Assembly: GCF_001870905.1 (NCBI RefSeq)
Contig: NZ_LNDC01000104.1
Location: forward strand, 5,157 to 37,156
Length of the DNA stretch: 32,000 bases
Source: Geitlerinema sp. PCC 9228
Lineage (GTDB): Bacteria; Cyanobacteriota; Cyanobacteriia; Cyanobacteriales; PCC-9228
Direction: 5' to 3'
The notes under the pieces are model-generated. The model did not search any database, was not told the DNA's origin, and saw only the letters and a list, made by a program, of their open reading frames with translations. A program made the position numbers and the translations under genes. Within the stretch, counting starts at the first letter, position 1, and each line of letters opens with the position of its first letter. Shown here one piece after another: positions 1-32,000 of the stretch.

Positions 1-655
1 TCTGTTGCCGGGAAACGACGACCTGGCACAGGCGTTGCTGGGTGACGATGCGATCGCTGCGATGAGGGGAAACGATACCCTCTACGGTAATGGCGGCAAT
101 GATACGTTGTTTGGCAATGGTGGCGATGATGTTTTGTATGGCAACGAACACGGCGATTGGCTGTTTGGCGGTCGCGATCGCGATTGGTTGTATGGGGAAG
201 GTGGCAGCGATGTTTTAATTGGCAATTTCGGTGAGGATACCCTGGCGGGAGGAGAGGCTGGCGATTGGTTGTTTGGCAATCAAGGGAATGATTCCCTGGC
301 TGGCGATACTGGCGGCGATATTTTGTTTGGCGGTCGCGATGGGGATATCTTGCTTGGCGGTGATGGCGACGATTGGCTTAGCGGCGATTTGGGAGATGAT
401 ACGCTGGTTGGTGGCGAAGGAAGCGATCGCTTTCGGTTGTTTGCTGGTAGCGGCGAAGATATAGTTACCGATTTTGCCGATAAGGAAGATATGTTTTTGC
501 TGGATGGCGGCTTGACGTTCGCACAATTAAGGATTTCCCAACAAGGAAATACCACTGCCATTGAAATTGCCGATACGGGAGAAATCTTGGCTTCTTTGAT
601 TGCTGTGGAGGCCAATACAATCGATGGTAGCGATTTTGCAACTGCCAATCTATAA
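1..655 (+). CDS. RTX / hemolysin-type calcium-binding repeat protein, C-terminal part (5' end outside window)
   Basis: The frame is open from the window edge to TAA at 653-655. It carries more than a dozen consecutive GGxGxDxL-type nonapeptide units (GNGGNDTLFGNGGDDVLYG ... GGDGDDWLSGDLGDDTLVGGEGSDRF), followed by a non-repetitive ~70 aa tail. Confidence 0.85.
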   Translation, partial: LLPGNDDLAQALLGDDAIAAMRGNDTLYGNGGNDTLFGNGGDDVLYGNEHGDWLFGGRDRDWLYGEGGSDVLIGNFGEDTLAGGEAGDWLFGNQGNDSLAGDTGGDILFGGRDGDILLGGDGDDWLSGDLGDDTLVGGEGSDRFRLFAGSGEDIVTDFADKEDMFLLDGGLTFAQLRISQQGNTTAIEIADTGEILASLIAVEANTIDGSDFATANL

Positions 656-740
656 AGCTTTTAGTGTTCTCCCCCTACATAGTTTAACTGTTTGCGTTCG
701 ATCTGATACCAAATCCGATGTGTACACACTACGAAAATTT

Positions 741-770
741 TGTCAGGTCGCTTCGCGAAGCAACCTGACA
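741..770 (+). repeat. 30-nt near-perfect palindrome (14/15 bp arms) centred on TTCGCGAA; hairpin core of a dispersed repeat family (copy C)
   Basis: TGTCAGGTCGCTTCGCGAAGCAACCTGACA has a single C/A mismatch. It shares the GCTTCGCGAAGC core and the downstream CCAG...CCAT...GAAATGG tail with the copies at 12464-12574 and 17571-17683. It lies between convergent genes. Confidence 0.7.
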
Positions 771-940
771 CCAGAAAATTTCCATGGATAAAATGGTGCG
801 TCTGTTTGAGGTGGATTTGCTATGAAATGGCTATACTGGCAAACCCAACCAAAAAATATAGAGAGGGTACATACAATCCCCTCTCTAAACTGCTACTTCC
901 TCTATCTTCAGCAATGGAATGGCAAATCTTGCCAAACCAA

Positions 941-1453
941 CTATTTAGCAGCTTGCCGAACGCATTTTTCCACTAAGGTCTTCACCTCTTCCATGCCTTT
1001 CCAACCTAGAATTTCCGTTTTCTTGTTTTCTAGGTTTTTGTAGGTGCGGAAAAACTCGGAAATTTCCTCCAAACGGTGGGAAGAAATCTGTTTGAGTTCG
1101 TTAATTTCTGCATAGCGGGGATCTTTGACGGGAACGCAGAGCAATTTCTCATCGCGATCGCCGTCGTCGATCATTTCCAACATGCCAATGGGTCTGGCGG
1201 CAATGACGCAACCAGGAAAGCTAGGCCAATCCATCAACACCAACCCATCCAAAGGATCGCCGTCATCGGCTAGGGTATTGGGAACAAAGCCGTAATCGGA
1301 AGGATACTGTACCGACGAGTACAGAACGCGGTCTAACGAGAAAGCCTGCAAATCTTTATCGTATTCGTATTTGTTTTTGCTGCCGCCAGGAATTTCAATT
1401 AAAACGTTGACAATGCCGGGTTTCGGCTGTGCCGGAATCTGCGATAAATCCAC
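941..1453 (-). CDS. ppa: inorganic pyrophosphatase (family I, soluble)
   Basis: [34 protein letters not shown]...[10 protein letters not shown] matches the canonical PPase N-terminus and DxDPxD metal site. I chose the GTG at 1453-1451 as start (170 aa, the usual size); the ATG-extended ORF reaches 1525. Confidence 0.9.
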
Positions 1454-1739
1454 TATGGTTTTCTCCACAAATAACCACACTACACAAGATAGGGAAACGG
1501 AATACAGACAGCAGAAAGCCAGCAACGAGCTGGAAACTGCTTTGGTTGCACGGCTTTTCTACATCCGCTCCCAGTAGCATTTTAGGGGATAGTGGTTGCA
1601 ACATATCCCCTGGAAGCGATTTTTGCTCAAAATCTTTTAATTGGCGATGGGTTGGTTCCCCTGTCCATTTACTATAACATCGCCGTTGAACCTCGAAATC
1701 CTGTTGGTTCGCTGTCACAACCGTAACGGGATTGTTGTA

Positions 1740-1925
1740 TTATTTGGCAACCCGACCGATGGGATAGGTCGTAGGCACAACTTCCTCCAAGCTGCCTCCT
1801 GAATAACGAGCAATGATAAAAGGGGGCAAAGTTAAAGTAAGAACAGCAATGAGAATCCCCAAAATTTCCGCGAATTTCTGAGGAGGCTGTTCTGAAGGAC
1901 TACCAGATGTACTATCTGCATCCAT
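1740..1925 (-). CDS. hypothetical small membrane protein (61 aa)
   Basis: ATG-to-stop ORF with one clear hydrophobic helix (ILGILIAVLTLTLPPFIIA). It does not overlap better genes. No family recognised. Confidence 0.3.
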   Translation of the reverse strand: MDADSTSGSPSEQPPQKFAEILGILIAVLTLTLPPFIIARYSGGSLEEVVPTTYPIGRVAK

Positions 1926-2218
1926 AAGAATTGGTTACGGTAATGACCCAGTAGGTTGAACGTCTAACTACTTATATCATAATCAATTTTCCCAAGCACT
2001 AGTACACTTTTCCGCCAGTACATCCCTATGTTTGTCTGCTAGGGATCGCTTTGGTGGCTGAAAACCAGCCTGCTAAGATGAAAGTGCAAGTTGATATACT
2101 TTAGTAACGAATTGCTAAAGGCGTCGCACGCCGCATGTCTAAAATTGCCAATTGTAGGGTGGTGGTGGAAAATATCAGGCAAACCAATAATCCATTGGGA
2201 TAATACACGAGGTCAATC

Positions 2219-3109
2219 ATGAGCGATCGCAAAAACAAGACACCTCTCATTGTCGGTGGCCTTTCTGCTGTTGCTGCCGCTGTTGTGGGTGGTACCTATG
2301 CCGTCATGCAATCTCCGCCGCCTGCTGAGAGTCCAAATACAACAGCGACTTCGACGCCTACTCCCCAGGTAGAACCAACCCCACAAGCGTCTCCCTCTCC
2401 CACTCCCCAGATGGAACCGACTCCCGCACCAACGCCGGAGGGAAAGACCACCCCCCAACCCACGCCAGAACCAGAACCAGAACCGCAACCGACGCCGGAA
2501 GCGTCTCCCACACCCACTCCTATCCCCGAGTCAATTCCCAATGCTAGCGAACCTTTGGCGATAGAACCGGAGGTGTGTCGGGTTACCCAAGGTATTATCT
2601 CTGATGCCAATCCTCCTACCAACGTTCGTTCGTCGCCGGAGGTGAAAGAAGGTAATGTGGTGGCTACCCTGGAAAATGGTAGCTATGTCACTATCCAAAA
2701 CCGGGAAGATGGATGGTTTCAGATTCGCCACAACGGTCAAGACCCCATTGAAGGTTGGGTTTCCCAAAATTTAACGGAAACTTCTTGTTCGCAAAAAGTA
2801 CAGCGGTTGAAATTTCCGCCGGGAACGGTGGCTATTCGCATCAGCGATCGCTTTGTTGGTACGGGGATTCACAAATATTTACTCAGTGCCCGCACCAACC
2901 AAGTGATGACCCTCATCAGTGAAGAAGGCCCCCTACCAAGAGTTTTCCCCCCCAACGACCCCAACCAACAACAGGAACTCACGGGAAATGCGGGAACACA
3001 AGGAAAAGAACGGGTGCAGTTCGAGCTACCAGCAACGGGAGACTACACCCTAGAGTATGATTCCAATTTCCGTGGTTACGAGTACGAAACGGTAATTCAA
3101 GTTAGGTGA
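2219..3109 (+). CDS. membrane-anchored Pro/Thr/Glu-rich protein with bacterial SH3 (SH3b)-like domain and an unassigned C-terminal domain
   Basis: N-terminal TM segment (PLIVGGLSAVAAAVVGGTYAV), a ~90 aa TPxP/EP low-complexity linker, then an SH3b-like segment (NVRSSPEVKEGNVVATLENGSYVTIQNREDGWFQIRHNG...GWVSQNL). Confidence 0.75.
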   Translation: MSDRKNKTPLIVGGLSAVAAAVVGGTYAVMQSPPPAESPNTTATSTPTPQVEPTPQASPSPTPQMEPTPAPTPEGKTTPQPTPEPEPEPQPTPEASPTPTPIPESIPNASEPLAIEPEVCRVTQGIISDANPPTNVRSSPEVKEGNVVATLENGSYVTIQNREDGWFQIRHNGQDPIEGWVSQNLTETSCSQKVQRLKFPPGTVAIRISDRFVGTGIHKYLLSARTNQVMTLISEEGPLPRVFPPNDPNQQQELTGNAGTQGKERVQFELPATGDYTLEYDSNFRGYEYETVIQVR

Positions 3110-3125
3110 AAGATTTTTTTTTCGT

Positions 3126-3581
3126 TTAGACGCCGCCGATTCCCCGTGCCATTAAAGCACCCAGTAAGGGGATAATCGCAAATCCCACCAACTCTACTTT
3201 GATGATATTGGCGATCCAATGGGCTTTTGCTTTGCCAATGCGGGGTGGATTGCCGTTTTGTAGGTCTTTTAACCACGACAAAAAAGTAATTGTTGGATAT
3301 AGGGACAGAAATCCTACGAAGAAAAATAAGCCAACTTTGGTCCAAAAGACGGGGTTGCTGGCATAAAAATCCGAACCTTTGCCAAAATAAAAAACGCGTA
3401 AGATGCCGGTAATCAAAACGGTCGTGGCCGACAAGCCGTATATGCCATCCGCGATCGCGACTTTTAACGCTTCGGGGGCACTTAGTTCTGGTTTGAAAGT
3501 TTGGTTTTCCACAGCCAAAGCTGCATAAATCAGCATGAAGCTCAAATAATGCAAATAAGCAACAACAGCGTTTTCCCACAT
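3126..3581 (-). CDS. conserved integral membrane protein, 4 predicted TM helices (DUF2214-like from memory)
   Basis: 151-aa ORF with four hydrophobic stretches. The competing 160-aa ORF in another frame is Arg/Cys-rich nonsense. The family name is recollection only. Confidence 0.7.
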   Translation of the reverse strand: MWENAVVAYLHYLSFMLIYAALAVENQTFKPELSAPEALKVAIADGIYGLSATTVLITGILRVFYFGKGSDFYASNPVFWTKVGLFFFVGFLSLYPTITFLSWLKDLQNGNPPRIGKAKAHWIANIIKVELVGFAIIPLLGALMARGIGGV

Positions 3582-3704
3582 GGTTATTTTTTACCTATTG
3601 GCGATACAATGTAACGAAAACTTTATGAAATATTGTATAGCATTTTGATTATATGGTTAAATTTTTATATTAGTTCCTTCCCAGATTGCCCCTCAGCGAG
3701 ACCC

Positions 3705-3732
3705 AAAAAAGCCCAGGGAAAGTTCCCCAGGC
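3705..3732 (-). terminator. Rho-independent terminator of purB
   Basis: On the minus strand: GCCUGGGG-AACUUU-CCCUGGGC (8 bp including 2 G-U) followed by UUUUUU, beginning 8 nt after the purB stop. Confidence 0.55.
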
Positions 3733-3739
3733 GGTCGGT

Positions 3740-5035
3740 CTAGATGCCCAAACGCTGGTAAACGGTTTCTAAATGCTGTAAGTGGTGTTTGGGGTCAAAA
3801 CAGGCTTCGATTTCCTCAGCAGAGAGATAGCTGGTGACTTGGGGGTCTTGGGAAATCAGTTGGTAGAAATTGCCCTCTGGTTGGTTCCATGCCTGGTGCG
3901 CGCAAGCTTGAACCGTACGGTAGGCATCTTCGCGACTCATGCCCTTGTCTACCAACGCCAGCAACACCCGTTGGCTGAAAATTACCCCGCCATAAACATT
4001 GAGATTGCGTTCCATGTTTTGGGGATAAACCAACAGATGTTTGATGAGATCGGCCGTTTCCACCAACATAAAGTGGGTCGCAATGCAAGCATCGGGTAAA
4101 ATGACCCGTTCGGTGGAACTGTGGGAAATATCCCGTTCGTGCCACAGAGCTACGTTTTCCAAGCCGGTGGTGGCATAGCCGCGCAGCAACCTGGCTAATC
4201 CGGTCAAGCGTTCCGAACGGATGGGATTGCGTTTGTGGGGCATGGCGGAAGAGCCTTTTTGCCCTTTGGCGAAAAATTCTTCTACTTCCAAAACGTCGGT
4301 ACGCTGCAAGTTGCGGATTTCTACGGCAAATCGTTCCATGGAGGCACCTAGCAGGGCTAGTTGCTGTAAAAATTCTGCATGGCGATCGCGCGATACCACC
4401 TGGGTGGAAGCCATATCCGGTTCTAGTTCTAATTTTTGACAGGCGATCGCTTCGATGCGGGGATCGATATTGGCATAAGTTCCCACTGCCCCGGAAATTT
4501 TTCCCGTGGCAATGCAAGGGCGCAAATGTACCAAGCGATCGCGGTGGCGCAGCATCTCCGACATCCACCCAGCGAGTTTAAACCCAAACGTAATGGGTTC
4601 GGCATGGATGCCATGGGAACGACCCACCATCACCGTATAGCGGTGTTGCTGTGCCTGATAGCGAATGGCTTGGATCAGATCTTCCAAGCGTTCTAAAATA
4701 AGATTCAAGCTCGCCACCAACTGCAAAGCCAAAGCCGTATCGAGCATATCGGAACTGGTCATGCCCAAGTGAATGTACCGCCCGGCATCGCCTACATATT
4801 CGTTTACATTGGTGAGAAAGGCAATAACATCGTGGCGCACTTCCGCTTCGATCTCTTTGACGCGCTCGGGATCGAAGTGGGCTTTTTGTTTGATTTCTCG
4901 CACGGCTGCCTCGGGGATATATCCCAGTTCTGCTTGGGCTTCGCACACGGCAATCTCTACTTGCAGCCAAGTTTTGAGCTTGTACTCTTGGGTCCACAAT
5001 TCGCCCATTTCGGGCAAGGTATAACGTTCTATCAA
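3740..5035 (-). CDS. purB: adenylosuccinate lyase
   Basis: 431 aa. The MIERYTLPEMGELWTQEYKLKTWLQVE N-terminus and the fumarate-lyase signature region GSSAMPHKRNP are typical of PurB. Confidence 0.95.
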   Translation of the reverse strand: MIERYTLPEMGELWTQEYKLKTWLQVEIAVCEAQAELGYIPEAAVREIKQKAHFDPERVKEIEAEVRHDVIAFLTNVNEYVGDAGRYIHLGMTSSDMLDTALALQLVASLNLILERLEDLIQAIRYQAQQHRYTVMVGRSHGIHAEPITFGFKLAGWMSEMLRHRDRLVHLRPCIATGKISGAVGTYANIDPRIEAIACQKLELEPDMASTQVVSRDRHAEFLQQLALLGASMERFAVEIRNLQRTDVLEVEEFFAKGQKGSSAMPHKRNPIRSERLTGLARLLRGYATTGLENVALWHERDISHSSTERVILPDACIATHFMLVETADLIKHLLVYPQNMERNLNVYGGVIFSQRVLLALVDKGMSREDAYRTVQACAHQAWNQPEGNFYQLISQDPQVTSYLSAEEIEACFDPKHHLQHLETVYQRLGI

Positions 5036-5117
5036 CGCCTAACTTCCACAAATACTCCTAAGCTATTTTAGGGAAAAATCCATCGAGTTGAAAGCCACCT
5101 TTTTGGGGATTGGGCAC

Positions 5118-5146
5118 AAAAACGAAAAGACGGCCTCAGCCGCCGT
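5118..5146 (-). terminator. candidate Rho-independent terminator (ends sufR read-through or an sRNA)
   Basis: On the minus strand: ACGGC-GGCUGAG-GCCGU followed by CUUUUCGUUUUU. The stem is short (5 bp) but all-strong. Confidence 0.4.
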
Positions 5147-5307
5147 GGGTTCGTTTTGGCTTGTCCACTCCCGCAACTTCTGCTATCCTTGGCAGGATGG
5201 CCCCAGGGATTTGCCTCAAAAGGGTACACCGCTGTTGGCCAACTTCCTTGCTAGATGGCCAAGGTTGGTCTAACGTGGCCAGCGATCGCCTGCCATGGCC
5301 AGCCGTT
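5118..5307 (-). ncRNA. candidate ~190-nt structured RNA (or structured sufR 3' UTR), family unknown
   Basis: Perfect TATAAT on the minus strand at 5319-5314. The body is GC-rich and ORF-free. A long-range helix joins 5289-5303 to 5182-5196 (13/15 positions pair). There are internal 7-bp UUGGCCA/UGGCCAA hairpins and a terminal hairpin plus U-run. Confidence 0.3.
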
Positions 5308-5373
5308 ACATTTATTATAAATATTTATTTTTGACCAAAATAAAAGTTAAGCAACCTTAAATTACCAGTTACC

Positions 5374-6069
5374 TCAATTTTCGTCAGATTGGCGGGGTTG
5401 GATGGAATAGCCGCAACGATGTTCGCCATCAATTTGCCAGTGGGTGCGTTCCACCGTACAGTCGGGCAAAACTTGGGCAAACATGTCTAGTTCGTGCTTG
5501 CAAACCGAGGGAAACGAAGCGGCGACACTGGAAATGGCACAATTGTATTCGGTGACCATGTAATGGTTGGATTCTTCCTCGTTGTCGCTGTCAAGGGGAT
5601 AGTATTCCGCCATGAAACCTTCTTGGCGGCGCAACTCCACCAAGCGACGCAACCGTTCCGGCAGGGACGCATTGCCCAACTGCTGGCGGTAGTGCTGGGC
5701 TTTGCGTTCCCACTGCTTGCGCAGCAACCAACCAACTTGGTCGGGGCCCACCGTATCCGCTAAAGTATCTAATAGGGAGACAGCAAAGCCATCGTAGTTG
5801 TGGGGAAAGCGATCGCGCCCTCTAGAGGTGAGTTCGTAGACATGCTGCGGACGCCCCATCCCCGACTGTACCAGTTGGTGTTGGATTAACGCTTCGTCTT
5901 CTAGGTCTTTTAAGTGCCGCCGAATCGCTTGGGGACTAATTTCCAAAGCATTGGCTAGTTCGCGAGCGTTGGCACGACCTTCTTTAAGTAGATATTGGAG
6001 GATATCGGTCTTTGTGGAACTTGGCTCCGCCTGCCTTTGATTGCCTTCGGGGGGGACTTTGGTACTCAT
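5374..6069 (-). CDS. sufR: SufR, iron-sulfur cluster biogenesis transcriptional repressor
   Basis: N-terminal winged-HTH (ILQYLLKEGRANARELANALEISPQAIRRHLKDLE) and the C-terminal C-X12-C-X13-C-X14-C cysteine motif (counted in the translation). It is divergent from the suf operon. Confidence 0.9.
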   Translation of the reverse strand: MSTKVPPEGNQRQAEPSSTKTDILQYLLKEGRANARELANALEISPQAIRRHLKDLEDEALIQHQLVQSGMGRPQHVYELTSRGRDRFPHNYDGFAVSLLDTLADTVGPDQVGWLLRKQWERKAQHYRQQLGNASLPERLRRLVELRRQEGFMAEYYPLDSDNEEESNHYMVTEYNCAISSVAASFPSVCKHELDMFAQVLPDCTVERTHWQIDGEHRCGYSIQPRQSDEN

Positions 6070-6128
6070 GGTTGTTTCCTCCTGGGCCGTTTTCCACTGA
6101 TACTGTAAAAAATTTTCCTTGACTTTGA

Positions 6129-6142
6129 CAACATGCTTGTTG
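6129..6142. promoter_or_regulatory. SufR-type operator 1, CAAC-N6-GTTG
   Basis: CAACATGCTTGTTG lies in the sufR/ftrC-sufB divergent spacer and overlaps TTGACT/TTGACA -35-like hexamers at 6119-6130. Confidence 0.65.
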
Positions 6143-6169
6143 CTAAACTACGCTACAAATAGAGTTAGA

Positions 6170-6183
6170 CAACAAACATGTTG
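6170..6183. promoter_or_regulatory. SufR-type operator 2, CAAC-N6-GTTG
   Basis: CAACAAACATGTTG (arms extend to ACAAC/GTTGT), 41 nt from operator 1. Confidence 0.65.
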
Positions 6184-6401
6184 TTTAAATTATAGGTCAT
6201 CGACTTGGACCCTGTTGGGGCTATCCCCACCAACCAATGGGTACGAACTCCGAATAGACAGCAATTGTGACCAATCGTTGCTTTCCCAGCATCTAGAAAA
6301 AAAAAGGAGGAAAAAACGATCGAAAAGTAGCACACCGCCAACATTGGGGTCCAAGTCCCTAATAAACTGAAAATTGGCAACCTTTTATACAGAGATCGGT
6401 T

Positions 6402-6776
6402 ATGACACAGCCAAACGAAGGTCCCAAACAAGCCAGCGAAAAAAACCTGGAAGCCATGCGTAAGTTTTCCGAAACCTACGCCAAACGGAGCGGCACCTAC
6501 TTCTGTGCCGATCCCAGCATCACCGCTGTAGTGATCGAAGGCTTGGCCAAGCACAAGGAAGAACTTGGGGCCCCCTTGTGCCCTTGCCGCCACTACGAAG
6601 ACAAAGAAGCCGAAGTGGCAGCGGCCTATTGGAACTGTCCTTGCGTCCCCATGCGCGAACGTAAGGAATGTCACTGCATGTTATTCTTAACACCCGATAA
6701 TGATTTTGCCGGCGATCGCCAAGATATTACCACCGAGGAAATTCGCAGTACCACCAACCAATACGCCGCTCAATAA
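6402..6776 (+). CDS. ftrC: ferredoxin-thioredoxin reductase, catalytic (beta) subunit
   Basis: CPC-X16-CPC-X8-CHC cysteine pattern (CPCRHYEDKEAEVAAAYWNCPCVPMRERKECHC), which ligates the [4Fe-4S] cluster and forms the redox disulfide. 124 aa. Confidence 0.9.
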   Translation: MTQPNEGPKQASEKNLEAMRKFSETYAKRSGTYFCADPSITAVVIEGLAKHKEELGAPLCPCRHYEDKEAEVAAAYWNCPCVPMRERKECHCMLFLTPDNDFAGDRQDITTEEIRSTTNQYAAQ

Positions 6777-6839
6777 TTTTTCCTGGCTGCCTCGGGAAAT
6801 TCCGCAATTGTTTCGTCTACCTTAAGAGCAAAGAAACCT

Positions 6840-8276
6840 ATGACTGCAACGGTACAAAATCTCGTCAATCAACCCTACAAATACGGTTTCGTTACCGACA
6901 TCGAAGCGGAAACCGTTCCCAAAGGTCTTAACGAAGACATTGTCCGCGCCATTTCCGCCAAGAAAAACGAACCCGAATTCATGCTGGACTTCCGGCTGAA
7001 AGCCTATCGGAAATGGTTGCAAATGGAAGAACCCGATTGGTCGCGGATTCAGCACCGTCCCATCGACTTCCAAGATATCGTTTACTATTCCGCACCCAAG
7101 AAAAAAGAACAAAAACAAAGCCTGGACGAAGTGGATCCACAACTGCTGGAGACCTTTGAGAAACTAGGGATTCCGCTTTCCGAACAAAAGCGTCTGAGCA
7201 ACGTTGCCGTAGATGCCATTTTTGACAGCGTTTCCGTTGCCACCACATTTCGGGAAAAACTAGCCGAACACGGCGTCATCTTCTGCTCGATTTCCGAGGC
7301 GTTACAGGAATATCCCGAGTTGGTGGAAAAATACATTGGCAGCGTGGTTCCCACCGGAGATAACTTCTTCGCCGCTTTGAACTCCGCTGTTTTCAGCGAT
7401 GGTTCCTTCGTATACGTTCCCAAAGGGGTCACCTGTCCCATGGAACTGTCCACCTACTTCCGCATGAACAACGACGAGTCCGGACAGTTCGAGCGGACCC
7501 TGATTGTCGCCGAAGAAGGCAGCTCCGTCAGCTACCTAGAAGGTTGCACAGCCCCCATGTTCGACACCAACCAGTTGCACGCTGCCATTGTGGAACTGGT
7601 GGCTTTGGACAATGCGGAAATTAAATACTCCACCGTCCAAAACTGGTTTGCCGGCGACGAAAACGGCCAGGGCGGCATCTACAACTTTGTCACCAAACGG
7701 GGACTGTGCCAAGGCAAAAATTCCAAAATCTCTTGGACCCAAGTAGAAACGGGTTCTGCTGCCACCTGGAAATATCCCAGCTGTGTTTTGGTCGGCGATT
7801 GTTCCGTGGGCGAATTTTACTCGGTCGCCCTCACCAACAACTACCAGCAAGCCGACACCGGCACCAAAATGATCCATGTGGGTAAAAACACCCGCAGCAC
7901 GATTATTTCCAAAGGCATCTCTGCCGGTCATTCGGAAAACAGCTACCGCGGGTTGGTGAAAGTATTACCCAAAGCTGAAAACGCGCGCAACTACACCCAG
8001 TGCGATTCCATGCTCATTGGCAATACCACCCAAGCCAACACCTTCCCGTACATCGAGGTGCAAAACGACACCGCCAATGTAGAGCACGAAGCTTCTACCT
8101 CGAAAATCAGCGAGGAGCAACTGTTCTACCTGCAACAGCGGGGGATTTCCGCAGAAGATGCCGTTTCCATGGTTGTCAGCGGCTTCTGCAAAGATGTGTT
8201 CAACCAACTCCCCATGGAGTTTGCATCCGAAGCCGACAATCTCCTCGGTTTGAAGCTCGAAGGTACGGTAGGCTAG
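6840..8276 (+). CDS. sufB: Fe-S cluster assembly scaffold protein SufB
   Basis: 478 aa. The start ([22 protein letters not shown]) and end ([36 protein letters not shown]) are typical of SufB. First of a sufBCDS gene order. Confidence 0.95.
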
Positions 8277-8321
8277 GAAAACGCTAGCGGTTTTTTTGGA
8301 AGGAACCCGCCTGCCTATCTA

Positions 8322-8349
8322 GAAGGGTCTTTGCCCTGGAAGACCCTTC
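8322..8349 (+). other. 9-bp perfect inverted repeat (GAAGGGTCT-N10-AGACCCTTC) in the sufB-sufC spacer
   Basis: Read directly from the sequence. No U-run follows, so it is not a canonical terminator. Confidence 0.5.
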
Positions 8350-8432
8350 CCCTTCCTCTATGAATTCGATACCAGTGCAGGACTAGAAAAAATACTGAAG
8401 AAAAAACTCGTTTCGTTCAGGAACCAAGCCTA

Positions 8433-9218
8433 ATGAGTCAAGAAAACAACCAAGTAATTCTCTCGATACGCAATCTGACCGCTGAAGTAGAAGGCACCCA
8501 GATTCTCAATGGCGTCAACCTAGAAATTAAAGCAGGAGAAACCCATGCCATCATGGGAACCAACGGGTCTGGCAAAAGCACGCTATCCAAGGTGCTTGCC
8601 GGCCATCCCGATTACCAAGTCACTGGTGGTGAGGTGATTTATCAAGGGAAAAACCTGCTGGAAATGGAAGCCGACGAGCGTTCGTTGGCAGGTATTTTCA
8701 TGGCGTTTCAGTACCCCGTGGAAATTCCTGGGGTAAGCAATTTAGAGTTTTTACGTGCTTCCTACAATTCCCAAAGAAAGGCACGGGGATTGGAAGAAAT
8801 TGATGCTTTTGATTTTGAAGATTTGGTGGAAGAGAAGCTGGATTTTGTGAAGATGGATTCCAGCTTTTTGGAACGCAACCTCAACGAAGGGTTTTCCGGC
8901 GGCGAGAAAAAACGCAACGAAATTCTGCAAATGGCTTTGCTGGAGCCTACTTTAGCGATTCTCGACGAGACGGATTCTGGGCTGGATATTGATGCTTTAA
9001 AAACGGTGGCGCATGGAGTGAATCAACTGGCAGGCCCGGAAAAATCCATGTTGGTGATTACCCACTACCAACGTTTGTTGAATTATATCGTTCCCGATTA
9101 CGTGCATGTGATGGCTAACGGACGGATTATTACCACCGGGAATAAAGAGTTGGCCGAAGAACTGGAAGAGAAAGGATACGATTGGATTAAAGAACAGACG
9201 GCAGGTGCAGGGGTATAG
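8433..9218 (+). CDS. sufC: Fe-S cluster assembly ATPase SufC
   Basis: Walker [13 protein letters not shown] signature FSGGEKKR, Walker [13 protein letters not shown]. 261 aa. Confidence 0.95.
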
Positions 9219-9221
9219 GAT

Positions 9222-10589
9222 ATGAACGTGCAGGTACCGAGTGCTCAATTAAAAACTGATGCCCAAGGGCAAGCGTATTTGAAACGGCTGCTCGAACGCA
9301 CGCAAGTAACTTCGGATGGTGGCTGGTTGCAGGAAGTGCGCGATCGCGCTACGGCCATGGTTCAGGAGTTGGGCATTCCCTCTAGCAAAGATGAACAGTG
9401 GCGGTTTACCGATTTAAAACCCTTGCGGGAAACGGAATTTTCTCCCGCACAAGTTTCCCAAATTTCCCCCACTGCCTCTTTAGAGCAGCTGGGATTGAAC
9501 GTTCCAGAAGCCAAAGAAAGCCGTTTGGTATTTGTTAACGGTCGTTATGCCCCGGAATTGTCGTCAACAGCGGCCGTGCCGGCGGGGGTTTGGATCGGTC
9601 ATTTGGCAGAATTTCCCGACTCCGAACGGTTGCAGCCTTATTTGGCCCAACAACCGGGCGATCGCGAAGTGTTTACCGCCCTCAACACCACCAGTTTCCC
9701 CGATGCGGCAGTGGTGTGGATTCCCAAAAACACGGAAGTAGAACCCCCCCTGCACTTACTCTTTATAGCCACCGGCGAACAGCAACCAACCATTTCCCAT
9801 CCCCGCTGCTTGGTGGTTGCCGAACGCAGCAGTGCTTGCACCCTGATCGAAGAATACATCGTTGCCGAACGGGAGTGGTGCCAGCAACCCGTTGCAGACC
9901 AACCCTACTTCACCAACACCGTCGCCGAATTCTGGCTGCAAGAAAACGCCCAAATGAAACATGCCAGGATTCAACGGGAAGGCACCGATGCCTTTCATAT
10001 TGGCAAAAACGCCATTACCCAAGCCAAAGACAGCCGCTACAGCTGCGTTGCCATTAGTGTTGGCGCTCGTTTGGCACGTCACCATCTGGAAGTGTTCCAA
10101 GCCGGAACCGGCACGGAAACCACCCTCAACGGTCTGAGCATGGTTTGCGGCGATCAACTTTCGGACTTGCACAGCCTGATTTCCACGAACCATCCCAACG
10201 GCAAGGCCAACCAAATCCACAAATGCATCATTGACGATCGCGCCCATTCCGTGTTCAATGGGAAAATTCTGGTGCCACAAACCGCACAACAGACCGATGC
10301 CAGTCAGCTCAACCGCAACTTGCTGCTTTCGCGTCAAGGCAAAGTCAATACCAAACCCCAACTGGAAATTGTTGCCGATGATGTCAAGTGCGCCCACGGC
10401 GCTACGGTGAGCCAGTTAGAATCGGAAGAACTATTTTACCTGCAAAGTCGGGGATTGGATTTGGAAACCAGCCGCAACTTGCTGCTCGATAGTTTTTGCC
10501 GGGAAATCCTCCAAAAATTACCCGTTCCATCCCTGACGACCAAGCTCAGTCGCTGTTTTGCCTGTCGCACTAGCAGCGAAAACCAGTAA
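9222..10589 (+). CDS. sufD: Fe-S cluster assembly protein SufD
   Basis: Starts 4 nt after sufC. The C-terminal region is SufB/D-like (KCAHGATVSQLESEELFYLQSRGL). Confidence 0.9.
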   Translation: MNVQVPSAQLKTDAQGQAYLKRLLERTQVTSDGGWLQEVRDRATAMVQELGIPSSKDEQWRFTDLKPLRETEFSPAQVSQISPTASLEQLGLNVPEAKESRLVFVNGRYAPELSSTAAVPAGVWIGHLAEFPDSERLQPYLAQQPGDREVFTALNTTSFPDAAVVWIPKNTEVEPPLHLLFIATGEQQPTISHPRCLVVAERSSACTLIEEYIVAEREWCQQPVADQPYFTNTVAEFWLQENAQMKHARIQREGTDAFHIGKNAITQAKDSRYSCVAISVGARLARHHLEVFQAGTGTETTLNGLSMVCGDQLSDLHSLISTNHPNGKANQIHKCIIDDRAHSVFNGKILVPQTAQQTDASQLNRNLLLSRQGKVNTKPQLEIVADDVKCAHGATVSQLESEELFYLQSRGLDLETSRNLLLDSFCREILQKLPVPSLTTKLSRCFACRTSSENQ

Positions 10590-10703
10590 AAACAGAAACC
10601 CTTCTTTTAGATTTTTTCCATAGCAATCGGCATTTTTTGCCATAAGGTGCAGATTGCTCTGTACGCTCTTCCCTTTACGTCTGCTTGCTGGACAGTACAA
10701 TCT

Positions 10704-11966
10704 ATGACTCTCGCTCAAGAACCCACCCTTGCTCACCGCGTACGCACCGATTTCCCAATTTTAAACCAAGAAATCGAGGGAAATCCTTTGGTGTATTTCG
10801 ACAATGCGGCCACTTCCCAAAAACCCAAAGCTGTGATCGAGGCCCTGCAAAACTACTACGAAAGGGATAATGCCAACGTTCATCGGGGCATCCACGAACT
10901 GAGTGCCAGGGCAACCGAAGCTTTTGAGGGAACTCGGGATAAAGTGGCGCGGTTGATCGATGCCGCTTCCCGCGAAGAAATTGTCTACACCCGCAATGCC
11001 ACGGAAGCTGTCAATTTGGTGGCCTATAGCTGGGGGATGAATACCCTACAGCCGGGGGATGAAATTATTCTCACGGTGATGGAACACCACAGCAATTTGG
11101 TGCCCTGGCAGTTTGTGGCCCAAAAAACCGGTGCCACGCTGAAATTTGTGGAACCCACCGAAACCGGCGAGTTCAATCTCGACCAGTTTCAGTCGTTAAT
11201 TTCCCATCGCACCAAGCTGGTGGGAGTGGTGCACGTTTCCAATATGTTGGGATGCATTTCCCCGGTGGTGGAAATTACTGATATTGCCCACCGCTACGGG
11301 GCCAAAGTGTTGGTGGATGCCTGTCAAAGCGTTCCCCACATGCCAGTAGACGTGCAGAAAATTGATTGCGACTGGCTGGTGGCTTCCGGACATAAAATGT
11401 GCGCTCCCACCGGTATTGGCTTTTTGTACGGAAAACTGGATTTGCTGCGGGAAATGTCCCCGTTTTTAGGCGGTGGGGAGATGATTGGTGAGGTGTTTTT
11501 GGACCATTCTACCTACGCGGATTTGCCCCACAAGTTTGAAGCGGGAACGCCGGCCATTGGCGAAGCCATTGCGTTGGGAGCGGCGGTAGATTACCTCAGC
11601 AATATTGGCATGGAAACCATCTATGCCTACGAAAAACAGCTGACCCAGTACCTGTTCAAACGCTTGGAAGAAGTTCCGGGCATGACCTATTACGGGCCCT
11701 CCCCGAATCCCGACGGCGGTGGCAGAGCTTCCCTGGTAACGTTTACTAACGCAACTGTGCATCCGCAAGATTTGGCGACCCTTTTAGACCGCGAAGGCAT
11801 TGCCATTCGTTCTGGCCACCACTGTACGCAACCTTTGCATCGTCATTATGGGATTCAATCTACAGCCAGGGCTAGTGTGTATTTTTACAATACCCGCGAG
11901 GAAATCGATCGCTTTATTGCTGCTTTGCAAGAAACGATTGAGTTCTTTAGCAGCATTATGGAATAG
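10704..11966 (+). CDS. sufS: cysteine desulfurase SufS (class II aminotransferase V)
   Basis: [10 protein letters not shown], the PLP-lysine region [12 protein letters not shown] and the active-site loop RSGHHCTQP. Start set at ATG 10704 ([10 protein letters not shown]...); the ORF-track ATG at 10647 adds a hydrophobic non-conserved leader. Confidence 0.9.
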
Positions 11967-12023
11967 GGAAGCACCAAAAATTTCCCCGCTATCTGCCGCT
12001 ACCGGTTGGCTCGTTTCCCGTTT

Positions 12024-12050
12024 AGCCCGCAACACGCGGGCTTTGTTTTT
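12024..12050 (+). terminator. Rho-independent terminator of the suf operon
   Basis: AGCCCGC-AACAC-GCGGGCT (7-bp perfect stem) followed by TTGTTTTT, 58 nt after the sufS stop. Confidence 0.7.
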
Positions 12051-12114
12051 GCTTGTCGGCTTTTGGTGGACGCGCTGCGATCGCGGCAGTCAATTGTTGC
12101 TTGAGAGAGTCCCA

Positions 12115-12225
12115 TTTTCTAGAAAATATGCAATAAATAATCGGTGTGTTTTTCTAGAAACCCTTGACAGGGCGCCCCTACCAAAGAAACTAGAAAATCC
12201 CAGCAAATTATTATTTTTCAGAAAC
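12115..12225 (+). repeat. dispersed hairpin-repeat family, copy D (hairpin centre collapsed to AGGGCGCCCC)
   Basis: The left module TTTTCTAGAAAATATGCAATAAATAATCGG matches 12464-12496. GCGCCCCTACCA and TTTTTCAGAAA match copy A at 17627-17680. Confidence 0.6.
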
Positions 12226-12463
12226 AGCAAAAAGAAAAGATTTTTATTTGTCAAGAAAAAATAGCAAAACTTAATAGTTTTTCTAAAAAAAATATATACA
12301 GACAGTTTGTGATATGGTAAATGGGAGAACTGACTCTTTTTCAGAAATTGTCTGCATCCGAAAAATTGGGCAGCTATTCATTGCATGATTTCTGCAATAG
12401 TGCTGGAAACTTTAAAGATAGATGTTCTACTATAACAGTTTTATTAGACTGCAAAGACGCTGT

Positions 12464-12574
12464 TTTTCTATAAAATTATGCAATACATAATTGGATATGC
12501 AGGGAAATTTCGCGAAGCACCTCTAGCGGGAGAACTGGGAAAACTCCATACAATCGCTTTTTTCTCAGAAATGG
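12464..12574 (+). repeat. dispersed hairpin-repeat family, copy B (degenerate hairpin arms)
   Basis: TTTTCTATAAAATTATGCAATACATAATTGG ... TTTCGCGAAGC ... CCATACAATCGCTTTTTTCTCAGAAATGG is collinear with copy A (CCATACAATCGTTGTTTTTCAGAAATGG). Confidence 0.65.
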
Positions 12575-12881
12575 GGTTCGATAGTAGAAATTAGGAGGAA
12601 GTAGCAGAACATTGTAAGTTCGTTGGGCAAATGATTTTTTCATAGGGGCAATTCCAGAAAAAAATGTCCACAAGCAACCATTTCCTGGCAATGTCACCAG
12701 CACTGTAGCTGGGAAATTGTCTATTTTTACAAGGGGAATCTAGGAGCGACCAATCCTATTGATGCTTGTTGTTTTAGGGAAGAAACCAAACAGCATTGCT
12801 TGGGTAGGGAAGCTAGCGCATCTGACAATTTCTATTTTGGTTTCGCACTCATCAGAGGTTCTTTGGCGAGGTCTGCAACCC

Positions 12882-14939
12882 ATGCTAAGCAATTCCAAGG
12901 GCGTACCCACAACCCAAACCGAGTTAGAATCTATTCTAGTTGTAGACGATACACCCACAAACATCCATTTGTTGGTACGCATTTTGAGCCAAAAAGGCTA
13001 CGAAGTTTTGGTTAGTTACAACGGTCAGCAAGCGCTCTCTCAATTAGAAACAAAAACCCCGGATTTAATTTTAATGGATGTCATGATGCCAGATATGGAT
13101 GGCTACGAACTGTGCCAGCATATTAAAGCTGACAGTCGCTGGCAACAGATTCCTGTTATTTTTCTCAGTGCTGCTGATGGTGTAGAAGATAAAGTCAAGG
13201 CTTTTGCGGTCGGTGGTGCTGATTATATTGCCAAACCATTTCAAATGGCAGAGTTACTGGCTCGCATTGACAATCAAATGGGATTGCGGCGGTTGCAAAA
13301 GCAGTTGGTACAAAAAAACGAAGCACTGCAAAAAGAAATTGGGGAACGGGAGTTGCTCGAACAAAACTTGCAGGTTTCGGAGGAAAAACTACGGGGATTT
13401 TTTGGGGCTATCAACGATATTGTTTTAATTTTAAACGCCCAAACCAGTGATATTGAGGTAGCTCCCACTAGACCTGCCATTTATAGCGATGCCGATAGTG
13501 ATTTTATTGGGGTAACCATCGAACAATTTTTTCTAGAAAATGCCGATAGCTGGTGGAAATGGGTGCATCAAGCATTGCAAACGCAACAAACGGTAAATTT
13601 TGATTATAATCTGTATTGTGGCGATCGCGAGGTTTGGTTTGCTGCCAATATTTCTCCTCTTCCCAACCATACCGTCATTTGGGTGGCGCGCGATATTACC
13701 GAACGCAAACAGGCAGAAGCCAAAATCCAGCAAACTTCTCAAGCTTTAGCAGAATTTAGCAACCACCTCAAACAGCTACACCGGTTGAATACCACCAACC
13801 ACCAAGATTTTGAAGATGTATTCCATGATTTTCTGCAAACTGGGTTGGAAATTTTTGATGCATCCACTGGTATCATCAGCCAAATTGATGGCAATTTGTA
13901 TACAATCTACGCAGTTGTTTCCGAACTTCATTCCTTTTTCCCCCAGCAGAAATTTTCCCTATCGGATACCTACTGCCAACAGGTTGTTGACCGGCAAAAA
14001 ACTGTCAGTTACGCCGATGCTAATGAATTAGAAACCATACCAAGTCATACCGTAGATGGTCATTGGGATATAAAATCTTATATCGGTACGCCGATTTGGG
14101 TAAATGGGAAATTGTATGGTACGTTAAATTTCTCTTCCACCAAAAATCGCGAAAAAGAATTTAGCGATCGCGAACGGGAAACCATCGAGTTAATGGCAGA
14201 AAGTTTGGGCAAACTGATTGCTACCTATCAGGCAGAAACCAAACGACAAAAAGCGGAAGCTGCTTTACGCATGGCTCAGCAAAAATCCGATGCTTTGCTG
14301 TTAAATATTCTCCCCCGTTCTATTGCCAATCGCCTCAAAGAAGAACGCATTGCCCCCAACCAAACCCATCCGGCACTGGCACAGCAATACGAAAGCGCTA
14401 CCATTTTATTTGCCGATATTGTAGGATTTACCTCCCTTTCCGAAAAACTGACCCCAATTACCCTAGTAAACTTACTAAACGAAATTTTTTCTACCTTCGA
14501 TCGCACCATCGAACAATACGGTCTGGAAAAAATCAAAACCATCGGCGATGCCTACATGATTGCCGGCGGCTTGCCAACCCCCATGCCCAACCATGCAGAA
14601 GCGATCGCGGATATGGCACTATCCATGCAGGAATTTATCCACTATTTCCAAAACCAAGTTCCCAGCCAATATCCTGAGAAACTGCAACTACGCATTGGCA
14701 TCAACACGGGGTCGGTGGTTGCCGGGGTCATTGGCATCAAGAAATTTATCTACGATCTGTGGGGAGACACAGTCAATGTCGCCTCCCGCATGGAATCGAG
14801 CGGTTTGCCTGGCAAAATCCAAGTCACCGAAGCCACCTACAACCTCCTCAAAGACCGCTATCACTTGGAAAAACGTGGTTGCATCCCCGTCAAAGGCAAA
14901 GGCAACATGACCACCTACTGGTTGCAAGAGAAACGATAA
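12882..14939 (+). CDS. response-regulator receiver / PAS / GAF / class III adenylate cyclase multidomain protein
   Basis: REC domain (ILVVDDTPTN...DLILMDVMMPDMDGYE...K), a coiled linker, a PAS-like then a GAF-like region, and a C-terminal cyclase homology domain (FADIVGFTSL, KTIGDAYM, YDLWGDTVNVASRMES). Start placed at ATG 12882; the ORF-track ATG at 12759 is also possible. Confidence 0.85.
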   Translation: MLSNSKGVPTTQTELESILVVDDTPTNIHLLVRILSQKGYEVLVSYNGQQALSQLETKTPDLILMDVMMPDMDGYELCQHIKADSRWQQIPVIFLSAADGVEDKVKAFAVGGADYIAKPFQMAELLARIDNQMGLRRLQKQLVQKNEALQKEIGERELLEQNLQVSEEKLRGFFGAINDIVLILNAQTSDIEVAPTRPAIYSDADSDFIGVTIEQFFLENADSWWKWVHQALQTQQTVNFDYNLYCGDREVWFAANISPLPNHTVIWVARDITERKQAEAKIQQTSQALAEFSNHLKQLHRLNTTNHQDFEDVFHDFLQTGLEIFDASTGIISQIDGNLYTIYAVVSELHSFFPQQKFSLSDTYCQQVVDRQKTVSYADANELETIPSHTVDGHWDIKSYIGTPIWVNGKLYGTLNFSSTKNREKEFSDRERETIELMAESLGKLIATYQAETKRQKAEAALRMAQQKSDALLLNILPRSIANRLKEERIAPNQTHPALAQQYESATILFADIVGFTSLSEKLTPITLVNLLNEIFSTFDRTIEQYGLEKIKTIGDAYMIAGGLPTPMPNHAEAIADMALSMQEFIHYFQNQVPSQYPEKLQLRIGINTGSVVAGVIGIKKFIYDLWGDTVNVASRMESSGLPGKIQVTEATYNLLKDRYHLEKRGCIPVKGKGNMTTYWLQEKR

Positions 14940-15020
14940 CGCCTCCCCACTGGGCTTGGGAATATGGAACAATAGAAAACAATTGCACCTATCCACACGG
15001 GATATATCAAGGACACGCTT

Positions 15021-15542
15021 ATGCCACGCAGCCAACGCAACGATAACTTTATCGATAAAAGCTTCACCGTCATGGCAGATATTATTTTGAAGATGATGCC
15101 TGCCAAAAACAAAGCTAAAGAAGCCTTTGCCTACTACCGAGATGGTATGTCAGCGCAATCGGATGGGGAATATGCCGAGGCTTTGGAAAACTACTACGAA
15201 GCTTTGAAGCTGGAAGAAGACCCCAACGACCGCAGCTACATTCTTTACAATATTGGGTTGATCCACACCAGCAACGGCGAACACGAGAAGGCTTTGGAAT
15301 ATTACCACCAAGCTTTGGAAGAAAATGCCAATTTGCCCCAAGCTTTGAACAATATTGCTGTGATTTACCACTACCGCGGCGAACAAGCTAAAGAAGCCGG
15401 CAATGGTGACGAAGCCGACCAATGGTATGACAAGGCAGCAGAATACTGGCTGCAAGCGATTCGTTTGGCTCCCAATAACTATATCGAAGCTCAAAACTGG
15501 TTGAAAACCACGGGTCGCTCTAAGGCGGATATCTTTTTCTAA
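15021..15542 (+). CDS. ycf3: photosystem I assembly protein Ycf3 (TPR)
   Basis: [24 protein letters not shown]...[25 protein letters not shown]...[14 protein letters not shown] is near-identical in pattern to known Ycf3 proteins. Confidence 0.95.
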
Positions 15543-15604
15543 AGATTGACGAACTACCGCATTGGTTTGGCTTGTTGTTGGATATCTGGATTTTAAGAAC
15601 AATT

Positions 15605-15889
15605 ATGGATAGAGAACAAGTACGTAAAGTGGCTCAGTTGGCACGTTTGGAGCTAACCCCAGAGGAAGAAGAACAGTTTGAAAGTCAGCTCAGTCAAATT
15701 TTGGATTATTTCGAGCAGTTGCGGGAGCTAGATACGGAGAACGTTCCGCCGACAACTCGTGCGATCGATACCAGCAATATTACCCGCGAGGATGAAGTTC
15801 GTACCTACGAACATCGCGATGATTTGCTCAATTCGGCTCCCGATCGCGAGGATGATTTCTTCAAAGTGCCGCGAATTTTAGACCAATAA
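15605..15889 (+). CDS. gatC: Asp/Glu-tRNA amidotransferase subunit C
   Basis: [39 protein letters not shown]...[10 protein letters not shown] is typical of GatC. 94 aa from ATG 15605. Confidence 0.9.
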
Positions 15890-15910
15890 GCTGGCGGAAA
15901 ATTGGCTTTG

Positions 15911-15950
15911 GGTGCGTTGTTCGATTGTTCGATCGACGCACCTCGTTTTT
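15911..15950 (+). terminator. Rho-independent terminator after gatC
   Basis: GGTGCGT-N18-ACGCACC (7-bp stem) followed by TCGTTTTT. Confidence 0.55.
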
Positions 15951-15990
15951 GTGGGTATGCTGGTTTTGGTATGAGTTGCTGGTTATAGAA
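15946..15990 (+). repeat. left copy of the imperfect direct repeat bracketing the methyltransferase islet
   Basis: Contains TTTTGGTATG (15964-15973) and TGGTTATAGA (15980-15989). Both exact 10-mers recur in the same order at 20325-20334 and 20355-20364. Confidence 0.45.
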
Positions 15991-15997
15991 CGCTCAG

Positions 15998-17146
15998 ATG
16001 AAAAACAAAACAATTACTACAGTGGAATTATTCGCTGGCATTGGGGGATTTCGTTTAGCATGCGATCGCTTGGGGATTCAAACAATTTGGGCAAACGACA
16101 TTAACGAACTAGCGGCTACCGTCTATCGCGATCGATTTCGGGAAACAGAATTTGTTCGTGGCGATATTCAATCTTTCAAACATCTGGTTCCCAACCACAA
16201 TTTGTTAACAGCAGGCTTTCCCTGCCAACCTTTCTCTAGTGCCGGTAAAAAACAAGGAATTACCGATCCCAAGGGAACGCTATTTGCTACGATTGTCGAA
16301 ATTCTACATGAAAAGCAACCCCAATTTTTTGTGTTAGAAAATGTCAAGAGGTTGCTTTCTATGGATGCGGGAAGACATTTTGGTACTATTTTACATGCTC
16401 TCACTGAATTGGGGTATTTTTTAGAGTGGCGATTGCTTAATGCTATGCATTTTGGACTGCCTCAGTATCGGGAAAGAACGATAATTGTGGGAACCAAGAA
16501 AAGTTTTACACCTTCTTGTTATCTCGCCACAGATGAAGATTTATGTACTGTTAGCGATCGCATTTTATCGGAAATAACACAATTTCAAAATTGGTGGCCA
16601 ATTACCAAACATGGTAAAAAATTCCCGACATGGGGACTAGCTTATCAAAAGAAATTTTATGGTATTACCTTCAAAGATTTTCAAAACCGTTTTCCAACCA
16701 AAAGACTAAAAGATGTTTTACAAAAAGATGTCGATGCGCGCTTCGATTTTACAGAGGATACCCAAAAACGCTTGCTTCAAAGTACCAAAGTCAACCGATT
16801 TTATAACTCTGTAGAAATTATTTACAACCAAAAAGGAGGTTCCCGTATGGGGTATACCGTTTTTGGGATTCATGGAGTAGCACCTACCTTAACATCAACA
16901 ACCAGCCGCCATTACGAACGATATTCCATTAATGGAAGATTTCGCCGACTTACAGATGTTGAATATGCTAGGATTCAAGGATTTCCAGACCATCACTGTC
17001 ACCTAGCACCATTGTACGACCGATACGCTTTGTACGGCAATGCTGTTCCTCCAGCAATGGTGTATTGGGTTATCGATCGCATCATCAATCAAAAAATCAC
17101 AAAAATAGAATCAAATTTTCCGGTACAAATGGCGTTGTTTGGATAA
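15998..17146 (+). CDS. DNA (cytosine-5)-methyltransferase
   Basis: Motif I ELFAGIGGF, motif IV GFPCQPFS (catalytic Cys), motif VI VLENVKRL, motif VIII LPQYRERTIIVG, a variable target-recognition region, and motif X YGNAVPPAMV. Confidence 0.92.
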   Translation: MKNKTITTVELFAGIGGFRLACDRLGIQTIWANDINELAATVYRDRFRETEFVRGDIQSFKHLVPNHNLLTAGFPCQPFSSAGKKQGITDPKGTLFATIVEILHEKQPQFFVLENVKRLLSMDAGRHFGTILHALTELGYFLEWRLLNAMHFGLPQYRERTIIVGTKKSFTPSCYLATDEDLCTVSDRILSEITQFQNWWPITKHGKKFPTWGLAYQKKFYGITFKDFQNRFPTKRLKDVLQKDVDARFDFTEDTQKRLLQSTKVNRFYNSVEIIYNQKGGSRMGYTVFGIHGVAPTLTSTTSRHYERYSINGRFRRLTDVEYARIQGFPDHHCHLAPLYDRYALYGNAVPPAMVYWVIDRIINQKITKIESNFPVQMALFG

Positions 17147-17601
17147 TAAAAAGTCAACAACTACGAGAGATTGTTTTTCAAAATATTGGTAAATTAGACA
17201 ATTTGAAACCTGTCCTCAAGCGATTGTATCCTCAAACGGGAATTCCTTACTGGTATAATTATTTGGAAGAAAATCATGCTTTGCCAAAAGTTGGGGTCAA
17301 AGCAGTTTCTAGTGTCATTGAAAGTCTAACAGTTGGCGTTCTTGAAACGTATACTCTCAAGGAGTTTTTGGGAAGCAGTCAACTTTCTATACAACCTGCT
17401 AAAGGCGTAGATATTCCCGAAATCGAATTAAGTATTAAATCACCTTCTGAAAACTATTGTACGAGCGAGCCTTTTTTCTCTGCTTACGAACGACTGCTAG
17501 GGAGTCAAAATGATGCGATTGTCTTCTTAACAAACTATCAAACCATGAAAAACGCTCTACCTTTATACCATTTCCTTAATAATCTGCAAGAGATAATATA
17601 G
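17065..17601 (+). CDS. hypothetical protein (178 aa); possible 5' half of an interrupted methyltransferase-partner gene
   Basis: ATG 17065 overlaps the MTase 3' end by 82 nt in another frame. There is no in-frame ATG/GTG after the MTase stop until TTG 17203. The ORF ends at TAG 17599 inside or at the edge of repeat copy A. No family recognised. Confidence 0.4.
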   Translation: MGYRSHHQSKNHKNRIKFSGTNGVVWIIKSQQLREIVFQNIGKLDNLKPVLKRLYPQTGIPYWYNYLEENHALPKVGVKAVSSVIESLTVGVLETYTLKEFLGSSQLSIQPAKGVDIPEIELSIKSPSENYCTSEPFFSAYERLLGSQNDAIVFLTNYQTMKNALPLYHFLNNLQEII

Positions 17602-17683
17602 GCATTTTTGTAGGGGCGCTTCGCGAAGCGCCCCTACCAGGGCAATTGGCAAATACCATACAATCGTTGTTTTTCAGAAATGG
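17571..17683 (+). repeat. dispersed hairpin-repeat family, copy A (MITE-like); perfect 26-nt palindrome at 17611-17636
   Basis: TAGGGGCGCTTCGCGAAGCGCCCCTA is a perfect palindrome. The right module CCATACAATCGTTGTTTTTCAGAAATGG matches copy B. The left boundary is uncertain: the weaker match of 17571-17600 to the B/D left module is arguable. Confidence 0.6.
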
Positions 17684-18222
17684 TATTACATATACAAATT
17701 GTCAATTATAAGTATTTGAAAGGTAGTCAAATAGCCGATCGCAAACTATGCAATTTGGCAAGGAAAGTGCGATCGCAGAAAACGACCCATAACGAAACAT
17801 CAATCAAGAAAGTAATTCGATTTTTAGCCTATGTTAACAAGCAAGACTGGCGTGCAAGCAAAATTCTTAAAGGACTTGAGATAAGCGATAATGAAAAGAA
17901 AGCGCAAAAAATCTTTAATAAGGAAACCCTAGAAAACGAGTTTCACAAGCAAAACCAAAGTCGGGAAGCCACAGGTAAAGAGTTAATTCCCAGCTATCAT
18001 CTAGACAGTCTCAAACAAATTACAGATATACATCCTATCGATGTAGGAATTTTTAGAGCAGCTGATGATTGGGTTATCGAAACCTACCAAGAAACAGCAC
18101 GTATTCCCAATGAGAATGAGTGGAAAAGATTTCTAGCCAGCCCCTTAGATGGTACCATTAGTATTAGTCCAGCTCTGCAATGGCGATATAATTTCCGAAA
18201 TGTGTTTCAAGTACCTTCGTAA
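17680..18222 (+). CDS. hypothetical protein (180 aa); possible 3' half of the interrupted partner gene
   Basis: Same reading frame as 17065-17601. Its ATG lies inside the repeat tail (CAGAAATGG). Lys/Glu/Asn-rich, AT-rich codons. No family recognised. Confidence 0.4.
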   Translation: MVLHIQIVNYKYLKGSQIADRKLCNLARKVRSQKTTHNETSIKKVIRFLAYVNKQDWRASKILKGLEISDNEKKAQKIFNKETLENEFHKQNQSREATGKELIPSYHLDSLKQITDIHPIDVGIFRAADDWVIETYQETARIPNENEWKRFLASPLDGTISISPALQWRYNFRNVFQVPS

Positions 18223-18462
18223 AATTTAAAATGCACTATCATTCTCTTTACTATTTTTTGAAATCAAGAAATTGCCCAATTGCTGGGCTACCTTGTCCGT
18301 AAAACTTGCTCTTGCCACTCTTGTTGTTCCAGGCTATCATAGAGCTCGATTCCACAAAAGTTTTATTCCTATAGAAGTCCCTCCTCTCTTCTCTAAATCA
18401 CCAACGGTAATTTTTGCTACCAAGTTTTCCCTAACTCGCTTTTAATTGGGAGTTGTACCATC

Positions 18463-19374
18463 ATGAAACTCGATTTGAACTATGTAACCACTCGCTGGCA
18501 CTATCTCCAACAGCATCCTGCATTTAAAAAATCTCCCGTACAAGCAACATTTCGCATTCTGTACTGGGGAGTTCATTGTGCTTTGGGCATTCCTGCCACC
18601 ATTCAACTACCGAGATGGAATTGTAAATTTTTCTTGCCTCCCAAATTTCGACGTGCAGGTTCTACAGGAATTTTCATTACCCGCGAAGATTACGAACCAG
18701 AACTTGCTTATCTGGAAAACGTACTGTCTCCTGGTGATGTTTTTGTGGATGGTGGGGCCAATTTTGGCATCTATACCGTTGTGGCTGCTAGTTTGGTTGG
18801 TTCCTCAGGGCGGGTTCTGTCATTTGAACCCGGTGAAGCATCATTTGCTATTTTACAGAAAAATATTGACATCAATCAGTTTGATAATGTTACTGCTTTT
18901 CAAGCGGGATTGTCCGATCGCGAAGGAACGGCTCGATTTTACCATGTTGAAAATGCGCCCAATAGCTATTCTTTGGGCTCAGAAGCTGTGCCAAGCGGGG
19001 ATTTTGAAGAAATTATTACGACCACCCTCAATCGCGTTTTGGAAACGGAAGGGATCGATCGCTTGGATGTGGTGAAACTGGATGTGGAAGGAGCGGAGGA
19101 AATGGTGTTGCGGGGATCGCAAGCGACGTTGGAACGCCATCGACCCATGATTTTGTTTGAAATTAGCAAAAGTGCCACCCGGCGTTTGGGATTGAGTCAA
19201 GATGGCGCGTGGCAGTTTCTCGAACAATTGGGCTATCGCTTTTTTGCGCTTGACGAAAATCAGCAGCCAGTGGTGTTGGCAACTCCCAAGTTGGGCAATC
19301 ATATTGCTATTCACAAGGATAATCTCGACCCGCAAATGGCTGGAGCGAGCGCGCACGACCGAGATGCTAGCTAG
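18463..19374 (+). CDS. FkbM-family SAM-dependent methyltransferase
   Basis: VFVDGGANFGIYT (SAM-binding G-loop), V(L)SFEP, and DVVKLDVEGAEEMVLRG are typical of the FkbM family. Confidence 0.8.
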   Translation: MKLDLNYVTTRWHYLQQHPAFKKSPVQATFRILYWGVHCALGIPATIQLPRWNCKFFLPPKFRRAGSTGIFITREDYEPELAYLENVLSPGDVFVDGGANFGIYTVVAASLVGSSGRVLSFEPGEASFAILQKNIDINQFDNVTAFQAGLSDREGTARFYHVENAPNSYSLGSEAVPSGDFEEIITTTLNRVLETEGIDRLDVVKLDVEGAEEMVLRGSQATLERHRPMILFEISKSATRRLGLSQDGAWQFLEQLGYRFFALDENQQPVVLATPKLGNHIAIHKDNLDPQMAGASAHDRDAS

Positions 19375-19828
19375 GGGCATGGGTAGTTTTGGAAAAATCA
19401 CTGGCATTGCTGGTGATTCTTCCAGAATATTCCTTAATTTCAGCATATTAAAATAAAAAAAGCCAAAATAGGGCAGATTCTGTCAATTTTGAAACCATAC
19501 ACTGGTAGAACTGGCAGCTTCAATGGAAAACCGGCGATCGCTTCATATGCCGTGAACAATTATTCGGTCAGCTAAAACCAGCAATGACAAGCTGACCCAA
19601 CTTGCCAGTGGATTTTACGGATAAATTCACAAAAAGTCGTATTTTTTTATATTTTTTAATTTTTTTGATTTTGGCGAGCGATCGCCCTTGCGTACGATTA
19701 GACATCTCCAAAGCTCTGTTAGAAGTCAAAACGTTCGCATCAAAAAAAATCGATGAGCAGCGATGAATGTCTGTACCGGGGAATTTTGAACGAAAATTAA
19801 ACCAAAGTGAAACAAAAGTTAAACTTTT

Positions 19829-20212
19829 ATGAAATCAAAATATATGCCCGTAGATAAGATACAAAAGCAATCTAGCAATAAAAAGTTATCTCCAGACTAC
19901 TTAAATGCTAAAATAGGTCTTGATAGGGGACTAGAAAGCAACAGTTATTCCATGGCGAACAACCATCCAAACCGTACGAACAGCCAACTTAATCGAATTG
20001 TTGTACAAGTATCCGATGCCGATCTTAGACTGCTCACCATGCTTTCTAAAATTCACGGCCGCCCAGTACCCACCATTGCCGCTCAAATTCTGATGCGAGA
20101 ACTTGACAAAAGCCAAGAAACCATTAGAGGAAGAGTAGAAGCCTATGCCGCCAGTTGCAATATGACGGCTAAAGAGTTGGAAGATGCTTGGATGAATGAA
20201 AGTAGAAGCTAG
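19829..20212 (+). CDS. hypothetical protein with ribbon-helix-helix-like core
   Basis: RIVVQVSDADLRLLTMLSKIHGRPVPTIAAQILMRELDK fits a strand-helix-helix pattern. An alternative start at ATG 19952 (MANNHPN...) would give 86 aa. AT-rich upstream region. Confidence 0.45.
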   Translation: MKSKYMPVDKIQKQSSNKKLSPDYLNAKIGLDRGLESNSYSMANNHPNRTNSQLNRIVVQVSDADLRLLTMLSKIHGRPVPTIAAQILMRELDKSQETIRGRVEAYAASCNMTAKELEDAWMNESRS

Positions 20213-20323
20213 AGCGAGAACAACGCTCGGATAAGCCAAATCACGCTCCATGTCCATTCCATCAACAACGATATATCTCTTTCAAGTCCGCTCTATAAGC
20301 TTTTGCAAAAATCATAGAGCGCC

Positions 20324-20365
20324 CTTTTGGTATGCTTGTTTGTCAAAACTACAATGGTTATAGAG
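20324..20365 (+). repeat. right copy of the imperfect direct repeat bracketing the islet
   Basis: CTTTTGGTATGCTTG...TGGTTATAGAG. Like the left copy, it is preceded by a hairpin (CGCTCTAT-N17-ATAGAGCG, 20289-20321). Confidence 0.45.
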
Positions 20366-20422
20366 CTAGCAACTAGGCAGGCAGGGAACCCGATGATTGC
20401 ACGAATCGAGGAACTTGCCTGT

Positions 20423-23400
20423 CTAGCGCTCTCTCGGGAAACTAATGGAACCGCGACCAATGAGATCGCTGGCTAGGGGGGCTGAAACTGCTTTGGAAAA
20501 TAAATAGCCTTGCCCCAACAAACATCCCCACTGCTGCAATAGCGATCGCTGTTGGTGGGTTTCAATGCCTTCGGAGACGACGGCAACTCCCAAACTATTC
20601 GCCAAACTGAGAATCGACTGGGCGATCGCCCTGCCGGTCGCATCTTCTAACAAGTGGGAAATAAAAGTACGGTCAATTTTGATGGCGTTCAGGGGAAGCT
20701 CGTGCAACCGACTTAAAGACGAATATCCCGTACCAAAGTCGTCGTCGATGGAAATTCGCACGCCCAGAGATTGTAGATCTCGAAATACAGTTAAATTGTC
20801 AGCTTGTAAAAACCCTGTCTCCGTTACTTCCAAACCCAAGCACCGAGGAGATATCTGGTAAGAATTGAGTACCTCCTTTATTTTATCAGCCAATCCAGTT
20901 TCTCGCAACTGCAAAGGCGAAAGATTGACATTTAACACCAAAGATGCTGCTTGGGGAAATTGTTTTTGCCAGCAAAAGAGCTGGTAGCAAGCTTCTTGCA
21001 AGACCCATGCGCCAATTTCGTGGATGCTGCCCGTTTCTTCGGCTAGGGGAATAAACTCCGCCGGCGAAATCCAATCCCGTTGGGGATGGTACCAGCGCAA
21101 CAAGGCTTCAAACCCGTACAGGGAACCGGTATCCAAATGAACGATCGGTTGGTAGTACAGGCGAAATTCGCCACGGCTGGCAGCTCCCTTAATATCCTGC
21201 TCTAAATTAAACAAAGATAGGGTACGCTCGCGAATGCGCGGGTGGAAAAAGATGTAGCCACCCCCTTGAGATTTGGCTTCGTACATGGCGGCGTCGGCAT
21301 CGCGGAGCAAATCCGCTGGTTTTTGATAATCCGAAGTTCCCAACGTAATACCTATGCTGGCGCTAATGCAATATTGATGCCCTTGCAGTTGAAAAGGTTG
21401 CTGCAAAATGGTGAGAATCCATTCCGCCAAATCGGCTACTTCTTCTAGTTGGATATCCCGCAGTAAAATGGCAAATTCATCGCCGCCAAAACGTGCTACC
21501 ATATCGCGATCGCGTACCACCATTTGCAGGCGTTGCCCCACCAATTTTAACAGCACATCTCCCACCAAATGTCCCAAACTGTCGTTAATTCCTTTAAACC
21601 GATCCAGGTCGATAAAGAAAATAGCATAGTTTTGCGTACTATCTTGCTCGTCAATAATTTGCTGTAGCTGGTGGTTAAAACAATCGCGGTTGGGCAAACC
21701 CGTAAGGCTATCGTGGGAAGCTTGATATTGCAGTTTTTCTTCAGCGTGTTTGCGAGCGGAAATATCTTCAATAATTCCTTCAAAATACAGAAATTCCCTA
21801 GTTTCGGAATGATATACAGCGCGCTGGCTTTCACAAATCCAAATAATGCTGCCGTCTTGGCGGTATACCTGCGATTCCAAGTTGCGTACCTCTCCCTGTT
21901 CCAGGGTCAAGCGGGTAATTTCCCGGCGGCGGTTGGGGTCTACATAAATTTGCGTGGCAATGTTGTTAATGCTGTCGATGAGCTGTTCCGGCGTATCATA
22001 TCCGTACAAACGTGCCAGAAAAGGATTGGCGCTGAGGTACTTGCCTTCTAAGGAGGTTTGGAAAATCCCCTGGCTGATATTTTCAAAAATATTGCGGTAT
22101 TTGCGCTCGCTGCGGTGCAAGGCTTGGCGGGAACGCTGTTTTTCTTCAGCAATGGCAATGGCACTGGCAGCAAAACGGAGTAAGTTAATTTCCTGGGGTT
22201 GCCACTTTCGCTGGCGCATACATTCGTCGAACCCCAGCATGCCAAAAAACTCCCCGTCTACGATGAGGGGAATGCACACCAGAGAAATAATATTTTGTAC
22301 CCTCATAATTTGTTGCTCTTCTGGTGGCAGTTCGCTGGCATGAGAGGCGAGAACTTCTCCAGATAGAAATTTGCTGGCTGCGTAAGGATATCGCGTTTCT
22401 ATTGGGATGTCTTGCAAAGCGGGGTTGTCAATTTGGGGGTGGATACCGCTGGCACACCATTCTGCTTGTTGGCTTAACAACCACTCGCCATTTTCGCCAC
22501 GATGGGCGCGGAAAAAGTAAGTACGACTGGCGTTGGTGGCTTTGCCAAGAATTTCTAACACTTGTTGGTAAAGGGAGAGGGTAAGCTTTTTGCTCGTGAT
22601 GAGTCGGTTTTGTACTTTCACAACGGCACTCAAATAGCGATCGCGCATTTCTAAAGCTTGGGTGGCGGCTTTGCGCGTGGTGATGTCGGTATCCGAACCA
22701 ATCACGCGATCGGGGTGACCTTGCCCATCTCGGAGAAGTTTCCCCCTAGCCAGAATCCAACGCACGCTGCCGTCACGGTGGTACATGCGATGTTCCACTT
22801 CAAATGTAGAGGTTTCGCCAGCCAGATGTCGCTCGAAGGCCTGCTGTACTACCTCTAGATCCTCAGGATGAACCAGTTGAATCCAACTATCCATATGGTT
22901 GGGAATTTCAGTGTCTTGGTATCCCAACATTTGTTTTAAGTTGGGGGCAATGTAGATTTCGTTGGTATTTAAATTCCAATCCCACACCCCCACTTGAGCG
23001 CCGGCGGCGGCTAGCATGTACCGCTGTTCGCTGGCTTGCAGGGCGGCTTCCGTACGCTTGCGATCGCTAATATCCCGACAAACAAAAATCAAATCCCCAC
23101 AGGGCATGCGGGTAATGGAAAGTTCTTCGGTGAAGGTGGTACCATCCCGCCGTTTGGCAGTAATTTCGCCACGCCAGCATCCTTTTTCCGCCACGGTGGG
23201 GAATATATATTGCTGAAACCGCTCGATTTCTGTTTCGTCGTATAGCTGCTGCCAGGAACTCCCCAGCAAGTCTTCGGGGCTGTTATACCCAAACAAACTA
23301 GCATGAGCTTGGTTGACGTAGCAATACTTGCTGTTGCGCAAGACCGCCATACCGTCTACGGCAGCTTCTACCACCATGGCTTGGCGGCGTACTTCGTGGC

Positions 23401-24385
23401 GTACTGTACTTTGTTCGATGGCGATGCCGGCGAGTTTGGTGGCAGCTTCGGTCATACGCAGTTCCCAACTAGTGGGCGATCGCGGGATGTCGGCGTAGGT
23501 GCAAAATGTCCCCAACACTTCGCCGTTTTCGGCAAAAATGGGAAACGACCAAGCGGCGCGCAAACCGTAACTCAAGGCAAGGTCGCGAAAATCTTCCCAT
23601 AAGGGGTCGCTGGCAATGTCGCTGACAATAACGGGTTGGCGGCGATATACGGCGGTACCGCAACAACCTGCTTTGCTGCCAATGGTTACGCCGTCGATGG
23701 CGGCGCGGTAGCTTTCATCGATATTGGGGGCGATGTTGTTGGTTAGGCACTGGTGCTTTCGATCGAATCGTAAAATAGAATTGCGACAGCCGGGCATCAG
23801 CCGGTCCGTGCGTTCCACTAGTAAAATCAGGATATCTCGAATGGGTTGGTTGGTAGCGATCGCGGCTAAAACTTCGATCTGGTAAGCGAGAAACTGTTCC
23901 TCCCACTGGCGCGTGGTTGGTGGGGCCATTTGCCATTTGTCATGGAGAAAAACATCTTGCCCTTGGGGGGTTGCTTCTACCAACACAACCAAACAATCCT
24001 GCCACTGGTACAAACCCGAGCTCATACCCTGAAATTGGATGCTACTGCTGTTGGTTTTGAGTTGCCACTGAGTGGGATGGCTTTCTCCAGCCAAGAGGTG
24101 GTTGAGCTGGTCTGCTTGAAAACTGCTGCTGGTTTGTATCGTTGCTGTTCGATCGCTATGGTGGTTTCTATTGGCAAAATCTACTAAAGAAGAAATGCCC
24201 CACCATTGCAACGCTGCCTTATTCGCCCAAATTACTTGCTGACATTCAATATCGTATATCCAAATGGGCGATCGCAAGCGATTAAAAGCTTGTAAGTCGC
24301 TTTCGTATAAGGGTTTTATATGGTTGTGGTACAATTTAAGGTGAATTGGCTGAGTTTTTTTGCCACAGCTGTTAGCGCTGCTCAT
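20423..24385 (-). CDS. multi-sensor signalling protein: PAS/GAF repeats + GGDEF diguanylate cyclase + EAL phosphodiesterase
   Basis: 1320 aa. Intact GGDEF (RFGGDEFAILL) and intact EAL-domain motifs (EALLRW, DDFGTGYSSL, KIDRTFI, SEGIET). The N-terminal ~880 aa have alternating PAS-like and GAF-like segments joined by coiled linkers. Confidence 0.9.
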   Translation of the reverse strand: MSSANSCGKKTQPIHLKLYHNHIKPLYESDLQAFNRLRSPIWIYDIECQQVIWANKAALQWWGISSLVDFANRNHHSDRTATIQTSSSFQADQLNHLLAGESHPTQWQLKTNSSSIQFQGMSSGLYQWQDCLVVLVEATPQGQDVFLHDKWQMAPPTTRQWEEQFLAYQIEVLAAIATNQPIRDILILLVERTDRLMPGCRNSILRFDRKHQCLTNNIAPNIDESYRAAIDGVTIGSKAGCCGTAVYRRQPVIVSDIASDPLWEDFRDLALSYGLRAAWSFPIFAENGEVLGTFCTYADIPRSPTSWELRMTEAATKLAGIAIEQSTVRHEVRRQAMVVEAAVDGMAVLRNSKYCYVNQAHASLFGYNSPEDLLGSSWQQLYDETEIERFQQYIFPTVAEKGCWRGEITAKRRDGTTFTEELSITRMPCGDLIFVCRDISDRKRTEAALQASEQRYMLAAAGAQVGVWDWNLNTNEIYIAPNLKQMLGYQDTEIPNHMDSWIQLVHPEDLEVVQQAFERHLAGETSTFEVEHRMYHRDGSVRWILARGKLLRDGQGHPDRVIGSDTDITTRKAATQALEMRDRYLSAVVKVQNRLITSKKLTLSLYQQVLEILGKATNASRTYFFRAHRGENGEWLLSQQAEWCASGIHPQIDNPALQDIPIETRYPYAASKFLSGEVLASHASELPPEEQQIMRVQNIISLVCIPLIVDGEFFGMLGFDECMRQRKWQPQEINLLRFAASAIAIAEEKQRSRQALHRSERKYRNIFENISQGIFQTSLEGKYLSANPFLARLYGYDTPEQLIDSINNIATQIYVDPNRRREITRLTLEQGEVRNLESQVYRQDGSIIWICESQRAVYHSETREFLYFEGIIEDISARKHAEEKLQYQASHDSLTGLPNRDCFNHQLQQIIDEQDSTQNYAIFFIDLDRFKGINDSLGHLVGDVLLKLVGQRLQMVVRDRDMVARFGGDEFAILLRDIQLEEVADLAEWILTILQQPFQLQGHQYCISASIGITLGTSDYQKPADLLRDADAAMYEAKSQGGGYIFFHPRIRERTLSLFNLEQDIKGAASRGEFRLYYQPIVHLDTGSLYGFEALLRWYHPQRDWISPAEFIPLAEETGSIHEIGAWVLQEACYQLFCWQKQFPQAASLVLNVNLSPLQLRETGLADKIKEVLNSYQISPRCLGLEVTETGFLQADNLTVFRDLQSLGVRISIDDDFGTGYSSLSRLHELPLNAIKIDRTFISHLLEDATGRAIAQSILSLANSLGVAVVSEGIETHQQRSLLQQWGCLLGQGYLFSKAVSAPLASDLIGRGSISFPRER

Positions 24386-24748
24386 TACCCTCTATCCTCA
24401 AAGAGTGGGAATTTAAGCTATACGGATATGTGATGGCGTTGGATATTTTCCCTAGTCTAACGAAAATTCATTAGAAATGGGTTGGTTTGGAATTTCGTTT
24501 TCGATAGTAATGCAATCAAAATACTATGTCCATAAATTCTCTATAGAACTTCTGTTTAAGAGATAGCGACATGTTAAGTTATATCAACTATCTATACCAA
24601 TATTCCCCAAAAATGGCGATCGCTATCAGATCGACTTAAGTGATTTCCCAGAAATTTTTTTTCCATCAAATCCCTAGGTAGGGGATATTACGGCAATATC
24701 GGGTTGTAACAATAATTTATAGTAAGACTGTTCCACGATTGTCAACTT

Positions 24749-24787
24749 AAAAAATAAGTAGGTACGAAACGCCATTCGCACCTACTT
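24749..24787 (-). terminator. Rho-independent terminator of hom
   Basis: On the minus strand: AAGUAGGU-g-CGAA-UGGCGU-UUCG-u-ACCUACUU followed by AUUUUUU, about 50 nt after the hom stop. Confidence 0.6.
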
Positions 24788-24838
24788 GCTAGTTGGCCCG
24801 AGTAATGGCCTGTTTTTGTCCAGTTGCTCTGACAGCGG

Positions 24839-26197
24839 TTAAAGCACCCGCAAAACACTAGGGATGCTATCGATGGGGTCAGTTTCTACCAGCTCTGCCA
24901 GTGCCTGGCGAAAATCCCCTTCGCGTACATCGTGGGTAATTACTACTATTTCCGCGATTTCTCCTTTGCGATCGATTTGCACCACCGATTCCAAACTAAC
25001 GCCGAATTTGCCAAAGCAAGTTCCCACTTTGCCAATGACGCCAGGGCGATCGGGGCTCAGTACCCGTGCGTAGAATCGCGTAACCAAATCTTCCATGGGT
25101 ACAATTTGGCAGGCGTGTTGGTGTTGGCAGCTCAGCAAAGGATGGGGAACGTCTACTTTGGTTCTTGGCTGTTGGTCGGGAAACTGTTGGGAGAGGGTTT
25201 GTGCTTCTAGTTCTTCTACTTTCAAGGTAGCGGCGATGTTGAGAATGTCGGCCGTTACCGCACTGGCGGTGGCACCCGCTCCTGCTCCCGGACCGGAAAA
25301 GACCACCTGTCCTAGGGGATCTCCTTCCACGACAATGGCATTGTTGACGCCATTGACGCTGGCGAGGGGATGGTCTTTGGGAACCAGGGTGGGATGAACT
25401 CGCACTTGCAAGCGATCGCGTTGGTAAGTGTCTTGGGTGGGGTCGGGTTTGGCAATGGCTAGCAGTTTCACGGCAAACCCCAAGCGATCGGCGTAGGAAA
25501 TATCCGTGGCATTAATCTGGCGAATGCCTTCCCGATGCACTGCTTCCAGGTCAATTTCGCCGCTGTAGGCAAGGGAGGCCAAAATGGCAATTTTATCGGC
25601 GGCGTCGTACCCATCTACGTCGGCAGTGGGGTCGGCTTCTGCGTATCCCAACGCCTGTGCTTGCGCCAAGACTCCCTCAAAACCGGCTCCTTCGGTTTGC
25701 ATGCGGCTGAGGATGTAGTTGGTGGTGCCGTTGACAATACCGGTGATGGATTGAATGCGGTTGACCACCAGGGATTGGGTTAGCGGTGCGATCGCGGGAA
25801 TACCACCAGCAACGGCAGCTTCCAACAATACGTAAACGCCGGCTTCGTTGGCGGCTTGAAAGATTTCGTTGCCGTAGCGGGAAATCACGGCTTTGTTGGC
25901 GGTGACCACATGTTTGCGGTGTTCGATCGCTTTTAAAATCAGCGATCGCGCTGGTTCCAGACCGCCCAACAGTTCTACGACAATTTCGATATCGGGGTCG
26001 GTGACAATTTCGGTTAAATCGGTTTGCAACACCCCTGCCGGTAGCTGTACCTCGCGGGGTTTGTCTAACGAGTTGACCCCTACCCGATGCAGTTTTAATT
26101 CCTGCAGCAGGGGATGTCGTCCTTGCGGGTCCAGCAAAATTTTTGCCGTTCCCGTACCGACCGTTCCTAATCCCAGCAACCCAATTTTAAAAGCCAC
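24839..26197 (-). CDS. hom: homoserine dehydrogenase with C-terminal ACT domain
   Basis: NAD-binding IGLLGLGTVGTG, the catalytic region ANKAV...GIVNGTTNYIL, and an ACT-like C-terminus (RFYARVLSPDRPGVIGKVGTCFGKFGVSLESV). Confidence 0.9.
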   Translation of the reverse strand: MAFKIGLLGLGTVGTGTAKILLDPQGRHPLLQELKLHRVGVNSLDKPREVQLPAGVLQTDLTEIVTDPDIEIVVELLGGLEPARSLILKAIEHRKHVVTANKAVISRYGNEIFQAANEAGVYVLLEAAVAGGIPAIAPLTQSLVVNRIQSITGIVNGTTNYILSRMQTEGAGFEGVLAQAQALGYAEADPTADVDGYDAADKIAILASLAYSGEIDLEAVHREGIRQINATDISYADRLGFAVKLLAIAKPDPTQDTYQRDRLQVRVHPTLVPKDHPLASVNGVNNAIVVEGDPLGQVVFSGPGAGAGATASAVTADILNIAATLKVEELEAQTLSQQFPDQQPRTKVDVPHPLLSCQHQHACQIVPMEDLVTRFYARVLSPDRPGVIGKVGTCFGKFGVSLESVVQIDRKGEIAEIVVITHDVREGDFRQALAELVETDPIDSIPSVLRVL

Positions 26198-26433
26198 AAT
26201 AGATTCCTTATGTATTCGGAGTTTTCAGCTACCGCTTCATTATATGGGAGCTTCCAGCCAACAGAAAACCGGCAGAAGGAATTGAGTGGACGGAGGCTGT
26301 ATCGCCAAACCACCGAGCTGGAATCGATCGAAATGGTTTTTCAAAATAGCGATCGCTTTCAATCCCCCAAACTACTTGGAAAGGGGGCTTTAGATATCTA
26401 GAATTTTACCAGATATTTCTCTTGCCATTCTTC

Positions 26434-27150
26434 CTAACGCGATTGTTGTGCCAAAAAGGCTTCTTGGGCAGCTGCTTGTTCGGCGGCTTTGATGGAACGT
26501 CCCTGACCTTTGCCCAAACAGTGACCGTGCAGCCAAACTTCGGCGGTAAACCGATTGGGGTCGCCGTGAATGGGACGACTTTCTTGGATACGGTATTCTG
26601 GCAGGGCTTTGTAGTGAGCTTGGGTCCATTCTTGCAGGGCAGCTTTGTAATTCTTGCGAGCTGGATCGGCGCGGATTTCTTTGGTAAGTCGCATGAGATG
26701 GTCGTCCAGCCAAGGTCGGATGAGTTTTAGAGTACGTTTGCTTAAGTACAAAGAAGCTAAAACAGCTTCCATGGCATCGGCCATGCGGCGGGTATAACCG
26801 GTTTTATCGCCGACGGCACTGGATGAAACCAGCAAGTAGCGATCGAAACTGTAGTTTTCGGCAATTTTGGCTAAGGTGCGATCGCTGACCAATTCGGAAC
26901 GCAAGGAGGAAAATTCCCCCACCGGTGCTTCGGGATAGTTTTCCCACAGGAATTCGGCTACAACCATGCGCACCACCGCGTCGCCGACGAATTCCAACCG
27001 GTCGTAGTTGGCTTCGGCGTCGAAGGAGGGGTGGGTCAAGGCCAAGTCTAGCAACGACCAATCCACCTCGGTATCCCGTGGCAATCCCAGTCGTTGCAGG
27101 AGTTTTTGCAATTGGCGTTGTCGTTGTGGAGGCAGGCTACTATCGAACAT
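26434..27150 (-). CDS. rnc: ribonuclease III
   Basis: ALTHPSF and NYDRLEFVGDAV (RNase III signature), plus a C-terminal dsRBD ending GKGQGRSIKAAEQAAAQEA. Confidence 0.9.
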   Translation of the reverse strand: MFDSSLPPQRQRQLQKLLQRLGLPRDTEVDWSLLDLALTHPSFDAEANYDRLEFVGDAVVRMVVAEFLWENYPEAPVGEFSSLRSELVSDRTLAKIAENYSFDRYLLVSSSAVGDKTGYTRRMADAMEAVLASLYLSKRTLKLIRPWLDDHLMRLTKEIRADPARKNYKAALQEWTQAHYKALPEYRIQESRPIHGDPNRFTAEVWLHGHCLGKGQGRSIKAAEQAAAQEAFLAQQSR

Positions 27151-27245
27151 CTAGTTTGGCGATGAATATGAACTTCTCAATGGCACAGAGAATCAATTTC
27201 TTTATTGCTATATAGAGATATAAGTATTTGTACTCTCTATTTTCT

Positions 27246-29585
27246 CTATTCTGGACGGGATTGTCCAGTCCGGCGTAGGGGATCTGGTTGCAGTTGGTTG
27301 CTGGAACACCGGGGATGCAAGCCTTTCTGGGCGCAAATATAGGCCATTTGATTGGCGTTAAGATTTTTAACACCGGTAAAATCCACCCCAGCCAGTTTTC
27401 CAGTTGGCGACTCGACGCGCCGGATAAATTCATCTTCGGTAGGCGGTTGTGGCGGCATGAAGGTAACTCCAGCAAAATTGGCACCATCCAACTTGGCCCC
27501 CTGGAGGTTGGCGTGGCTGAGGTCAGCGTCGGTGAGGTTGGCATTTTGCAGTTGAGCGTTCGCCAAATTGGCATCTCGCAGGCGCGCGCCACTGAGGTCG
27601 GTATGGGCGAGGTTGCTGCCTTGAAAATCAGCTTCGGCAAAATCAGCACCCTGCCAGCTACTGCGAGCGAGATTGCTGCGGACAAAATTCGCCCCTTGCG
27701 CTTGTACGCGTCCGGCATTGACCCCCTGTAAGTTGGCACGGGTAAAGTCTGCGCTCACCAAATTTCCCCCTGTAAGTTTGGCATCGGTGAGGTTGGCTTG
27801 CTGAAAAGAAGCTTGCATCAGGTTTGCGTTGCTAAAATTGCTGCCAGCAAGCGCGGCTTGGTTGAGTTGAGCTTGTTTGAGGGTAGCGTCAATCCAATTG
27901 GCATTTTCCATGGAACTGTAGCTGAGAAACGCCCCCGTGAGGTCGGCTTGCATCAAATTGGCACCGCTGAGATCGGCGATGCGATCGTCAAAAGTTCCCA
28001 AGCGTTCGTCCTCGCCAGCACTGGCAAAGCGGCTGTTTTGCAACTGGGCACCGCGCAAAATGGCACTGCGCAGGTTGATGCCCGCTAAATTGTTTTGCTG
28101 TACGACCAAAGTAAAGGGGTGGGGGGATTGGGTTTTCCCCAAATTCACCTGGGAAAGGTCCACGCGGGCATAATTGCCCGTATACACCGTTAAAATTTTA
28201 GCGATCGCTCGTTTGGTAGCGCGCTGTCGTTGGGCCACCAGGCGTCGTTCTTCCGTCTCCCCCGCATAGCGTAACGAGGCCAAATCATTCTCCAAAGTGC
28301 GGTTGAGACGATGCAAATGGGGCAGTGCTTCCGGACCCCGACTTACCAAGGCTTGTTGGATGGTATCGACCAGTTCCGGTTCGGTTTCTTGCCCCAACAA
28401 ATCCACCAACAGGGGAATAGCGCGGGCATCTTCCACCGCCCCCAAAGCCAAAATCGCACTGCGACGTTCTGCGGCAGCTTCCGGAGTTTTGGGCACCAGC
28501 TTATCCAACAAAGCCAAAAACATCTCATTTTCTTGCTGTTGGGAGGCACGCTGGTTGGTTTGCTGCTGGATGTATACCTGTGTCCCCACAAAAGTCGCCA
28601 AAACGGACACCATAGCCACTGCCGTGGTGCCCAACAGGGTAATCCCGGGATGGCGGACCATCCACGGCCATAGCCCGGGTTGGCTGGGTTGGGTGGGTTC
28701 TGGGGAGGATTCTCGCAGAACAATAGCTGCGATCGCGGCATCTTCGTCCATATCCGCAGTATTTTGCCATTGGGCACCGTTCCAAGCTTGCGGTTCCACG
28801 GCGGTAGGTACTGTGGGGGAAAACGTTCTCACCTGCCAGCTATCGGAGGTATCCGCTTGGGCGAGGGCGTCCAGGACGTAGGTTTCTGCCAAACGGTCGT
28901 GCAACGTCCGACGTCGGGGATGCCAGGCAGCCACTGAGGCTTCCGCTACCATTGCGATCGCGCCCAATCCCAAAAACACCGTCACATCGGGAAAAGCACC
29001 GCTGATGCGCCAAATGCCGTAGGCTAAGCCCCAAGGAAGACCCCAACGACCCACCCCCTCGCGCAAAAAAAGATGCGACCAACTGGGAACAGCACCGGTG
29101 GCGGTTACCACTTGCACGCGCAACCACTTTTTGGACCAGGTTTGCCCCGTACGCCAGAGGCCATAAAGCTGCATACCGCCGACGGCAATCGGAAACACCA
29201 ATGCTGCCGACCAAAGCAAATTGGTGGCTGGCGCTACAGTAGGTTCCCTGCGATCGGGATGCCCGAATCCCCAGGCCACAACATGGTTGACCCCCTGCAA
29301 AGCGGGATTTAACGGTACGGAATCGCCGCTGTGGTTTTCAGTAATCCAAACCCCCACCTGGTAGGGAACCGCCGCACTAGCCACCACTAGGGAAACCTCC
29401 ACCATCCAGGCACCACTGCGTCTCAAGACAATGGGAACTTGGCGCCATGGCCGCGGCTTGGGTTGTCTGGGGAACGACCAACCCAAGGGCAGCCACTGTT
29501 GCTGTAGCTGCCGCAGGCGGTCTTTGAGTTTTTCCCAAGTTCCCCTGGAAGAATTGTGGGCGTCGTTTGAGGTTTGGGTGTCCAT
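27246..29585 (-). CDS. membrane protein: N-terminal RDD-like domain, HEAT-like repeats, C-terminal pentapeptide-repeat domain
   Basis: RDD-type features (RRSGAWMVE..., GQTWSKKWLRVQVV, LHDRLAETYV), a central TM helix, a HEAT-like segment (RRSAILALGAVEDARAIPLLVDLLGQ) and ~250 aa of A(N/D)Lxx pentapeptide units. Confidence 0.85.
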   Translation of the reverse strand: MDTQTSNDAHNSSRGTWEKLKDRLRQLQQQWLPLGWSFPRQPKPRPWRQVPIVLRRSGAWMVEVSLVVASAAVPYQVGVWITENHSGDSVPLNPALQGVNHVVAWGFGHPDRREPTVAPATNLLWSAALVFPIAVGGMQLYGLWRTGQTWSKKWLRVQVVTATGAVPSWSHLFLREGVGRWGLPWGLAYGIWRISGAFPDVTVFLGLGAIAMVAEASVAAWHPRRRTLHDRLAETYVLDALAQADTSDSWQVRTFSPTVPTAVEPQAWNGAQWQNTADMDEDAAIAAIVLRESSPEPTQPSQPGLWPWMVRHPGITLLGTTAVAMVSVLATFVGTQVYIQQQTNQRASQQQENEMFLALLDKLVPKTPEAAAERRSAILALGAVEDARAIPLLVDLLGQETEPELVDTIQQALVSRGPEALPHLHRLNRTLENDLASLRYAGETEERRLVAQRQRATKRAIAKILTVYTGNYARVDLSQVNLGKTQSPHPFTLVVQQNNLAGINLRSAILRGAQLQNSRFASAGEDERLGTFDDRIADLSGANLMQADLTGAFLSYSSMENANWIDATLKQAQLNQAALAGSNFSNANLMQASFQQANLTDAKLTGGNLVSADFTRANLQGVNAGRVQAQGANFVRSNLARSSWQGADFAEADFQGSNLAHTDLSGARLRDANLANAQLQNANLTDADLSHANLQGAKLDGANFAGVTFMPPQPPTEDEFIRRVESPTGKLAGVDFTGVKNLNANQMAYICAQKGLHPRCSSNQLQPDPLRRTGQSRPE

Positions 29586-29702
29586 AATCTCCGAATGTAG
29601 CCAATGCGATCGCGGTGCTGCCCGAGAGGAAGCCCGAAAACGAGCAGCATGCCTCTCTAGGCAGGCCTTTTGTCAAGAGGCATTGTACTACAGGCAGCTT
29701 CT

Positions 29703-30020
29703 CTAGGGGTGGTTGGAATTGTTCAAAAACAATTTGTAGCCCACATACAGCACTACACCGACCACAGCGACTGTCATGGCTAGGCTAATCAGGCGGAACA
29801 CGATGCCCACCAGCCAAAAGCCCACCATGACACCGCCAATGCCGACGGCGGCTTTGCCCCAGTTGGGCAGCTGTTGGAATTTGAATAGCAAACGGTCGTA
29901 TAGGTTGCGCATGGAAGATGGTTGGTTGTTGCTGTTGGTTTGGGAAAAGACCTCGCGGTCGATCTTGGTTTCCAGATCGCGCAGTCTTTGGCTCCAGGAT
30001 TGATTGTCTTGTTGGTTCAT
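29703..30020 (-). CDS. hypothetical small membrane protein (105 aa)
   Basis: A polar N-terminal half and two hydrophobic helices (AAVGIGGVMVGFWLVGIVF, LAMTVAVVGVVLYVGY). Co-directional with its neighbours. No family recognised. Confidence 0.5.
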   Translation of the reverse strand: MNQQDNQSWSQRLRDLETKIDREVFSQTNSNNQPSSMRNLYDRLLFKFQQLPNWGKAAVGIGGVMVGFWLVGIVFRLISLAMTVAVVGVVLYVGYKLFLNNSNHP

Positions 30021-30126
30021 AGAGTTTTTATCCTACCAGAGATCGACGGATGCTCTCATTAGCGATTGTAACTTTTGGGCTGGTGAATGGGGTATGGAAA
30101 GCCGCCCCCAGAAAGAAATCTTGATG

Positions 30127-31608
30127 TTATTTGAGTTGCCAAAGCCAGGTGACGATCGCGATCGCTGTGGTGACAATGAAGATGAGTTTGCGATTGGCGG
30201 CTTGTTTTTCTTGCTGTCTTTGTTGCCGTTCTGCTGCTAGTTTTTTTTCCATTTCGCGCAACTGTTGGGCTTGCTTTTGGGTTTGTATGGCTTGTTTTTC
30301 TTTCTCTTTGCTGGCGGCTAGAAATTCATAGTCGTCGCTGCTGAGTTCTTTCCCCGTCGCCCAGGCTTGGGCTTCTTGCAAAGCACGACCGCACAGCAAT
30401 CTGGATGGGTCTTTTTTGTGGGCGGCTATCCAGTTGTCAAGGGCTTCTTGATAGGGGCGGCGCGCGGCGATTTGTTGGCGCACCCATTGATGGTTGAAAA
30501 CGGCTTGATAAATGGGATTTTTGATTTGCAAAATGCCTTGGCGCGCTACCAATAAACCGGATAAAATCAGTTCGCTATGTTCCGGGCGATCGCAAAGTGG
30601 CACGGTTTTTCCCTGGAGAATTTTTTGGTAGGTTTGTAACATGAAATTGCTGTAGTGGGGATGGTATAGTAAGCGATCGCGAATGGTTTTTAAATGTTCC
30701 GGTTGGTCGCGAACTTCCCAGCTATCCACCAAGCCATGGCGTACCAAATTATTTACCCAAGCGTTTTCCTGTTCGGGTGAAAATTGGCCGGTGGTTGGCA
30801 TGGTGGCTTCCCCGACTACCAACTGACATAATTTTTGAGTTAAAAAAGGCTGACCGTGGGTCCAAGCTAAAATGTTTCGCATAACCATTTGCGGGTCTCT
30901 AACCTTTCCCTGCAAACCTGCCTGCAGGCATCCTACTTGAGACAGTTGAAAATCGGGGAGGTGAATGGCTTTGCCAATGTTAAATGGCGTGCGGTTGGGG
31001 TCGTGGATGAGTTGGTTGGGGGTGGCGACGCCAAAAATCGCAAAAGTAATACGTTTGTAAGTGGAATCGAGGGAACGTCGGTTGTAGCAAAAGCGAATCA
31101 GAGCAAAAAAGTCATCCGTGGGAAACGGCAGACCGAGAACGCTGTCGATTTCGTCGATAAAAATAATAATGCGATCGCTGGGGGGAGGGGAATCGCTACG
31201 GCTGTGGCTGGGAACTTGCACCAGGAGAATATCTTCGATAAAATGGCTCAGACGTTGCAGGAAAGGAATTTCATCGGTTTCCTGCCACCAAGATTTTAAA
31301 TTGACTGTCTCCAACAGGTGCAGGCTGCGCCACAGTTCCGTGACCACACCTTTGTACCATTGTAGGGGACTGACATTGTTGCTACCAATGCGGGTCATAT
31401 CTAGGGTAACGCAGCGAAATCCTTCTGCTTGCAGCCGCGATCGCGTGCGTACCAGTAGGGATGATTTTCCAGTTTGACGGCATGTCAAAACGTAGCAAAA
31501 TTCCCCTTGTTGTAAACTTTGGTATAACTCTTCGTCAGCCTCGCGTTCCACATAAGTGGCAGCGTCGCTGTTTAAACTCCCTCCCACTTGATATCGATAT
31601 GCTGGCAT
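30127..31608 (-). CDS. AAA-like / STAND-like P-loop NTPase with C-terminal coiled coil and TM anchor
   Basis: YQVGGSL...YVEREADEELY...VLTCRQTGKSSLL (Walker A-like), IIIFIDEIDSV (Walker B), HGQPFLTQKLC helical module, a Gln/Lys-rich coiled coil, and a terminal hydrophobic helix (LIFIVTTAIAIVTWLW). Start set at ATG 31608; the ORF track extends to 31704. Confidence 0.8.
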   Translation of the reverse strand: MPAYRYQVGGSLNSDAATYVEREADEELYQSLQQGEFCYVLTCRQTGKSSLLVRTRSRLQAEGFRCVTLDMTRIGSNNVSPLQWYKGVVTELWRSLHLLETVNLKSWWQETDEIPFLQRLSHFIEDILLVQVPSHSRSDSPPPSDRIIIFIDEIDSVLGLPFPTDDFFALIRFCYNRRSLDSTYKRITFAIFGVATPNQLIHDPNRTPFNIGKAIHLPDFQLSQVGCLQAGLQGKVRDPQMVMRNILAWTHGQPFLTQKLCQLVVGEATMPTTGQFSPEQENAWVNNLVRHGLVDSWEVRDQPEHLKTIRDRLLYHPHYSNFMLQTYQKILQGKTVPLCDRPEHSELILSGLLVARQGILQIKNPIYQAVFNHQWVRQQIAARRPYQEALDNWIAAHKKDPSRLLCGRALQEAQAWATGKELSSDDYEFLAASKEKEKQAIQTQKQAQQLREMEKKLAAERQQRQQEKQAANRKLIFIVTTAIAIVTWLWQLK

Positions 31609-31707
31609 TTGGATTTCCCAATTGTTTGAAAGATGGTATCGTTTGTGACTACAACATGCTGGCGCTATATATCTATTATGTCTCCCTTGTATCGGGAAGG
31701 ACATGGC

Positions 31708-32000
31708 TTAAGATTGGCTATTATAATAAAAATTACAGGTATCGCTGAGGGTAACGCGATCGCGCCCTTGGCTTTTAGAAGCATATAAAGCGCGATCGGC
31801 CGCTTGCACCACGGTAAAGGCATCGAACTTCGCATCGGCTACCGCGGAAGCCACCCCCAAACTCAGGGTAACAATTGCTGCGCCGTAGGGAACGCTTTCG
31901 TGAGCAATAGCCAGCGATCGCACCCGGTGGCGAACTTTTTGGGCCACTTCCTGCGCTCCTTTGGCATCGGTTTGTGGTAGGATAATGGTAAACTCCTCCC
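31708..32000 (-). CDS. GGDEF-domain protein, C-terminal part (5' end outside window)
   Basis: The frame is open to the window edge. The translation reads (G)GEEFTIILPQTDAKGAQEVAQKVRHRV...ADRALYASKSQGRDRV, i.e. a GGEEF motif and the GGDEF-domain C-terminus. Confidence 0.8.
   Translation of the reverse strand, partial: EEFTIILPQTDAKGAQEVAQKVRHRVRSLAIAHESVPYGAAIVTLSLGVASAVADAKFDAFTVVQAADRALYASKSQGRDRVTLSDTCNFYYNSQS

Follow-up and report, generated by a model that had tools for sequence, protein, structure and literature searches.

A decayed type II restriction endonuclease gene of the NspV family next to a methylase that is probably an orphan in Geitlerinema sp. PCC 9228

In Geitlerinema sp. 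PCC 9228, an apparently intact C5 cytosine DNA methyltransferase gene is followed and overlapped by a second frame that is broken by two stop codons, which raises the question of whether this partner frame is the wreck of a restriction gene or a methylase-linked defence component of an undescribed kind. A sequence-only reading of the window (the whole 32-kb stretch of DNA that was analysed) had left both options standing and called the partner unrecognisable and novel. The locus belongs to a known family and holds no new defence effector: it is very probably the remains of an NspV-family type II restriction gene next to what is probably an orphan methylase, decayed in steps of which a MITE insertion was the last. 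The features on which this account is built are the following.

15998-17146, forward strand: apparently intact gene for a C5 cytosine DNA methyltransferase of 382 aa, an exact-sequence match to WP_071517092.1 of Geitlerinema sp. PCC 9228
17146-18222, forward strand: NspV-family type II restriction endonuclease pseudogene with three lesions; its joined halves match PF27258-labelled proteins
17146-17148, forward strand: lost start codon, ATA; ATG in the intact allele, where it overlaps the methylase stop as TAATG (alignment of the window with L127 and L128)
17191-17192, forward strand: junction of a 39-nt in-frame deletion (DNA alignment of alleles)
17410-17469, forward strand: putative catalytic core, D90 (17410-17412), K99 (17437-17439) and E109 (17467-17469) in GVDIPEIELSIKSPSENYCTSE
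17563-17565, forward strand: target-site duplication, left TTA; bases 353-355 of L001 align here and at 17686-17688
17566-17685, no strand assigned: MITE of 120 nt with terminal inverted repeats TACCATTTC / GAAATGGTA of 9-10 nt and no coding capacity
17610-17637, no strand assigned: perfect 28-nt palindrome GTAGGGGCGCTTCGCGAAGCGCCCCTAC at the MITE centre, forming a hairpin
17686-17688, forward strand: target-site duplication, right TTA, to which bases 353-355 of L001 also align

The partner frame, 17065-18222, comprises 386 codons, of which exactly two are stops, both TAG (17599-17601 and 17611-17613), as had been claimed; it is indeed open from 17065 (TTG), but the biologically meaningful start lies at 17146 (ATA, formerly ATG). 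The low GC content that had been noted for the methylase and its partner was borne out as well, with 39.6% for the methylase gene and 37.2% for the partner against 48.9% in the remaining window (cassette ~39%). Flanking repeats, promoters and terminators were sought around the cassette, with nothing found beyond chance, and restriction-modification is not discussed in the PCC 9228 genome paper.

Searched separately, the halves of the partner gave no significant match to Pfam (a release without PF27258), NCBIfam or PADLOC profiles, because they are too short and the Pfam set lacked PF27258; the earlier observation that neither half resembles a known family thus holds for the separate halves, but not for the joined product. 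The join that had been proposed, at 17598/17684, is wrong, and the correct one is made by removing 17566-17688. With the interruption removed, the joined halves match 888 single-chain proteins of ~325 aa (phmmer, E down to 1e-89), including proteins labelled PF27258 (label text "NspV") at E 1e-89 to 1e-76, so that the supposedly unrecognisable partner, once repaired, falls into a large known family. The best 120 of the 888 homologues are for the most part 320-345 aa long and labelled PF27258; 119 of them are single chains, 289-357 aa in length, and the remaining one (P0001, 291 aa) is a Geitlerinema allele shortened by the gene caller. Membership is based on this phmmer similarity to PF27258-labelled proteins, the precomputed Pfam mark on the Geitlerinema alleles themselves being only "faint"; the endonuclease shares 45-50% identity with family members over ~90% of its length, including ~60 invariant residues. 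Vsr, HNH, GIY-YIG and PLD nucleases, as well as a novel effector, were dropped as candidates given the clear NspV-family match.

The gene order is that of the family. A methylase (PF00145) lies on the same strand immediately upstream of the endonuclease gene in L122/L123, L124, L125, L126, L129, L130 and L131, adjoining it or overlapping it by at most 11 nt, and the check on methylase linkage that had been suggested for orthologues found the gene directly 3' of a C5 methylase in 8/8 homologous loci examined. The intact homologues also match NF052465, a 209-aa equivalog model for type II restriction endonucleases, with E-values of 1e-9 to 4e-14; the match is co-linear over the catalytic core (profile positions ~29-154), but its scores of 35-52 bits are far under the 290-bit cut-off and the NspV-family proteins here exceed it by ~120 aa and have an additional helical domain at the C-terminus. 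They are distantly related to NF052465 and do not belong to it.

The columns of D90, K99 and E109 are invariant among 28 and among 44 family members, and in a model of the N-terminal domain these residues sit on a predicted β-hairpin and the helix that follows it, which suggests a catalytic role. The NspV family has been placed under PD-(D/E)XK by sequence analysis (PMC2441816 Table 1A), and the partner endonuclease would be expected to use this chemistry. A profile search of solved structures found no relative. The full-length AlphaFold model (mean pLDDT 74) has a poorly modelled core and returned helical-bundle noise alone from Foldseek against the PDB, while the N-terminal domain model (mean pLDDT 82) gave no Foldseek hit in the PDB below E 0.2, with ThaI and PvuII as weak matches only.

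The prototype of NspV-type systems is R.NspV of Nostoc sp. PCC 7524, whose site is TT^CGAA and whose isoschizomers are AsuII and BstBI. The cassette in the window resembles these systems in having a homologous endonuclease, the same order of C5 methylase followed by endonuclease, and a cyanobacterial host, a likeness measured against other family members; it differs in that its endonuclease is a pseudogene and that the Geitlerinema clade stands apart at conserved positions. TTCGAA, the recognition site of NspV (PMC2779907), is likewise avoided in the DNA around the cassette. It does not occur in the 32-kb window, where 6.8 (maximal-order Markov) or 11.8 (dinucleotide model) copies are expected, and ranks first for depletion among the 64 six-base palindromes there; it is also absent from the carrier loci L122, L124 and L126 combined (4.5 or 13.2 expected). 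Unrelated control loci, however, are mildly depleted of it too (87 copies against 133-194 expected). The absence of TTCGAA from the window supports NspV specificity without proving it, and TTCGAA is most likely the site that the system recognised.

It is conceivable, if rather unlikely, that the pair belongs to the NspV family but recognised another site. Of 103 strongly conserved columns, 13 are changed in the intact Geitlerinema allele, whereas the median among 27 other members is 2 and none has more than 7; because of these altered columns, the activity or specificity of the Geitlerinema endonuclease may differ from that of the family. The departures at family-conserved columns (13-16) cluster in one conserved stretch, where LPNLDGKTIG reads LPKVGVKAVS, and with this loop rewritten the enzyme may have been attenuated or retargeted already before its loss. 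Another site would also be in keeping with the identity of only 45-50% to other members, with the several further palindromes that are missing from the window, and with the weak depletion of TTCGAA in three other carrier genomes (L129, 1 against 5-6 expected; L130, 3 against 7; L131, 6 against 8.5). Against it stand the rank of TTCGAA as the window's single most depleted palindrome and the methylase, whose target-recognition region is 46-57% identical, with long invariant stretches, to those of four typical family loci, pointing to the same methylated site; the endonuclease could not have changed its site without a change in the methylase.

This methylase matches PF00145 (E 1.8e-71, profile positions 2-323/324) and TIGR00675 (E 1.2e-73), and a motif check recovered the complete set that had been read from its translation, namely motifs I (FAGIGG), IV (PCQPFS), VI (ENV), VIII (QYRER) and X (GNAVPP). 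It is 54-60% identical to the methylases 5' of NspV-family genes in the same four loci. As the gene is untouched, the methylase is now probably an orphan, and its activity would be expected to continue. A relic cassette, in which the methylase too, though its frame is open, is inactive or silent, seems quite unlikely: loss of the endonuclease would relax selection on the methylase, and of the five differences that separate the methylase genes of the window and of L128, four change an amino acid, but every allele retains the full methylase length and all motifs, and the differences across alleles (2-9 per gene) are too few to give dN/dS the power to measure selection.

Three lesions separate the endonuclease gene from its intact state, and near-identical metagenome alleles of the locus form a series of decay. 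One allele (P0123, L127) is intact, with ATG, the 39 nt and the TAATG overlap, and encodes 330 aa; a second (L128) has the ATA and the 39-nt deletion but no MITE; in L001 and in P0001 the MITE is absent as well. The window allele has all three lesions together. Its N-terminus reads IKSQQLRE where P0123 has MKSQQLRE, the deletion takes 13 residues out of the N-terminal helix, among them the family-conserved N28, L31 and G34, and the 120-nt MITE sits at a TTA within the stretch coding for ...NALPL|HIQIV..., which lengthens the frame by 41 codons, two of them in-frame TAGs. The earlier suggestion that the endonuclease was inactivated at the repeat was right about the mechanism, since that repeat forms the core of the MITE, which supplies both stops, but it was incomplete, as it missed the lost start codon and the deletion, and it was wrong in taking the endonuclease for a novel one. 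In Geitlerinema sp. PCC 9228 the gene for the endonuclease, with its three lesions, is thus dead, and the loss of the start codon and the deletion are placed before the MITE insertion because near-identical environmental alleles carry the first two without the MITE.

The insert is a MITE, with inverted repeats, a target duplication, an empty site, dispersed copies and a lack of coding capacity all present. The empty site is given by L001, which matches window positions 17211-17565 and, overlapping by 3 nt, 17686-19247, as confirmed by a second alignment; the element is missing from L001, L127 and L128, in which the flanks are otherwise near-identical. Three further copies of ~89% identity occur in a Geitlerinema MAG, in different flanks and with TTA, TCA and TAA duplications, and two degenerate copies lie in the window at ~12.1 and ~12.46 kb. 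MITEs derived from the IS5 family (IS1031/ISL2-like) duplicate a 3-bp TNA target. The element shares with them short terminal inverted repeats, a non-coding and multicopy nature and duplications of the TNA form, but differs in carrying a GC-rich 28-nt palindrome and in that a search for an autonomous partner with matching ends came up empty: the DNA examined has no other paired ends 0.06-3 kb apart, and metagenome scans for the ends gave 0 matches. For an IS5-family derivation, the TNA duplication pattern alone fits, with no partner DDE transposase found.

In the hairpin analysis, the 126-nt element gave z = -4.25. The 28-mer at its centre is dispersed, also on its own, in Chloroflexota, Acidobacteriota, Actinomycetota, Thermotogae and Cyanobacteria, with at least 123 copies, among them variants that preserve the palindrome, and with sharp GTAG...CTAC boundaries. 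A literature search on the 28-nt string returned only irrelevant primer matches. That the palindrome is a mobile or selected unit across distant phyla, merely carried by the MITE, is a doubtful proposition; it could be an undescribed REP-like element with a hairpin recognised by a conserved enzyme. The dispersal and the GTAG-bounded hairpin would fit a REP-like element, of the sort mobilised by a RAYT transposase.

Since the insertion is exactly 123 nt long and in frame, and MITE-free alleles coexist in nature, the endonuclease might be thought to be reversibly switched off, with precise excision of the MITE restoring restriction in a phase-variable manner. This is very improbable: L128, the closest MITE-free allele to the window, already has the change from ATG to ATA and the 39-nt deletion, so that a normal gene would not result from excision, a search of the DNA examined for a transposase partner with such ends found none, and an ancestral state is the simpler account of the empty sites. 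Hardly any credence can be given to the halves as a working two-protein module, be it a split endonuclease or the effector pair of an undescribed methylase-linked system, as had been offered earlier, which is refuted by the single-chain homologues and the intact near-identical allele: each half is an open frame of ~180 codons, the right end of the MITE supplies an ATG in frame at 17680 and the NCBI annotation lists two separate proteins, but the split was made by a mobile insert that is missing from near-identical alleles, the N-terminal half has no ATG and has lost the family start codon and 13 residues, and the invariant D/K/E core is missing from the C-terminal one.

The preferred reading of the locus is thus a type II restriction-modification system in decay. 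A low-GC cassette with the methylase ahead of the endonuclease would have been acquired horizontally; when intact, its C5 methylase would have shielded the host sites, while the NspV-family endonuclease would have cut the same palindrome, most likely TTCGAA, where it was unmethylated in incoming DNA, and the two genes would have been translationally coupled via the stop/start overlap. Decay would then have proceeded through the change of ATG to ATA and the deletion in the N-terminal helix, followed by the MITE at TTA, and would have left a dead endonuclease next to an untouched, probably orphan methylase gene. In another cyanobacterium, Microcystis, restriction-modification loci are reported to be disrupted by insertion sequences (PMC2779907). 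As in these loci of Microcystis aeruginosa NIES-843, a mobile element hit the restriction side while the methylase survived, but in PCC 9228 a non-autonomous MITE of 120 nt did the damage in place of a full insertion sequence, and it arrived after two other lesions. The outcome is the same as for other orphan methylases left after endonuclease decay, in that the methylase outlasts the restriction side.

For the discovery of defence systems the locus means little, as the partner belongs to a known endonuclease family and its gene is dead. Its annotation can be corrected, since WP_139240618.1 and WP_139240619.1, two "hypothetical proteins" at NCBI, are one NspV-family pseudogene. The coexistence of intact, half-decayed and MITE-hit alleles captures in nature the stepwise passage from a restriction-modification system to an orphan methylase. 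For the genetics of PCC 9228, incoming DNA should escape cutting by the system in the window, and the host DNA may resist BstBI/NspV-type enzymes.

An NspV-family type II restriction-modification system has decayed at this locus: its endonuclease gene persists as a pseudogene carrying three lesions, and the one that visibly breaks the frame is the insertion of an inverted-repeat element (MITE). The two frames of the system in the window are:

15998-17146, C5 cytosine methyltransferase gene, 382 aa (PF00145, TIGR00675)
17065-18222, partner frame, a single frame interrupted solely by the TAG codons at 17599-17601 and 17611-17613

The methylase (WP_071517092.1 by exact-sequence look-up) covers the whole PF00145 profile (E 1.8e-71 in a profile search), also matches TIGR00675 and carries a complete set of catalytic motifs, while the endonuclease fragments are annotated as the hypothetical proteins WP_139240618.1 and WP_139240619.1. 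The cassette is AT-rich, with a GC content of 39.6% in the methylase gene and 37.2% in the partner vs 48.9% in the remaining window. A sequence-only reading had described a full-motif C5 methylase and a single downstream frame with two TAG codons, in DNA of low GC content, all of which is borne out.

The same reading had called the partner unrecognisable or novel, which is wrong, as its two halves on either side of the interruption match PF27258 NspV proteins when joined. The joined halves gave 888 matches in a protein collection search, of which the best 120 (43-50% identity over 82-92% of the query) are for the most part single-chain proteins 320-345 aa in length, and all of these 120 carry the precomputed domain PF27258, labelled "NspV" in gene tables. 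Neither the halves nor any intact homologue scored against the Pfam library, because the copy searched was without the PF27258 model. The NCBIfam type II restriction endonuclease family NF052465 is matched by intact homologues with E-values of 1e-9 to 4e-14, and weakly by the two halves, with their order along the profile preserved. The NspV family has been listed in the PD-(D/E)XK superfamily by sequence analysis (Orlowski and Bujnicki, 2008, PMC2441816). The full-length AlphaFold model has a mean pLDDT of 74, with the nuclease core poorly modelled, and a model of the N-terminal domain reaches 82. In the domain model, a long helix bearing E60, which is invariant, and E68, which is nearly so, is followed by a beta-hairpin with the invariant D90 and K99, a helix after the invariant E109, and two strands, a predicted arrangement consistent with a PD-(D/E)XK-like core whose second acidic residue is not at K-2.

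The sequence-only reading had suggested seeking orthologues beside methylases, and eight loci encoding homologues were examined (L122 and L123 from Coleofasciculus, L124, L125, L126, L129, L130 and L131). In each, a PF00145 methylase lies immediately upstream of the endonuclease gene on the same strand, either adjacent or overlapping by up to 11 nt, an arrangement classic for operons of type II restriction-modification systems. The window methylase is 54-60% identical to the methylases of four of these loci, and 46-57% in the target-recognition region. At L126 (5092-8978), the NspV-type pair adjoins an AAA_5 ATPase gene and several PIN and HicA toxin-antitoxin genes, and the region looks like a small defence island.

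NspV recognizes TTCGAA (PMC2779907), and this is likely the recognition site here. The 32-kb window contains no TTCGAA, vs 6.8 (maximal-order Markov) or 11.8 (dinucleotide model) expected, and this site is the most depleted of the 64 six-base palindromes. It also ranks first, with 0 vs 4.5 to 13.2 expected, around three other family members (27 kb combined); depletion is weaker at three additional loci of GC-rich genomes (1 vs 5-6, 3 vs 7 and 6 vs 8.5 expected), and mild at unrelated control loci (87 vs 133-194). Several other palindromes are absent from the window (TGATCA, CACGTG, GTCGAC, CTCGAG, AGTACT) or occur once (GGATCC, GTGCAC), a hint that other restriction systems are or were present in the genome. 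CGATCG is present in 75 copies and GCGATCGC in 49, corresponding to the HIP1 repeat of cyanobacteria.

The break in the frame was delimited by metagenomic alleles that lack it and belong to the same 90% cluster as the window endonuclease. DNA of one such contig (L001) equals window 17211-17565 at 100% and 17686-19247 at 99.7%, with a 3-nt overlap between the two matches, which makes the insert 120 nt long; it has the features of a MITE:

17566-17685, insert, with terminal inverted repeats TACCATTTC / GAAATGGTA
17563-65 and 17686-88, TTA target duplication flanking the insert
17610-17637, perfect 28-nt palindrome GTAGGGGCGCTTCGCGAAGCGCCCCTAC at the centre of the insert

Some IS5-family elements typically duplicate a 3-bp TNA target. 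Three more copies (~89% identity) lie at unrelated sites of a Geitlerinema MAG, flanked by TTA, TCA and TAA. Two degenerate full-length relatives (~12105-12228 and ~12460-12578) lie in an AT-rich intergenic region of the window, upstream of a response-regulator/adenylate-cyclase gene, so that this genome has several copies of the MITE family, which is old in it. The DNA examined here yielded no autonomous partner. The right inverted repeat (GAAATGGTA) supplies the ATG that opens a 180-codon downstream ORF (17680-18222), and the insertion thus creates a potential truncated product, comprising the helical C-terminal domain only.

Of the two explanations offered earlier, that of a novel, inactivated endonuclease holds as to mechanism, as the insert contains both TAG codons, but not as to novelty, the PF27258 family being known. 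The other, an undescribed two-protein methylase-linked effector, is refuted, since the homologues are single chains and a near-identical intact allele of 330 aa exists.

The most interesting by-product of the locus analysis is the 28-nt palindrome, a discrete dispersed unit (GTAG...CTAC) with sharp bounds, identical across many phyla. At least 123 instances were found in at least 120 loci, from Chloroflexota, Acidobacteriota, Rubrobacter, Thermotogae, Omnitrophota, Proteobacteria and Cyanobacteria, and some of the MAGs have it in many copies per genome. Across these instances the flanking GTA/TAC is 89-95% conserved and the sequence further out is random, and the palindrome-preserving variants GTTCGCGAAC and ATTCGCGAAT are present in the same loci. 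The palindrome is reminiscent of REP/RAYT elements in its GTAG ends; no paper with this string turned up in the literature searched.

The Geitlerinema alleles form a decay series. Metagenome contig L127 encodes a complete endonuclease of 330 aa (P0123), whose ATG overlaps the methylase stop codon as TAATG. A second contig (L128; 40.5 kb), syntenic with the window, is without the MITE and has two lesions, both of which are shared by the window:

17148, ATG>ATA at the start codon
between 17191 and 17192, 39-nt in-frame deletion removing family-conserved residues

Start-codon loss and deletion therefore preceded the MITE insertion. An ORF of 127 aa without family match (window 19829-20212; L127 2902-3285; L128 6483-6866), downstream of an FkbM-type methyltransferase gene, is conserved in all Geitlerinema contigs examined.

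The methylase gene is full-length in all alleles, looks intact as judged from its sequence, and the methylase is probably now an orphan; divergence among the alleles is too low for selection to be measured. Of 103 columns strongly conserved in the family, the intact endonuclease allele deviates at 13, where 27 other members have a median of 2 deviations and at most 7, and the range across all Geitlerinema alleles is 13-16. In every one of them, P0123 included, the near-invariant family loop LPNLDGKTIG is replaced by LPKVGVKAVS (window 17284-17313). The departures in the intact allele may stem from selection that relaxed early or mark a change in properties, and attenuation or alteration of the enzyme may have come before the loss of its gene.
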